Of a stretch of DNA of 64,000 nt, positions 1 to 64,000 are shown piece by piece. The notes under the pieces are model-generated. The model ran no database searches. It saw nothing but the letters and a program-made list of their open reading frames with translations, and was not told where the DNA came from. Every line of letters starts with the position of its first letter. Position 1 is the stretch's first letter. The stretch is from contig CAVXGK010000002.1 of assembly GCA_963761305.1 (NCBI GenBank), positions 128,001 to 192,000 of the forward strand, given 5' to 3'. Source of the DNA: an uncultured Gemmatimonadaceae bacterium. GTDB lineage: Bacteria > Gemmatimonadota > Gemmatimonadetes > Gemmatimonadales > Gemmatimonadaceae. A program made the translations under genes and the position numbers.

Positions 1-47
1 CCACGGCTGAACCTCGGGTCCCCTGGGGGACCGTTTGACGGTCACTG

Positions 48-353
48 TTAGCTCGCGCGATCGAGGACGCGAACCTCGCGTTCCAGCTTGGCGCCGAGGT
101 GGTCGCGCTCCACTTCGAGATCATACCGCGCCTGAAGATTGAGCCAGAACCGGTCACTGGTGCCGAAATAGCGGGCGAGGCGGAGGGCGGTGTCCGCGGA
201 GATGGCGCGTGTCCCGTGCACGATCTCGTTGATCCGACGCGCGGGTACACTGATGTCCTTGGCCAAACGGTACTGCGAAATCCCAAGGGGCTCCAGAAAG
301 TCGAGCCCGAGGACTTCACCGGGATGGATCGGCGCGAGTTTGCGAGGGGCCAT
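48..353 (-). CDS. higA: HigA family addiction module antitoxin (HTH-XRE)
   Basis: From ATG 353: MAPRKLAPIHPGEVL...ISQYRLAKDISVPARRINEIVHGTRAISADTALRLARYFGTSDRFWLNLQARYDL, the classic HigA/VapI pattern. Lies directly downstream of the toxin gene. Confidence 0.95.
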   Translation of the reverse strand: MAPRKLAPIHPGEVLGLDFLEPLGISQYRLAKDISVPARRINEIVHGTRAISADTALRLARYFGTSDRFWLNLQARYDLEVERDHLGAKLEREVRVLDRAS

Positions 354-363
354 CGGATTGCCT

Positions 364-645
364 CTAGTGATAGTCCACGATCTGGACGTCGTACGCGTTC
401 CCGTTCTTCCAGCGGAAGCAGATCCGCCACTGATCGTTGACGCGAATACTGTGCTGGCCGGCGCGGTTGCCCTTGAGCTTCTCCAGGCGATTGCCCGGCG
501 GCACGCGGGGGTCATCCAGCGTTTCGGCGGCGTCGACTATGCCGAGCTTGCGCAGCATGGCCCGGTGGAGCTCGGCAGGAAGGCGTCGGACCGGGTCCCG
601 GTGGAAGAGCCGCTCCGTGTCGCGATCAGCGAAGCTCTGGATCAC
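364..645 (-). CDS. higB: HigB (RelE/ParE-type, plasmid maintenance killer) toxin
   Basis: MIQSFADRDTERLF...PPGNRLEKLKGNRAGQHSIRVNDQWRICFRW...VQIVDYH. Toxin-before-antitoxin order is typical of higBA. GTG start. Confidence 0.95.
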   Translation of the reverse strand: MIQSFADRDTERLFHRDPVRRLPAELHRAMLRKLGIVDAAETLDDPRVPPGNRLEKLKGNRAGQHSIRVNDQWRICFRWKNGNAYDVQIVDYH

Positions 646-650
646 GAGGA

Positions 651-688
651 ATAGTAACGCGGCGCGACCATAACGTCAAGCGTTACTA
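651..688 (-). promoter_or_regulatory. higBA sigma70-type promoter with overlapping inverted-repeat operator
   Basis: Minus strand: TTGACG (679-674), 17-nt spacer, TACTAT (656-651). Perfect IR TAGTAACGC (652-660)/GCGTTACTA (680-688) and inner TAACG-N5-CGTTA (671-685). Confidence 0.75.
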
Positions 689-899
689 CGGCTCGCCTGC
701 GAACCTTTGAAAACGCAGGACCGAGAGTCAGACTCGGCCAGATTGGACACGCGCGAGGCCCTCGTGCGACCGGAATCTCGTGATTGCCCGATCGCCAAGC
801 GAACTGTCCACGCGTCCGTCGGGAGTGGAGGCAGGCACCTAACTTTCCCTCGGCATCACATTGCCGCGCCAAACGTCCCCGATCTATTCCCGTCTCTGC

Positions 900-2519
900 G
901 TGACTCTTCTCTCGCTTTCCAATATCGGCGTCTCCTTCGGCGCGACCGAACTCTTCAAGAACGTTACCTTCACCGTCGCCGACGGCGAACGGTGGGGCAT
1001 CATCGGGCGCAACGGGGCCGGCAAGTCGTCGATCTTCAGACTCATCACCGGGGAACTCCAACCGACGGTGGGGAGCGTTGCGCGTAAGCCGGGACTCCGG
1101 CACGCCCTGCTCGACCAGCACCGCGCATTCGAAGGCGCGACGACGGTCTGGGAAGCGGGTGCGGCTGCATGGCGCGACGTGATCGCTCTCGAGAAACGCA
1201 TCGCCGAACAGGCAATCGAGTTGGGTGAGCTGGGGGAACGCGTCAGTGACGCGTTCCTCGAAAAGTTCGGGCACGACCAAGAGCGCTTCGCCGACCTCGG
1301 CGGCTACGTCTACCACGCTCGAGTCGACGCGGTGCTCCAGGGATTGGGCTTCGACGCTGAGGAATCCAAGACACGTCTCGTGTCGACACTCTCGGGCGGA
1401 GAGCGCGGACGCGTCGGGCTTGCGGCACAGCTCATTGCGCCCGCCGACCTGCTGCTCCTCGACGAGCCCACAAACCACCTCGACCTCGACACCACGACCT
1501 GGCTTCAGGAATGGCTCCACGATGCTGACGAAACGGTCATCGTCGTGTCGCACGATCGTGCGTTCATGGACGCCATCTGTACGCACATCCTGCACGTCGA
1601 GGCGCGCACGAGCGAGTGGTACAAGGGCAACTACAGCCAGTTCGTGCCGCAGCGCGCCGAGCGACGCCTCTCACGCGAGCGCGAACTCGAGAAGCAGCGC
1701 GCGTACGTGAAGAAGGAAGAGGAGTACATCCGGCGGAACATCGCGGGCGTCAACTCGTTTCAGGCGAAGGGCAAGCGCAAGCGGCTAGAGCGCCTGCCGC
1801 GGCTCGCGCCTCCGCCGGGCGATCCGGCGGCGATGGACCTCAAGTTCGAAGTCGCCGAGCGCGGCGGCGACCAGGTGCTCGCCGTCAAAGACCTGCAAGT
1901 GGACGTGCCCGGCCGCGTCCTCGTCGAAGATTTCACGGCCGTGTTGCGACGGAACGACTTCGTCGCCCTCATCGGACCCAACGGCGCAGGCAAGTCATCG
2001 TTCATCTCCACAATCATCGGCGATCGCGAACCGGCGAGGGGCGAGGCGAGAATCGGCGGATCGATCACACCCGCGTGGTTTCGGCAGGATCTCGCTGACC
2101 TTCCACTCCGAAAGTCGTTGTTCGATGCGATCCAGGATCAGCGTCCGCTGTGGACGCGAGGCCAGGTGCAGAATTGTCTCGGCGCGTTCGGCTTCAGCGG
2201 CGATGAAGTGCAGCGCGAGATCGGCACGCTCAGCGGCGGCGAGCGGGCGCGCGTTGCGCTCGCGCTCATGACCCTCGCGCACGCCAATCTCCTCATCCTC
2301 GACGAGCCGACTAACCATCTCGACGTCGAGAACATCGAGGCGCTCGAAGACGCGCTCGAGGACTACGAAGGCTCGGTGCTACTCGTGAGTCACGACCGCG
2401 CCTTCCTGCGCGAGGTTGCGACGCGCGTCTGGTCGTTCGACGGCACACACCTCAAGGACTTCGACGGTCCATTCGTCGAGTGGGAGGAGAACCGCGCGCG
2501 GAGCGTGGCAAGGTCTTAG
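900..2519 (+). CDS. ABC-F family ATP-binding protein (Uup/YheS/EttA-like)
   Basis: Two ABC domains (GRNGAGKS...LSGGE...LLLDEPTNHLD; GPNGAGKS...LSGGE...ILDEPTNHLD) with a linker and no TM segments. GTG at 900 is the likely start. Confidence 0.93.
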   Translation: MTLLSLSNIGVSFGATELFKNVTFTVADGERWGIIGRNGAGKSSIFRLITGELQPTVGSVARKPGLRHALLDQHRAFEGATTVWEAGAAAWRDVIALEKRIAEQAIELGELGERVSDAFLEKFGHDQERFADLGGYVYHARVDAVLQGLGFDAEESKTRLVSTLSGGERGRVGLAAQLIAPADLLLLDEPTNHLDLDTTTWLQEWLHDADETVIVVSHDRAFMDAICTHILHVEARTSEWYKGNYSQFVPQRAERRLSRERELEKQRAYVKKEEEYIRRNIAGVNSFQAKGKRKRLERLPRLAPPPGDPAAMDLKFEVAERGGDQVLAVKDLQVDVPGRVLVEDFTAVLRRNDFVALIGPNGAGKSSFISTIIGDREPARGEARIGGSITPAWFRQDLADLPLRKSLFDAIQDQRPLWTRGQVQNCLGAFGFSGDEVQREIGTLSGGERARVALALMTLAHANLLILDEPTNHLDVENIEALEDALEDYEGSVLLVSHDRAFLREVATRVWSFDGTHLKDFDGPFVEWEENRARSVARS

Positions 2520-2538
2520 GAGGATGCTGAAAAGACAG

Positions 2539-2694
2539 GCGGAGAAGAAACAAAAGAGGGACGCGGAGCCGCGGAGGAACGCAGAGCCGCGGAGAAATGC
2601 GATTAAAGCTTCCGTGACGGGGTTGTCCGCTGGCCTTTTCCCGCGTCTCTCCGTTTTCCTCTGCGCCTGCGCGTCCCGCTTTGTTTTGTTCTGC
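2539..2694. repeat. REPIN-like inverted doublet of CGCRGAG repeats between convergent genes
   Basis: Left arm GACGCGGAGCCGCGGAGGAACGCAGAGCCGCGGAG (2560-2594). Right arm CCGCGTCTCTCCGTTTTCCTCTGCGCCTGCGCGTC (2641-2675). A-rich and T-rich flanks extend the stem. Confidence 0.8.
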
Positions 2695-2726
2695 AATCTG
2701 CTGGTCCGCCGAGCGGATGGCCCGGC

Positions 2727-3743
2727 CTATCGCCAGCCCAGGGCAGGCGCGACGTGCGTGAGAATTGATTCAATCACGTGCGCATTGTATTCGACGCCGA
2801 GCGTGTTGGGCACGGTCAGAAGCAGCGTGTCCGCTTCGGCGATGGCCTCATCCCCTTTCAGTTGTTCGACCAACACGTCTGGCTCAGCGGCGTATGTGCG
2901 ACCGAACACGGCTCGCATATTGTCGATGACGCCGACGTGATCTCCGCTTTCATCATGGCCGAAGTAGAGACGGTCGCGATCGTTCATCAACGCGAAGATG
3001 GACCGAGAGACCGACACGCGCGGCTCGCGTTTATGCCCGGCGTCCGTCCACGCTTGCCGGAAGAGGCGAAGCTGGCGAGCCTGCTGGACGTGAAACGGCT
3101 CGCCCGACTCGTCTGCCTTGAGGGTGGAGCTTTGCAAGTTCATTCCCTGCTGCGCGGCCCAAATCGCCGTCGCATTCGAAGCTGAGCCCCACCAGATACG
3201 CTCGCGCAGTCCCTCTGAATGCGGCTCGAGCCGAAGCAACCCGGGCGGATTGGGAAACATTGGCCTTGGATTAGGCTTCGCGAACCCGTCCCCTTTCAGG
3301 AGCTGGAGAAAAACCTCGGCATGACGCCGGCCCAGGTCGGCGTCGGTTCCGCCTTCCGGCGGCGCATAGCCGAAATGGCGCCAACCTTCGATGACCTGCT
3401 CCGGCGAGCCGCGGCTGATGCCGAGCTGGAGCCGACTGTTGCTGATCAGGTCGGCCGCGCCGGCGTCCTCGACCATGTAGAACGGATTTTCGTACCGCAT
3501 GTCGATTACAGCCGTTCCGATCTCGATGCCACTGGTCCTGGCACCGACGGCCGCGAGAAGCGGAAAGGGGGACGCGAGCTGCTGGGCAAAGTGGTGCACG
3601 CGAAAGTATGCCCCGTCCGCGCCGAGTGCCTCGGCCGCCACGGCCAGCTCGATGGACTGCTGCAGGACATCGCGCGCGGACCGCGCGGCCGACTGGCGCG
3701 AGGCGCTCCAATGACCAAAGGACAGGAAGCCGATCTTTTTCAT
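2727..3743 (-). CDS. LLM class flavin-dependent oxidoreductase (luciferase-like monooxygenase)
   Basis: MKKIGFLSFGHW...GADGAYFRVHHFA...PFPLLAAVGARTSGIEIGTAVIDMRYENP...RLQLGISRGS. Confidence 0.92.
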   Translation of the reverse strand: MKKIGFLSFGHWSASRQSAARSARDVLQQSIELAVAAEALGADGAYFRVHHFAQQLASPFPLLAAVGARTSGIEIGTAVIDMRYENPFYMVEDAGAADLISNSRLQLGISRGSPEQVIEGWRHFGYAPPEGGTDADLGRRHAEVFLQLLKGDGFAKPNPRPMFPNPPGLLRLEPHSEGLRERIWWGSASNATAIWAAQQGMNLQSSTLKADESGEPFHVQQARQLRLFRQAWTDAGHKREPRVSVSRSIFALMNDRDRLYFGHDESGDHVGVIDNMRAVFGRTYAAEPDVLVEQLKGDEAIAEADTLLLTVPNTLGVEYNAHVIESILTHVAPALGWR

Positions 3744-3758
3744 GGTTCGAAAATTTAC

Positions 3759-3815
3759 ACGCCGTCGGAATCGAGAATTCCGACGGCGTTGATCGCGGCG
3801 TCAATCGACGCCGCG
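3759..3815. other. Two adjacent perfect hairpins in the DUF4331-LLM intergenic gap
   Basis: ACGCCGTCGGAAT-cgaga-ATTCCGACGGCGT (3759-3789) and CGCGGCGTC-aatc-GACGCCGCG (3794-3815). Confidence 0.6.
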
Positions 3816-3830
3816 TTGCTCCGGCATCCG

Positions 3831-4805
3831 TCAGCTTTTGTGCGGCGGTCCGACGTAGGGAAACTCGGGGAGCAGGTCGCCGTGGGCTCGCGTGTTGTCC
3901 GTCTTTACTTTGCCGTTCGAGAAGAGAGGCATGAAGTACTCGACGACGCTGTCCGTGAGCAGCCGCCCGTTCGTCGGGTAGACCGCGGGGCGTGTGGGAT
4001 CGTATGGCAGAACGTCCGGCAGCATCGTCTCGGCCACGCGGCGCGCTTCGTCGTTCGTATATCCGCCGCTATGCTCGAGCGAGTGCGCGAAGGTCTTGAT
4101 GAAGCGGCTGTCGTTCACCGGTTCTCCGGCGAGGTACGCATCTCGATCGTCGCCGGGAAGGAAGGGCGTTTGCTGCGCTCGCGCTCCGCGGTCGGCTTGG
4201 ACCCATTTCCCGGTTCGGCCGTCCACCGTGCGCGCCCACAGACGAACCGCCTTCGATCCCAGCTCGGAATTGGGCAGCTCCAAGACGATGCTGCAGACGT
4301 CCTTGTCGGCGAAATAGTCGTTGCCGGTGAACTGCAGATTGTTGAGCGCGCCATCGACGTCGAAGAAAAACGGATCGCTGCGCCACCCCGCAAAGAACCG
4401 GCAGTTGCCGGCCTTCGTGATCTGCGCCTCTCGGCCTATCGATACCGGCGCGTTCTCGACGATGACCGTTCCGTCATCGCCGATGCCCGCGGCGGCGGCG
4501 CCGTCGGCCCTGCGCCACGTGGCGGTCTGTTTGCCGTCCTTTACTGGCGAGAACCGGAAACGATACGCGACATCCGCGACGGCGTCGCCATTCGTGTCGA
4601 TCTTGATCTCGTACACGGCGTCGGGAGAGAAGGGGTCGGTCGTCGTCGGACCGGGCGGCTTCACATTGACCGAGGGGTGCACGTCCATGATCAGAACCGA
4701 TGCGTTCTTGTCTCCGGGTTTCGGGAACGCGTACAAATCGGTGAAGTCCAGGCGGGCGTCGTCGTGCGGCGAGGCAAACTCAGGGCCGGAATAGTGATGT
4801 GACAT
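3831..4805 (-). CDS. DUF4331 family protein
   Basis: From ATG 4805: MSHHYSGP...DARLDFTDLYAF...YEIKIDTNGDAVAD...FFAGWRSDPFFFD...PDVLPYD...NGRLLTD...FPYVGPPH. The upstream part of the 719-aa ORF overlaps the MFS gene in another frame and is spurious. Confidence 0.85.
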   Translation of the reverse strand: MSHHYSGPEFASPHDDARLDFTDLYAFPKPGDKNASVLIMDVHPSVNVKPPGPTTTDPFSPDAVYEIKIDTNGDAVADVAYRFRFSPVKDGKQTATWRRADGAAAAGIGDDGTVIVENAPVSIGREAQITKAGNCRFFAGWRSDPFFFDVDGALNNLQFTGNDYFADKDVCSIVLELPNSELGSKAVRLWARTVDGRTGKWVQADRGARAQQTPFLPGDDRDAYLAGEPVNDSRFIKTFAHSLEHSGGYTNDEARRVAETMLPDVLPYDPTRPAVYPTNGRLLTDSVVEYFMPLFSNGKVKTDNTRAHGDLLPEFPYVGPPHKS

Positions 4806-4873
4806 GGCGAGGAAGGTGCCGAGAACCAACCACGGCACAATTGGCCCAAAGACCCACTCCGGTGCGTCACTGA

Positions 4874-6097
4874 TCAGCTGGTATAGCGGCGACTCGCCCA
4901 CCAACCGAGCGCCGCGGCGACAAAGGCCATGACACCACCGAGGATCATCGGCGCGCGTCCGCCGAACGTGTCGGCCACCCAGCCGAGGACCGGACCGCCG
5001 ACCGCCAACGGTCCGCCGATGAGCACCGTCTGCAAGGCGAGCACTCGGCCGTGCATTTCCCGTTTTGCTTCGATCTGGGCGATCGCCGTCGTCGCGGTCA
5101 TGTAGACGATGCCCGCCATGCCGGTGAAAAAGACGATCGGCACGGCGACCGGCGCTGACGACACAGGTGCGAGCATCAGCATCGTCGTGCCGAGCAGCAC
5201 CGCGCCCAGGATGATGTGGCGCATACGGGTGAACCCACGGTGCGCGATGAACAGCGAGCCGACGACGGCGCCACTGCCCATTGTCGAATACAACAGGGTG
5301 TAGGTTCGCTCCGTGCCGTGCAGCACCTGCGTCACGAACAGCGGGAGCGTGACGTTGAAGTTGTACGAGAGCGTGCCGAGGATCGCGAGCATCATGAAGC
5401 TGATCCAAAGCAACGGCGTGTCGAATATGTAGCGCAGCCCGGCGCGCACGGCGCCCTTGCGCTCGGCCACCGTGCCGGAGCGATGGAGCTCGCTTTCGCG
5501 CATGAGAAACAGGCAGACGAGCACCGCGATATATGACGCGGCGTCGAGCGTGAAGCACCAGCCGTAGCCGACGCTCACGATCAACAGACCCGCGAGCGCC
5601 GGTCCGAAGATGCGCGACCCGTTGACGATCGTGCTGTAGAGGACGATCGCATTTGGTAGATCCTCGGGCGCGACCATCTCGGTCACGAGCGATCGGCGCA
5701 GTGGATTGTCGAACGCGAGGAAGATGCCGCCGGCCAGCGCGATCGCGTACAGGGCGACCAGCGGGGGCGAGGGCAGAAACGCGAGAATCGCCAGACTTAT
5801 AGACTGCGCCATTTCGAGCGTCTGCGTGACGATCAACGAACGTCGCTTGCTGAAGCGATCGGCGATCGCGCCCGCGTAGGGAGACAGAAAGACCAGGGGG
5901 CCGTACTGAAACGCGGCGAGCACGCCGATGCGAAGTCCGCTGCCGGTGATCTTCAGGACGAGCAGCGTGATCGCCACGTTCGTCAGCCAATTGCCGGTGT
6001 TCGACACCATCTGGCCGATGAAGTACAGACGAAAGTTGCGGTGACGAAGCGAGGAGAACGTGCGGCCGAGCATGCTCGGTGTCGTCGCCGGCGGCAT
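4874..6097 (-). CDS. MFS transporter (MFS_3/EntS-like)
   Basis: FSSLRHRNFRLYFIGQMVSNTGNW...AGAIADRFSKRR (MFS motif A) and about 12 hydrophobic segments. ATG overlaps the MarR stop (TGATG). Confidence 0.92.
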   Translation of the reverse strand: MPPATTPSMLGRTFSSLRHRNFRLYFIGQMVSNTGNWLTNVAITLLVLKITGSGLRIGVLAAFQYGPLVFLSPYAGAIADRFSKRRSLIVTQTLEMAQSISLAILAFLPSPPLVALYAIALAGGIFLAFDNPLRRSLVTEMVAPEDLPNAIVLYSTIVNGSRIFGPALAGLLIVSVGYGWCFTLDAASYIAVLVCLFLMRESELHRSGTVAERKGAVRAGLRYIFDTPLLWISFMMLAILGTLSYNFNVTLPLFVTQVLHGTERTYTLLYSTMGSGAVVGSLFIAHRGFTRMRHIILGAVLLGTTMLMLAPVSSAPVAVPIVFFTGMAGIVYMTATTAIAQIEAKREMHGRVLALQTVLIGGPLAVGGPVLGWVADTFGGRAPMILGGVMAFVAAALGWWASRRYTS

Positions 6098-6552
6098 CAA
6101 TCGGCCTCGACGCCCGCCGACGCCAGCCGCTCGAGGAGCTCGATGGCCTTGACGAGCGCCACCTGTTCCTTCGCCGGCACCTGTGAGGCGATTGCGCGCA
6201 TCAGCCACGCATTGCGAGACGCGGCCACCGCGCCGAACAGCGTGAGGCCGCGCTTGGTGATGCTGATGAGCGACTTGCGGCCGTCGTTGGGATCATGCGC
6301 CGTCTTGACCAACCCGGCGTGGCGGAGCGCGGCCACCTGTTGCGCGATCGCTTGCTGGCTGACATGCTCGGCGACCGCCAGCGTCGCGGCGGTCGTCTGC
6401 CCGTCGTCGCGCAACCGTTTGAGGATGGCGAGCTGCGAGGTGGGCAGCGACTGGACGGGGGAGGGCCACGTCTCCCGAAGGCGCGCGCGCAGGTGCTTGA
6501 CCGCGAGCACGAGCCGGATCGCCAGCTCTTCCCGCGACTTGGCTGATGGCAT
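6097..6552 (-). CDS. MarR family transcriptional regulator
   Basis: SQLAILKRLRDDGQTTAATLAVAEHVSQQAIAQQVAALRHAGLV...DPNDGRKSLISITKRG winged HTH. Confidence 0.92.
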   Translation of the reverse strand: MPSAKSREELAIRLVLAVKHLRARLRETWPSPVQSLPTSQLAILKRLRDDGQTTAATLAVAEHVSQQAIAQQVAALRHAGLVKTAHDPNDGRKSLISITKRGLTLFGAVAASRNAWLMRAIASQVPAKEQVALVKAIELLERLASAGVEAD

Positions 6553-6569
6553 GCCGAACAGTCAACTAC

Positions 6570-6595
6570 ACAAGGAAATTGCACAAGTGGCTTGC
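6570..6595. promoter_or_regulatory. Candidate MarR operator (tandem CAAG-N3-nTTG boxes) in a divergent promoter
   Basis: ACAAGGAAATTGC (6570-6582) immediately followed by ACAAGTGGCTTGC (6583-6595), in the 74-bp gap between marR and the isochorismatase gene. Confidence 0.5.
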
Positions 6596-6626
6596 GTATA
6601 TTGCCGGAGCGCCTTAGCTCTCCGGC

Positions 6627-7160
6627 ATGCCAAACGACCCGCAGCGAACCGCCCTGCTCGTCATGGACGTGCAGCCCGGCATCATCGACCGAATCGAGGA
6701 CAAGGACGATTATCTCACGCGCGCACGGTCGGCAGTCGATCATGCACATGCGCAGGGGATACACGTCGTGTACGTCGTGGTCGCATTCCGCCCGGGCGCA
6801 CCGGAAGCCAGCGAACGCTTCCGCGCCTACGCGGCGGCTCTGGTCGACGCGCAGCCGGTAATGACGTCGGCCGATGGCGACGTCGTGGTGGCGAAGAAGC
6901 GCGTCAGCGCGTTCGCCGGCAGCGATCTCGAGGTGCTGCTGCGCACGAACGACATCCGCCACCTGGTGCTCTGTGGCATCGCGACGAGCGGTGTCGTGTT
7001 GTCGACGCTCCGCGAGGCGTCCGACAAGGACTACACCTTGACCGTCCTATCGGACGTGTGCGCGGATCTCGACGCCGAGGTGCATCGCGTACTGCTCGAG
7101 AAGGTCTTCCCGAAGCAAGCGACGGTCGTCACGGCGGCGGAGTGGATCGCGTCGGGGTGA
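6627..7160 (+). CDS. Isochorismatase-family cysteine hydrolase
   Basis: TALLVMDVQ...VVAKKRVSAFAGSDL...LVLCGIATSGVVLSTLREASDKDY...LSDVCAD. Confidence 0.9.
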   Translation: MPNDPQRTALLVMDVQPGIIDRIEDKDDYLTRARSAVDHAHAQGIHVVYVVVAFRPGAPEASERFRAYAAALVDAQPVMTSADGDVVVAKKRVSAFAGSDLEVLLRTNDIRHLVLCGIATSGVVLSTLREASDKDYTLTVLSDVCADLDAEVHRVLLEKVFPKQATVVTAAEWIASG

Positions 7161-7185
7161 TCTTCCTGGAAAGGAGCGCCTGATC

Positions 7186-7515
7186 ATGGATTGGCTTCAC
7201 GTCGTGTCCTACCTGTTCGGCGGCGCATTTCTGGCGAACGCCGTTCCGCATTTCGTCAGCGGCATGATGGGGCAGCCCTTTCAGACTCCGTTCGCCAAGC
7301 CGCCGGGCGAAGGTCTTTCATCGTCGACCGTGAACGTGCTGTGGGGGTTTGCGAATTTCGTCATTGCCTACCTCCTGATCGCCCGCGTGGGACATTTCGA
7401 TCTGCACGCGACGGATCATGTCATCGCCGTGGGCGTGGGCGTTCTGCTCATGGGTGTGATGGCCGCGCGTTCGTTCGGGCGGTTTCACGGCGGCAATTCG
7501 CCGTCAGGCTCGTGA
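7186..7515 (+). CDS. Small membrane protein (3 TM)
   Basis: GGAG SD. Hydrophobic segments with FLANAVPHFVSG...FQTPFAKPPG...SSSTVNVLWG. Confidence 0.8.
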   Translation: MDWLHVVSYLFGGAFLANAVPHFVSGMMGQPFQTPFAKPPGEGLSSSTVNVLWGFANFVIAYLLIARVGHFDLHATDHVIAVGVGVLLMGVMAARSFGRFHGGNSPSGS

Positions 7516-7537
7516 CGCCCTGGCCAAGGAGCGCCCC

Positions 7538-7882
7538 TCAGGAGAGCGCTGGCGCGGCGCGCATTGCTCGCGTCATCGCCTGAGAGAACCGCGCCCACGC
7601 CACGGCTTCTTTGCGCAAGTGTGCGCGGCCAGCGGTAGTCAGGGTGTAATAGCGCGCGCGGCGATTGTTGTCGGACAGTCCCCAGTCCGACGTGATGAAT
7701 CCTTTGTCTTCGAGCCGGCGCAGGGCGGGGTAGAGCGAGCCTTCCTCGACGCGCAGCGCGTCGTCGGTCGTCTGCTCGATCCAGCGCGCGATGCCATAGC
7801 CGTGCGTGGAATCGGCGAACAGCGCTTTGAGAATGAGAATCTGCAGCGTGCCTTGCAGCAGATCGGTCGACGCGAGCGGCAT
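7538..7882 (-). CDS. PadR family transcriptional regulator (acidobacterial ADOP-associated type)
   Basis: LLQGTLQILILKAL...HGYGIARWIEQ...VEEGSLYPALRRLE...WGLSDNNRRARYYTLT. Confidence 0.95.
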   Translation of the reverse strand: MPLASTDLLQGTLQILILKALFADSTHGYGIARWIEQTTDDALRVEEGSLYPALRRLEDKGFITSDWGLSDNNRRARYYTLTTAGRAHLRKEAVAWARFSQAMTRAMRAAPALS

Positions 7883-7910
7883 TCTTTTGTCCTGTCGATT
7901 GATTGTCTCT

Positions 7911-10579
7911 TTACTCGGCGCGCAGCACGATTGCCGGGTCGGTGCGCTGCGCGCGCACGGCAGGTACGTACGCCGCGATCATGGCGACGACGAGCAGCAG
8001 CGAACCGGATGCGGCAAGCGTGAGGAGATCCGTTGGCCTGATGCCGAACAGCAGCGCCTGCAGCCCGCGCGTCACGGCAAGCGATGCGAGTACCCCGATG
8101 AGGAGTCCCGTGCACGCGATCGCGAAGGCGTGGCTCATCACGGCTAGGCCGAGGCGGCTTGGCGTGGCGCCAAGCGCCAGGCGGAGACTCAATTCGCGGC
8201 TGCGTTGACGCACGGTCGTCGCCATGACGCCGAACAGACCAACCGCCGCGAGCAGCACCGCCGCGCCGGCGAAGAGGCCGAGCAGGAGGGCGTTCATTCG
8301 CGGCTGCGCCAACGCGTCGCCGACGTACGTCTCGAACGGGACCGCACTCGCGACGGCGACGCCTGGCGCATCCTCTCCGACGATTCGCCGCAAAATCGGC
8401 GCGAGGGCGGAGGGTGCTCCTGTCGTGGAGATGACCAGCGTTGTTGGCGCGAACGGGAACGGTGACTGACGAAGCGGCAGATAGACGCGGGGCCGCGGAT
8501 TGCGCAGGTCGCGATAGTGCGTGTCACCGACGACGCCCACGACGGTGATCAAATCGTGGAGTCCGCGCGCGAGACGCTTGCCGATCGGATCGGCGCCGGG
8601 CCAGTACTGGCGCGCCATCGATTCGCTCACGATGGCAACCGGCGGCGTTCCTTGGCGATCGTCGTCGGTGAAGCCGCGGCCTCGCACGATCGGTATGCCG
8701 AGTGTGGCGAACGCGTTCGGTGTGGCCAGCTCGTAGTCGACCACCGGGTTGCGCGCTTCCTCGACAGCTGTTTGTCCCTCCGCGGCGATTCTCCCGAAGA
8801 CGCCGCCCACTGGTGCGAAGGGCGGCGTGTACACCGGCGCGACGGCGCGTACTCCCGAGACGGACGAAAGGCGCGCCGAGAGCTGGCTCACGAGCTCGCG
8901 CTGGGCGTCGGCGTCGCCCACGTAGCGCTTCGGCAGTGCCAGCTCCAGTACGAGGAGGCGCGCCGGATCGAGCGCCATCGGCACGCGGCCAAGTGATTCG
9001 AGACTTCGCGCGACGAGTCCGGCAACGCAGAGAACGAGCACGGCGATGCCCATTTGCGCGACGACGAGCGATTGCGCGCCTCGGCGGAATCGTCGGCTGC
9101 CGCCGCTCTGCTGAGACCCGGAGCGCAAAGCCTCCTGCACGTCCACGCGCGACGCCGTAACGCTCGGCACCACCGCGAAGAGAAGCATCGAGAGCGTCGT
9201 GACGACGATCGCCGCCGCGATGGTCGCGGCGCCGACGTGTATCTCGGCCAGTCGTGGCGTGTCCGCGGGCGCGAGCGCGACGAAGCCCTTGACCGCCGCC
9301 ACGGCGAGTCCGGCCCCGACGATGCCGCCCGCCGCGGCGAGCAACATGCTTTCGCTCAACAGCTGACCGACGAGCCGTGCGCGGCCGGCGCCAAGCGCCG
9401 CGCGCACGGCGAGCTCGCGCACGCGACCGAGTCCGCGCACGAGCAGCAGGTTCGCGACGTTGATGCACGTGATGAGCAGCAGCAAGGCGGCCGCGGCGCC
9501 GAAGGCAATCACCGCAGGTCCGACGTTGCCGACGATTTCGTGCGTGAGTGAACCACATGCCCTTGGATTCGCCACGTCGGGACCGTCGCGGCGAAGAAAC
9601 GTGTGAGCTCAGTTCGCGCACTGGCCACGGACGCTCCGCGGCGCAGCCGGCCAAGCGCATTCAGCTCGGCGTAGATGGGTTGATCGCCAAGGGAACCCGA
9701 GTTCGGCACGACAGGTGTCCAGAAGTCCACGCCTTGCGGATAATCCAGTGCGCGCGGCATGACACCGACGACGGTGTATGCGGTGCCGTTGTAGTGCAGA
9801 ATCATCCGGCGTCCGATCACCGCCGAGTCGCCGCCGAAGAAACGCCGCCACGCGGCGAAGCTCAGCACCGCCACCGGTGCGGCGCCGCGGACGTCGTCCT
9901 CGTGGCGGAGGGCGCGTCCGAGCAGCGGCGCGGTGCCGAGGAAATCGAAATAGTTGCCCGAGACGAGCGAGCGACGAAGCTGTACGACGCCGACGTCGAG
10001 GTCGATGGGCACCCGCTGGGCGCCGCCGTACGCGAAGAACGCGACGTCGTCGAGCGTCTGCGTGCGTCGCGCATATTCCAGCGCGTCGCGGTACAAGAAC
10101 GGGAAATGATCCGTCGTGCCATCCGCCGCCGCGCCCCACAGGACGACGACACGGTCGGGTGCACGCACGGGCAACGGACGGATGAGCAGTGCGTCGGCGA
10201 TCGTATAGACGGCGGTGGCGAGTCCGATGCCGATGGCGAGCGTCAGCGCGACGCTCGTCGTCCAGCCGGGCGCGCGGAGCAGGCCTCGCGTGGCGAGGCG
10301 GAGGTTGTGCCGGAGAGTCTCCACCCGTTCGCGCCAGCCCATCCGCCGAAGCTGGCGGCGATCGTGCGTGCGCAGTAGTTGTGCGACCCGCTCGACATCG
10401 CCGAAGCGTTCACGCGCCAGCTGCACGGCGTCGGCGCGCGCGAAGCCTTGCCGCTCGTAATCGGCGATGCGCTCGCCGAGATGAAATCGAAGCTCGTCCT
10501 CGACGTCGGCGTCGGCGTTCACGCCAAAGAAACGAAGGTAGCGGCGCCATGCACCACGAGGGGTATTCAATGTAGTCAC
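7911..10579 (-). pseudogene. ADOP-family duplicated ABC permease (MacB_PCD/FtsX), split by one frameshift near 9550
   Basis: The N-terminal half (10579-9509: DVEDELRFHL, TLAIGIGLATA) and C-terminal half (9575-7911: LLITCINVANLLL..RELAVRAALGAGR, ...DPAIVLRAE) join by a 1-nt frameshift. Either a real lesion or a sequencing error. Confidence 0.85.
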
Positions 10580-10592
10580 GAGCCGCTCCCGG

Positions 10593-10643
10593 CTCCCTGT
10601 CGCGTCTATGGGAGATGCTAGTGTCGCGGCGCGTCAGATTCAA
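10593..10643 (-). promoter_or_regulatory. sigma70-type promoter of ADOP gene followed by an imperfect palindrome
   Basis: Minus strand TTGAAT (10643-10638), N17, TAGCAT (10620-10615), then CTCCCATAG...GGGAG (10614-10593). Confidence 0.55.
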
Positions 10644-10701
10644 GGGTCGGAATGGCGTGGGGGATCTGCTGGCTCGGAGTGTGCCAGGGACTGCCACGCC
10701 C

Positions 10702-10751
10702 TTGTCGGACATACGTCGCCGACCTACTCTTACCATAGGCAGACTATGGTA
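10702..10751 (+). promoter_or_regulatory. padR promoter and palindromic operator
   Basis: TTGTCG (10702-10707), N17, TACTCT (10725-10730), then immediately TACCATAG-gcaga-CTATGGTA (10731-10751). Confidence 0.7.
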
Positions 10752-10759
10752 GGCGCCTC

Positions 10760-11101
10760 GTGGGAAGCGACGACCTCCGGCGCGAGATACCGCCCGGCAC
10801 GCTGTACATGCTGATCCTCAAGACGCTCAAGCGTTGCGGGCCCCTTCACGGGTTCGGCATCGCGCAGTTCATCGCGCAGACAACCGGCAGCGTGCTCCAA
10901 GTCGAGGAGGGGACGCTCTATCCAGCGCTACAGCGAATGCTGGTGAAAGGCTGGGTAAAAGCCGACTGGCGGCAGACCGAGAACAACCGACGGGCGCGGT
11001 ACTACACGCTGACGCCGGCAGGCAGAAAGCAGCTCCAGGCCGAAGTGGCGGATTTCGAAGCTGTAGTGCGTGCGATCGGTCGCGTCATTCAGCCAGCGTA
11101 G
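10760..11101 (+). CDS. PadR family transcriptional regulator (acidobacterial type)
   Basis: PPGTLYMLILKTL...LHGFGIAQFI...VEEGTLYPALQRM...WRQTENNRRARYYTLT. Confidence 0.95.
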   Translation: MGSDDLRREIPPGTLYMLILKTLKRCGPLHGFGIAQFIAQTTGSVLQVEEGTLYPALQRMLVKGWVKADWRQTENNRRARYYTLTPAGRKQLQAEVADFEAVVRAIGRVIQPA

Positions 11102-11113
11102 CGGAGACGCACA

Positions 11114-13373
11114 ATGTCCTGGCTGGACCAACTATGGCGAAGTTGCATTCGGTTCTTCGCTCGCGATCGTTACACGCGTGAGCTCGAAGAAGAAATCAAC
11201 TCGCATCTCCGGATGCGGGCTGACGAACTCCAGCACGGTGGGATGGAGCATCACGCGGCGATTAGAGCGGCCCGCACGCGATTCGGGAACGTTGCCGAGT
11301 TGACCGAACGGAGCAGGGAGTCTTGGGGCGGCGCGTGGCTCGAGCAACGGGCCCAGGACGCGAAGGTGGCCGCGCGCGGGCTTCGGCGAACGCCGGGCTT
11401 CGCGGTCGCCGCTGTGCTCACTATCGCCTCGGTGTGGCTGCCGCGACCAGCGTGATCACCGTGGCCGAAGGCGTGCTCTTCGCGCCGCTCCCCGTGATCA
11501 ACGCCGATCGCGTGGTCGTTCTCTACGGGCACAATCCGAGCAAACAGCCGGAGCATTTCCCGCTCTCGGGCGCGGAATACACCGCGTTTGCGCGCGAGAC
11601 GCGGACGCTCTCGATGACGGCGGCTGTGGAGTATCACGGCGCCGCGGTCGGGTTTCTCCATCTCGGAGACACCGTTATCACACTGCGCGGGTCGGGCGTG
11701 ACCGGCAGCTTCTTCGACGTTGTCGGCGCTCGCCCCATTCGCGGGCGGCTGCTCAAGGTCGACGACGATCGCAACATCGTTCCGACTCCAACAGTCATCA
11801 GCGAGCGTCTATGGCGACGCGCGTTTGGGAGAGACCCGGCGATCATCGGTCGAGTCATGCAACTCGGTCTGACTCGCGTGCAGATCGTTGGGGTAGCCGA
11901 CGGGCGGCTGGATTATCCCCGTGGCTCCGAGATCTGGTTCTCGTACCGATCTCGGTTCCCGATCACGGATACGCTGCCCGGTTTCCATGACGTCATCGGT
12001 AGGCTCGCGCCGGTATGACACCAAGCAATGCGCAGGAAGAGTTGGGCGCGTTTTCGCCCGGCCCGACGAGCGCATTCAGGCGCGCGTCTCTTGGCCGGCT
12101 TCCTCCAACCCGTTGCCAAACACATTCGCGATGTGATCGTCGGCGACATCTGCCCGGTGCTAGCCATCGTGGCCGCCGCAGTCGGATTGCTCCTCATCGT
12201 GACGTGCGTGAACGTCGCGAATCTGCTGCTCGTGCGCATGCTCGCTCGACGGCGCGAGTTTGCGGTGCGCGCGGCGCTGGGCGCGGGCGCCAACGCATCG
12301 CGCAATACGTCTCATGGAGTGCGCCGTGCTGTCGGCAGCAGGAGGGACGCTCGGCGTTCTGTGCGCGTGGTACCTGGTTCACATTTCGCCGCGGCCGCGC
12401 CGCCAGAAGTCCCGCGTGGGCATACGCTGGCGATGGACGGACGGGCTTTGACCGCGACGCTCGTCTCTGCGTGGTCATCACGATCTTGTAGGTTGTGTCC
12501 CGGCCATCACGAGTACCGGTGTGTCGCTGGCGAGCGACTTACAGGAGCGTCGCCAAGGCCAAGCTGCAACGAACGGTCGTTTGCGCGGTACCCTCGTCGC
12601 AACACAAATCGCGATGGCCGTAACGATGCTCGTGCAGCCATCGTCGTCGCTCGTGGCTTCGATGCGATCGCGCACGAGCGCCTCGGACTTCAGCCCGACC
12701 ATCTGATCGTCGCCCGCATCGCGCAAACGACGAGCGTCGGCGACCAGATGGCGTGGAAGACCACCGTCTTGAATGCGATGCGCGCGTACATGACCGCCCG
12801 GCGTGGCCTCGGCCACGGGTCTGACCGAGGCACCTTCTGGGACGCGGGCAACGATCTCGCCTACAGCTTGCCCGGTGACGCAGCCGGCGCGGCGACCAAC
12901 CGTCCATTCGTGGAGTTCCTGGGTGCGGATCCTGACTACTTCCGGACACTGGGCATCTACGTCGAACGAGGGCGCGTCTTCACCAGCGAGGATCGGGTCG
13001 GGGCACCGTTGGTGGCCGTGGTCGATGAACTGCTTGCGCGCCAAGCGTGGCCGGGCCGTGATCCCCTCGGTCAGCAGATCGGTGTCGGCACCCGCTACTA
13101 CACCGTGGTCGGAGTCGTGGCCCCGACGCGGTATCGCAACCTGCTCACGCCGCGCGCGACGCTCTACACGGACTACGGGCAATCGCCCGTGGCGTCGCCG
13201 GAATTCATTTCTCCGCCGTACTATGTCGCCGTGCGAAGCAACCTCGATCCGGCAAGGCTGATCCCTCAGTTAGGACGAGCGGTTCACGCGTCCGACGGCC
13301 GCTTGTTCCTCGCAGACGCCGTCACGCTGGGGATCGCATTGACGAGAACCTGGCGGTGCAGCGGCTCGGAGCC
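11114..13373 (+). pseudogene. ADOP-family permease pseudogene (multiple frameshifts, 3' truncated)
   Basis: ADOP motifs (ELEEEINSHL, RRTPGFAVAAVLT, LLIVTCVNVANLLL..RRREFAVRAALGAG, GRVFTSEDRVGAPLVAVV) are spread over ORFs 11114-11455, 11323-12018, 12028-13464 and short ORFs in other frames. The final FtsX domain is missing. Confidence 0.85.
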
Positions 13374-13375
13374 TT

Positions 13376-13445
13376 CCGCGCTCGCCACGGCGACGCCAGG
13401 CGAATCCTCTCCCACGCTGCGTCGTAGAGTCGGCGCGAGGGCCGA
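13376..13445 (-). pseudogene. Orphan fragment of an opposite-strand ADOP paralog
   Basis: 58/70 nt identical to 8342-8411 (counted by hand). Minus strand reads SALAPTLRRSVGEDSPGVAVASA versus SALAPILRRIVGEDAPGVAVASA. Confidence 0.75.
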
Positions 13446-13472
13446 CGTGCTCCGGCGAGGCTAGATCTCGTT

Positions 13473-16010
13473 CTAGTCGGCTCTCAACGACTCGATAGGA
13501 TCGATGCGCGCCGCACGAATGGCCGGTGGCAGCGACGCCATTAACGCAGTCGCCGCGACAAGCAACGCCGTCGACACAATGGCCACCGGGTCCGTCGCGT
13601 CGACGCCATACGCGATCGTCGCCAGTCCTCGTTGCAGGACGAGATAGCCGACTCCGCCGCTGACGACACCCGTCGCCGTCAAGATCCACGCGCCCTGCAT
13701 CACGCTGCCCAACAACTCGCGCGGCTGTGCGCCGAGCGCGAGCCGGATCGCGAGTTCCTTCCGGCGCTGGCTCGTGGCGTAACTCAACACCGCGTAGATA
13801 CCCAGCAACGCCAGCGCAAGCGAGAGCACCGCGAATCCGACGAGGAGCCACGACGCGATTTCCCGCGGGCCCGCGGAGCGAGACACCAATGTCGTCAGCG
13901 GTTCGACGCTGAACACCGCGAGCTCGGGGTCTGCATCGTGCACCGCGTGACGAATGAGCGCCGCCGCCGTTCCGAGTGGGAGATCCGTTCGTACGACGAT
14001 CGTCTGCTGGTTTTGTGTAGCAGCGACGGGGAAATAGATCGCCCCGTCGTCGAATCGTGTGCTCAGGTCGGACTGTTTCACGGCGCCGACGACGCCGACG
14101 ATGCGATATCCCGGTGCCCAGGGGCCCATGATCTTACCGACGGCGTTCTCTCCCGGAAATAGTCGCCGGGCGAGCGTTTGGTCGATCACCACACTGAATT
14201 GAAGCTGCTTCGGATAGGCGCGGACCTGGTTCTCCTGCTCCTGTCCCGTGAACCCGTGACCGGTGACAAAGGGAATCCTCATTACGCGGAAGTAATCGGC
14301 GTCGACGTCCCACAGATCGGCTGCGAGTGCGTTCCGCCGATCCGGTGTGATCTCCGACGTTACCTGCACACGGTGCATCGCAGCCTCGAGCGCGCCGCCA
14401 TATCCGAACGGCGTGATATCCACGGTGCTCGCCGCCTCGACGCCGGGCGACGCGCGCAGCTCGGCGAGGAGATGTTCATGAAGCGCCAGCGACCGTACCG
14501 CACCGGCCAGCGCCGTATCCGGATACCGCGAGAAGGGAAGCAGGATTTGCGCGGTGACAACGTGCGATGGATCGAATCCCGGTTTCACGGCGAGGAGCCG
14601 CACGACGCTGCGAACGGCGAGGGCGCAGCCGAGCGACAACATCAACGCCATCGCGATTTGTACGACGACTGCGACGCGAAGGAACCGGCTGCGTCCGACA
14701 CCCGCCGACTGTCCCCGCGAGCTGATCGCACCAAAGACGTCGCGCGGATCGGCTTTCGCCGCGCGAAGAGCCGGCCCGAGGCTGCACGCCGCGGCGGCCA
14801 ATACCATGACACCTGCCGCGCAGCCGAGAACGAACGGGTCGACGCGAATCGCCCCGAGCTCCGGCACGCGCTCCCCGACGAACCGGCCGACAGCGGCGAT
14901 CAACGCATTGGCAATGAGGAGGCCGAGCAGCCCGCCAAGGACAACCAGAGTGAGCGTCTCGTATCCGAGTTGCCGAACGATTACGCCGCGGCTGCCGCCG
15001 AGTGCCATGCGCACCGCGATCTCGCGCGCTCGTCCAGTGGTGCGGAGGAGAAGCAGGCTGCCGACGTTGGCGCAAGCGATGGCGAGAACGAGCGCCACGG
15101 CCCCGACGAGGAGAAAGAGAATCGATCGAAGCTCGCCGCTCCACGACGTCATGAAACTGCGCGCCTCGATCGGCCTCGATGGGCGCATGGTGTAGTACTG
15201 CGGCTTGCGCGCGGCCCACTCTTGCATCGACGCGGTCAGCTCGCTCTCGAGGCGCCGAAGCGTCATGTCCGGCCGCATTCGAGCGATCGTCGGAACCACC
15301 GCGCCCGCGTACAGGAACGTGTCGGACGCTCGTCGATTGAGAAAGATGTCGAGCGTCTTCGGCGTCCAGAGTTGGGCGCCGAGCGGATACTCGAATCTCG
15401 GCGGGGCGACGCCGATGATCGTGTAGCTGGAGTCGTTGAGCTCGAGCGTCCGGCCGACAGCGTGCGGATCGGCTCCGGTCAAATCGCGCCACAAACCGTA
15501 GCTCAGCACTACGACGCTGGTGGCTTCGCTCCGTTCCTCCTTGCGATCGTAAAATCTGCCGGCGAATGGGTGAATGCCGAAAACGTCGAAGAAATCTCCA
15601 GTCGTCGTGACCGCCGCGACATGTCGCGGTTCGCCGGATCCCGTGAGATTCAAGCTGACCGATCGATACCCGGCGAGCGCGGCGAACAGATCGTGGCGGT
15701 CCTCGAGCGAGAAGACCTCAGCCGCCTGGAGGCCGCCGTGGCTGTCGAGCACCGGGTTGCGGTGTCCGAGCGCAACGAGCCGATCGAGGTGTGAAACGGG
15801 AAGCGGATGGAGCAGCACCGCGTTGACCGCGGACAGGACGACCGTGCTTGCGCCGATGGCCAGGCCAAGCGTGAGCACGACTGCGAGGGAGAAGCCTGGG
15901 CTCGTCCGGAGATACCGGGCGGCGGTGCGGACCGGCTGCGAAACTGGTGCGCGCAATGGACGACCCGGCGAAGGATGGACGCGGCGAACCGTACCGACAA
16001 AGGACACCAT
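13473..16010 (-). CDS. ADOP-family duplicated ABC permease
   Basis: RTSPGFSLAVVLTLGLAIGA, IACANVGSLLL..REIAVRMALGG, SQRRKELAIRLALGA, ...RIDPIESLRAD. Start uncertain; lacks the N-terminal permease prefix. Confidence 0.9.
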   Translation of the reverse strand: MVSFVGTVRRVHPSPGRPLRAPVSQPVRTAARYLRTSPGFSLAVVLTLGLAIGASTVVLSAVNAVLLHPLPVSHLDRLVALGHRNPVLDSHGGLQAAEVFSLEDRHDLFAALAGYRSVSLNLTGSGEPRHVAAVTTTGDFFDVFGIHPFAGRFYDRKEERSEATSVVVLSYGLWRDLTGADPHAVGRTLELNDSSYTIIGVAPPRFEYPLGAQLWTPKTLDIFLNRRASDTFLYAGAVVPTIARMRPDMTLRRLESELTASMQEWAARKPQYYTMRPSRPIEARSFMTSWSGELRSILFLLVGAVALVLAIACANVGSLLLLRTTGRAREIAVRMALGGSRGVIVRQLGYETLTLVVLGGLLGLLIANALIAAVGRFVGERVPELGAIRVDPFVLGCAAGVMVLAAAACSLGPALRAAKADPRDVFGAISSRGQSAGVGRSRFLRVAVVVQIAMALMLSLGCALAVRSVVRLLAVKPGFDPSHVVTAQILLPFSRYPDTALAGAVRSLALHEHLLAELRASPGVEAASTVDITPFGYGGALEAAMHRVQVTSEITPDRRNALAADLWDVDADYFRVMRIPFVTGHGFTGQEQENQVRAYPKQLQFSVVIDQTLARRLFPGENAVGKIMGPWAPGYRIVGVVGAVKQSDLSTRFDDGAIYFPVAATQNQQTIVVRTDLPLGTAAALIRHAVHDADPELAVFSVEPLTTLVSRSAGPREIASWLLVGFAVLSLALALLGIYAVLSYATSQRRKELAIRLALGAQPRELLGSVMQGAWILTATGVVSGGVGYLVLQRGLATIAYGVDATDPVAIVSTALLVAATALMASLPPAIRAARIDPIESLRAD

Positions 16011-16082
16011 CCCTCGAACCGCCCCCGACGCGTTAGTCCGCCGGTCGCGTTGCGACGTCCGCCTTCGATCCGATGGATGGCG

Positions 16083-17054
16083 TTACAGGTGCAACAGCCT
16101 CTCCGCGTTACCGTGCGCGATCCGCTCGCGATCGGCAGGGCTCACCGGCACCTGCTCGAGAAACGCGCGCGCCTGCGCCATCGACGCATACGGGTAGTCG
16201 GCCGAGAACATGATTCGGTCCACGCCGACCTGCATCAGCAGATCGACGAAGGTCGGCAGGTAGTTGAAGCCGCTGAAGGTGTAGTGCACGTTCTCGCGCA
16301 GGTACGCGCTCACCGGCCGCTCGAGCGTCGTGAGCTGCTGCTCCATGATGTCCACGCGCGACATCATGAACGGCAGTCCCTCGCCGAGGTGCCCGACGAC
16401 GACTTGGAGTCGCGGGTGCCGGTCGAACACGCCGCCGAGCACCATCCGAAGCACGTGTACCGCGGTCTCGATGTGCCAGCCCCAACCGGCATTGGCGAAC
16501 ATGTACGTCAGCTCCGGCCGGAATCCGCCGTACCACGCCTCCACCACCGGCGCCGGCGGCTGTGTCGGATGGATGTAGATCGGCACGCCCAGCGATTCAG
16601 CGGTGGCGAGGATCGGCTCGAAGCGCTGGTCGTCGAGATACTTCCCCTGCTGATGACCGTTGACGAGCAGTCCCTTGAATCGGAGCTCGCGGATCGCACG
16701 CTCGAGCTCTCCGACGGCTTGTTCGGGCGCCGCGGTCGGCACCGTCGCGAAGCCGGCGAACCGGTCGGGATGCGCCGCGATCACGCCAGCAAGAAAATCG
16801 TTCGTGTCGCGGGCGAGCGCGATCGCCTCGTCGGCATTCAACTGTTCGACGCCTGGCGAGTTGAGCGAGAGCACCTGCATGTCGATGCCTGCCGCGTCCA
16901 TCTCAGCGATCCGGCCGTTCCCGACGTCGCGGAGGCGCTCGACCACTCCCGCCAACCGGTGCCCGGGCGGGAACTGCCGCTGCATGAGCGATCGGCCCGG
17001 TCCCTCCAGAAAGGCCGGCGTTACGAAATGCTCTTCGAGGGTGATGGTGCGCAT
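16083..17054 (-). CDS. Amidohydrolase_2 family protein (aromatic acid decarboxylase-like)
   Basis: TITLEEHF...RIAEMDAAGIDMQVLS...PIYIHP...FDRHPRLQVVVGHLGEGLP...IMFSADYPY...IAHGNAERLL. Confidence 0.9.
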   Translation of the reverse strand: MRTITLEEHFVTPAFLEGPGRSLMQRQFPPGHRLAGVVERLRDVGNGRIAEMDAAGIDMQVLSLNSPGVEQLNADEAIALARDTNDFLAGVIAAHPDRFAGFATVPTAAPEQAVGELERAIRELRFKGLLVNGHQQGKYLDDQRFEPILATAESLGVPIYIHPTQPPAPVVEAWYGGFRPELTYMFANAGWGWHIETAVHVLRMVLGGVFDRHPRLQVVVGHLGEGLPFMMSRVDIMEQQLTTLERPVSAYLRENVHYTFSGFNYLPTFVDLLMQVGVDRIMFSADYPYASMAQARAFLEQVPVSPADRERIAHGNAERLLHL

Positions 17055-17061
17055 GAATCGC

Positions 17062-19749
17062 TCAGCGGTTCGCGACAGACCCGACTTCCGCCGCCCAGTT
17101 CAGGACGCTCACGAGTCGCCCCGGCGGCTGTTCGATTTGCAGCATGAGGAAACGCTGGTCGCCCGGCATCGGCTCGTACGCGTGGAAGCCGCCGTCGCGA
17201 AAATAGTCGTCCGCCTGGAACAGCCTGTCGAGCTTCACGACGGCGAAGGTCGGCAAGGTGGTCACCGTCGCAACAATGAACTCCGCGCGCGTGGTGACGA
17301 AAAACAGCTCCTTGCCGTCGTGCGACCACCGCGGCTCCAACCCGCCGTCGCGCGACACCTGCCACCGCGCGGACTCGAGATCGGGAAACGGACTGACGAA
17401 CACCTCCGGTCGTCCAGCGACGATTTTCATGTACGCCATGAAGTGACCGTCGGGCGACACCGCGAGACTGAGAGCCCCTCCCTGGCGCGACGCGAGAGCG
17501 TGCGCCGTCGTGTCCACGCCCTGGCGCAGCCCGAGAACCTCATTGGTCGTGTCGCTCGCGCCGGTGCGCATCGCGATCCATCCGTCGCGCGACGTCGCCG
17601 CCTCGACGACTTGGTGTGCGCCGACCGACACACGCCGTGCGTCGCCGGACCCGTCGGCACGCTTTTCCATCAAGCGAAAGCTCGAATCGACATGCTCCAC
17701 GAAGAAGAGCGATCGGCCGTCCGCGGACCACACGGGTCGAAAGTTGTCGCCTGCCTCGAGCGTGAACTTCGAGAACGAGCCGGCGGGCATCTCCTTCACC
17801 CAGATCTGCTCGTTCGACGGGGCGTTCACCGATACAGCGTAACGCTTGCCGTCGGGCGAGAGCGATCCCGTTCCGAGCGACCCCACCCAGGACGAGTCGA
17901 GCACGCTGGCGTTCCCCGATCGGTCGACCGACACCGGGCGGTACATCGCCTTGGCGTCGCCTTCGCGGTACATCATGTCTCCGGTTGGCGAGACCTCGAA
18001 GGCCGCCACGTGCTCGGCGACGATGCGGCCTTCGCCGCGCAGCGTCATGGAGCTCGCGTCGAACGGCGCAACCGTCAACTGTCCGCTCGCCGAAATCCAG
18101 GCGAGGTGGCCGCTCGGCAGGTAGACGGGGTTCAACCCGTCGTGAATGAGAAGTTTGGTACGCTTCGACACGAGGTCGAGCCCGTAGATCGCCGACGCCG
18201 GGCACCCCGCCGCGCAGGTTCCGACGAGCGCACTCTTTTCGCCAGGGAGCACTTCGATACGCTCGACGCCGTAGCCCGCGAACGGCGCCGACGTCACCAC
18301 GACGTCCGATGCGCCCCCATCAGCGGGAGCGGAGACGATTCGGAGTGTTCCGCCCCAGAGAATGCGCCCGTCGTGTAGCCAGACGGCTCGCCCGACGGCG
18401 CGCCCGCTGGCAGGCCCGCCCGCGGAAACCGTTGTCGCGGTGCCTCCCTCCGCGGCGATGCGCTGGAGCCCGCTCTCGGTGAAGAACCCGATGAACTTTC
18501 CGTCGGGCGACACGAACGGCGAATGCGCGTCCGTCGTGCCGCTGATCCGCGTCGCGTGCAGATCCGACCGGCGCTTGCGCCACAGTTGCGTCGTTCCTTT
18601 CGCTTCGCCGGGCCCGACGTACACCAAATCACCGTTCGGCGCGAAGGTGAAATCCCAAGTGCCGCCCGCCAGCTCTTCACTCGGCGGCTGCATGACGTAC
18701 GACCGCGCGACGACACTGTCGCCGGCGCCGCCGGGTCGTCCATGCCACGCGAACCAACCCGCAGCGACGCCGACGAGAACGCCCAGTGCCAGCCCGGCAA
18801 TGCCGATGGCACGTTGCCGCCCGCCGTTGGGAGCCGTTGCACGCACCCGCGCGGCCGTTGGACGCGCGACACTCGTCGACGAATCACCGAGTGCGTCGAT
18901 GAACGTCGTCATGTTGGCGAATCGATCAGCCGGAAGCTTTGAGAGCGCGACGAGTGTGGCGCTTTCGATGGACGCCGGAAGCATCGTGCGAATCGTCGAC
19001 GGCGGCTCCGGATCGGAGTTCAGGATCTTGGCGACGATCGCCTGGACCGTCGCCCCGGTGAACGGCGGCTCGCCGGTGAGCATTTCGTAGAGCACGGCGG
19101 CGAGTGCGTACTGATCCGTGCGTGCGTCGACCGACTTTTCGCCCATCGCTTGTTCCGGCGACATGTACTGCGGTGTGCCGAGGGACAAGCCCGTCTGCGT
19201 CATGCGCTGTCCGCCCGCCTGCTGCACGGCGAGCGCGATGCCGAAGTCCGCGACGAGCGCATGCCCGCCCTGGAGGAGAATGTTCTCCGGCTTGATGTCG
19301 CGATGCACGATCCCGTGCTCGTGGGCGTACGCGAGCGCGTCGCCGGCCTCGCGCGCAATGCGAAGTGCGTCGTCTATCGAGAGCTGCCGTTCGCGCGTGA
19401 GCCGGTCGCGCAGCGTCTCTCCTTCGACGAACGGCATGACGTAATACAGCAGTCCACGGCTCGAGCCATCCGGGTCCGTGCTGCCGGAGTCGAGCAACGG
19501 GAGGATGTGCGGATGTTGCAGCCGCGCGGTGGTCTTTATCTCGGCGAGGAATCGCTCTTGCCCGAGCGTGGCGCCGAGGTCTTCGTGGAGGACTTTGACG
19601 GCGACGTTCCGGTCGTGTCGCTCGTCGTGCGCGAGGTAGACGGTGGCCATGCCGCCCGCGCCGATCTTTCGGTCCACGCGATACCGGCCGGCGAGTGCGG
19701 CAGTGAGAGCGGCAAGCGCGGCGTCTTCAGCGCGGATAGGGGCTGTCAT
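17062..19749 (-). CDS. Hanks-type Ser/Thr protein kinase with TM segment and C-terminal TolB/PD40 beta-propeller
   Basis: IGAGGMATVY, VAVK, HRDIKPEN, DFG, GTPQYMSPEQ; TM IGIAGLALGVLVGVAAGWFAW; repeated SPDG/WS.DG motifs. Confidence 0.95.
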   Translation of the reverse strand: MTAPIRAEDAALAALTAALAGRYRVDRKIGAGGMATVYLAHDERHDRNVAVKVLHEDLGATLGQERFLAEIKTTARLQHPHILPLLDSGSTDPDGSSRGLLYYVMPFVEGETLRDRLTRERQLSIDDALRIAREAGDALAYAHEHGIVHRDIKPENILLQGGHALVADFGIALAVQQAGGQRMTQTGLSLGTPQYMSPEQAMGEKSVDARTDQYALAAVLYEMLTGEPPFTGATVQAIVAKILNSDPEPPSTIRTMLPASIESATLVALSKLPADRFANMTTFIDALGDSSTSVARPTAARVRATAPNGGRQRAIGIAGLALGVLVGVAAGWFAWHGRPGGAGDSVVARSYVMQPPSEELAGGTWDFTFAPNGDLVYVGPGEAKGTTQLWRKRRSDLHATRISGTTDAHSPFVSPDGKFIGFFTESGLQRIAAEGGTATTVSAGGPASGRAVGRAVWLHDGRILWGGTLRIVSAPADGGASDVVVTSAPFAGYGVERIEVLPGEKSALVGTCAAGCPASAIYGLDLVSKRTKLLIHDGLNPVYLPSGHLAWISASGQLTVAPFDASSMTLRGEGRIVAEHVAAFEVSPTGDMMYREGDAKAMYRPVSVDRSGNASVLDSSWVGSLGTGSLSPDGKRYAVSVNAPSNEQIWVKEMPAGSFSKFTLEAGDNFRPVWSADGRSLFFVEHVDSSFRLMEKRADGSGDARRVSVGAHQVVEAATSRDGWIAMRTGASDTTNEVLGLRQGVDTTAHALASRQGGALSLAVSPDGHFMAYMKIVAGRPEVFVSPFPDLESARWQVSRDGGLEPRWSHDGKELFFVTTRAEFIVATVTTLPTFAVVKLDRLFQADDYFRDGGFHAYEPMPGDQRFLMLQIEQPPGRLVSVLNWAAEVGSVANR

Positions 19750-20062
19750 CGCGTGGCGTATTGTACCGCGATTCGGCGCGGCGGCCAGTCTTGCGGAGAG
19801 GGGCTCGAGGCGGAGCGTATCGCGTCCCGGGGCGCGGGGTGTGGCAGGCGCGAGCTCGGCGCGAGCTGTCGAACCGGACGCTGAACGGGACGGAAGGGAG
19901 TCTTCAGTCCCGGCGATGGTCGATATGGCAGACGTCAGTCGAGCCGAAGGCGATTCGAGGCGGGACGCAGGGACCGAACCTTCGTCTGAGGCGCCCTACG
20001 TGTCGTCGCGTCGCAACTCAGTGTGTTCCGTCGCCACGTGCGCGTCGGCTGGAGCAAAGCAG

Positions 20063-20230
20063 ATGCGGTCCGGAGGCGATTTCATGAGGTCCAGACGCGA
20101 CTTCATCCGGTCCGGACGCGATTTCATGAGATCCAGACGCGACGTCATTCGGTCCGGACGCGATTTCATATGGTCCGGATGCGACTTCAGCCAGTCCGCG
20201 GCCTTCGTGACACGGTCCGGCGGAGGCTGA
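20063..20230. repeat. 21-bp tandem array A (ATNNGGTCCRGACGCGAYTTC), 6 good plus 2 degenerate units
   Basis: Units start at 20063, 20084, 20105, 20126, 20147 and 20168; degenerate units at 20189 and 20210. Units 2/4 and 3/5 alternate (42-bp higher order). Confidence 0.9.
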
Positions 20231-20270
20231 ACGCGGGATCGCGCGAGGCGATCGCGGAATCGTGCAAACG

Positions 20271-20417
20271 GACTCTCGGCAGACGCAGACAGACTCTCGG
20301 ACGACGGCGGGTGAATCTCGGGCGGAGGCGGATGAATCTCGGGAGGAGGCGAGCGAATCTCGTACGCGGCCGAGTGAATCTCGAACGGGGCCGAGTGAAT
20401 CTCGGATGCAGAGTCGG
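20271..20417. repeat. 21-bp-period array B: constant GAATCTCG-type core plus ~13-nt variable segment, 7 units
   Basis: Core GACTCTCG at 20271 and 20292; GAATCTCG at 20313, 20334, 20355, 20376 and 20397. Confidence 0.9.
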
Positions 20418-20600
20418 TCATCCGCGACGCTTGACACGAAGAGTCGATCGCACGCGAGTTTCTCTCGGCTGCGCCAGAGTTGAATCGCGCTGAGCGCGCC
20501 TTCATGGCCGCTGGGAGCGACTTCAGGTGGATCCCTCCCGGATGAATGGCCACCCGAGCCAACGCGTTCAGGGATCGCCGCATCGCAGCCTCGTACCTCG

Positions 20601-20800
20601 CGCCTCCTACTTATTAAGTGGGAGCCGACCGCGATTTACTACCAAATGTCCTCTTTCGGCGACGCAACCTTTGCGAGCGCATGACGCTCGCATGACGATC
20701 GGCGGCCATTTTGCCGCGTAAATGAGCGTTTTCACTCGCTGCAACATTCTGTTGCGGTAGTAAAATCGCGCCGGCCCCCACTTCTATTAGTAGGGGGGCG
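20601..20800. mobile_element. MITE-like or structured-RNA element with ~43-bp imperfect terminal inverted repeats
   Basis: 20601-20643 CGCCTCCTACTTATTAAGTGGGAGCCGACCGCGATTTACTACC pairs with 20756-20800 GGTAGTAAAATCGCGCCGGCCCCCACTTCTATTAGTAGGGGGGCG. Internal hairpins are present and the element is AT-richer than its flanks. Confidence 0.55.
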
Positions 20801-21515
20801 AAGTCCGCGTTGGCCCGGCGCCGACAAAATGCGCGATCCAGGCGCCGATGACGTCGGAATCCACAGGCTCGTCGACTCTCGCCAGCGCGTCCTCGGCCGC
20901 CCGCTCACCGATCCGCGCGCGCCGATCCTCGATCAGCGCGCGAGCGTACGCCGCCGGGAACTCAGGATGCGCCTCGATCCCGAGGAGACGCGTGCCATGC
21001 TGGAACATCGCCACCGGACAATGCGGCGCGTCGGCGAGCAGCGTCGCTCCGTTCGGCGGCGCCGTGACCTGATCGGCGTGCATGTATTGCAGGCGCACCG
21101 CGGAGCGCGCGGGCGCCATCCAATCCTCTTTGTGTAGGATGGTCATGGGCAGCACGCCCACGCCCCACCCGCCGGCCGCTCGCTTCACCTCGGCGCCGAG
21201 CGTTCGCGCGAGGAGTTGATGCCCGAAGCAGATGCCGACGAAGGGACGATCGGAGTCGGCGACTTTCGCGATGAACTCCTCCACCGAGCGGATCCAGGCC
21301 GCGTCATCATATGCGGACGCGCGCGATCCGGTGGTGATCCACGCGTCGCACACTCGCGCATCCGCGGGCACCTGTCTCGCTTGCAGGTCGAAACGGGTGA
21401 CGCGCAAATCCGGAATGTGCGGCGACAGCAACCGCTCGAACATCTGCTGATATCCGCCCGCGACATGGCGAAAACGCTCGGCGACTTCGTCGCAGGCGAG
21501 CAGGCCGATGTGCAC
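20787..21515 (-). CDS. Type 1 glutamine amidotransferase-like (putative gamma-glutamyl amide hydrolase)
   Basis: ITTGS, nucleophile GICFGHQ and HPE of the catalytic triad. Last gene of the GS-SDR-ALDH operon. Confidence 0.88.
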   Translation of the reverse strand: MHIGLLACDEVAERFRHVAGGYQQMFERLLSPHIPDLRVTRFDLQARQVPADARVCDAWITTGSRASAYDDAAWIRSVEEFIAKVADSDRPFVGICFGHQLLARTLGAEVKRAAGGWGVGVLPMTILHKEDWMAPARSAVRLQYMHADQVTAPPNGATLLADAPHCPVAMFQHGTRLLGIEAHPEFPAAYARALIEDRRARIGERAAEDALARVDEPVDSDVIGAWIAHFVGAGPTRTSPPY

Positions 21516-21539
21516 TCGGTGTTGCCTCTCTCTCGAGGC

Positions 21540-22949
21540 TTAGGTGATGAGTCGCAGATGGAACGACTTCGGTCGCGTGAACGTCTCGACGCCGAGTCGC
21601 GAGAGTGTACATCCTCGGCCCGAATCCTTCACACCCGTCCACGCCAGCGCCGGGTCCAGGTAGTCGCACCGATTCATGTACCACGTTCCCGTTTCGATGT
21701 GATCGCCGATGTAAAGAGCGGCCTCGGCGTCCGTGGTCCACACGGAGGACGTGAGACCGTAGCGGCTGTCGTTGATGAGGCGGACCGCTTCCTCGTCTCC
21801 GTCGACAGGCATGACGGCCATCACGGGCCCGAACGTCTCTTCGCGCATCACGCGCATGTCGTGGCTGACGTTCGTGAGAATGACCGGAGCCATGTAGGCC
21901 GTGCCCGGTTGCTCCGCCGCGAAGCGAGCGCGATCGATCGGCGCTTTGGCGCCCGACCGGATCGCGTCGTCGACTTGACCGCGCACGGACTCGGCGGCAT
22001 CGCTCCTCACCATCGGTCCGATGGTGGTTTTCGGATCGCGCGGATCGCCGAGTACGTAGGTATTCGTCAACGCGACGGCCGCGTCGACGAAACGATCATG
22101 GATTGTTCGATCGACGTAGACTCGCTGCACAGAGCAACACGACTGCCCCGCGTTGAAGAACGCGCCGTCGACGATGTTGTCGACCGCATGGTCGAACGCG
22201 ACATCGGCGCGCACGTAGGCCGCGTCCTTGCCGCCCAGCTCGAGTCCCGCACCGATGAAACGATCGGCGGCCGCGCGCTGCACCGCGTGACCGCCACCCA
22301 CCGAGCCCGTGAAGGCGACGAACGCGACTCGCTCGTCGCCGACCATTCGTGCGACCTGATCGTGCTCGACATGCAAATACTGAAACACACCGTCGGGCAA
22401 CCCCGCCGCGGCGAACGCTTCCGCATACCGCTCGGCCACGAGCGGCGTCTGTTGCGCCATCTTCAGAATGACGGCATTGCCGGCCAGCAGCGCGGGGACG
22501 ATCGCGTTCACCGACGTGAGCCAGGGATAATTCCACGGCGCCAGCACGAGCACGATGCCGAGCGGCGCGCGTCGAATGAATTTATGGAAGTTGTGAGTGT
22601 GCTCGACCTCAATGTCGGCGAGCGCGGAGGCGGCGATGCCCGCCATGTAGCGGGCACGCTCCTGAAACCCGCGCGTGATCTCGAACGGAGTGTGCGCGAT
22701 CGGGCGTCCCATCTGCGACGTGAGCTCCGCCCCCAGCTCGTCCGCGCGCGCGACGCACCAGTCGACCGCGCGGGTGCAGACGGCCGCGCGCTCTGCGACG
22801 GGGACGTGTGCCCAGCGCCGCTGCGCATCCGCGGCACGCGCGAGTGTCGCGTCAATCTCGGCATCGGATGCGATCGGACGCTCGACGATGACGGACCCAT
22901 CGATCGGCGTGATCGTTCGCAGCACGCGGTCCGTCGCAGTGGCGCTCAT
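21540..22949 (-). CDS. Aldehyde dehydrogenase
   Basis: From ATG 22949, which overlaps the SDR stop (ATGA): APWNYP, FTGSVGGG, LELGGKD, FFNAGQSCC, EETFGPV, NDSRYGL. Confidence 0.95.
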   Translation of the reverse strand: MSATATDRVLRTITPIDGSVIVERPIASDAEIDATLARAADAQRRWAHVPVAERAAVCTRAVDWCVARADELGAELTSQMGRPIAHTPFEITRGFQERARYMAGIAASALADIEVEHTHNFHKFIRRAPLGIVLVLAPWNYPWLTSVNAIVPALLAGNAVILKMAQQTPLVAERYAEAFAAAGLPDGVFQYLHVEHDQVARMVGDERVAFVAFTGSVGGGHAVQRAAADRFIGAGLELGGKDAAYVRADVAFDHAVDNIVDGAFFNAGQSCCSVQRVYVDRTIHDRFVDAAVALTNTYVLGDPRDPKTTIGPMVRSDAAESVRGQVDDAIRSGAKAPIDRARFAAEQPGTAYMAPVILTNVSHDMRVMREETFGPVMAVMPVDGDEEAVRLINDSRYGLTSSVWTTDAEAALYIGDHIETGTWYMNRCDYLDPALAWTGVKDSGRGCTLSRLGVETFTRPKSFHLRLIT

Positions 22950-23719
22950 TCCGGTGTCACATACGCGGCGGTGATGCCTCCGTCCACGAGCAACTCCGCG
23001 CCGGTCACGAAGGACGAATCGTCGGAGGCGAGAAAGAGCGCCGCTTTCGCGATCTCCGACGCCTCGCCGAATCGCCCCATCGGGATGTGGACGAGGCGTC
23101 GGTTTCGTTTGGCGTCGGTATCGAGAAAGCTCATGAGGAGCGGCGTCTTGAGCGGGCCCGGGCAGAGCGCGTTCACACGGATGTTCTCGCGCGCGTGAAT
23201 GACGGCCAGCTCGCGCGTCATCGAGAGCACCGCGCCCTTGCTCGCGGTATACGCGATCTGCGGCGTTGCGGCGCCGAGCTTGGCGACGAACGACGCGGTG
23301 TTGATGATCGATCCGCCGCCGGATCGCCGCAGGGCAGGGATGCCGAACTTGCAGCCGAGGAACACGCCGCGGGCGTTGATCGCCATCGTCAGGTCCCACG
23401 TGTCCTGACTCGTCGCGATCGCGTCGTCGTCCGACGAATGCATGATGCCGGCGTTGTTGAACAGCACGTCCAACCGGCCGAATGCCTGTTCGGCGTGCGC
23501 GACCATCGCCTCGCCGTCCTTCGCCGAGGAGACGTCGGCGTGGACATAGGACGCGCGGCCGCCATCTGCCGTGATCTGATCGACCGTCTGCCGGCCGGCG
23601 TCATCGACGACGTCGACGACGACGACCGCCGCGCCCTCACGCGCGAACAGCAGCGATGTCTCGCGTCCGATACCGCTGCCGCCGCCGGTGATCAGGGCGA
23701 CCTTGTTTGGCAGTCTCAT
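22946..23719 (-). CDS. Short-chain dehydrogenase/reductase (SDR)
   Basis: TGGGSGIG, NNAG, YTASK, VNALCPG. Confidence 0.95.
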   Translation of the reverse strand: MRLPNKVALITGGGSGIGRETSLLFAREGAAVVVVDVVDDAGRQTVDQITADGGRASYVHADVSSAKDGEAMVAHAEQAFGRLDVLFNNAGIMHSSDDDAIATSQDTWDLTMAINARGVFLGCKFGIPALRRSGGGSIINTASFVAKLGAATPQIAYTASKGAVLSMTRELAVIHARENIRVNALCPGPLKTPLLMSFLDTDAKRNRRLVHIPMGRFGEASEIAKAALFLASDDSSFVTGAELLVDGGITAAYVTPE

Positions 23720-23736
23720 TGAGTCAGTGGCTGTTT

Positions 23737-23773
23737 TTGACGCGGAGTCGCAGAGTGACGCGGAGCCGCGGAG
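23737..23773 (+). repeat. CGCRGAG repeat arm upstream of the GxxExxY remnant
   Basis: TTGACGCGGAGTCGCAGAGTGACGCGGAGCCGCGGAG. Its inverted partner CCGCGTCTCTGCGCCAAG lies at 24087-24104. Confidence 0.8.
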
Positions 23774-23829
23774 ACGGACCGGCGCTGGCGATGACGTCCG
23801 GCTGACGTGATAGGCGGATATTTGGCGGC

Positions 23830-24077
23830 ATGCAGATCAATGACGTAAGTGGCCAGGTCGTCGACGCCGCCATAAAGGTTCATTCGGTGCTGGGTCCCGG
23901 ACTGCTCGAGGCGGCATACCAGGTGTGCCTTGCGCACGAACTGCGGAAGCGAGGACTCGCCGTTCGTCGCGAGGTTCGGCTGCCGGTGCGTTTCGAGGTA
24001 TCGCGTAGGGATGTTGATCAATTTCAACGTAGCCCCGCCTCAAAGACGGAATCGTGCGAAAGGTACATCATCTGTAG
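23830..24077 (+). pseudogene. GxxExxY (PD-(D/E)XK-like) protein, internally deleted and frameshifted
   Basis: MQINDVSGQVVDAAIKVHSVLGPGLLEAAYQVCLAHELRKRGLAVRREVRLPVRF (GLLEAAY = GxxExxY) jumps straight to the C-terminal motif YRVGMLINFNVA in another frame, then LKDGIVRKVHHL* in a third. The central D..E.K core is absent. Confidence 0.88.
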
Positions 24078-24156
24078 CGACGTCCCCCGCGTCTCTGCGC
24101 CAAGAATGTCACAAAGCTCTGTAAGGCTGAAAACAAAACAGGCTGAAGACAAACAG

Positions 24157-24276
24157 CTTGACGCAGAGGCGCTGAGGGAACTGAGAGACGCGGAGGACTT
24201 GGCCTAAGTCTTTGATGACAATGTTGCTCATTGGATCTCTCCGCGCCTCTGCGGTCCTCCGCGGCTCTGCGTCAAG
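24157..24276. repeat. REPIN-like inverted doublet of CGCRGAG repeats
   Basis: CTTGACGCAGAGGCGCTGAGGGAACTGAGAGACGCGGAGG (24157-24196) versus the reverse complement of 24237-24276, CTTGACGCAGAGCCGCGGAGGACCGCAGAGGCGCGGAGAG. Confidence 0.85.
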
Positions 24277-24312
24277 TCTTGTTGGCCCTGCCAGAATGTC
24301 GACGCCTCTGAC

Positions 24313-25704
24313 TCAGATTCTTTCGAAGTAACGTTGAATCTCCCAGTCGGTGACGGCCATGTCGTAGGCGCGCTGTTCCGACCGGTAGAAATGGAGGTAG
24401 TGTTCGACGACGTCATCGCCGAACGCACGCTTCGCGAAGTCGCTCTGGCCGAAGCGCTCGGTTGCTTCGCCGAGCGTGTGCGGCACGCGGGGCAAATCCT
24501 GGGCGGCGTAGATGTCGCCGCTGAAATGGTCTGGCGGCTCGGTGTGATTGGCGATGCCGTCGAGGCCCGACGCCAACGACGCCGCGAACGCCAGATACGG
24601 ATTACAGTCGGCGCCGGGGAGGCGACACTCGATGCGCAGCCCCTCGCCGTCGCCGACGACTCGAAAGCCGGCGGTGCGGTTGTCGCGACTCCAGGCGAGA
24701 CGCGTCGGCGCCCAGGACGCGTCGACGTACCGCTTGTACGAGTTGACCGTCGGCGCGTAGAACACCATCACGTCCGGCACGCGGGCGATCCATCCGCCGA
24801 GGAACCAGCGAAACTCGTCGGAGCAATGGAGCGGGCCGAAGGGCGTGTTGCCGACGAACGCGTTGCGTCCGTCGCGCCACAGGCTGAAGTGAATGTGACA
24901 TCCGGAGCCGGCCTGGTTGGATCCGATCTTGGCCATGAACGTGACCGCAAGCCCCATGGAGTCGGCCAACTCTTTCATGCATTGCTTGAAGACGACGTGC
25001 CGGTCGGCCATCGTGAGCGTGTCGGCGTACCGGACGTTTACCTCGTGCTGCCCGCGGCCCCATTCGCCCTTGGAGTTCTCGACGGGCACGCCGGAGTCTT
25101 TGAGGTGCCGCCGCACGGCGCCGTGAAAGTCCTCGGTGCGCGCACCCTGCATCAGGTGATAATCCTCGAGGTACTGTCCGGCCGGCGTCAGGTCACGAAG
25201 CCCCCCACTGGAAACGGCAGCGTAGCTCGTGCGGAAGAGATAGTGCTCCAGCTCCGACGCGGCGAACGTGTCGAAGCCCAGCGCCCGCGCGGCGTCTGTT
25301 TGCGTTCGCAGAATCGATCGCGGCGCAACGCCGACGGGTGCGTGCGTCTTCACATCGTGCACGTCGCACAGGACGAGCGCCGAGCGTTGGAGCCAGGTGG
25401 CGGAACGGAGCGTCGTCAGGTCCGGCATGAGATGAAAGTCGCCGTACCCGAGTTCCCAGCTTGCGAAGCGATATCCGCGAACCGGCTCCATCTCCATGTC
25501 GGTCGTCAGGAGATAGTTGCATCCGTGCGCGCCGTCCTCGGCGATGCTCTCGACGAACATCTCGGCGTCGTACCGCTTGCCCATCAGGCGACCGTAGTGA
25601 TCGGTGAAGCCGACGACGACGGTGTCGATCGCCCCGGTGCGTATCCGAGTCCGTAGCTCCTCGAGCGTCAACATGCCGCGAATGTTCTCGCGCGCGTCGG
25701 TCAT
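24313..25704 (-). CDS. Glutamine synthetase family protein (gamma-glutamyl-amine ligase, PuuA/GlnA4-like)
   Basis: FTDHYGRLMGKR, ASELEHY, GEWGRGQHEVN, TFMAK..AGSGCHIHFSL, PTVNSYKR, DNRTAGFR, RIECRLPGADCNPY. Clustered with SDR, ALDH and GATase. Confidence 0.92.
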   Translation of the reverse strand: MTDARENIRGMLTLEELRTRIRTGAIDTVVVGFTDHYGRLMGKRYDAEMFVESIAEDGAHGCNYLLTTDMEMEPVRGYRFASWELGYGDFHLMPDLTTLRSATWLQRSALVLCDVHDVKTHAPVGVAPRSILRTQTDAARALGFDTFAASELEHYLFRTSYAAVSSGGLRDLTPAGQYLEDYHLMQGARTEDFHGAVRRHLKDSGVPVENSKGEWGRGQHEVNVRYADTLTMADRHVVFKQCMKELADSMGLAVTFMAKIGSNQAGSGCHIHFSLWRDGRNAFVGNTPFGPLHCSDEFRWFLGGWIARVPDVMVFYAPTVNSYKRYVDASWAPTRLAWSRDNRTAGFRVVGDGEGLRIECRLPGADCNPYLAFAASLASGLDGIANHTEPPDHFSGDIYAAQDLPRVPHTLGEATERFGQSDFAKRAFGDDVVEHYLHFYRSEQRAYDMAVTDWEIQRYFERI

Positions 25705-25903
25705 GTGCGAAACTCGCTCCGGTTGCGTGCCTTCCCGCCCCGCGGAAGCGGACGCAAGTACAGGGCCGGGAGAACGTATAGTCTAGTCGCGTCCTTCAAG
25801 ACCCGGGATTAGCCGGCCGTTCGTTCCGTCCTCCATCGACTCGACCGTGGCATCTTCAAGGGTCGGAGCCGCACCAACTACTATCACGCAACACGAGCCA
25901 CCC

Positions 25904-26908
<1,005 letters not shown>

Positions 26909-27018
26909 TGGGCGGCAGGGTCCGGGCGATCCTCGCCGGCACCGGCGATTTCGTTGTCACTTGATTGTTTCTCGGGCGTGGGTTGCCGGGCGCGCGGCCC
27001 GCGCTCATCATGTTGGCC

Positions 27019-28479
27019 ATGTCGAAATCTCCCTTCGAAGACGCGCTGAATCGACCGATCACGCGCCGTCGCCTGTTGAGCGCTTCGGCGCGCGCGGCGG
27101 CGGCCTCGCTCGCCGCCTCGCTCATGCCCGTGAACGTCCGGCGCGCGCTCGCGCAGCCGGTGCGCACCGGGCAACTGAGCGACATCAAGCACGTCGTGCT
27201 GCTGATGCAGGAGAATCGATCGTTCGACCACTACTTCGGCACGATGGCCGGCGTGCGCGGGTTCAACGACCCCGACGCGTTGCGACTTCCGAACGGCCGC
27301 TCGGTCTTCTATCAGCCGGACGCGGAGCATCCTGACGGCCACATGCTGCCGTTTCACCTGAACACCCGGACGACGAACGCCCAGAAGATTCCGTCGACGA
27401 ACCACGCATGGTCGGTGCAGCACGAGGCGTGGAACAACGGGAAGATGGACCAATGGCTTCCGGCGCATCGCAAGGCGGACGGCCTGAACGGTCCCTACGT
27501 GATGGGCTACTATACGCGCGCCGACATTCCGTTTCAGTTCGCGCTGGCCGAGGCGTTCACCGTTTGCGACGCGTCGCACTGCTCGGTGCTCGGACCGACG
27601 TGGCCGAATCGGATGTATTGGATGACCGGCACCATCGACCCTGAAGCCTCGGGGGGCGGCCCGATCTTCGACAACACGATTCCGCACGATCGGTTTTATC
27701 ACTGGACCACCTACGCCGAACGGTTGGAGCAGGCCGGCGTCAGTTGGAAGGTCTATCAGCAAACTGATAATTACGGCACCAACGTGCTGGAGTATTTCGA
27801 GAACTTTCGGATGGCGCCGCCCGGCTCGCCGCTCTACGCCAAGGGAGTCGCGCGCGGGCCCGAAGGCGAATTCGAGAGCGACGCGATCAACGACCGGCTT
27901 CCCACGGTGTCGTGGATCATGCCGACGAGCTTCCAGTCGGAGCACCCCAACTACATGCCCGCCGACGGCGCGGCCTTCGTCGCCAGCAAGATCGACGCGA
28001 TCGCCGCGAACCCCGACGTCTGGGCGAAGACGGCGTTCATTCTCACGTACGACGAAAACGACGGCCTGTTCGATCACGTCGCGCCGCCGGTGGCGCCCGA
28101 GGGCTCGCCGCTCGAGTTCCTGCACGGGCTTCCGATCGGCGCCGGCTATCGCGTTCCGACGATCGTCGTTTCGCCCTGGACCGCGGGTGGCTGGGTATCG
28201 AGCCAACCGTTCGACCACACGTCGTCGCTTCGACTGCTCGAGCGCATCACGGGTGTTGAGGAGCCGAACATCACCGAGTGGCGGCGAAAGACGTTCGGCG
28301 ATTTCACGTCGGTGTTCCGGTTCGATGACGCGAAGTCGGCGCCGCCGTCGCTGCCCGACACCAGTGGACCACTCGTGCTGGCACGTCGCGAGGCTACGTC
28401 GTTGCCGGCGCCGGCGTTGGTGGGGCAACCGCAGGCGCCGCCGTCACAGGAGACGGGAACGCGGCGGCGAGTGCCGTAG
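27019..28479 (+). CDS. Phosphoesterase / phospholipase C (PlcN/Plc family), Tat-exported
   Basis: Tat motif ITRRRLL; IKHVVLLMQENRSFDHYFG, GPTWPNR, SEHP, TYDENDGLFDHV, FDHTS. Confidence 0.92.
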   Translation: MSKSPFEDALNRPITRRRLLSASARAAAASLAASLMPVNVRRALAQPVRTGQLSDIKHVVLLMQENRSFDHYFGTMAGVRGFNDPDALRLPNGRSVFYQPDAEHPDGHMLPFHLNTRTTNAQKIPSTNHAWSVQHEAWNNGKMDQWLPAHRKADGLNGPYVMGYYTRADIPFQFALAEAFTVCDASHCSVLGPTWPNRMYWMTGTIDPEASGGGPIFDNTIPHDRFYHWTTYAERLEQAGVSWKVYQQTDNYGTNVLEYFENFRMAPPGSPLYAKGVARGPEGEFESDAINDRLPTVSWIMPTSFQSEHPNYMPADGAAFVASKIDAIAANPDVWAKTAFILTYDENDGLFDHVAPPVAPEGSPLEFLHGLPIGAGYRVPTIVVSPWTAGGWVSSQPFDHTSSLRLLERITGVEEPNITEWRRKTFGDFTSVFRFDDAKSAPPSLPDTSGPLVLARREATSLPAPALVGQPQAPPSQETGTRRRVP

Positions 28480-28497
28480 TCCGACCGTAGCGCGCGA

Positions 28498-29328
28498 TCA
28501 GTTTCGAACGGCGAGCCACGGCACGCCGCGGTAGGAGTCCGCCACCATCCACGTGGCAGCCGTCAACGACCAAGAGCCGAGGATTTCGCCCCAGTCGGAC
28601 GCCGTGGGCCCGGCGATGATGACCGGCACCCAGACCAACACCGTGAACAGGGCGACCTGCACCGCCGAGAGCGTGACGGCGAGACGTCCGTACACGCCGA
28701 AGAGCGCCGCCACGCCTGCCGCGATGAAGGTGCCGCCGAAGAAGCACGCCCAGGCCAAGTGCCAGGGCAGCCACCCCGGCACCATGGAGACGGTTCTTTC
28801 GAGATATGTGAAGTGCGCTACGCCGAAGGGAATCAACCCAAGGCCGTAGAGCGCCGTCGCCAAGCGAAGCCCGTTGTCGCCGGTCGCGAAACTGAAACGC
28901 TGTCGATCCCGGTCGTCGGCGAACCATACGAACAGCACCCAGGCGGCCGCCGCCATCACCGCCGTGTCGCCCGTGGCCCACCACGCGCCGGTCGCTGTAG
29001 GCGCCCGGAAGATGACGGGGATCCTGAACAGCAGCATCCAAACCGCGAAAGCGGTGAGCAGCACGAGCGAGGAGATGCGGGCGGTGCGCCGCCAGAGTAA
29101 GCCGACGCCGGTTGCGATAGAAACGAAAGCGCTGAGATAGACGAGCGCCTCACGCGCCGGAAAACTCTTCGGCACTCCGGCCCATGTCGGGATGAAATCG
29201 TGTTGGGCGAAGCTCACGATTCCGAGGCCGACCATCGTCACCGCAAAGAACGCTTGCCCCGCGCTGGCGACGCCTACCGCCTGCGTACCCGCGCCGCCGA
29301 TCTCGTCGATTCGATCCGCGTATTCCAT
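28498..29328 (-). CDS. DoxX-like duplicated membrane protein
   Basis: About 8 TM segments in two similar halves (GLIPFGVAHF...MVPGWLPW..FFGGTFIAAGVA). GAGG SD. Confidence 0.75.
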   Translation of the reverse strand: MEYADRIDEIGGAGTQAVGVASAGQAFFAVTMVGLGIVSFAQHDFIPTWAGVPKSFPAREALVYLSAFVSIATGVGLLWRRTARISSLVLLTAFAVWMLLFRIPVIFRAPTATGAWWATGDTAVMAAAAWVLFVWFADDRDRQRFSFATGDNGLRLATALYGLGLIPFGVAHFTYLERTVSMVPGWLPWHLAWACFFGGTFIAAGVAALFGVYGRLAVTLSAVQVALFTVLVWVPVIIAGPTASDWGEILGSWSLTAATWMVADSYRGVPWLAVRN

Positions 29329-29510
29329 GGCTCACCTCTGCCGTAACGGCGTTTGACGTGCCGCGAATGATTATGAGGTCGTTCGCGCTCGATCGAAGCA
29401 CGCGTCGTCCCCGGGGGGTGTACGGATTTGGTATTCTTCGTGGTTGGCTATCCCAAGAGGCAGCGATTCATCCCCCACGAGCGTGAACGAAGAGTGTCGC
29501 AGGGAGGCAC

Positions 29511-30224
29511 ATGGACGTTGCAACGAAGAGACCGCGCGTGATTTGTCACATGGCGGCATCGATCGACGGGCGAATCGTGTCCGGCGGGTGGCCGCACTTC
29601 GACGCCGTGCGTCGCGAGTACGAGAAAGTGCACGCCAGCTACGAGTCCGACGGATGGATCTGCGGTCGAGTGACGATGGAACCGCTCGCAGGAGGCCTGC
29701 GCTCGGACGCCGAGGTTGCGATCGAGCACGACAGCGGGGCGCCGCGGGAGGACTTCCTCGCGCCGGGTCTGCACGAGTCGTTCGCGTTCGCGGTTGACGC
29801 GAGCGGCCGCCTGGCGTGGAGGTCGAACGATATCGACGGCGACCACGTGGTGGCGATTCTGTCGGAACGGGTATCTGACGAGTATCTCGCGTCGCTTCGC
29901 CAGCGCGGCGTGTCGTACCTTCTCGCGGGCCAGCAAGATGTCGACTTGCGCGTCGCCCTCGAGAAGGTCGGCTCACGCTTTGGCGTTCAAACATTGATGC
30001 TCGAGGGAGGCGGACGGATCAACGGGCACATGCTCGCCGCCGGTTTGATCAATGAGGTGAGCCTTCTCGTCGCGCCGGTCGCCGACGGACGGGTCGGCAC
30101 GCCCGCATTGTTCGACGTCGTCGGCAGTGACATCTCGGCGGTTGCGCTCAGGCTCGAGAACGTCGACAGGCGTGAGGGCGACATTCTCTGGTTGCGCTAT
30201 CGCGTTGAACCCGGCAGGGAGTGA
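29511..30224 (+). CDS. RibD C-terminal domain / dihydrofolate-reductase-like protein
   Basis: RPRVICHMAASIDGRI, CGRVTME, LMLEGGGRING, INEVSLLVAP. GGAGG SD. Confidence 0.9.
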   Translation: MDVATKRPRVICHMAASIDGRIVSGGWPHFDAVRREYEKVHASYESDGWICGRVTMEPLAGGLRSDAEVAIEHDSGAPREDFLAPGLHESFAFAVDASGRLAWRSNDIDGDHVVAILSERVSDEYLASLRQRGVSYLLAGQQDVDLRVALEKVGSRFGVQTLMLEGGGRINGHMLAAGLINEVSLLVAPVADGRVGTPALFDVVGSDISAVALRLENVDRREGDILWLRYRVEPGRE

Positions 30225-30237
30225 ACGACCGCGCCGT

Positions 30238-30693
30238 TTATTGAATCGCCTGGCCGAGTCCCACCACTTCGCCGCTCGCCAGCACGTGGTCCTTCATCGC
30301 GTCGGTCATCGCCGCGTCGAGCTTCGTGATGGTCGCCGGGATGTTGCCCATCGTCCAATGCAGGATCGGCAGGCCGTTCGAGTTGCGCATCATACCGTCC
30401 GCGTCTTGCATGATGATGGCGTACGACTTTGTCCCGGCGGGACCGGCCGTCCATGAAAGACCGGGGAACACGTTGCCCTTGTACTGCGTGTTCTCGAACG
30501 GGATGTCGCCGCCGTTTTTGAACGCCGGTGTGGTGACGGTAAGCGTCGCTCCACTCTTTGCCGGCAGGGTGACGAGCGCACGGGTGTTCGCCGCCACCTC
30601 CGTCGCGGCCGGCGGACTCTGGCCGCCGCACGCCGCGAGCACAACGAGAGGCATCGCGATCGTGGAACGAATGCTGAGAGCTCTCACGATCAC
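30238..30693 (-). CDS. YbhB/YbcL (PEBP/RKIP) family lipoprotein, apparently internally deleted
   Basis: Lipobox [33 protein letters not shown]...[14 protein letters not shown]. The usual GP.PP...HRY.F..ALD segment is missing. Confidence 0.75.
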
Positions 30694-30840
30694 ATGGAGG
30701 GCGGAATGCGGATTGAGTGGGAGAGGCGCTCCCCCTGGGCGCCGCTCAATCTACAGTCGACGCCGTGCCTCGTTGAGGGGCGGCCGTCGCCCCGCTATTT
30801 CTCGGCATCGGAGCTCACATCGCCAGACGAGAGGGAATAC

Positions 30841-31242
30841 ATGGACATCACGCGTGCGGAATCGCGGCCGTCGGCCAAAGCGAATCCTGATTGGTTCACC
30901 GGCGCGGTCCGCATCGATTCGCTGTTTCAGTCGGCGGCACCGGCACGCGCCGCCGGAGCCATGGTCACATTCGAGCCGCGGGCGCGAACGTCGTGGCACA
31001 CGCATCCGCTCGGACAGACGCTCATCGTCACCAGTGGTGTCGGGCGCGCGCAGCGAGACGGCGGCCCGATCGAGACGATTCGCGCCGGGGACGTGATCTG
31101 GTTCGCGCCAGGCGAGAAACATTGGCACGGCGCGTCGGCCACTACGGCGATGACGCACATCGCCGTTCAGGAGGCGGTGAACGGAAGTTTCGTCGATTGG
31201 CTCGAGAAGGTGAGCGACGAACAATACGGCGCTGGGGCGTGA
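30841..31242 (+). CDS. Cupin domain protein
   Basis: [63 protein letters not shown]. Confidence 0.92.
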
Positions 31243-31324
31243 GAACACGCGAGCCGAACGGCTCGCCAACGCAAGGTGCGGCGCGTATATACTGTGCCCA
31301 GGTCCCAAGCCTGGAGCGTTCGTC

Positions 31325-33010
31325 GTGTTCTCGCGCGCACCCCGCTGTCTCTCGCTCGCTTCACTTCTCTCGGTCGTCTCCCTCGGCGTCGTCGCCGCAC
31401 AAACGTCGGTCATTCTCCCCGGCCCGTCGGGCCGAGCGAAAACCAAGTTCGAGATTCGCGTCCCCGCGTCGGTGCGCGGCGAGCCGCTCACCGGTCGCGT
31501 CTACATCGTCATCGGCACTGACAGCACGCGCGAGCCGCGCACGCAGATAGGACGCGTCGGCACGCCGCTGTTCGGGCACGACGTCGACCGTCTCGCGCCG
31601 GGCGCTCCCGCGACGATCGACGGCAGCGACCTCGGCACGCCGGTGTTCGACATGGCGGACATTCCCGCCGGCGACTACTGGATCCAGCCGTTCGTGAACG
31701 TCTACTCGGAGTTCAAGCGCGCCGACGGCCACGTGCTGTGGATGCACGACGACCAGTGGGAAGGGCAGAACTGGGCGCGCTCACCGGGCGACATCTACGG
31801 CGCGCCGCAGAAGGTGCACTACGATCCGAAGGCAAGCGCCGTCGTGAAGCTCGTCGCCGACAAAATCCTTCCGCCGATCGCGATTCCGGCCGACAACGAG
31901 TTCGTGCAACGGTTCAAGTTCCAGAGTCCGTCGCTCACCAAGTTCTGGGGACGCCCGATCTACCTCGGCGCGACCGTGTTGCTGCCGCGTGACTACAAGA
32001 CGTCCACGATCAGCTATCCGGTGAACTACATCCAGGGCCACTTCGGCCTCGGCGCGCCGTACGGATTCGACGCGCCGGCCGGCGGCCGCGGCGGCGCGGG
32101 CGGACAATCATTTCGCGAGGCCTGGACGTCGGAGAATTTTCCGCGCCTCGTCGCGGTGACGTTCCAGCATCCGACGCCGTACTTCGACGACTCGTACGCC
32201 GTGAACAGCGTGAACATGGGTCCGTACGGCGACGCGATCATGAACGAGCTGATTCCCGAGATCGAGAAGCGCTATCGCGTCATTAGAGAACCGTGGGCGC
32301 GGTGGCTATCGGGCGGATCGACGGGCGGCTGGGAATCGCTGGCGTTACAGATCTTCCATCCCGACTTCTTCGGCGGCACGTGGTCGTCGTGCCCCGACCC
32401 GGTCACGTTCACCGACGTCGAAGGCGTGAACATGTACAAGGACGCGAACGCCTTCTATAAGAACTACAGCCAGTGGCAGCTGACGCCGACGGTCAACTCG
32501 CGCGAGGTGAACGGCGAGATCAGGCAGACGGCGCAGCAGCGCTACTGGATGGAGCTCGTGAACGGCACGCACGGGCGTTCCGGCACGGGCCAACAGGACA
32601 TCTGGGAAGCGACGTGGGGTCCGATCGGGGCCGACGGCTTCTTCAAGCCGGCGGTCGACTCGCGCACCGGCGTGATCGACCACACGGTGACGCAGTATTG
32701 GCGCGACAACTACGACCTGCTCTACTACTTGCAGCGCAACTGGAGCACGGTCGGACCCAAGCTCGTCGACAAGATCCACGTCTATGTCGGCAACATGGAC
32801 AGCTTCTTCCTCGACCGCGCGACGCGCGAGCTGCAAGCGTGGATGAAGACGACGACCAACCCGCACTACGAGGGCTACTTCGTCTACGGCGACCAGAAGC
32901 CGCATTGCTGGAGCGGGCCGGGAACGAGCGCCGATCGGTTGAAAGAGATGGCCGAGTACGGGCTGCGGAAGATGCCCGAGGGGACGACCGCGCCCTGGTG
33001 GAAGTACTGA
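31325..33010 (+). CDS. Secreted esterase-like alpha/beta hydrolase with N-terminal extra domain
   Basis: Signal peptide; SLTKFWGRP..ATVLLP, DSYAVNS..GPYGDAI..ELIPEIE, nucleophile GGSTGG, C-terminal HCW. Confidence 0.8.
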   Translation: MFSRAPRCLSLASLLSVVSLGVVAAQTSVILPGPSGRAKTKFEIRVPASVRGEPLTGRVYIVIGTDSTREPRTQIGRVGTPLFGHDVDRLAPGAPATIDGSDLGTPVFDMADIPAGDYWIQPFVNVYSEFKRADGHVLWMHDDQWEGQNWARSPGDIYGAPQKVHYDPKASAVVKLVADKILPPIAIPADNEFVQRFKFQSPSLTKFWGRPIYLGATVLLPRDYKTSTISYPVNYIQGHFGLGAPYGFDAPAGGRGGAGGQSFREAWTSENFPRLVAVTFQHPTPYFDDSYAVNSVNMGPYGDAIMNELIPEIEKRYRVIREPWARWLSGGSTGGWESLALQIFHPDFFGGTWSSCPDPVTFTDVEGVNMYKDANAFYKNYSQWQLTPTVNSREVNGEIRQTAQQRYWMELVNGTHGRSGTGQQDIWEATWGPIGADGFFKPAVDSRTGVIDHTVTQYWRDNYDLLYYLQRNWSTVGPKLVDKIHVYVGNMDSFFLDRATRELQAWMKTTTNPHYEGYFVYGDQKPHCWSGPGTSADRLKEMAEYGLRKMPEGTTAPWWKY

Positions 33011-33156
33011 TCAACCGGTAGCCGTCGGCGCTGTACGAAGCGAAGCGCGGGCGAGAAGCAGAGGGCGGCGTCCGTACTACATGACGTTCATCGACCGCCG
33101 CTCAGAGGCCTTTGTCGCCCTTGCGCCCGCATGTGCCATCGGCGAACGTACTGAGT

Positions 33157-33181
33157 AATCCCGATGGAAACAATCGGGATT
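33157..33181. promoter_or_regulatory. 25-bp 9-7-9 palindromic operator (Rrf2/IscR-like geometry)
   Basis: AATCCCGAT-GGAAACA-ATCGGGATT, a perfect IR ending 34 nt upstream of the FTR1-Rrf2 operon. Confidence 0.7.
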
Positions 33182-33215
33182 CCTCGCGATTGAACGTCCT
33201 TCACGATTCTCCGTC

Positions 33216-34217
33216 GTGCCTACTCTTTCGGCAGCCCCTGCCGTCGCCCGTTCGACAACGACACGTCGCTCCCTGCTCGGTTGGATCGCTGTCGTCGTCG
33301 CGGCCGGGTGCATCGTCGCGGTTCTCATTTGGCAGGCGATCGCCGCCGCCGGCGCCCCCGACCCGACGGCGGCGCGAGGAAACGCCTCCGCGACGCTCGA
33401 CATCGCGGTCCTCGTGTTTCGCGAGGGGCTGGAGTGCGTGCTCGTTCTCGCGGCGATGACGGCGAGCATGCAGGATTCACAAGCCCGGCAGCGGACGCCG
33501 ATCGTCTACGGCGTGATCGCCGGCGTGATCGTCACCGCGGCGACATGGATCGCGGCCGTACACGCGATCGATGCGCTGAGCGACAACGTCTCGGCGCTGC
33601 ACGTCCAGGCGGCCACCGGATTGCTGGCGATCGTCGTGCTGCTTGTGGTGATGAACTGGTTCTTCCACCGCGTGTACTGGACCGGCTGGATCGGGCTGCA
33701 CACGCGCCGGAAGCGTGCGCTCATCGACCGATCGACCGTCGGCGCGCTGCCGAATCGAGCGCTCTGGCTGGGGCTCGCCGCGCTCGGGTTCACGTCGTTC
33801 TATCGCGAAGGGTTCGAGGTCGTGCTGTTTCTCCAGACCTACCGTCTGCGCCTCGGCTCGGGCGCCGTGCTGAATGGCGCGGCGCTCGGCGTGGCGCTCT
33901 CCGGCGCTGTGGCGCTCTTGACGTTCGCGATGCGCCGCAAGCTTCCGTATAAGAAGATGCTCGTCATCACCGGCGTGCTGCTCAGCGTCGTACTCCTGGT
34001 GATGGTCGGGGAACAGGCGCAGGAGATGCAACTCGCGCACTGGCTGCCGACCACGCCGATCCATGCGCTGGACGGCGTGGTGAAACCCTGGATGGGCACC
34101 TGGCTGTCCGTCTTCGCCACGGTCGAAACGCTGGCGGCCCAGGCGCTCGCGGCGCTGCTCGTGTTCGGCTCGTACGGGCTCGCCCGCAACCGCTCCCGCA
34201 CGACGGAGCCTCGCTAA
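33216..34217 (+). CDS. FTR1/EfeU family iron permease
   Basis: Two RExxE motifs (FREGLE, YREGFE) in a multi-TM protein. Confidence 0.9.
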   Translation: MPTLSAAPAVARSTTTRRSLLGWIAVVVAAGCIVAVLIWQAIAAAGAPDPTAARGNASATLDIAVLVFREGLECVLVLAAMTASMQDSQARQRTPIVYGVIAGVIVTAATWIAAVHAIDALSDNVSALHVQAATGLLAIVVLLVVMNWFFHRVYWTGWIGLHTRRKRALIDRSTVGALPNRALWLGLAALGFTSFYREGFEVVLFLQTYRLRLGSGAVLNGAALGVALSGAVALLTFAMRRKLPYKKMLVITGVLLSVVLLVMVGEQAQEMQLAHWLPTTPIHALDGVVKPWMGTWLSVFATVETLAAQALAALLVFGSYGLARNRSRTTEPR

Positions 34218-34218
34218 C

Positions 34219-34695
34219 GTGCGAATCACCGTAGTCGCCGAGTACGGAGTCATCTGCGCGGTCCACCTCGCGCGGAATGCGGGCGCCGCGGTGTCCGTTC
34301 GCGCGCTGGCCGACGCGGAGCAACTGTCACCCGATTCGGCGGAACAGGTGCTGATGCGACTTCGGCGTGCTGGCGTCGTGCGCAGCACGCGCGGCGCGCA
34401 CGGCGGCTACGAGCTTGCGCGCCCGGCGGCGCTGATCTCGATCCGCGACATCGTCGTCGCGTCCGAGGAATCGCCGTTCGAGCTCAATTGCACGAGCCAT
34501 CCCGTGGACACGCAGCGCTGCTCACCCGATCACGCGTGCAGTATCAGACCGGTGTGGCTGCTCCTTCAGCAGAAGATCGACCACGTGCTGGCGAGCGTCT
34601 CGCTGGCGGATCTTCTGGCGCAGGAGCCGCAGGTGGGAACGTTGATCGGTCTGTCGCGTCGCTCCCGAACGCTCGAGGCTTCTCCGAGACTGTAG
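34219..34695 (+). CDS. Rrf2 family regulator (IscR-like, three Cys)
   Basis: MRITVVAEYG...EQVLMRLRRAGVVRSTRGAHGGYELAR...C-x9-C-x5-C. Confidence 0.92.
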   Translation: MRITVVAEYGVICAVHLARNAGAAVSVRALADAEQLSPDSAEQVLMRLRRAGVVRSTRGAHGGYELARPAALISIRDIVVASEESPFELNCTSHPVDTQRCSPDHACSIRPVWLLLQQKIDHVLASVSLADLLAQEPQVGTLIGLSRRSRTLEASPRL

Positions 34696-34702
34696 CTCGC
34701 GG

Positions 34703-35503
34703 TCAGAATCGGAACGCGAACGTGATCATCGGTCCCTTCATGTTCGTGTCCATCAGCAGATTGTTGTGGTCGTAGTCGATCGACAGGCTGCGATAGCCCG
34801 CGGCAAGCGTCCACCACGACACGGCGTCCCAGCCGACGGTGCCGTAGAGCTGCCACGTGTTCTTCGAGCCGCCGCCGCCGACGTCGCCACCGGCAAGTAC
34901 GCGCAGGCGTTTGCGGGGAATCCAGTCGACGCGGGCTCCCGGTGTCACGTCGATCCAGTTTCGGCCTCCGGAACGTTCGTGCGACGTTCCGTTGGGTCGA
35001 TCGACGTCGAGCGTCGCGCTCAGGTTCCAGTACCAGAAGCCCAGAAACGGTTGGACGTTCCAGGCTCCGTGATGGAACTGGTATCCGAACGTCGGATTGA
35101 GAATCGTTTCTTTCTGGCCGAGTGCGAACGAGCCCGTGTCGCCGCGAAAGGCGACCGTCGTTGCGTTGCCGACGTGCGAGTAGATGGCATCCAGGCCGAA
35201 CACGTACGACCTGTAGCGGACGTCGCCGGCAATCATCGCGCCGAACTTGAGCACGTGGACGATGTCTCTGAATGACTTGTCGACGTGCGTCTCGATGGGA
35301 CCGATGCCGACGTTCCCCGTCAGATCGGACGCCCAGAAGTAGGGAACGACCGAGAAGCGCCAACCGCTATCCGCCTGCGCCGCGCTCCGCGCGCCCGCGC
35401 CGAGCAGCAGCGCCGCGGTGATCGCCGCCCACTTCGTCGTTCGTCGAACAAACTCTCCTCGGATGCGAGCCCTGCCACGCCGAGGCCTGCTGCGCCGCGC
35501 CAC
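34703..35503 (-). CDS. Putative outer-membrane beta-barrel protein
   Basis: Signal peptide, WRFSVVPYFW, alternating aromatic strands, GYRSLSIDY..GPMITFAFRF with a C-terminal Phe. Start uncertain. Confidence 0.75.
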   Translation of the reverse strand: MARRSRPRRGRARIRGEFVRRTTKWAAITAALLLGAGARSAAQADSGWRFSVVPYFWASDLTGNVGIGPIETHVDKSFRDIVHVLKFGAMIAGDVRYRSYVFGLDAIYSHVGNATTVAFRGDTGSFALGQKETILNPTFGYQFHHGAWNVQPFLGFWYWNLSATLDVDRPNGTSHERSGGRNWIDVTPGARVDWIPRKRLRVLAGGDVGGGGSKNTWQLYGTVGWDAVSWWTLAAGYRSLSIDYDHNNLLMDTNMKGPMITFAFRF

Positions 35504-35612
35504 CGTCGTCCTCCGTCGCCTTCGTGCTTGCGCACGCTAGACGGCACGGGCGACGGTCGGCATTGGACCATGGCAAAGTACCGGTCGAGTCGGTGGGACT
35601 CGATTTGCGAGA

Positions 35613-36080
35613 TCAGGCCGGCCGGTATCCGTAGCCCCGCGCCATCGACACCGCGGCCGCGACCATCGCGACGAGCAACGCGATCTGGACGTAGCTGATC
35701 GCGCTGATTCGTCTCGCGACCGTCTCGTCCGGCTTCCACGCGGCTCCGAGGCGGCGGCCCATGCCGCGCCAGCGGATGAGCGTGATCATTGGCCAGATCT
35801 CGAGCAGGAAGATGAGGCCGAAGAGCCGCATCTTCGTGAGAAAAATGAAATCGTGTGTGTAGTAGGACGTGGTCTTCTCCGTGGCGCCGAACAGCCGCCA
35901 AAGACCCGACCCGATCCACAGCAAGGCCGCAATGCCCCACCAGGAGTCGCCGGCGAAGGCGCGCCGCACCGCGCCCATGTCGAGCGGGCGCACGCCGAGC
36001 GACCGGGCGCGCGACCACAATCCTCCGAGTCCGATGCCGAGCGCCAGGAGATGGACAACGGCGAGCGTCAGGCGAAGCAT
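35613..36080 (-). CDS. DUF2214 family membrane protein
   Basis: VVHLLAL..DSWWGIAALLWIGSGLWR..EK..YY..FLTKM..EIWPMITLIRWR..MARGYG. Confidence 0.8.
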   Translation of the reverse strand: MLRLTLAVVHLLALGIGLGGLWSRARSLGVRPLDMGAVRRAFAGDSWWGIAALLWIGSGLWRLFGATEKTTSYYTHDFIFLTKMRLFGLIFLLEIWPMITLIRWRGMGRRLGAAWKPDETVARRISAISYVQIALLVAMVAAAVSMARGYGYRPA

Positions 36081-36108
36081 GTGGCGAGAGGAAAGAGAGA
36101 GGACGCCG

Positions 36109-36564
36109 TCACTTCGGCGCGAGATAGTCCTGCGCGGCCACGATCTCCCAGCCTGCCTTTCGTTTGACCCACGTGTCGGTGAATCGGTAGCGATGGGTGA
36201 ACGGTGTTCCGTGGCTCCGGCCTCCGACGATCAGCCAACCCGTGACGACGGCCGTCACCGCGCCAAACTCGTGCACTGCCATCCCTTCGTTACGCGCGGC
36301 CGTCACGGTATCCGGCCCGCTGCTGACGTCGTTCAGCACCTGCTCACGCGTCGTCAGCTTGTCGTTCTCGGTGTAGATGAATTTCGACGCGAGCAACTTG
36401 TCGAAGAGGGCGCGATCTCGCGTCACGAGACCGGCGGCCCACTGGTTCTCGAGGCGAATGAGCTCGACGGAGCCTGGTTTTTCTTCTTTGACTTTCGTTT
36501 GAGCGGAGAGCGCGGACGCGCAGAGCGCGAGAAAGAGAACCGATCGGGCGAGCGACTGGCGCAT
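36109..36564 (-). CDS. NTF2-like / DUF4440 secreted protein
   Basis: From ATG 36564: signal peptide, LENQWAAGLVTRDRALFDKLLA..YRFTDTWVKRKAGWEIVAAQ. Confidence 0.85.
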   Translation of the reverse strand: MRQSLARSVLFLALCASALSAQTKVKEEKPGSVELIRLENQWAAGLVTRDRALFDKLLASKFIYTENDKLTTREQVLNDVSSGPDTVTAARNEGMAVHEFGAVTAVVTGWLIVGGRSHGTPFTHRYRFTDTWVKRKAGWEIVAAQDYLAPK

Positions 36565-36626
36565 GGGATGGATGTTGGAGGGTAGGCGACCGCTTGACGA
36601 TGTTGGCGCCACACCCTTGACCGCAA

Positions 36627-36722
36627 CCGTCCACCCGTCCACCCGTCCACCCGTCCACCCGTCCACCCGTCCACCCGTCCACCCGTCCACCCGTCCACCC
36701 GTCCACCCGTCCACCCGTCCAC
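36627..36722. repeat. Perfect 8-bp tandem repeat (CCGTCCAC)x12
   Basis: 12 exact units counted, abutting the VIT1 stop codon (5-nt gap). Confidence 0.97.
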
Positions 36723-36727
36723 CGCCG

Positions 36728-37426
36728 CTAGCCGCTTGCTCCGAACCAATGCCCGACGAGCGCCGTCACCGCGAGCGCCAGCGCGCTCCAGAACGTGACG
36801 CGGAGCGCGCCGCGCATCCGGCTCGCGCCGCCGGCTCGGGCGGCGAGCGCGCCAAGGAGGGCCAGACACACGAGCGACGCAAGCGCGACGAGCGGGATCA
36901 ACTGGGACGGCGGTGACAGCACGGCAACGACGAGCGGCAACGCGCCACCGACGGAGAACGTCGCCGCCGACGCGAGCGCGGCCTGAATTGGGTTGGCGGC
37001 GCCCGCTTCCGTGATTCCCAACTCGTCGCGCGCGTGCGTGGCGAGGATGTCGCCCTTGCTCAGTTGTTGGGCGACCCTCAGCGCGAGGTCCGGGTCCAAA
37101 CCGCGCCCGACGTAGATCTCCTGGAGCTCCCGGAGCTCCGCTTCGGGCGACTCGGCGAGCTCCCTGCGTTCGCGGACGAGATCCGCCTTCTCGGTGTCGG
37201 CCTGCGAGCTCACGGACACATACTCGCCCGCGGCCATCGACATCGCACCCGCCACGAGTCCGGCGAGCCCGGCGAGCAGCACCGCGCTGTGAGCGCTCCG
37301 CGCCGCCGCGACCCCGACGACGAGCGCCGCGGTGGACACGATGCCGTCGTCCGCTCCGAGCACCGCGGCCCGGAGCCAGCCGATGCGGTGCGTGTAGTGA
37401 GGCTCTCTGTGTGTCGCGAAGGTCAT
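36728..37426 (-). CDS. VIT1/CCC1 family Fe/Mn transporter
   Basis: WLRAAVLGADDGIVSTAAL..AGAMSMAAGEYVSVSSQ..HARDELG..NPIQAALAS. Confidence 0.95.
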   Translation of the reverse strand: MTFATHREPHYTHRIGWLRAAVLGADDGIVSTAALVVGVAAARSAHSAVLLAGLAGLVAGAMSMAAGEYVSVSSQADTEKADLVRERRELAESPEAELRELQEIYVGRGLDPDLALRVAQQLSKGDILATHARDELGITEAGAANPIQAALASAATFSVGGALPLVVAVLSPPSQLIPLVALASLVCLALLGALAARAGGASRMRGALRVTFWSALALAVTALVGHWFGASG

Positions 37427-37488
37427 GTGTCTTCGGGTGTGTCTTCCGTCGCCGCGTAACTTGCGACCGCACCATCGAAGGAGAACTT

Positions 37489-37707
37489 ATGCGAATCAGC
37501 GCGCGCAATCAGCTGGCGGGAACGGTCGAGTCGATCCACGTCGGCGACGTCATGGCGGAAATCGTCGTGGGACTCAAGGGCGGCGATCGTGTCGTCTCGG
37601 CGATCACGGCCGAGTCGGCGAGACGCCTCGGACTGGCACCCGGCAAGTCCGTGACGGTCATCGTGAAATCGACCGAAGTCATTCTGGGCGTGGAGGACGT
37701 TTCGTAG
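37489..37707 (+). CDS. TOBE / molybdopterin-binding (Mop) protein
   Basis: MRISARNQLAGTV..VVSAITAESARRLGL..VIVKSTEV. AAGGAG SD. Confidence 0.92.
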   Translation: MRISARNQLAGTVESIHVGDVMAEIVVGLKGGDRVVSAITAESARRLGLAPGKSVTVIVKSTEVILGVEDVS

Positions 37708-37750
37708 CGCGATCGGGGAATCCCGCGCGGTGTGGCGGGATTCACTCGGC

Positions 37751-37996
37751 ATGAGCGCTGACGCAACTCCCGCGGACAACGAACGCGAGCAGTACGAGCG
37801 ACTCACGCGCCGCGAGCGCGACGTGCTCCGCCGAATCGCGCTCGGCTACTCGGCGACCGAGATCGGCCAGCAACTCCAGATCAGCCCGAAGACCGTCGAC
37901 ACGTACAAGCAGCGAATTCAGGAGAAGGTCGACCTCTCGCACCGCACGCAGTACGTCCAATTCGCGCTCAAGCTCGGACTGCTCGCCGTCGAGTGA
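37751..37996 (+). CDS. Stand-alone LuxR C-terminal HTH protein (possibly a truncated NarL-type response regulator)
   Basis: LTRRERDVLRRIALGYSATEIGQQLQISPKTVDTYKQRIQEK..ALKLGLL. No receiver domain. Confidence 0.8.
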   Translation: MSADATPADNEREQYERLTRRERDVLRRIALGYSATEIGQQLQISPKTVDTYKQRIQEKVDLSHRTQYVQFALKLGLLAVE

Positions 37997-38002
37997 GCTG
38001 AG

Positions 38003-39121
38003 CTACGCCGCGACGGAGGCACGCGCGGGCATGGGCTGGAACCGGAGCGACGCCGCGATTCCGCCGAGTCCGTCCAGCAACTCGGCCGCGCTACCCGACA
38101 CCTGCTCGACGCCCGCGTCCTGGTCGAGCGCCGCGTGGACGGCCGCCTCCGCGTCGTCGGCGTGCTCGTTCAGGAATCGCGCGGTGAGATAGAGATCGCG
38201 AACGCACGCGCGGTCGAGCGCGACCTTGGTGGCGGCTCGGCCCACGGCTCCCAGTCCATGCGCTCCGGACGCATCGGCGATGGCGTGGATCCGTTCCGCG
38301 TCGGACAATTCGCGAAGCGCGGACGCGCCGGCCCGCGCGGCCTCGGCGATCTCGGCGTCGGACGCGTGCATGTCGAGCGACTCGAGCTCGCACACGCGAC
38401 TCGGTACGGCAGACGCGAGGTGCGCGTAGAGCTGCTCGCGGGTCGGGGTGATGCCGCCGGCAAGAATCCAGGCGTCGGCTCCCGCCAGATGAGTGACGCG
38501 CTCGACGACCTCGCCGAGCATCTGATCGCGGCCCGCCAACGCGGCATGCTGCGCGGCATCGCGCCCGGTCGTACCTCTCGTCCCGGGATGGAAATTCTGT
38601 CGCCCCGGACCTCCCATGTGGAGCGGCGGGTTCCCGACGCCGTGGTGCGCGTGAATCTTGTCCGCCTGCTCGACGATGCCGTTGCGATAGACGCTGATCA
38701 AGGCGTGGCGCGCGTCCGCGCTCACGACCACTACCGGACGGTCCTCCTTGATGTCGCGAAGGCACGGAGCTAGCCACGCGCCCTTGCTCCACATCGCCGA
38801 GGTCGGCGCGCCGACTGCCAGCGCGCGCGCGTCGCGAATCCCGTCGACGGTGATGAAGGCGACCCAGCCCGGCGAGCCGGCCATGGGCCCGAACGTCGCG
38901 AGAGCGTCCGCGGCCAGCGTCACGCAGCGCTCGAATTGTTCGCGTTCGTCCGCGGGCGATTCTCGGAGCTCCTCGCGCAACTTGGCCATGCGTCCGTCGA
39001 TGAGCGCACGCCACGCGTGTTGCGCGGCCGGATCCTCCGCCGAGCGGTCGACGTAGATGCTCAGGACACATTCGTCGCGAAGCGAACGATGGAGCGACAT
39101 GAGATCGGCAGAACTGAACAT
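38003..39121 (-). CDS. Bacterial archaeo-eukaryotic release factor-like protein (baeRF, eRF1 domain 2/3-like)
   Basis: From ATG 39121: VLSIYVD..., VVVVSADARHA, ILAGG, C-terminal GAVGRAATKVALDRACVRDL..AGVEQVSG..GGIAASLRF. Confidence 0.65.
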   Translation of the reverse strand: MFSSADLMSLHRSLRDECVLSIYVDRSAEDPAAQHAWRALIDGRMAKLREELRESPADEREQFERCVTLAADALATFGPMAGSPGWVAFITVDGIRDARALAVGAPTSAMWSKGAWLAPCLRDIKEDRPVVVVSADARHALISVYRNGIVEQADKIHAHHGVGNPPLHMGGPGRQNFHPGTRGTTGRDAAQHAALAGRDQMLGEVVERVTHLAGADAWILAGGITPTREQLYAHLASAVPSRVCELESLDMHASDAEIAEAARAGASALRELSDAERIHAIADASGAHGLGAVGRAATKVALDRACVRDLYLTARFLNEHADDAEAAVHAALDQDAGVEQVSGSAAELLDGLGGIAASLRFQPMPARASVAA

Positions 39122-39138
39122 GAGGTTGTCCTCTCGAT

Positions 39139-40188
39139 TCAATTTTGGATGCCGGCGACGGCGCGAGCCGGTGTTCCGAGGAACTCCAGCTCGAACGCGC
39201 GCAGCAGCTCGAAGAAGTACGCCAACGCCAGTGGACCGAGCAGCACGCCCGGAATTCCGATGTAGCGAATGCCGGCGAACGCGCCGACGAGCGTGACGAT
39301 CGGGTGGATGCGCGATACGCGGTGTGCGACGATCGGCCGGATGAAATTGTCGACGTGCGCCGAGATCACACCGCCGATGAACAGGAGCACGAGCGCCGCT
39401 CCGAAGCGGTGCGCGACGAACAACGCGATCGTGCCGGAGCCCCAGACCAGCGACGCGCCGATGATGGGCAGCACCGACACGATTCCGGTCACCGCGCCCC
39501 AGAGTACCGGATTCGGCAAGCCCGTGATGGCAAACCCCGTCCCGACGACGATGGCCTGAACGAGCGAGCCGAGTCCGATGCCGAGCAGCGTCGCCTTGGT
39601 GACGCTGCGGAACTTGAGGCGAAGCCGTTCCGTGGTGGCGCGCGAGAACGGCGAATACGCCACGAGCGATCGCCACGCCTGCTCACCGGAAACGAGCAGA
39701 TAGTAGAGTCCGAAGAACGCGATGATGAGGTTCATGGCGGCTCGCGTTGCGCTGCCGGCGATGACCATGACCTGGCGCGACCCCCACGACTGGAGCGACT
39801 TGGAAATCTCGACGAGCGTCGATCCAATCGCTACGCCGCCGACCTCGAGCGTCGAGACGCGCGCCTGCAGGTGCGACAAGTCCGAATTCACGGCGACCTT
39901 GGGGACCTCGCGAGCGAGCACCGCGCCGATGGCGGAGGCCGGCACCAGAACGAGCGCGATCGCCGTCGCGATCGTCAGTGCCGCCGCGGCACCCGGTCGG
40001 ACACGACGCGACAAGCGCCGGTAGATCGGTGCGAAGATCACGGCGAGAATCGGCGCGCCCAGCAGTCCCGGCAGGAACGGAAAGAGCGCGATGATCAACG
40101 CGAGGCCGAGTGCGGCGACGAGGATGCCCGCGAAAATGCGGTGAGTTGAGCTCCGCCGCCCGCTGCCGCTCAGTTCGGGAACCCGCAT
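39139..40188 (-). CDS. AI-2E family transporter
   Basis: PFLPGLLGAPILAVIFAP..GLPNPVLWG..LPIIGASLVW..VDNFIRP..HPIVTLVGAFAG..GVLLGP. Confidence 0.92.
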   Translation of the reverse strand: MRVPELSGSGRRSSTHRIFAGILVAALGLALIIALFPFLPGLLGAPILAVIFAPIYRRLSRRVRPGAAAALTIATAIALVLVPASAIGAVLAREVPKVAVNSDLSHLQARVSTLEVGGVAIGSTLVEISKSLQSWGSRQVMVIAGSATRAAMNLIIAFFGLYYLLVSGEQAWRSLVAYSPFSRATTERLRLKFRSVTKATLLGIGLGSLVQAIVVGTGFAITGLPNPVLWGAVTGIVSVLPIIGASLVWGSGTIALFVAHRFGAALVLLFIGGVISAHVDNFIRPIVAHRVSRIHPIVTLVGAFAGIRYIGIPGVLLGPLALAYFFELLRAFELEFLGTPARAVAGIQN

Positions 40189-40339
40189 CGCTCCATCGTC
40201 CACTCCGCCGCCCGGTCGTGCGGAAAACGCGTGCACGACAACAGCCCCGTCGGCTCATCGAGCAAGTCGGTTGCCATGCGACACCGGCCATGTGGCGGAC
40301 GCCATGGCGCATCCCGTGAGAAGCGCCCAGTGTATCAGC

Positions 40340-41374
40340 ATGCGCGCGATTCTCCTTCGCCGTCCGGCGCGAAACGCCGGCGATCCGTTGCCGCTCGAGC
40401 CCGCGATCGTGCCGCGGCCGTCGATCGGCGACGAGGACGTGCTCATCCGCGTGTCGGCGTGCGCGGTGTGTCGCACCGACCTCGACATCGCGGAGGGACG
40501 CGTCGCCGCGTCGCACTATCCGGTCGTGCCCGGCCATCAGGTCGTGGGTGAGATCGAAGCGGTCGGCGCTCGCGTTCGCGACCGACGGGAAGGAGATCGC
40601 GTCGGCGTCGCCTGGATCCGCTGGGCGTGCGGCGAATGCCGCTGGTGCCTCGCCGGCGAAGAAAACCTCTGCCCGCGATTCCAATCGAACGGATGCGACG
40701 GCGACGGCGGCTACGCCGAGTACGTATCGGTGCCGGCGGCGTTCACGATTCCGATTCCCGGCGCGCTCGACGATGTCCACGCCGCGCCGCTGCTCTGCGC
40801 CGGCGCCATCGGCTGGCGCTCACTTCGGCTCGCCGACGTCCGCGATGGCGAGCCGCTCGGGCTCACCGGATTCGGCGCATCGGCGCATCTCGTACTCCCG
40901 TTTGCGCGGCATCGACATCCCAATTCGCCAATCTACGTCTTCGCACGCAGCGACGAAGAGCGCACGTTCGCCCGCGAGCTCGGCGCGACGTGGGCGGGCG
41001 ATGCCGCCGATCAGCCGCCCGAACCGCTCGCGGCGATCATCGACACGACGCCGGCCTGGAAGCCGGTCGTCGAGGCGCTGCCGAAATTGATGCCCGGCGG
41101 ACGGCTCGTGATCAACGCCATCAGAAAGAACGACGCCGATCGCGCCGAGCTGCTGCGATTGAACTACGCCACGGATCTGTGGATGGAACGCGAGATCAAG
41201 AGCGTCGCCAACGTCACGCGCCGCGACGTTCGCGAAGTGCTCGACGCGGCGGTCGCGCTACGGCTCGAGCCGACGATCGAGACGATTCCGCTGGCCGACG
41301 CGGGATCCGCGCTGGCGAAAATGCGCGCCGGCGGCGCGATCCGCGGCGCGACCGTGCTCAACGTGCGCGACTGA
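40340..41374 (+). CDS. Zinc-dependent alcohol dehydrogenase (AdhP-like)
   Basis: CAVCRTD, VPGHQVVG, CGECRWC..ENLC, APLLCAG, GFGASAH. Confidence 0.93.
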   Translation: MRAILLRRPARNAGDPLPLEPAIVPRPSIGDEDVLIRVSACAVCRTDLDIAEGRVAASHYPVVPGHQVVGEIEAVGARVRDRREGDRVGVAWIRWACGECRWCLAGEENLCPRFQSNGCDGDGGYAEYVSVPAAFTIPIPGALDDVHAAPLLCAGAIGWRSLRLADVRDGEPLGLTGFGASAHLVLPFARHRHPNSPIYVFARSDEERTFARELGATWAGDAADQPPEPLAAIIDTTPAWKPVVEALPKLMPGGRLVINAIRKNDADRAELLRLNYATDLWMEREIKSVANVTRRDVREVLDAAVALRLEPTIETIPLADAGSALAKMRAGGAIRGATVLNVRD

Positions 41375-41942
41375 GCGCCGCTCGTTTGGTGCCGACCACC
41401 TGGACGGGCATCTCGCTCAACTTTCGAAACACGCGCTCGCGCCGCTGCACCGGCCACCAGTCGTAGAGGTACATCTCCATCGGCCGCCACATCGCGACCC
41501 ACCCGGCGATGGTGAGACTCTCACGCACGTAGCCGCCCCAGTCGCCGGCGTCGCGGGGCACGACGGCGTGCGTGATCAGAAGACACGTGGCGAGGAACAC
41601 GAGTCCGATGACGAGCGCGACGCGCCCCTCGCGCAGGATGCGTTTGAATTCCAGATGGGCGATGCCGGCCCGGTAGTCGTAGTAGTTGTGGACGGCCTTC
41701 GTGATCAGCGCCGTCGGATCGACGTCGGGCCAGCGCTCGAGATGGACGCGCAGAGAGACGGGCGCGTCGACGGGATACTCGCGCGCCCAACTGACGATGT
41801 ATTCGTCCGCGTCCTGATCGAGATCCCGCTCGTTGAACGGCGAAGGATCCATGGAATTGAAGAGCTGATTGACCTCGTGGACGTTCAGCTCGATCAGACG
41901 TGCGGGCCCTTTCGACTCTGGTGTCAGGCGAAACAGGCTCAT
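41358..41942 (-). CDS. Conserved-looking hypothetical membrane protein
   Basis: From ATG 41942 (GGAGG SD): QLFNSMDPSPFNERDLD..two TM segments..ESLTIAGWVAMWRPME.YLYDWWP. Confidence 0.75.
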   Translation of the reverse strand: MSLFRLTPESKGPARLIELNVHEVNQLFNSMDPSPFNERDLDQDADEYIVSWAREYPVDAPVSLRVHLERWPDVDPTALITKAVHNYYDYRAGIAHLEFKRILREGRVALVIGLVFLATCLLITHAVVPRDAGDWGGYVRESLTIAGWVAMWRPMEMYLYDWWPVQRRERVFRKLSEMPVQVVGTKRAALSRAR

Positions 41943-42093
41943 CTTCGCCTCCTGCTGAGTCTTGCTTACACGTTTCGGGCCGCCGACGCGAACCCCCGCG
42001 AGCCGGGGGGGCGGCATTACATTGGCAGCGCCCGCCAGCGCGCCGTCGCCCCGGCGCGTGAAACCCGTCGCTCATTCGCCCGGAAGACCGCAA

Positions 42094-42468
42094 ATGGAGA
42101 GAGCCAAGGCCCTCGCGTTGTACGACAAGCTGCTCGCCACCAACCCGAACGTGGAGCGAAAGGGCGACACGATGCCGTACACGTCGCTCAACGGCAACAT
42201 GTTCAGCCTGTTCACCAAAGAGAACCGGCTCACGCTCCGCTTGCCGGAGGAAGAGCGCGAGGCGTTTCTATCGCGCTACAAGACGACGCTTTCAGAGCAG
42301 TACGGCCACGTCCAGCCGGAGTACGTCGTCGTCCCGGACGCGTTGTTGGCGAAAACGGCCGAGTTGAAGCGGCACTTCGACGTCAGCTACGCGTACGTCA
42401 CGTCGCTTCGGCCGAAGCCGACGACGAAGAAGAAGCCAGCCGGCGCGAAGCAGCGACGGAAGAAGTAG
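42094..42468 (+). CDS. TfoX/YdhG-like small protein
   Basis: RKGDTMPYTSLNGNMFS..LRLP..EYVVVPDALL..SYAYVTSLRPKPT with a basic tail. Family call is tentative. Confidence 0.6.
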   Translation: MERAKALALYDKLLATNPNVERKGDTMPYTSLNGNMFSLFTKENRLTLRLPEEEREAFLSRYKTTLSEQYGHVQPEYVVVPDALLAKTAELKRHFDVSYAYVTSLRPKPTTKKKPAGAKQRRKK

Positions 42469-42501
42469 TTGCCGCCCATCGATACCACCCAGCCCATACC
42501 G

Positions 42502-42984
42502 ATGCCCACCACCTTCATCCAGCACCCCGGCCGCGCCGGCATGTTCGGCGCGCTGATGGACGAGTACGCCCGATCGGCCGAGGACTTTTGTCGCGTCGTC
42601 GATTGGTTCGACGCGTCGCGGTTCGACGCCGAGCGACCAGAGAACTCGCCGACGACCAAATCGCCCCGGGTCATGTGCGCGCACGTGTGTGGCGCGTCGC
42701 ACCGCTACGCGAACTACATCCGCAAAGCGCGCGGCGTGGACTTCATCGATCGCTACGAGGTCGACCCGGCGCTCATCACGTCACCGCACGACGTCCGCCG
42801 ACTCCTCGCCGAAGGCATCATGTTCACCGAGGCGACCGTCGAACCGCTGCGCGCATCGACGGAAGAACAGGTCCGCGCGCTGACGTTCCCCGTACGCTGG
42901 GGGCCGACCTACGACCCGGAGATGATCATCGAGCACTCGATCTGTCATCTCCTACGGCATAGGCGTCAGCTGGAGCGTTGGTGA
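42502..42984 (+). CDS. DinB-family protein
   Basis: GALMDEYAR..S...MCAHV..Y..IEHSICHLLRHRRQL (His metal site). Confidence 0.75.
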   Translation: MPTTFIQHPGRAGMFGALMDEYARSAEDFCRVVDWFDASRFDAERPENSPTTKSPRVMCAHVCGASHRYANYIRKARGVDFIDRYEVDPALITSPHDVRRLLAEGIMFTEATVEPLRASTEEQVRALTFPVRWGPTYDPEMIIEHSICHLLRHRRQLERW

Positions 42985-42991
42985 GCTGAAC

Positions 42992-43089
42992 GAGGGACGA
43001 GTGCGGTGACGGAGCACGGAGACCTGGAACGAGAATGAGGGACGAGTGCGGTGACGGAGTGCGGAGACCTGGAACGAGAATGAGGGACG
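42992..43089. repeat. 45-bp direct tandem repeat (2.2 copies) between convergent genes
   Basis: GAGGGACGAGTGCGGTGACGGAG(CA/TG)CGGAGACCTGGAACGAGAAT at 42992 and 43037, partial copy at 43082. Confidence 0.9.
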
Positions 43090-43094
43090 CGGGG

Positions 43095-44369
43095 CTAGAG
43101 CGTTTTCAAGTATTGAACGAGGTCGGTCTTCTGCGCCGGCGTCAGGTGCAGACCCTTTTTCGTGTCGTACAAGTCGACGACGGCTTCGAGCGTCGGGGCG
43201 ACGCCGTTGTGGAAATAGGGCGCGTGCTGCGACAGACCGCGGAGCGGCGTCGTGCGATACTCCTTCGTCGCGCTGCGTGACGCGAGGCTCGGCCCACCGT
43301 TCGGCTCCGGTTCGCTCACGACCTCCGACGCCTGATGCAAGCGGCCCGGCGCATCGGTGAAATTCGCGCCGACGTGGCACGTCGCGCATTTGCCGGCGCC
43401 GTTGAACACGGTCTTGCCGCGCGCCGCGGCGGCCTGATCGAATGACCCCGCGGCCGGCGCCGGCTTCACAAGACTCAGCTGATACTCCTGTAACGCCGGG
43501 AGCAGCGCCGTCACCGAATCCGGCGGATTCTGCACGTTCTCCGGCGGCGTGAGGCGCGAGTCGGTGAAGCTGCCGTGCCCGTGCATCTGTGTGACGGCCA
43601 CGTATCGATTCCAGTACGCGATCTCCTTTCCGTCGCCTGTGTACGTCACGCTCGCCACGCCGCGAAGCCCGTACGCAGGCGGGATCGCCTGGGGCGCGCT
43701 CTTGCCGTCGAAGTTGTAGCGGGCGTCGTACATGCCCGGGCCCCACGAGTTGTAGACCGCCTTCTGCGCCGGGGTCAACGCGGGCGACAGCGCGATGATC
43801 GCGCCGGGGTTCAGGTCGTGGTTCGGCCAACCGTCCAACCGTTTGCCGATGCCCGGCGCGAACGAGTTGTCGACCGTCGAATGACACAACGCGCACGTGA
43901 TGCCGACGCGCGTGAGCTGGTCCTTGCCGTTCACCGTCGTCACGGTGCCGCGAACGCCGACCACCGCGTTCAGCTTGAGGAGCACGACCGTCGTCGCCGG
44001 GCTCTTGAGATCGACCGTTCCGTTCTTGATGCCCTGGACGACGGCCGGCGGCAGCGAGTCCGTATCTACTTTCAGGCCGACCTTGAGCGCCGTGGTCGGA
44101 TCGACCGCGCTCTGAATCACCTGGTTCATGTGCAACGAGTCGGTCCAGAAGGTCTCGTCGCCGAACGTCTCGTAGCGAAAGATCGTCTTGCCGCTCGCGG
44201 CGAACGCCGGATCCAGCGTGCCGGCGGCGGCAGATGTGTTCGACGCCTTGTTGCAGCCGGATACACTCGCAACAACGGCCAGTGCGGCGATCAACACGAG
44301 AGGACGTCGCGATGCAAGGCCGAGACCTGCGCCATCGCTGCCGTGCTCGGCAGGAACAGTGTAGCCCAT
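43095..44369 (-). CDS. Di-heme c-type cytochrome lipoprotein (peroxidase-like C-terminus)
   Basis: Lipobox VSGC; CALCH and CATCH; YRTTPLRGL..APYFHNG..TLEAVV..LVQYLKTL. Confidence 0.85.
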   Translation of the reverse strand: MGYTVPAEHGSDGAGLGLASRRPLVLIAALAVVASVSGCNKASNTSAAAGTLDPAFAASGKTIFRYETFGDETFWTDSLHMNQVIQSAVDPTTALKVGLKVDTDSLPPAVVQGIKNGTVDLKSPATTVVLLKLNAVVGVRGTVTTVNGKDQLTRVGITCALCHSTVDNSFAPGIGKRLDGWPNHDLNPGAIIALSPALTPAQKAVYNSWGPGMYDARYNFDGKSAPQAIPPAYGLRGVASVTYTGDGKEIAYWNRYVAVTQMHGHGSFTDSRLTPPENVQNPPDSVTALLPALQEYQLSLVKPAPAAGSFDQAAAARGKTVFNGAGKCATCHVGANFTDAPGRLHQASEVVSEPEPNGGPSLASRSATKEYRTTPLRGLSQHAPYFHNGVAPTLEAVVDLYDTKKGLHLTPAQKTDLVQYLKTL

Positions 44370-44482
44370 CGTAGGATTCCTCCGACGAGTCGATCGACGA
44401 ACATCGAGCGGCGTGACGTGCGAACCAACGGAATAAGAGGCGTCATCGTGCCGGTGTCTTGTGGATTCTTGACGTGGGCAGC

Positions 44483-45376
44483 ATGACCGAAGCGGCCGAC
44501 GACGCTCTCGCCAGGGCGCGGCCCGACCATGCGGAGATCGTCGCGGTGAAAATGTCCACTGGGGCGTCGGTCGAGCTCATGCGATCGTCGTATCGGGCGC
44601 AGGCGTTCCCGAAGCACACGCACGAGTTCTTCACGATCGGGCTGGTGCTTCGCGGCGCTGGACGACTGTGGTATCGCGGCGCCGAGCGAGTCACGAATCG
44701 CGGCGAGGTGGTCGTGATTCCCCCGGGTGAGGTGCACACCGGCTCGGTGGCGCCCGGCGCGGACGTGCTCGAGTATGTGGCCGCGCACGTCCCGGCCGAT
44801 GTTATGGCCGAGTGCGCGGATGACGGCGACGGTGGCGGGTGCCCGCCGGACCTCGATGCGCCGGTGTTTCACGACGAGGTGGTCGCGGCACACCTGCGAC
44901 GACTCGAGGGCGCGATGGCATCCGATGCGTCGGCGCGCGATGCCGCGGACGAGGCGTTGACGGCGGCGATCGGCCTGCTGGTCGAGCGTCACACGCGCAC
45001 GTCGTGCTCGCCGACCGCGGCGAGGCGCCTCGGCGACGGGGAAGGAGAGCCGCGCCTCGTGCAAATCGCCCGCGAAGCGCTCGACGACTGCTACGGCGAC
45101 AACGCGCAGACGTCGCTGGCGGCGCTCGCCTTACGCGCCGGGGTCAGTCCGTTCCATCTTGTACGCGTGTTCACGCGCGTCGTCGGACTATCCCCGCATC
45201 AATACCTCGTGCAAACGCGAATTCGCCGCGCTACCGAGCTCCTCGCGCGCGGAGTCCCATGTTCGTTCGTCGCTGCGACGACCGGGTTCGCCGATCAGAG
45301 CCATCTGACGAGGCAATTCAAGCGCTATTTGGGGATCACGCCCGCGTCGTACCAGCGGTGCGTCCGTGCCGGCTAG
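44483..45376 (+). CDS. AraC family transcriptional regulator
   Basis: FPKHTHEFFTIG..PPGEVH; SPFHLVRVF..GLSPHQY..GFADQSHLTRQFKRYLGITPASY. Confidence 0.93.
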   Translation: MTEAADDALARARPDHAEIVAVKMSTGASVELMRSSYRAQAFPKHTHEFFTIGLVLRGAGRLWYRGAERVTNRGEVVVIPPGEVHTGSVAPGADVLEYVAAHVPADVMAECADDGDGGGCPPDLDAPVFHDEVVAAHLRRLEGAMASDASARDAADEALTAAIGLLVERHTRTSCSPTAARRLGDGEGEPRLVQIAREALDDCYGDNAQTSLAALALRAGVSPFHLVRVFTRVVGLSPHQYLVQTRIRRATELLARGVPCSFVAATTGFADQSHLTRQFKRYLGITPASYQRCVRAG

Positions 45377-46043
45377 TCCGCGCGCATTCGCGTGGAGCCG
45401 GCGCGCCGCCACGTTCTCCGGCCTTGGCGCCGTCGCGGCGATGGTCGTCTATCCCGGCGGCACGTATCGCGACCACTCGACGACCGGTTACCAGTTCTTT
45501 CACAACTTCTTCAGCGATCTGGGCGCGACGGTGGCGTACAACGGCCAGCCGAATCAGTTCGGGGCCCCGGTGTACTTCGTGAGCCTCGTGGTGTTGGTGA
45601 TCGCGATGGGCGCGATGCTCGTCTCGCTCGCGCGCGTCTATTCCCGGTCGGCGCGCGCCGTGTGGTTCACCCGGCTCGCCGCCGTCGCGGGCGCGCTCAC
45701 GTGCGCGTTCTTCATCGGCGTGGCGGCCACGCCGGAGAACCACTTCATGCCGCTGCACGTGCTGTTCACGAAACTGGCATTCCGCACCTTTCCGACGGTG
45801 CCGCTGTTTCTCGGCTTGGCGGCTGTCCGGAATCCTGCGCTACCGTCGCGCGTCGGCGTCGCGTGGGTGGTGATGATCGTGCTGCTGGTCTCGTACGTCC
45901 TCGTGCTGGACTTCGGGCCGCGGGCATCGACGCCGGTCGGCCTGGTGGTACAGGTAACCGCGCAGAAGATCGTTTCGGTCGGAGCGGTAGTGCTCCTCGT
46001 CTACCAGTCGTTTCAGGCCGAGCGACTCACGACCGTCGGATAG
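45366..46043 (+). CDS. Membrane protein (DUF998-like)
   Basis: AMVVYPGG..YQFFHNFFSDLG plus 5-6 TM segments. Start uncertain. Confidence 0.65.
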   Translation: MPASPRAFAWSRRAATFSGLGAVAAMVVYPGGTYRDHSTTGYQFFHNFFSDLGATVAYNGQPNQFGAPVYFVSLVVLVIAMGAMLVSLARVYSRSARAVWFTRLAAVAGALTCAFFIGVAATPENHFMPLHVLFTKLAFRTFPTVPLFLGLAAVRNPALPSRVGVAWVVMIVLLVSYVLVLDFGPRASTPVGLVVQVTAQKIVSVGAVVLLVYQSFQAERLTTVG

Positions 46044-46044
46044 T

Positions 46045-47148
46045 TCACTTCTCGGCGAGGAACTTCGCGATCGTCGTGTTCAGGAAGTCACGATCGGCTG
46101 GACTGGCGCCTGCGCCCGCGGGATGGCCCCACAGCGACGGGATCGGCGTGAACTGAACCTTGGCGATGAACTGCTGCTCATAGCGCGCGTCGGTCAGCGG
46201 GAAATACAGGTCCGTTTCCGATGGCATATATAGAAACGGCACCTTGATCGAGCGCAGCGCGCGCTCGACGTCGCCATTGAAGCCGGGCGTGGCGCCGACG
46301 TCGTGCCGTTGCCACGTGCGCGCCTGGAGAATCACGTCGTTCGCGTCGGCGCCCGACAAGAAGCTCGTGCGGAACGTGTTGACGTATTGTTCGAACGTGG
46401 TGCCGGGCGCGGTGACCGTCTTCCACAGCTCGCGGCGCCACCACTCCTGCGAGTAGAGCCAGCCGGCCCACACCATCCCGAACGCCTCCATTCCTTTCTT
46501 GGGCGGCGTGGTGTAGTCGCCGTTGTTGAACGTCGGATCGGCGGTGAGCGCGGCGATCTGGCCCTCGAGTCGCACGATGCCGTGGCCGTACGTCTTCGCG
46601 GTGCCCGACGTCGCGACGATTCGGTCGGCGAAATCGGGATAGCTCACCGCCCACTGAAACGCCTGCTGCGCGCCCATCGAGAAGCCGATCACGGCGCGCA
46701 GGTGCGTGATCTTGAGATCGTCGACGAGCAGCCGGTGCACCGCGTCGACGTTGTCTCGGATCGTCATCACTGGAAAGCGCGGCCCATGATGCGGCTCCGG
46801 TGTGTTGCTCGGGGACGACGAGTGGCCGTTGCCAAACAGCTCCGTGGCGACGAGGAACATCGTCGCCGTATCGAGCGCGCGCCCCGGGCCGATCAACCAC
46901 TCGTAGCCGTGATGATTGGCCATGTAGTGCGACGGCAGTAGAATCGCGTTGTCGTGCGCCGCGTTCAAATGGCCGTACGTGCCGTAGACGACGATCGCCT
47001 TCGGCAGCACGACGCCGCTTTCCGTCTTGAAGTTGTCGATGACGAACTGATGGTGCTCGGCGTGGTCCACGCGCTGCGGCTGGGCCGCGCACGGGACCGT
47101 CCACACGACGGCGGCGCCGATGACGGCGGCGAGAAGACGTGTATTCAC
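46045..47148 (-). CDS. Alpha/beta hydrolase of homoserine O-acetyltransferase fold, with signal peptide
   Basis: GTG 47148 with signal peptide; YGTYGHLNAAHDNAIL, GNGHSSSPSNT, GFSMGAQQA, TDLYFP, WGHPAG. Confidence 0.85.
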   Translation of the reverse strand: MNTRLLAAVIGAAVVWTVPCAAQPQRVDHAEHHQFVIDNFKTESGVVLPKAIVVYGTYGHLNAAHDNAILLPSHYMANHHGYEWLIGPGRALDTATMFLVATELFGNGHSSSPSNTPEPHHGPRFPVMTIRDNVDAVHRLLVDDLKITHLRAVIGFSMGAQQAFQWAVSYPDFADRIVATSGTAKTYGHGIVRLEGQIAALTADPTFNNGDYTTPPKKGMEAFGMVWAGWLYSQEWWRRELWKTVTAPGTTFEQYVNTFRTSFLSGADANDVILQARTWQRHDVGATPGFNGDVERALRSIKVPFLYMPSETDLYFPLTDARYEQQFIAKVQFTPIPSLWGHPAGAGASPADRDFLNTTIAKFLAEK

Positions 47149-47180
47149 GTGTTTTTGTAATGCGAGGGGATTGCGGCCGC

Positions 47181-49883
47181 TCAGAGCCAGGAGCCGAAGC
47201 GCCGAATGTACCAGCCTTTCACGATCTGCGTCAGCACGGAATACGACAGCAGGATCACGACGAGCCAGGCGAAGTAGCTCGTCGGAAGCGGCACGAGTCC
47301 CAGTTTTGCGCCGAGCGGAATGAACGGCAACACGAGACCGGCGGCGATGATCGCGCCGGTGGTGAACAACACCGGCAGCGTCGCGCGGCTCTGGACGAAG
47401 GGCAGCTTGGCGGTGCGAATCATGTGGACGATGAGCGTCTGCGTCGCCAACGACTCGATGAACCATCCCGACTGAAACAACGCCTGCCGTGCCGGCGCGT
47501 TGGCGCGGAACACGTACCACATCACGAGAAACGTGACGACGTCGAAGATCGAGCTGATCGGCCCGATGAAAATCATGAATCGGCCGATGTCGTCGGCCCG
47601 CCATTGCCGCGGAACCCGGATGTACTCCGGGTCCATGTCGTCCCACGGAATCGCCGCCTGCGAGAAATCGTACAGCAAATTCACCGTCAGCAGCTGCACG
47701 GGAAGCATGGGGAGAAACGGCAGAAACGCGCTGGCGATCAGCACACTAAAAACGTTTCCGAAGTTCGAGCTCGCCGTCATCTTGATGTACTTGATCGTGT
47801 TGCCGAAGGTGCGACGCCCTTCGACCACGCCCTCCTCGAGCACCATCAGACTTTTCTCGAGGAGGATGATGTCCGCCGACTCCTTGGCGATGTCCACCGC
47901 CGAGTCGACCGAGACGCCGACGTCGGCCTGACGCAGCGCGCCGGCGTCGTTGATGCCGTCGCCCAGAAAGCCGACCGTGTGGCCGCGCGCCCTGAGCGAG
48001 CGCACGATGCGCGTCTTGTCGTCGGGCGTGAGCTTGGCGAACACCCTGTGCTCGGCGGCGATCGCGCCGACAGCGGCGTCGTCCAATCCGGCGAGCTCCT
48101 GTCCGAGCACGATGTGCCCGACGTCGAGACCGACGTCGCGGCAAATCTTGCGCGTCACCAGATCGTTGTCGCCGGTGAGGATCTTGACGGTGATCCCCTG
48201 TGCGGCAAGCGCTTTCAGCGCCGGTCCGGCGGACTCCTTCGGCGGATCGAGGAAGCCGATGAATCCGGCAAGGACCATGTCGGACTCGTCGGCGATCGAG
48301 TAGGGGCCGTGCGTCGTGGGAAAGAGCCGATACGCCACGGCTACGACGCGAAACCCGTCCTCGTTCATCTCGGCGACCAGCTCGCGGGCATCCTCGCGGC
48401 GTTCCGCTTCGAGTTCGACGACCTGCGCCTCTCCGTCGTGCGCGCGTTCGTCGCGCACGCGTGTGCAAGCGGCGAGAATCTCTTCGGCCGCGCCCTTGCA
48501 GATGAGCTGATGGTCCTTGCGTTCGTGGTCGACGACGACCGACATCCGGCGCCGGGTGAAGTCGAACGGGATCTCGTCGACTTTGCCGTACGCCTTGTCG
48601 ATCGCCAGCTCTCGCTGCAACTCGGCGTGGTCGAGCACCGCGACGTCGAGCAGGTTCTTGAGTCCCGTCTGGTAGAAGCTGTTCAGGTAGGCGAGCGCGA
48701 GGACGAAATCGTCTTCCTCGCCCACGACGTTGACGTGCCGCTCCAGCACGACCTTGTCCTGCGTGAGCGTGCCGGTCTTGTCGGTGCACAGCACGTCCAT
48801 CGCGCCGAAATTCTGAATCGAGTTGAGGCGCTTTACGACGGTCTTGCGACGCGCCATCGTCACGGCGCCTTTCGCCAGATTCGTCGTGACGATCATCGGC
48901 AGCATCTCGGGGGTGAGCCCGACGGCGACGGCGAGGCCGAACAGCAGTGCCTCGACCCAATTGCCCTTGCTGAAGCCATTGAGCAGGAAGACGATCGGCA
49001 CCATCACGGCGATGAACCGGATGAAGAGCCAGCTCACCTTCTGTACGCCGACGTCGAACGCCGTCTCCACGCGCGGGCCGCCGAGACCTTTCGCCAGCCG
49101 GCCGAAGCTGGTATCGCCGCCCGTCGCGACGACGGCCGCCGTTGCGGTGCCGCTCACGACGCTCGTGCCCATGAAGCAGACCGTCGGCAGCTCGGTCAGC
49201 GATGGCGCGCCACTCGGCCGCATCGCGCGATCCACCTTCTCGACCGGCAGCGCCTCGCCGGTGAGCGACGCCTGGCTCACGAACAGGTCCTTCGCGGCGA
49301 CGACGCGCACGTCGGCCGGGATCATGTCGCCGGCCGAGAGATACACGATGTCGCCCGGCACGAGCTCGTCCATCGGGATCTCGCGTCGGCGCGTGGCGGG
49401 CGTGCTGTCCGGTTCGAACTCGTCGCCCGCGCGCTCGACCGCGGTGCTCGTACGAACCAAGGCGCGCAGCGCCTGCGCGGACTTGCCCGAGCGAAATTCC
49501 TGGACGAAGCGGAGTCCGGTGCTGAACACGACCATCGCGCCGATGACGGTCATCGCCTCGTTGTCGCCCGTCAGGCCCGACACGACGGCGAGCGTCGTCA
49601 GCAAGAAGTTGAACGGGTTGGCGAAGGCGCGGGCCAGCTCGGCGTACCAGCTCGGCGGTTTCTCGTGCGCGACCTCGTTGCGTCCGTAGCGCTGGCGACG
49701 CGCCAGGACTTCGTCGTCGGTCAGGCCTTGGCGATCGGTGTCGAGCGACGAGTACGCCGACTCCGGGTCGCAGTAGGCGAGCTCGATGAGGCGCGCGTCC
49801 AGCACCGCGGAGCCCTTCCGGGCACCGTTCTTCGCCGAAGAGGCGGGGCCGCGCGCCGGAGCGCCCGGAATGCTCGAGGCCAT
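47181..49883 (-). CDS. mgtA: Magnesium-translocating P-type ATPase
   Basis: LTGE, AVGLTPEMLP, DKTGT, GDGIND, ASSNFGNVFS, FQSGWFIES, HMIRT. 900 aa from ATG 49883. Confidence 0.95.
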   Translation of the reverse strand: MASSIPGAPARGPASSAKNGARKGSAVLDARLIELAYCDPESAYSSLDTDRQGLTDDEVLARRQRYGRNEVAHEKPPSWYAELARAFANPFNFLLTTLAVVSGLTGDNEAMTVIGAMVVFSTGLRFVQEFRSGKSAQALRALVRTSTAVERAGDEFEPDSTPATRRREIPMDELVPGDIVYLSAGDMIPADVRVVAAKDLFVSQASLTGEALPVEKVDRAMRPSGAPSLTELPTVCFMGTSVVSGTATAAVVATGGDTSFGRLAKGLGGPRVETAFDVGVQKVSWLFIRFIAVMVPIVFLLNGFSKGNWVEALLFGLAVAVGLTPEMLPMIVTTNLAKGAVTMARRKTVVKRLNSIQNFGAMDVLCTDKTGTLTQDKVVLERHVNVVGEEDDFVLALAYLNSFYQTGLKNLLDVAVLDHAELQRELAIDKAYGKVDEIPFDFTRRRMSVVVDHERKDHQLICKGAAEEILAACTRVRDERAHDGEAQVVELEAERREDARELVAEMNEDGFRVVAVAYRLFPTTHGPYSIADESDMVLAGFIGFLDPPKESAGPALKALAAQGITVKILTGDNDLVTRKICRDVGLDVGHIVLGQELAGLDDAAVGAIAAEHRVFAKLTPDDKTRIVRSLRARGHTVGFLGDGINDAGALRQADVGVSVDSAVDIAKESADIILLEKSLMVLEEGVVEGRRTFGNTIKYIKMTASSNFGNVFSVLIASAFLPFLPMLPVQLLTVNLLYDFSQAAIPWDDMDPEYIRVPRQWRADDIGRFMIFIGPISSIFDVVTFLVMWYVFRANAPARQALFQSGWFIESLATQTLIVHMIRTAKLPFVQSRATLPVLFTTGAIIAAGLVLPFIPLGAKLGLVPLPTSYFAWLVVILLSYSVLTQIVKGWYIRRFGSWL

Positions 49884-49906
49884 GGGTCGGTGGGGCTGCG
49901 CCGCGA

Positions 49907-49934
49907 ACGCTAGAGAGATCGCGAACGGTGTCAA
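49907..49934 (-). promoter_or_regulatory. sigma70-type promoter of mgtA
   Basis: Minus strand TTGACA (49934-49929), N16, TAGCGT (49912-49907), 23 nt before the ATG. Confidence 0.55.
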
Positions 49935-49972
49935 CGCTTCGTCGTACTCGCTAATGGATCCTAGTGGGCAAA

Positions 49973-50126
49973 TGGGTTGCCGCGTTACACTTCGTGTAGC
50001 GCGCGCTGGGGCGCCTCCTGTCCGCGGCAAGGGAGCAATCCCACCCAACTGGTTCGTTCGTTCCACGTTTCGAACCTTCTTCCGGCCTGTACTCAGCGGA
50101 CTTCAGGCGTACACGGGAGGAGGAAC
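49973..50126 (+). ncRNA. Candidate cis-regulatory structured 5' leader of the ankyrin-LRR gene
   Basis: GGGA-GCAA-TCCC GNRA hairpin; GGTTCG/CGAACC hairpin; SD-sequestering stem; long-range duplex 50012-50025/50096-50109. Confidence 0.6.
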
Positions 50127-53100
50127 ATGTCCAGGCGTATTGCGCCCACGGATTCCCTCGAGAGTCTGAAGAGGGAGGCGAAGCGCTGGCTCAAGGCGCT
50201 TCGCGAGGACGTCGAGGACGCGCGCGACCGATTCGCGAAAGCGCTCCCCGACGCGACGGACTCGCCGACGCTCCGCACTATCCAGCACGCCCTCGCGCGA
50301 GAGTTTGGGTTTTCCGGGTGGACGGCGCTCAAGCAACACCTCGAGGCGTCCGCGACCGGCGCGCGCGCCGACGCGGCGATCGTGTCGCGGTTTCTCGACA
50401 ACGCGTGCCCTGACCATCACGTGCGCGGCGGCCCGGACCACGTCCGCGCCCGCGGCACGGCCATGCGGTTGCTCGAGCGGTACCCGGAGATCGCCAATGC
50501 GAGTTTCTATACGAAGGTCGTGTGCGGCGACCTCGCCGGCGTCCTTGGCGATCTCGACGCGAATCCGGAACTGGCCACGGCTCGAGATGGTCCGCCGCGG
50601 CCGAAGCGATCGGAGGCAGGCAATTCACGCGATCTCCTGACGAAGGACTGGGGACCGAAGGGCTGGACGCCGCTCCTCTATCTCTGCTTCACCCGCCTGC
50701 CGCTCGACGCGGTGAGCGAGAACGCGGTCGCGATCGCGACGGCACTCCTCGACCGGGGCGCGGACCCGAACGACTTCTTCATGGCCGGCGACAGCCGGTA
50801 CACGCCGTTGGTCGGCGCGATCGGCGAAGGGGAAGAGGATCGTCCGCCGCACGCGAGACGTGACGAGTTGGTGCGACTGCTCTTGGATCGCGGCGCCGAG
50901 TTCGCGTCGTCGCTGGGCAACTACGGCGGGCAGGTGATCTACAACATTCATTTCCACGGCCACGTGTTGTGGTACCTGAAGCTGATGCATGAGTACTCGG
51001 TGCGACGAGGCCGCGCCGCCGACTGGGACGATCCGGCGTGGTCCATGCTCGGGCAGGGCGGCTACGGCGACGGCGCGCGCTGGCACCTCTCGATCGCCGT
51101 GCAACACAACGACCTCGAGTTGGCCGAGTGGTGCCTCGCGCATGGAGCGAATCCAAACGCGCCTCCCGCGAACGCGAAGACCTTGCCGCAGCGTACGCTG
51201 TACGAAGAAGCGATGCGCCGCGGTGAGACGGAGATGGCCGAGTTGTTCGTGCGGTACGGGGCGCCGCGCACCGCGGTCGAGCTGTCGCCGGTCGAAGCGC
51301 TCACCGCGGCGGCGATGCGCCTCGATCGCGACGCGGTGCGCGCCCATCTCTCGCGGCATCCGGACCTGACGGCGGCGCCCCAGCCGCTCGACATGGCCGC
51401 GAGCGAGAACCGGGCCGACGTCGTCGCGTTGCTCCTCGACGTCGGCATCTCGCCCGACGTCGCCAACCGGCAGAACGAACGGCCGCTTCATCTCGCGGCG
51501 TACGCGAACGCGCTCGACGTGGCGACGCTTCTCATTGCCCATGGCGCGGAGATCGATCCCGTCGAGTCGAACTGGAGCAACACGCCGCTCGGCGCCGCGG
51601 TGTACTCCCAGCACCAGGCGATGATCGATCTGCTGAGCCGATACAGCCGCGACATCTGGGAGCTCGCGTATGCCGGAAAGCTCGAGCGCCTGCGCGACGT
51701 GCTCGCCGACGATCCCGATGGCGCTCGCGCCGCCAGCGGGGGGCAGACGCCGCTCATGTGGCTCCCGCCCGACGACGAATCGCGCGCGATGGCGATCGCT
51801 CGGCTGCTCATTGCCAACGGCGCCGATCCGTCGCCGCAAGACGCGAACGGAATGAGCGCCGCCGACCGAGCGGAACGACTGAGCATGTTCGACCTCGCCG
51901 CGATGCTGCGTCGTGCCTCGACGCCGGCGGCGCGCGCCGCCGTGGAACGGTTTCAGCGCGGAGCGGTGAATCTGCTCGACGCCTATCGCACCGGCACGCC
52001 CGAGGCGATGCAACGTCACTGGGCCGACACGTGGCATCGCCGCTCGTGGGAGGCGATGCGCCGCTACGTCCAGCTTGACCTGGGACGACCACCGGCGGGC
52101 GAGGGCGAGGACGTGCCGATCGCGCTGGGCGACGCGCGCTGGCTCATCATGCGTGACAACGGCTTCGCGAGCTGGGAATCGTTCATCGAGCACACGATCG
52201 ACCAGGCGGCGAGCCCGCGACCGCTCGCCTCCGCGCCGTTTCGCTTGCTGTCGAAGCCGACCGAAGAACTCGCCCCCGCGGTCGAGCGGACGCGCGATTG
52301 GGACGCCGCGATCGCGATGCTCCGCGCCGGCGGGCTGCCCGGACTCGACGCGAACGGACAGATGACCGACGACGTCCTCGAGCGAATCTCGCGTCTCGAG
52401 CACGTCAGCGTGCTCCGGCTCGGCGGCTCGAAACACCTCACCGACGCCGGCGTCGCCCACCTGGCCCGCATGACCGGGCTGCGCGAGCTGGATCTGGGCG
52501 GCTGCCCGATCAGCGATCGCTCATTGGAGATCCTTGGACGGCTGCCCAATCTCGAGAAGGTCGGTCTGTGGCGGACGGGCATCAGCGACGCCGGGGTCGG
52601 GCATCTCGCTAAGAGTCCGCGGCTCGTCGAGGTGGATCTCGCGTGGACGCCCACCGGCGACGGAGCCCTGCGCGCGCTGGCCGGAAAAGAGACGCTCACG
52701 CATTTCCGCAGCGGCGATCACGTCACCGACGAGGGCCTCCGGGCGCTCCACGACTATCCCGTGTTCAAATCGTGGCGCGGCGGCGAGGTCGTGCTCGGAC
52801 TCACGTCGCCCGAGGCACAGCCGAACATGCTGTTCCTGCGGGGAACTCTCACCGATCGCGGGCTCGCCAGCCTCGTCGGGCTCGACGGACTGTTCGGTCT
52901 CAACATCGACGACAGCGGCTTGGCCATTACGGCGGGCGGATTGGGACCGCTTGTCTCGCTCCCACACCTCGGCTTCCTCGCCTTCGACGCGACCGACGAC
53001 GCGATGCCGTACATCGCCGCGATGCCGCATTTGCGATGTCTCATGTGCCAGGACACCAGCGCCGGCGACGACGGCTTCGTCGCGCTCGGCCGCTCGCGGT

Positions 53101-53630
53101 CGATCGAGTACATCTGGGGTCGCCGCTGCCACAACTTGCGCTCGGGCGGCTTCGCGGCGCTCGCCGAGATTCCCACGCTCCGCTCGCTGTCGGTGAGTTG
53201 CAAGAACGTGGACGACGCCGGATTGTCGGCGCTGCCGCGGTTTCCGTCGTTGCGGGAGCTGATGCCGATGGACGTTCCCGACGACGGCTATCGGCACATC
53301 GGGCGCTGTGAAAAGCTCGAGTCGCTCGTGTTGATGTACTGCCGGGAGACGGGCGACGTTGCGACGTCTCACATCACGGGACTGGCGAACCTCAAGAAGT
53401 ATTTCGCGAGCTACACGCGAGCGACCGATCGGACGCTGCAGTTCTTGGCCGGCATCCCGTCGCTGGAATCCATCGACCTCTCGGCAATTCCCGGCATGAC
53501 GAACGCGGGGGTCGCCGCGCTCACGGCGCTGCCGCGGCTTCGCTTCCTCCGGCTGTCGGGAATGCAGCACGTCGATCTCGAGCGTGTCCGGTCGTTCAGC
53601 CCCACCGTTCGCGTCGAGCTGTCGCCATGA
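50127..53630 (+). CDS. Ankyrin-repeat plus leucine-rich-repeat protein with a duplicated small helical module (1167 aa)
   Basis: GGAGGAGG SD and ATG 50127. N-terminus SLESLKREAKRWLK..IQHALAREFGFSGW; ankyrins (GWTPLLY, YTPLVGA, RPLHLAA, NTPLGAA, GQTPLMW); second module ARWLIMRDNGFASW; LRRs (LTDAGVAHLARMTGLRELDLGGCPISD). Confidence 0.88.
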   Translation: MSRRIAPTDSLESLKREAKRWLKALREDVEDARDRFAKALPDATDSPTLRTIQHALAREFGFSGWTALKQHLEASATGARADAAIVSRFLDNACPDHHVRGGPDHVRARGTAMRLLERYPEIANASFYTKVVCGDLAGVLGDLDANPELATARDGPPRPKRSEAGNSRDLLTKDWGPKGWTPLLYLCFTRLPLDAVSENAVAIATALLDRGADPNDFFMAGDSRYTPLVGAIGEGEEDRPPHARRDELVRLLLDRGAEFASSLGNYGGQVIYNIHFHGHVLWYLKLMHEYSVRRGRAADWDDPAWSMLGQGGYGDGARWHLSIAVQHNDLELAEWCLAHGANPNAPPANAKTLPQRTLYEEAMRRGETEMAELFVRYGAPRTAVELSPVEALTAAAMRLDRDAVRAHLSRHPDLTAAPQPLDMAASENRADVVALLLDVGISPDVANRQNERPLHLAAYANALDVATLLIAHGAEIDPVESNWSNTPLGAAVYSQHQAMIDLLSRYSRDIWELAYAGKLERLRDVLADDPDGARAASGGQTPLMWLPPDDESRAMAIARLLIANGADPSPQDANGMSAADRAERLSMFDLAAMLRRASTPAARAAVERFQRGAVNLLDAYRTGTPEAMQRHWADTWHRRSWEAMRRYVQLDLGRPPAGEGEDVPIALGDARWLIMRDNGFASWESFIEHTIDQAASPRPLASAPFRLLSKPTEELAPAVERTRDWDAAIAMLRAGGLPGLDANGQMTDDVLERISRLEHVSVLRLGGSKHLTDAGVAHLARMTGLRELDLGGCPISDRSLEILGRLPNLEKVGLWRTGISDAGVGHLAKSPRLVEVDLAWTPTGDGALRALAGKETLTHFRSGDHVTDEGLRALHDYPVFKSWRGGEVVLGLTSPEAQPNMLFLRGTLTDRGLASLVGLDGLFGLNIDDSGLAITAGGLGPLVSLPHLGFLAFDATDDAMPYIAAMPHLRCLMCQDTSAGDDGFVALGRSRSIEYIWGRRCHNLRSGGFAALAEIPTLRSLSVSCKNVDDAGLSALPRFPSLRELMPMDVPDDGYRHIGRCEKLESLVLMYCRETGDVATSHITGLANLKKYFASYTRATDRTLQFLAGIPSLESIDLSAIPGMTNAGVAALTALPRLRFLRLSGMQHVDLERVRSFSPTVRVELSP

Positions 53631-53644
53631 ATGGCCGCCCCGAC

Positions 53645-56068
53645 TCAGGGCGGCGGCAGCACTCGGCACGCGTGCGGACCCGTGAATCGTGTCTCGTCGA
53701 GACCGACGCGTCGCACGAGCGTTGCAAACCGTGGGGTTTGGCGGACGAGGTCGTACTCTTGGCCGCACAGCGGTGCGTAGGACGGCCAGATCGCACGGAG
53801 GTCGGTGGCTCGCTCCAATGCATCCAGCGCGCGGGTCGTGTCGCCGACGCCCATATAAGCGAACGCGATGACGACCTCGCTCGCCGAGGTGCGCGGGCGA
53901 CGTTCCATCTCGCGCGCCATCGCGAGCGCGCTGTCCCGCTGGCCGGCGCGGCCGAACAGATACGCGAGGTTCCCCGACATCGGCGCCGGCGCCGATCGAA
54001 AGTGGCGCGCCAGGCGAATGGCATCGTCGAATCGGTGCGCCGCGCCGAACGCGAGCGCCGCGAAGTCGATCGCGGGCGCCACCGTCGAGTCGATCTCGAG
54101 CGCGATCTTCGTCTGCGCGATCGCGTCGTCGACCCGGCCGAGGGCCAGGTCCGCGTTGATGACCCACGCCGGCGCGACGCCGGAAACCGGGTCGAGCTGC
54201 TGCGCGGTCCGCAGCTCCGCGAACGCATCCTGCGGGCGCCCGACGGAAATGAGAAATCGCGCATACTGCGTGTGTGCCGACGCGTCGGACGGATCGAGCG
54301 CCAACGCCCGACGGAATTCGCCGCCGGCCGCGTCCCACTCCCACGCGTGGGCGTGCATCATCGCGAGCGCCAGATGCGCCTCGGCCTGCGAGCTGTCGAG
54401 CGAGAGTGCGCGGTTGGCCGCCTTCTCGACGCGATCGTGGAGATCGGCGGTCGACGCGCTGCCAAAGTAGGGAAAGTATTCGAGGGTCTCTGCCAAGCCC
54501 GCGTAGGCCGGAGCGAACATGGAGTCCTTGTCGATCGCAACTTGAAACAGGTTCGCGGCCTCGGTGACCGATCGACGGGACAGAACGAGAAAGCGCGCTC
54601 GCAGGTATGCGTCGTGTGCTTCCGGATTGGTCGTCGCGCCTGGCGCGCTGGTCGCCCCGCGCGAGCCCGCGGCATCGCCGGGCGCGCCGGGCCGGATTCC
54701 CAAACGCACCGCCAGCGCCGCCGTGATGGCTCTGGTGATGCGGTCTTCGAGCGCGAATACGTCTCGCGCATCGCCGTCATAGCGATCCTGCCAGATCTCG
54801 GTATTGTCGGCGGCACTCGTCACTTGCACTCCGACCCGAATCCGCTCGCCTTCGCGACGTACGCTCCCTTGAACGACGAAGCCCGCGCCGAGCGCTCGGC
54901 CGACGCTGCGCGCGTCGAGATCGCGGCGTCCCTTGTATTGGAAAGCCCTCGATCGAGCCGCGATCTGAATCCCGTCCACCTTTCCGAGCGCCGTCGCCAG
55001 CTCATCGGTCATGCCGTCGGCGAAATACTCCTGCGCCGAGTCGCCGCCGACGTTGGTGAGCGGCAACACCGCGAGCACGCGTTTGGACGGCGAGCCGCTC
55101 GTGCTCGCGCCGCGACCGAAAGCGACGTATGCACCGGCGCCGATCAGTAGAACGGCTGCGCCCCCCGCCACACCGCGGACGAGCGCGCGGCGCGGCGCTC
55201 GAAAGGAGATCGGTCCGGCCGGCGTGATGCCGCCTTCGAGACGCGTGAGCAGCTCGGCGCCGGACTGTGGTCGATCGCCCGGGTCCTTCGCCAAACACTG
55301 CGCAACGAGGCTCGCCAACGGCTCTGGCGTGTCGGCCCGCTTCACGCCCACGTTCGGCGCCTGCTCGGAGAAGTGCGCCGCGAGCGTCTGTTGCATCGAG
55401 CGACCGTGAAACGGCGTCTCACCGGCGAGCACCTCGTACGCAAGGCAACCGAACGCGTAGACGTCGGCGCGGCAGTCCACGTGCGGATCACCGGCGGCCT
55501 GCTCGGGCGCCATGTAGGCCGGTGTGCCGACGCCCGATCCCGCCTGCGTGAGCGTGGCGTCGCTCCCTTCGGTGCGCGCCGCGCTGATGGCTTTCGCGAT
55601 GCCGAAGTCGGTGACCACTGCTGCGCCGCCCGAGATCAACACGTTGTCCGGTTTGATGTCGCGGTGCACCACGCCTCGCTCGTGCGCGTACGCCAGCGCC
55701 CGAGCCACATCGCGAAGCACGTTGATGACTTCGGAAATGGGCAGCGCGCCGGTTTTGATGAGGCGGTCGCGCAGCGAGAGCCCGTCCACGAACGGCATCG
55801 TGTAGTACGGCAGGCCGGCCGCTTCGCCCGAAGACAAAAGCGGGACGATGTTCGCCTGCTGCAGCGAAGCGGCCAGCCGGATCTCGCGCGCGAAGCGGCT
55901 CGCCGACACGCCCGCAGCCAATTCGGGCGAGATCACCTTGATCACGACGGTGCGGCCGAGCGAGGTCTCCGTCGCCACGAACACGCGCGACATCCCGCCG
56001 CGCGTGAGTTCGCGCTGCACGCCGTACGTGCCGTCCAATGCCGCCTGCAGTTGGTCGCGGAGCTCCAT
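53645..56068 (-). CDS. Hanks-type Ser/Thr kinase with TolB-N-like domain and TPRs
   Basis: GGMSRVF, HRDIKPDN, DFG, GTPAYMAPEQ; LAVLPL..YFADGMTDEL; TPR helices (FAPAYAGLAE, FRRALALDP). Confidence 0.95.
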   Translation of the reverse strand: MELRDQLQAALDGTYGVQRELTRGGMSRVFVATETSLGRTVVIKVISPELAAGVSASRFAREIRLAASLQQANIVPLLSSGEAAGLPYYTMPFVDGLSLRDRLIKTGALPISEVINVLRDVARALAYAHERGVVHRDIKPDNVLISGGAAVVTDFGIAKAISAARTEGSDATLTQAGSGVGTPAYMAPEQAAGDPHVDCRADVYAFGCLAYEVLAGETPFHGRSMQQTLAAHFSEQAPNVGVKRADTPEPLASLVAQCLAKDPGDRPQSGAELLTRLEGGITPAGPISFRAPRRALVRGVAGGAAVLLIGAGAYVAFGRGASTSGSPSKRVLAVLPLTNVGGDSAQEYFADGMTDELATALGKVDGIQIAARSRAFQYKGRRDLDARSVGRALGAGFVVQGSVRREGERIRVGVQVTSAADNTEIWQDRYDGDARDVFALEDRITRAITAALAVRLGIRPGAPGDAAGSRGATSAPGATTNPEAHDAYLRARFLVLSRRSVTEAANLFQVAIDKDSMFAPAYAGLAETLEYFPYFGSASTADLHDRVEKAANRALSLDSSQAEAHLALAMMHAHAWEWDAAGGEFRRALALDPSDASAHTQYARFLISVGRPQDAFAELRTAQQLDPVSGVAPAWVINADLALGRVDDAIAQTKIALEIDSTVAPAIDFAALAFGAAHRFDDAIRLARHFRSAPAPMSGNLAYLFGRAGQRDSALAMAREMERRPRTSASEVVIAFAYMGVGDTTRALDALERATDLRAIWPSYAPLCGQEYDLVRQTPRFATLVRRVGLDETRFTGPHACRVLPPP

Positions 56069-56293
56069 CTCCTCGGGAGGGTGGAGGGATGGTCACAAGC
56101 TACGAAACACGAACGGCGCCCGCGAGACACCACGTCCGACTCGTTTTCGTGCTGTCTAGGCCCGTCTTCGGCCTCGTCGCCTTCGCCGGCTCAGCGGCGC
56201 CTTTGGCGATTTCAAGCAAAACAATTGCGAATGTCGAATCGGGTTACGCCGAGTACCTCGCATCCGCGAAGTCGTAGGCGCCTCTGGTCGTTC

Positions 56294-56327
56294 CCGGTCC
56301 ACCGGTCCACCGGTCCACCGGTCCACC
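56294..56327. repeat. 8-bp tandem repeat (CCGGTCCA)x4
   Basis: Four exact units plus CC, 2 nt from the ADOP stop codon. Confidence 0.9.
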
Positions 56328-56329
56328 AA

Positions 56330-58738
56330 TCAGTCCGATCTCAAAGCAACGACCGGATCCACACGCGCCGCCCGCCGCGCCGGCGCGAGCGAGGCGACGA
56401 TCGTGACGGCGACGAGCGTCCCCACGACGGCGACGTAGATCGTCGGGTCCAGCGCCGAAACGCCGAAGAGCAGCGCGTGCATCGGTCGCGTCGCCACCGC
56501 TGCCGCCACGACTCCGATCGCGATGCCGAGCGACGACATGCGCAATCCTTCGCCGAGCACCATCGTCGTCAGGCGGCCTTCGACGGCACCGAGCGCGGCG
56601 CGAATGCCGAGCTCTCTGGTGCGACGGCGCACGCCGTACGCGACTACGCCGTAGATCCCCACGGCGCCGAGAAAAAGACCGAGCGCCGCGAATGCGCCCA
56701 GGAGCCGCGCGATCGTGCGACGCGTCGACGACGACATCGCCGACAGCTCCTCGAGCGAACGCACCTGCGCGATCGGAACGGTTTGATCGAGCGAGCGCAC
56801 GGCGGCGCGCACGGCGCTCATGGCTGCGAGCGGGTCGCCGCGCGTGCGAATCACGTAGTGCATGAACACGAGTCCCTGCTGCGCATTCGGCCGGTACACC
56901 TCGGCGGGCGCCGGCTGGTCGGCCGACTGTGAGCGCACGTCGCCCACCACGCCGACGATCGTCGCCCAATCGCGCCGCGATCCGTTTCCGAACTTGATGC
57001 GCTCGCCGATCGGGTTCCGTCCAGGCCAGTATCGTTCGGCCATCGTCGCGTTGATCAGCACGACGGGCGGTGCGTTGCGCGTGTCCGTCGTCTGGAACAG
57101 ACGGCCGCGGACGAGCGGAATTCGCATCGCGCCGAAGTAGTCGCCGACGACGGACCGCCAAATCACCTGCGGACGCGCCGCCGTCGCCGCGATCGGCTGG
57201 CGCTCGATCTCGAGGGAGCCGTTCCAGTTGAAGCCGCTGAGCGGCAGATGCTGCGCCGCGCCGACCCGCTCGACGCCGGGCAGCGCCGCGATGCGGTGCG
57301 ACAGGTCGTCGAAATAGTTCGTCGCATCGGCGGCGCGCACTTGCCCGCTCGACGGCTGTATCAGCATCGTCGCCACGCGGTCCGGGTCGAACCCGAGGTC
57401 GACGCGTCCCAGGCGCCACAGAGAGACGACCATCAACGACGCACCGACCACCAGCACCGTGGCCAGCGCGATCTGCGCGACGACGAGCGACTGGCGCATT
57501 CGCGTCGCGCGGTGTCCGCCGGCATCCAACGCGCTCGCGCGCAGCACGCCGTCGGGATCCACGCTCGATGCGACGAGCGCCGGCCCGATGCCGAACGCGA
57601 TGCCCGCGAGCACGGTCACCAGCGCGGTCACGATCACCACTGTCGCATCCAAGTGGATGTCGCCGGATCGCGGCAGCGAAGCGCCGAGCAGCGCGCGCAA
57701 TGCGCTCGTCCCGGCAACGCCTGCCACCACGCCGATCGACCCGCCGACCGTGGCCAAGACGAGACTCTGGACGAGCAGCTGCCGCACGATCGCGGATTTG
57801 CCGGCACCCAACGCGCGTCGCACCGCCATCTCGCGCCGCCGTCCCACCGCGTGCGCGAGCAGCAGATTCCCCACGTTGACGACCGCGATCAGGGCGAGCA
57901 TCGCCACTGCTCCGTACAGCACGAGGAGCGAACGACGGACGCCGCCGACGAGACTCTCGTGCAGATCGGTGACCGTCGCGCCGCGGGCATAGTCGTCGGT
58001 GTAGTTGAACGCGACGCGCATTTGCGGCGCGAGCGCGGCGAGCTCACGCGTGGCTTGCGCGAGCGTCGCGCCGGGGCGCAGACGTCCGAACGCCGTGGCC
58101 GTCGCGCCGGTGTAGAACGATGACGCCGGATCGATCTGCACCGGAAGCCATGCGTCGACATCGGCGTGGAACGCCTCGAAGTCCGCGGGCATCACGCCAA
58201 CGATTCGATGCGGCTCTCCGTCCATGTCGACGACCCTGCCGACGACCGTGCTGTCGCTGCCGAACTGCGACGCCCACAGCTCGTGGCTCAATACCGCCAC
58301 GTTCCAGTGTCCCGGCACCGACTCGTCGGGCGCGAACGTTCGTCCGAGCATCGGCCGCATGCCGAGGACCGAAAAAAAGTTCGTCGACACGCGCGCGGCG
58401 TCGAGCTGGTGCGGCTCGCCGGCGCCCGTCATCGCGATGCCCCAGCCCGGGCTGAACGCCGCGACGGAGGCGAGCGTCGAGACGTGTCGTTGCATGAACA
58501 CGAGCTCGGCGTTGGAAATCGTGCGCGTCGGCCAGATCGCGGCCAGTCGCTCGGGCTGCGTGTAGGGCAGGGGGCGCAAGAGCACGCTGCGGACGACGCT
58601 GAACATCGCCGCGTTGGCGCCGACGCCGAGGGCGAATGTGGCCAGCGCGACGATCGTGAGGGTCCGCTCTCGGCGGGCCTGCCGGAGCGCGACGCTCAGG
58701 TCACGCCGGATTGATTGCCACTGGTATCGGCTCTGCAT
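56330..58738 (-). CDS. ADOP-family duplicated ABC permease
   Basis: From ATG 58738: TFALGVGANAAMFSVV, VNVGNLLL..RRREMAVRRALGAG, RRTRELGIRAALGA, ARVDPVVALRSD. Confidence 0.92.
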   Translation of the reverse strand: MQSRYQWQSIRRDLSVALRQARRERTLTIVALATFALGVGANAAMFSVVRSVLLRPLPYTQPERLAAIWPTRTISNAELVFMQRHVSTLASVAAFSPGWGIAMTGAGEPHQLDAARVSTNFFSVLGMRPMLGRTFAPDESVPGHWNVAVLSHELWASQFGSDSTVVGRVVDMDGEPHRIVGVMPADFEAFHADVDAWLPVQIDPASSFYTGATATAFGRLRPGATLAQATRELAALAPQMRVAFNYTDDYARGATVTDLHESLVGGVRRSLLVLYGAVAMLALIAVVNVGNLLLAHAVGRRREMAVRRALGAGKSAIVRQLLVQSLVLATVGGSIGVVAGVAGTSALRALLGASLPRSGDIHLDATVVIVTALVTVLAGIAFGIGPALVASSVDPDGVLRASALDAGGHRATRMRQSLVVAQIALATVLVVGASLMVVSLWRLGRVDLGFDPDRVATMLIQPSSGQVRAADATNYFDDLSHRIAALPGVERVGAAQHLPLSGFNWNGSLEIERQPIAATAARPQVIWRSVVGDYFGAMRIPLVRGRLFQTTDTRNAPPVVLINATMAERYWPGRNPIGERIKFGNGSRRDWATIVGVVGDVRSQSADQPAPAEVYRPNAQQGLVFMHYVIRTRGDPLAAMSAVRAAVRSLDQTVPIAQVRSLEELSAMSSSTRRTIARLLGAFAALGLFLGAVGIYGVVAYGVRRRTRELGIRAALGAVEGRLTTMVLGEGLRMSSLGIAIGVVAAAVATRPMHALLFGVSALDPTIYVAVVGTLVAVTIVASLAPARRAARVDPVVALRSD

Positions 58739-58861
58739 CCCGTCGCCTATGGGGAAAGGAGGGAAGGGTTCGCGGAGGTGAGCCGGCGACCGGGTCACCG
58801 CACGCCGCCACCGCACTCTCGGCCCTTGGACATCACGTCACAGGGCAAAGGTTGGGTGATT

Positions 58862-59016
58862 TGTGACGGAACGCACAGGGCAAGTGTGGCCTAGGCGGCG
58901 CCGTGAGGAAAATCACGGAGTTTCGGTGCCCCGGATGTCTTGCGCGCTGCTACGAAATCTTCTAAGAATGCTAAACGCTGGACGGACAAGGTTTTTCAGC
59001 TGTGACCGTGGTCACC
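58862..59016. promoter_or_regulatory. Three CRP/FNR-family-like boxes in the divergent ADOP-ompA region
   Basis: TGTGA-N6-GCACA (58862-58877), CGTGA-N6-TCACG (58902-58917), TGTGA-N6-TCACC (59001-59016). Confidence 0.5.
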
Positions 59017-59091
59017 AATGTAGTGCCCGGTTCTTGCGAGCTACCGTCTGCGAATCACCGTTCGCCAACCACACCACAGGAGATCGTGCAG

Positions 59092-59763
59092 ATGCGCCTA
59101 CATACCGGATCGATGCTCGCATGCGTCGGGGCAATTGGATTACTGAGCGGCTGTGCCACCACGGGCGCCCTCAAGCGCGCGCAGCAGCAGAACGCTGATG
59201 CCCTCGCGCAGGCGAACGCCTCGCAGAAGGCCGCGCTCGACGCCGAGGCCGCGCAGCGCGCCTCGACCGATAGCGCCCTTCGCCAGCAGCTCGGACTCGT
59301 CCAGGGTGACGTGCAACAGCTGAAGACCGACCTTCAGGCGATGAAGAATGACTTCAACGCCAAGATCACGGCGATGCAGGATGGTCTGCACTTCGACATG
59401 CCCGTGAACTTCGCCTTCAACGACGCGACCGTTCGCCAGGAAGACTATTCCTCGCTGACGCGTTTCGCGCACATCGTGCAGCAGTACTATCCGCAGTCGA
59501 AGGTGACGATCGAAGGCTTCGCTGATCCCGCGGGCTCGGCCCGCTACAACCTCACGCTCTCCGAGCGTCGGGCGAAGGCGGTCCAGGATTACCTCAACTC
59601 GCAGGGCCTCTCGGCCTCGCAGACGGAAACCGTCGGCTACGGCAAGACGCGTCTCGTTGTCCCGAAGGCTTGGGGCGACCAGCCGGGCGCCGAGCTCAAC
59701 CGCCGCGCCGTGTTCGTGATCGAAACCAAGGGTCAGACGAGCGTCGCCCTGACCACGCCGTAA
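59092..59763 (+). CDS. OmpA-family lipoprotein with coiled-coil linker
   Basis: Lipobox LSGC; VNFAFN..IEGFAD..YNLTLSERRAKAVQDYL..GYG..NRRA. Confidence 0.93.
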   Translation: MRLHTGSMLACVGAIGLLSGCATTGALKRAQQQNADALAQANASQKAALDAEAAQRASTDSALRQQLGLVQGDVQQLKTDLQAMKNDFNAKITAMQDGLHFDMPVNFAFNDATVRQEDYSSLTRFAHIVQQYYPQSKVTIEGFADPAGSARYNLTLSERRAKAVQDYLNSQGLSASQTETVGYGKTRLVVPKAWGDQPGAELNRRAVFVIETKGQTSVALTTP

Positions 59764-59796
59764 CTGACGCGTTAGCGTCAAATTGGCGAACGGTCG

Positions 59797-59839
59797 ACAG
59801 CCCGCCGGTGCACTCGCACCGGCGGGCTGTTGGTTTTTT
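59797..59839 (+). terminator. Rho-independent terminator of ompA
   Basis: 15-bp stem ACAGCCCGCCGGTGC-actc-GCACCGGCGGGCTGT followed by TGGTTTTTT. Confidence 0.88.
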
Positions 59840-59871
59840 GGGGGAGCGGCGAACGGACGTGGGGATGCTAG

Positions 59872-59913
59872 AGATGTCCGACGTCTGACATCAGATATCT
59901 GACGTCAGATTTC
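59872..59913. repeat. Six tandem self-complementary heptamers (HGAYDTC)
   Basis: AGATGTC CGACGTC TGACATC AGATATC TGACGTC AGATTTC. Contains the perfect palindrome ATCTGACGTCAGAT (59897-59910). Confidence 0.8.
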
Positions 59914-59924
59914 TCAGCGCCGTT

Positions 59925-59950
59925 CCGGTCCACCGGTCCACCGGTCCACC
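59925..59950. repeat. 8-bp tandem repeat (CCGGTCCA)x3
   Basis: Three exact units plus CC, followed by degenerate CCCGTCCA. Confidence 0.85.
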
Positions 59951-59976
59951 CGTTCTTCCCGTCCATCCCATTCCTG

Positions 59977-60023
59977 TTGCCTTCCTACAGGACGCCGCCT
60001 ATCCTCTGTAGGAATCCTACAGA
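59977..60023 (+). promoter_or_regulatory. padR promoter and palindromic operator
   Basis: TTGCCT (59977-59982), N17, TATCCT (60000-60005), overlapping TCTGTAGGA-A-TCCTACAGA (60005-60023). An extra TCCTACAG half-site lies in the spacer. Confidence 0.75.
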
Positions 60024-60035
60024 ACGGGCCCCCCT

Positions 60036-60368
60036 GTGACGTCCGACCAAGCCGACGTACTGCGCGGCACGCTCGACCTCCTCATCCTGAAAACGCTCAC
60101 CCTCGAGCCGATGCACGGCTGGGGGATCGGCGCGCGAATTCAACAGTTCTCGCGCGGCGTCCTCGACGTGAACCAGGGATCGCTCTATCCCGCGCTACAA
60201 CGCCTCGAACAGCGCGGATGGATCGACAGTGGGTGGAAGACCACGGAGAACAATCGCCGCGCCAAGTACTATCGCCTGACCGCTTCGGGACGGCGCGCCG
60301 TGGGCTCCGAGACCGACAGCTGGCGCCGGTACGTCGCCGCGGTCGAATTGATCCTCGAGACGTCGTGA
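60036..60368 (+). CDS. PadR family transcriptional regulator (acidobacterial type)
   Basis: VLRGTLDLLILKTL..MHGWGIG..VNQGSLYPALQRLE..TENNRRAKYYRLT. Confidence 0.95.
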   Translation: MTSDQADVLRGTLDLLILKTLTLEPMHGWGIGARIQQFSRGVLDVNQGSLYPALQRLEQRGWIDSGWKTTENNRRAKYYRLTASGRRAVGSETDSWRRYVAAVELILETS

Positions 60369-60378
60369 GAAGCCGCCA

Positions 60379-63030
60379 ATGAGTCTCCTGCACGCGCTGC
60401 GCGCGCGATTGCGCGCGATGTTTGGTCCCGCCGCCGCCGACCGTTCGCTCTCCGACGAGATCCGGTTTCACATCGATCTCGAGACCGAGAAGAACGTGCG
60501 GCTCGGCATGCATCCCGACGAAGCGCGCCGCCGCGCGCTCGCGCACTTCGGCGGCGTGCAACGCGTCCGCGAGGACCACCGCGACGTTCGCCCGATGCGC
60601 TGGCTCGAGGACGCGATCGCCGACTCACGCTTCGCGCTGCGATCGCTCCGTCGCGCGCCGTCGCTCGGCGTGGCGGCCGTCGTGACGCTCGCCCTCGGCA
60701 TCGGCGCCAACGTCGCCATCTTCTCGGCCGTGAACGCGGTGGTGCTGCAGCCGCTGCCGTTTCCGGCGCCGGACCGACTGGCGATGATCACCGAGGAGAA
60801 TCCCGAGAAGCACTGGCATTTGCAGGAAGCCGCGCCGGCCAACGTGCTCGATTGGCGCGCCGGCGTGCCGGCCTTTCAGGACGTCACGGCGTACGCCGAT
60901 TTTCTTGGGACGTCGACGCTCACCGGCCGAGGTGATCCGCAGACGATACAGGTCGTCTACGCCGCGGGGAATTTCTTCTCCGTCATCGGCGCGCGTCCCG
61001 CGCTCGGCCGCACGTTCACCGACGATGAGACGTGGCGACCAGCTGCGGTCGCGGTGCTCAGCGATCGAGCGTGGCGCACGCGATTCGGCGGCGATTCCAC
61101 GATTCTCGGCAAGTCGGTCACGCTCGATGGCCGCGACTTCCAAGTCGTGGGCGTGATGCCGCCGGACTTCAGGTTCCCGTTCGAGAACGTGGATCTGTGG
61201 CGCTCCATCGGCTGGGACCCGAAAGACCGCGCCGACGTCGGCTTTCGCCGAGCGCACTGGGTACGCGCCGTCGCGCGACTCAAGCCCGGGGTGCCGCTCG
61301 AGACGGCGAACGCCCAATTGCAGAGCGTCGTGGCGCGCCTCAAGCAGCAGTATCCTGAGACGAACAAGTACATGGGCGCGCTGATGCTGCCGCTGCAATC
61401 GTTCCTCGTCGGCGACACGCGGCTGCCGCTGCTGTTGCTCCTCACCTCTGTCGCGTTCCTCTTGCTCATCGCCTGCGCGAACGTCGGCAACCTGTTGCTC
61501 GTTCAGGCAGCGGGCCGCGAGCGCGAAGCGGCGCTTCGCCTCGCGCTCGGCGCCGGTCGCGGACGTCTCGTGCGACAAGCGCTCACCGAGAGCTCGATGC
61601 TGTCCGCGCTCGGCGGTGCGGCGGGGCTGGTACTGGGTTGGGTCGGCACGCGCGCGCTGGTGCGGCTGCAGCCGAGCGGAATGCTCCGCGTGCACGACTT
61701 CGGCGTCGACGCCACGGTGCTCGCCTACGTGTTGGCGATCACCGTCGTGAGTGGACTCATCTTCGGCGTGGCGCCCGCGCTGTGGATGCGGCGCCGCGAT
61801 CCGGCCACGTCGCTCAAGGATGGGGGGCGCGGAGCAGGGCAGGGTCTCCGCGCCAAGCGGTGGGGCGAAGCGCTCGTCGTTGGCGAAGTCGCGCTCGCGC
61901 TCCTGATGACGACCGGCGCGGGTCTCATCGTGCGAAGCTTCTGGCAAGTCAGGAACGTCGACCCCGGCTTCGACTCGCATGGCGTGCTCACGGCACAGGT
62001 CGGACTGAGCCGAGCGTACGACACCGTTACCAAAGTCGACGCGTTCATGTCGCAGCTGGAGACGCGCGCGCGCGCGATTCCGGGCGTCACCGGCGCCGCG
62101 CTCGCGACGAGCATTCCGTTCATGGGGACCAGCTACACGAGCGACTACATCGCGTACGGTCGCGCGGCCAACGACTACGGCACCGAGATTGGACACCGCA
62201 CCGTCAGCGCCAGCTATTTCAACACGATGAAGGTGCCGCTCCTCAGCGGACGGATGTTCGACGGGACGGATCGCATCGGCAGCGTGCCGGTCGTGCTCAT
62301 CAACGACGCGCTCGCCAAGTCGTACTTCCGCGGACAGAATCCCGTCGGCCAGCGGATGTCGTTCGACAGGGTGCCGACGAACAAATCCGCGTGGTACACG
62401 ATCGTCGGGGTCGTGGCCAACGAGCACGTCGACGCGCTCGACATTCAGCCGCGCATCGAAGCCTTCAATGCGTCTTCGCAGTACCCGTCGAGCAGCACGT
62501 TCGTGTTGCTGCGGACGAGCGGCGATCCGTCGAATCTCGCGGCGTCGCTGCGCTCCGTCCTGCACGACCTCGACCCGTCCCTCGCGCTGATCGACGCCAA
62601 GCCGATGGACGATCTTCGTGCGTCGTCGCTGGCGCGCATTCGATTCCTCACTACGATGCTCCTCGGGTTCGCGCTCGTCGGAGTCGTGCTGGCGGTGGTC
62701 GGCGTCTACGGCGTGCTGGCGCACATCTCGCGCAATCGCACGCGCGAGATGGGGATTCGCGTGGCGCTCGGCGCGCAGACGTCACAGGTGCGATGGCTCG
62801 TCGTGCGGCACGGCCTGGCCCTGTCGCTAAGCGGACTCGCGCTCGGTCTCATCGTCGCGTCGTTCGCGACGCGGCTCATGTCGAAACTGCTGTTCAACGT
62901 GGCGCCGAACGATCCGCTCACGCTCGTCGGCGTTTCGGTGTTGCTCGTGGTCACGAGCCTGTTGGCCGCATCGCTGCCCGCGCGTCGCGCCGCGCGCGTC
63001 GACCCGGCGATCGCGTTGCGGGCGGACTAA
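60379..63030 (+). CDS. ADOP-family duplicated ABC permease (intact, with N-terminal prefix domain)
   Basis: LSDEIRFHID..EARRRALAHFGG; TLALGIGANVAIFS; IACANVGNLLL; RTREMGIRVALGA; ARVDPAIALRAD. Confidence 0.95.
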   Translation: MSLLHALRARLRAMFGPAAADRSLSDEIRFHIDLETEKNVRLGMHPDEARRRALAHFGGVQRVREDHRDVRPMRWLEDAIADSRFALRSLRRAPSLGVAAVVTLALGIGANVAIFSAVNAVVLQPLPFPAPDRLAMITEENPEKHWHLQEAAPANVLDWRAGVPAFQDVTAYADFLGTSTLTGRGDPQTIQVVYAAGNFFSVIGARPALGRTFTDDETWRPAAVAVLSDRAWRTRFGGDSTILGKSVTLDGRDFQVVGVMPPDFRFPFENVDLWRSIGWDPKDRADVGFRRAHWVRAVARLKPGVPLETANAQLQSVVARLKQQYPETNKYMGALMLPLQSFLVGDTRLPLLLLLTSVAFLLLIACANVGNLLLVQAAGREREAALRLALGAGRGRLVRQALTESSMLSALGGAAGLVLGWVGTRALVRLQPSGMLRVHDFGVDATVLAYVLAITVVSGLIFGVAPALWMRRRDPATSLKDGGRGAGQGLRAKRWGEALVVGEVALALLMTTGAGLIVRSFWQVRNVDPGFDSHGVLTAQVGLSRAYDTVTKVDAFMSQLETRARAIPGVTGAALATSIPFMGTSYTSDYIAYGRAANDYGTEIGHRTVSASYFNTMKVPLLSGRMFDGTDRIGSVPVVLINDALAKSYFRGQNPVGQRMSFDRVPTNKSAWYTIVGVVANEHVDALDIQPRIEAFNASSQYPSSSTFVLLRTSGDPSNLAASLRSVLHDLDPSLALIDAKPMDDLRASSLARIRFLTTMLLGFALVGVVLAVVGVYGVLAHISRNRTREMGIRVALGAQTSQVRWLVVRHGLALSLSGLALGLIVASFATRLMSKLLFNVAPNDPLTLVGVSVLLVVTSLLAASLPARRAARVDPAIALRAD

Positions 63031-63043
63031 CGGCAACTGCTTC

Positions 63044-63087
63044 GACGCAGAGACGCAGAGACGCAGAGACGCAGAGAACACAGAGAC
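63044..63087 (+). repeat. (GACGCAGA)x4 plus degenerate unit; solo arm of the CGCRGAG family
   Basis: GACGCAGA at 63044, 63052, 63060 and 63068, then GAACACAGAGAC, between the convergent ADOP and rhomboid genes. Confidence 0.88.
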
Positions 63088-63093
63088 GGCCGC

Positions 63094-63870
63094 CTACGTG
63101 GGCGGCGGAACGCGGTCGTCGGGCGGAACGAAGTTCGACAGGAAGAGCCGCTCCTCGGCGGTGAGACTGGAAAGTCCCTTGGCGCTGATCTTGTCGAGGA
63201 TGCGGTTCACTTCGTCGCGGTTCACCTCGTGCACCGACTTCGGGTCGACGCGCTTCCAGTTGAGGAGGTTGTCCTTCGCGACCGTCGGGATGGCCTTCGA
63301 CCGGAATTTTTTCGTTCCGGCGCGCATGCCGAGCCACTTGAGGTAGAGCCACCCGCCGGCCACGCCGCCCAGGTGCGCGAAGTCGGCGATTCCCGTGTGT
63401 CTCTGGCTGAAGCCGCTCCAGAGCGAGTACAGGATCATGAGGATGAGCGCCAAACGCGCTTCGAGCGGCAGAATCCCGAAGATGTAGATCTGCGCCGTCG
63501 GCCAGAACATCGCGAACGCCACCATCACGCCAAACACCGCGCCCGACGCGCCGATGATCGGCGCGTCAAACGCGAAGATTGCCGACACCAGCGCGCCGAC
63601 GATGCCGCTCAGCCCGTACAGCGTGATGAACCGCCGGCTTCCGAGCCGTTCCTCGACGCGCGGGCCGAAGAAGTAGAGGGCGATCATGTTGAACAGGATG
63701 TGCGTGATACTGGCGTGCGCGAACATGTACGTGACAACAGTCCACGGCCGGATCAAAAACAGGGCTGGAACGAATTCCAGCTGCTGCGTGACGCCGGCGA
63801 CCTGCTGCAGGAAGAAAACGATGATGTTCGCTACGATGAGTCGGCGGACCCACGGCGTCACCGCACACAC
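63094..63870 (-). CDS. Rhomboid family intramembrane serine protease
   Basis: TYMFAH..HILFNM, IGASGA, AHLGG; C-terminal EVNRILDKISAKGLSSLTAEER. Start may be GTG 63861. Confidence 0.93.
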   Translation of the reverse strand: MCAVTPWVRRLIVANIIVFFLQQVAGVTQQLEFVPALFLIRPWTVVTYMFAHASITHILFNMIALYFFGPRVEERLGSRRFITLYGLSGIVGALVSAIFAFDAPIIGASGAVFGVMVAFAMFWPTAQIYIFGILPLEARLALILMILYSLWSGFSQRHTGIADFAHLGGVAGGWLYLKWLGMRAGTKKFRSKAIPTVAKDNLLNWKRVDPKSVHEVNRDEVNRILDKISAKGLSSLTAEERLFLSNFVPPDDRVPPPT

Positions 63871-64000
63871 TCCTGCGAGAGAGGGAGAGAAGTCCTAAAG
63901 CTACATCGCCTGGTCCGGCAGGACTTCCGATTGCCCCGGACCGCAATCGCCTCCTATCGGGAACTGCCGCATCCAGTATTTTTCACGACAGCCGCGCCTC

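Follow-up and report, generated by a model that had tools for sequence, protein, structure and literature searches.

What does the DNA ahead of a large ankyrin-LRR gene encode, and what would it do for that gene? The gene lies in a 64,000-nucleotide stretch from an uncultured Gemmatimonadaceae bacterium (the window), and a sequence-only reading of the region before its start codon had proposed a translational switch built from many helices, perhaps controlled by the small N-terminal module of the protein itself. The features of the locus are as follows.

50127 to 53630, plus strand: ankyrin-LRR gene, 1167 aa, in the order module, ankyrin repeats, second module, leucine-rich repeats
50127 to 50351, plus strand: N-terminal helical module, aa 1-75, with basic stripe K15/R16/K19/K23, a candidate RNA-binding domain
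51930 to 52193, plus strand: internal degenerate copy of the module, aa 602-689, without K15, K19 and K23 (E 3.6e-8 against the module profile)
50116 to 50123, plus strand: Shine-Dalgarno (SD) sequence GGAGGAGG, as read from the sequence
49907 to 49934, minus strand: divergent promoter-like site TTGACA-16-TAGCGT for an mgtA-like P-type ATPase, outside the leader RNA

The mgtA-like coding sequence runs from 49883 to 47181 on the minus strand (Pfam), and it does appear, as the sequence-only reading held, to have its own promoter on the opposite strand, seen in the sequence as TTGACA-16-TAGCGT at 49934-49907 and unlisted in the consensus scan. This promoter-like site is ∼20 nt from the gene start (49883-49934, minus strand), which leaves no room for a magnesium-sensing leader, and Rfam gave no hits there. 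A tie between the leader and mgtA was rejected, since the upstream neighbours vary from relative to relative. A coding extension from TTG 49977 was likewise rejected; the frame is open in the window copy, but 68 of 100 relatives carry in-frame stops. That open frame covers 49977-50126, from TTG 49977 through the leader, and continues into the ankyrin gene, so the RNA may be hidden by gene callers in an over-long CDS. No terminator was found between the leader RNA and the gene.

The 5' end of the RNA can be placed from a promoter that recurs in the family. TTGAC is present 54-60 nt upstream of the GUCCGC strand of pseudoknot PK2 (see below) in 63 of 146 distinct leaders, and 61 of those 63 have a -10-like A2/T6 hexamer 16-18 nt downstream. 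The corresponding features of the window are listed here.

49986 to 49991, plus strand: inferred -10 box TACACT, sitting at the family's -10 position
49998 to 50126, plus strand: leader RNA, its 5' end (49997-49999) inferred from the promoter position; conservation begins here

With TACACT in the -10 position, the leader RNA probably starts near 49998, and TTGCCGCG (49977-84) would be promoter spacer. The -35 position of the window copy (about 49962-68) is a poor match. Model R1 matches 49992-50129 at 98 bits, the window leader being itself a training row.

Folding energy alone does not rise convincingly above chance: 49960-50140 gives z = -1.74, a value equalled by 15 of 200 shuffles, and 49998-50130 gives z = 0.19. 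The real helices were decided by comparison. Alignment A1 holds 126 leaders, 21 of 147 extracted rows having been excluded as near-duplicates or for odd anchors; anchor-based counts, made on 100 rows of <85% identity with 4 rows removed beforehand, agree with it. The structure composed of P1, PK1, PK2, P2, P4 and P5 is paired in 92.5% of 3510 cells of A1, and 16 of its 28 pairs vary on both sides; none of 500 shuffles, which ignore relatedness, was as good, and slid controls gave 41–54%. These comparisons support a real and conserved leader with two pseudoknots, three further stems and an anti-SD stem, with the following predicted elements.

50001 to 50014, plus strand: P1 hairpin, GCGC 50001-04 with GCGC 50011-14, whose loop bears the 5' strand of PK1
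50007 to 50047, plus strand: pseudoknot PK1, UGGG 50007-10 with CCCA 50044-47
50020 to 50101, plus strand: pseudoknot PK2, GUCCGC 50020-25 with GCGGAC 50096-50101 in the P5 loop
50026 to 50043, plus strand: conserved joiner GGCAA (50026-30), P2 stem GGGA/UCCC (50031-34/50039-42) with a variable loop, and conserved A50043
50051 to 50076, plus strand: variable hairpin GGUUCG/CGAACC, not conserved in the family
50077 to 50121, plus strand: P4, the anti-SD stem CUUCUUCCG/CGGGAGGAG, 50077-84 with 50114-21, extendable to 50075-76/50122-23
50085 to 50108, plus strand: P5 hairpin, GCCUG 50085-89 with CAGGC 50104-08, with GCGGAC in its loop

All four pairs of P1 vary on both sides, and 86 of 100 leaders pair it fully (best of three loop lengths). 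PK1 is 92.3% paired in A1 with both-side changes in three of four pairs, and in the Glyoxalase_8 subtype of leader, described below, all five of its pairs change on both sides. PK2 is 99.5% paired in A1, a figure for which the 5' strand was mostly preset by the search pattern; it was therefore tested in the Glyoxalase_8 subtype, which had been found through the protein. There, 132 of 132 PK2 cells are paired in 22 leaders and three of six pairs change on both sides, and the whole structure is 87.0% paired with both-side changes in 17 of 23 pairs (0/500 shuffles by percent paired). This subtype has GGUGAA as its joiner, and its hairpin precedes the joiner. Pairing of the SD is itself conserved: the P4 cognate duplex scores -13.6 kcal/mol versus -10.0 kcal/mol with shuffled partners, and in 91 of 92 leaders at least three of the four bases of the SD tetramer are paired. 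P5 position 4 is paired in 92 of 92 leaders versus 57.5 when shuffled (C-G 40, U-A 38, G-C 8), in a count that imposes GCC/GGC anchors lacking from 8 of 100 rows. No extension of PK2 beyond six pairs was found. A pairing between the GG that follows PK2 and the CC that follows P2 suits invariant bases; it was rejected on the single informative sequence, where it breaks and which keeps PK1.

The complementarities listed in the sequence-only reading are all present where it placed them, with GCGGAC exactly at 50096-50101, and comparison sorts them. GUCCGC/GCGGAC and UGGG/CCCA are supported by covariation, as the pseudoknots PK2 and PK1 respectively, and GGGA/UCCC is supported as P2. The stem thought to bury the SD holds in its anti-SD part, CUUCUUCCG/CGGGAGGAG, but not in its UGUAC/GUACA part, which is paired at 5/5 positions in 1 of 92 leaders and is private to the window. 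The helix TTGCCGCG/CGCGGCAA (49977-84/50023-30) fails, as all eight pairs form in a single leader of 99, that of the window, with 4–6 of 8 in its seven closest relatives, and its upstream strand would be promoter DNA. CGCCU/AGGCG also fails, being 67.9% paired versus 67.0% when shuffled (49/500), with all five pairs in 16 of 94 leaders. GGUUCG/CGAACC, counted earlier as part of the structure, falls in a variable region 17–54 nt long that forms a hairpin of -3 kcal/mol or lower in 50 of 96 leaders. The GNRA loop taken to point to the plus strand gave the correct strand, but a central GNRA is found in 1 of 100 leaders, and a loop private to the window copy is no argument for strand. The P1 and P5 hairpins were absent from that reading. 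Of the translational switch itself, what stands is an uncatalogued cis-acting leader that pairs the SD; a specific two-state switch is unsupported, since one of its competing helices is promoter DNA and the other lacks covariation.

No conserved alternative ON fold was found among three candidate alternatives, none of which covaries (invariant strands cannot show any covariation). Pairing of the joiner with the anti-SD strand scores -6.75 for cognate versus -6.86 for shuffled partners (247/300), far weaker than P4, and was rejected; pairing of the 5' linker with the SD, also rejected, is possible and lacks covariation (205/300). These results bear on the proposal that binding activates translation, or that the leader senses temperature or translation stress with no ligand. 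P4 has many U-G pairs, and the joiner can pair the anti-SD strand at -5 kcal/mol or lower in 80 of 92 leaders, but this alternative neither covaries nor approaches P4 in strength, and a thermometer would leave the link to the module, described next, unexplained; we regard the proposal as quite improbable.

The leader has many relatives. The source genome has four copies, each before a gene starting with the 75-residue module; besides that of the window these are:

G000:C1:477494-477638, minus strand: further leader copy before a module gene, with PK2 as ACCCGC/GCGGGG, a compensatory change plus a mismatch
G000:C2:1535206-1535345, plus strand: further leader copy before a module gene
G000:C1:1322751-1322880, minus strand: further leader copy before a module gene

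A leader is present in all 30 loci of relatives retrieved by the module, one of them truncated at a contig end. A strict 19-base core pattern found 118 stretches in 3/64 parts of the genome collection, which extrapolates to about 2,800 such stretches across a wide range of phyla; the records are titled Acidobacteriota, Actinomycetota, Gemmatimonadales, Verrucomicrobia, Planctomyces, Proteobacteria and others, and Methylobacterium radiotolerans (L361) is a carrier that is cultured and non-pathogenic. The module profile matches 10,958 clusters at 50% identity. A search of Rfam 15 agrees with the earlier description of the leader as uncharacterised: there was no match at the gathering threshold in the 64-kb window, the region around the leader gave four hits attributed to chance (E 0.35-4.8), and there were tRNAs only in 30 related loci covering all subtypes. 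No phage protein matches the module, and five viral pattern hits comprise one full element with the module, one half element and three chance matches. Half elements adjoin rearrangements, with the 3' part only in L258 (and a remnant in L299) and the 5' part only in L067 and L154.

The RNA tracks the module in both directions. Of 118 core-pattern loci, 106 have the module downstream, and the 12 misses are seven chance matches (≤23 bits), two locus ends, one broken gene and two half elements. Model R1, run on 61 and 151 sampled genomes, gave 29 hits, six of them training rows; all 29 precede the module and none precedes any other gene type. Conversely, 43 of 50 module genes carry the RNA in 20 genomes that were chosen for having one pattern hit (26 of 33 without seed loci), and the seven others are one with a divergent RNA seen by eye, one internal copy, one fragment and four with none. 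In two Pseudomonadota samples the second leader subtype precedes 26 of 26 module-bearing Glyoxalase_8 genes (four held out of the model), and L236, which has the Glyoxalase_8 C-terminal domain and no module, has no RNA. Plasmids provide a natural test, for which 12 of 52 records with a glyoxalase relative were retrieved: the RNA is present before five of five glyoxalase genes with the module (42–83 bits, none in training) and before none of seven without it (best 6.5 bits). Seven weak hits of model R2 (24–28 bits) were read as false, as the module is absent downstream and several lie in apparent coding sequence. By comparison, then, RNA and first module appear linked one to one, a linkage that co-inheritance of neighbours would also yield and in which kin are not independent.

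What follows the module is by contrast diverse, mostly ankyrin repeats but also LRR, Clp_N, ClpX zinc finger, FliM, FliG_C, glyoxalase-like and helicase-like domains. The RNA and module behave as a portable cassette ahead of unrelated cargo. Pieces of housekeeping machines recur as cargo in alignment A4 (P0002-P0121), where Clp_N is found in 10, zf-C4_ClpX in 2, FliM in 3 and FliG_C in 2 of 120 proteins; L191 and L238 have cargo that we take to be Lon N-domain-like.

A metabolite or ion riboswitch, in a gene whose module domain is needed under the same condition, is disfavoured by this pattern. The family has features of riboswitches: a conserved pseudoknotted core, invariant unpaired bases (the joiner and the CC of the 5' linker) that would suit a small-molecule pocket as well as they suit a protein, and P4 as a plausible expression platform. 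Pseudoknot riboswitches that sequester the SD are known in SAM-II, preQ1-II/III and guanidine-III. The leader is like these in its 5' UTR position, its pseudoknot and its paired SD, and unlike them in lacking an Rfam match, in following a module, and in holding the SD in a nested stem and not in a pseudoknot. Multi-phylum spread, pseudoknots and many near-invariant bases also fit the criteria for RNAs with sophisticated tasks given in PMC5737381. The RNA, however, follows the module and not a pathway (0/7 module-less glyoxalase genes, 29/29 hits before the module), the cargo is functionally unrelated, no ON fold covaries, and the RNA does not precede several non-homologous genes of a single pathway. 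We think a riboswitch unlikely.

The module is predicted as four helices (pLDDT 85), with K/R at positions 15, 16, 19 and 23 on helix 1. In first copies these positions are basic in 183, 148, 193 and 144 of 195 sequences, respectively, compared with 9, 22, 21 and 10 of 53 internal copies, whereas the core is held in both: A57 193/195 versus 52/53, W65 194/195 versus 52/53, and L14 164/195 versus 46/53, with L68 also retained in internal copies. The basic stripe is kept only in first modules, a contrast to be read with a profile built from first copies, whose conservation is partly circular, and with internal copies that are more diverged overall and drift at non-basic positions too (Q53 18/53, L49 39/53). 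Both 15 and 19 are K/R in 137 of 142 RNA-led modules versus 4 of 11 RNA-less N-terminal modules, the latter a small set; the four are L173, L182, L296 and L299. L203 and L262 have modules without K19 and yet divergent RNAs upstream, seen by eye. These patterns make the module a likely binder of the leader.

The window module has no Pfam hit at E 0.1, and the window protein does not match Pfam Glyoxalase_8 (PF20066) at its cut-off of 23.7 bits; the best relative, L094, reaches 22.3 bits over profile positions 4-64. The module is nevertheless homologous to the N-termini of Glyoxalase_8 and NCBIfam PRK05973 (hhalign probability 97.0 and 96.3), families whose models are named for their C-terminal cargo and whose leaders share the same topology. 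Foldseek gave no solved relative at E 0.001, none of the known RNA-binding folds gave a match (a lack of matches does not mean a new fold), and the best structural comparison has Z 4.5 and rmsd 4.5 over 63 aligned residues (model pLDDT 85). Sequence searches with the module gave nothing clear, and PADLOC gave no real match (1/40 at E 0.0097).

We hold with moderate confidence that the module represses its own translation through the leader RNA. In the cell the leader 49998-50126 would form both pseudoknots, with a stem covering the ribosome-binding site; aa 1-75 of the encoded protein would bind the doubly knotted leader; and binding would stabilise the SD-paired state, shutting off further translation of the gene in a negative feedback that some signal would presumably relieve. 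Autoregulation by the small N-terminal module had been offered as a candidate earlier, and the comparisons lend it real support, with the structured 5' UTR pairing the initiation region (from the inferred start) and co-occurring with the gene for a putative binder. Counting against autoregulation are the PRK05973 leaders, with the SD outside P4 in 8/8, and the window's poor -35 box.

More tentatively, the cassette might be a one-component translational sensor, in which the module shuts its own mRNA until the cargo binds its target, freeing the leader and amplifying the sensor. Equally tentative is the corollary that the cargo would then be ankyrin/LRR arrays or decoy Clp, ClpX, FliM and FliG domains, carried behind a dedicated RNA-operator tag in ∼11,000 protein clusters from many phyla; housekeeping-derived cargo could serve as decoy sensors.

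All of the evidence for binding is shared by a proposal in which the module binds the RNA for another purpose, as a bound partner or inhibitor resembling a type III antitoxin or as a scaffold for co-translational assembly, with SD pairing secondary. In its favour, the fold exceeds in size and conservation what plain SD blocking requires, and one subtype has its SD outside P4. Type III toxin-antitoxin systems (ToxI, AbiQ) have tandem pseudoknot repeats, a terminator and then an endoribonuclease toxin. The leader resembles type III RNAs as a pseudoknotted RNA just upstream of a protein that it may bind, but it is single copy, without repeats or terminator, no nuclease or other toxin-like domain was found in the Pfam hits, and there is no real PADLOC match. 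One full element with the module among the five viral hits, and an anti-SD strand that covaries with the SD strand, also speak against this proposal, and we judge it distinctly unlikely.

Several copies per genome might suggest a selfish element or a self-cleaving ribozyme, and double pseudoknots are known from HDV-like and twister ribozymes. The order of strands in the leader is unlike the HDV fold, however, there is no Rfam match, and the RNA sits at a fixed place, after the promoter and before the start codon of a single type of gene, which makes this explanation highly improbable.

Autogenous repression of this kind has precedents. Both uS15 and T4 gp32 repress their own translation via a leader pseudoknot, as described in passages of PMC10931766 and PMC3014915, respectively. 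In ribosomal-protein operators (the uS15-rpsO pseudoknot, the uS4 alpha operon, bL20), according to passages of PMC10931766, a product-bound leader pseudoknot located where translation starts blocks initiation, as is proposed here. Here, however, the genes downstream do not encode ribosomal proteins, no Rfam leader matches, there are two pseudoknots, and the putative binder is a distinct module joined to cargo of unrelated kinds, with no primary RNA target known. In T4 gene 32, passages of PMC3014915 describe a pseudoknot upstream of the start that acts as the nucleation site for the gene 32 product, which its primary ligand titrates; there the ribosome-binding site is unstructured and the protein binds ssDNA, whereas the present leaders pair the SD and belong to genes on chromosomes or plasmids.

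We take the leader to represent a new RNA family and the module a new domain, which together would act like known autogenous operators but as a portable cassette. No description of either was found in the open-access literature searched. Ankyrin and glyoxalase are absent as search terms from the main texts of PMC11109978, PMC8632094 and PMC5737381 and from the supplement text of PMC8632094 and PMC2864571. The core motif is absent from the supplement text searched for PMC2864571, in which alignment gaps could mask a motif. Neither Rfam 15 nor the papers searched contain this RNA, which spans several phyla, has two covarying pseudoknots and comes with a partner domain that is itself uncharacterised. 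If the module does bind and repress, RNA and protein would form a self-regulating cassette with no tie to ribosomal or replication proteins; a role could then be assigned to the N-termini of about 11,000 protein clusters, Glyoxalase_8 and PRK05973 proteins among them, and the subtypes would be candidate orthogonal RNA-protein pairs for synthetic translational control.

Some leaders diverge further. The PRK05973 genes above the cut-off in 201 genomes (8/8) have a third leader of the same predicted topology, by inspection, recognised by neither R1 nor R2. In these leaders (L303-L310) PK2 is CCCUCC/GGAGGG and the SD lies outside P4 in all eight. Complementarity between their 5' linker, CCUCC(U/C), and the SD is complete in seven of eight, with a matching two-sided change in L303 seen by eye, and a third long-range pair between linker and SD is possible. 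Divergent leaders were also seen by eye before divergent modules in L325, L262, L203, L201 and L198-L200, with weak or no model score except in L198-L200; in this set PK2 reads CGCCCAC/GUGGGCG, CCCAC/GUGGG, ACUCGC/GCGAGU and GUUCGC/GCGAAC. L173:1300-1500, where a module with an intact basic stripe is joined to a glyoxalase-like domain, has a shorter, different leader that is scored by neither model. At L227:1490-1720, ∼30 nt of the leader 5' flank recurs immediately ahead of the annotated start, ∼170 nt 3' of the RNA.
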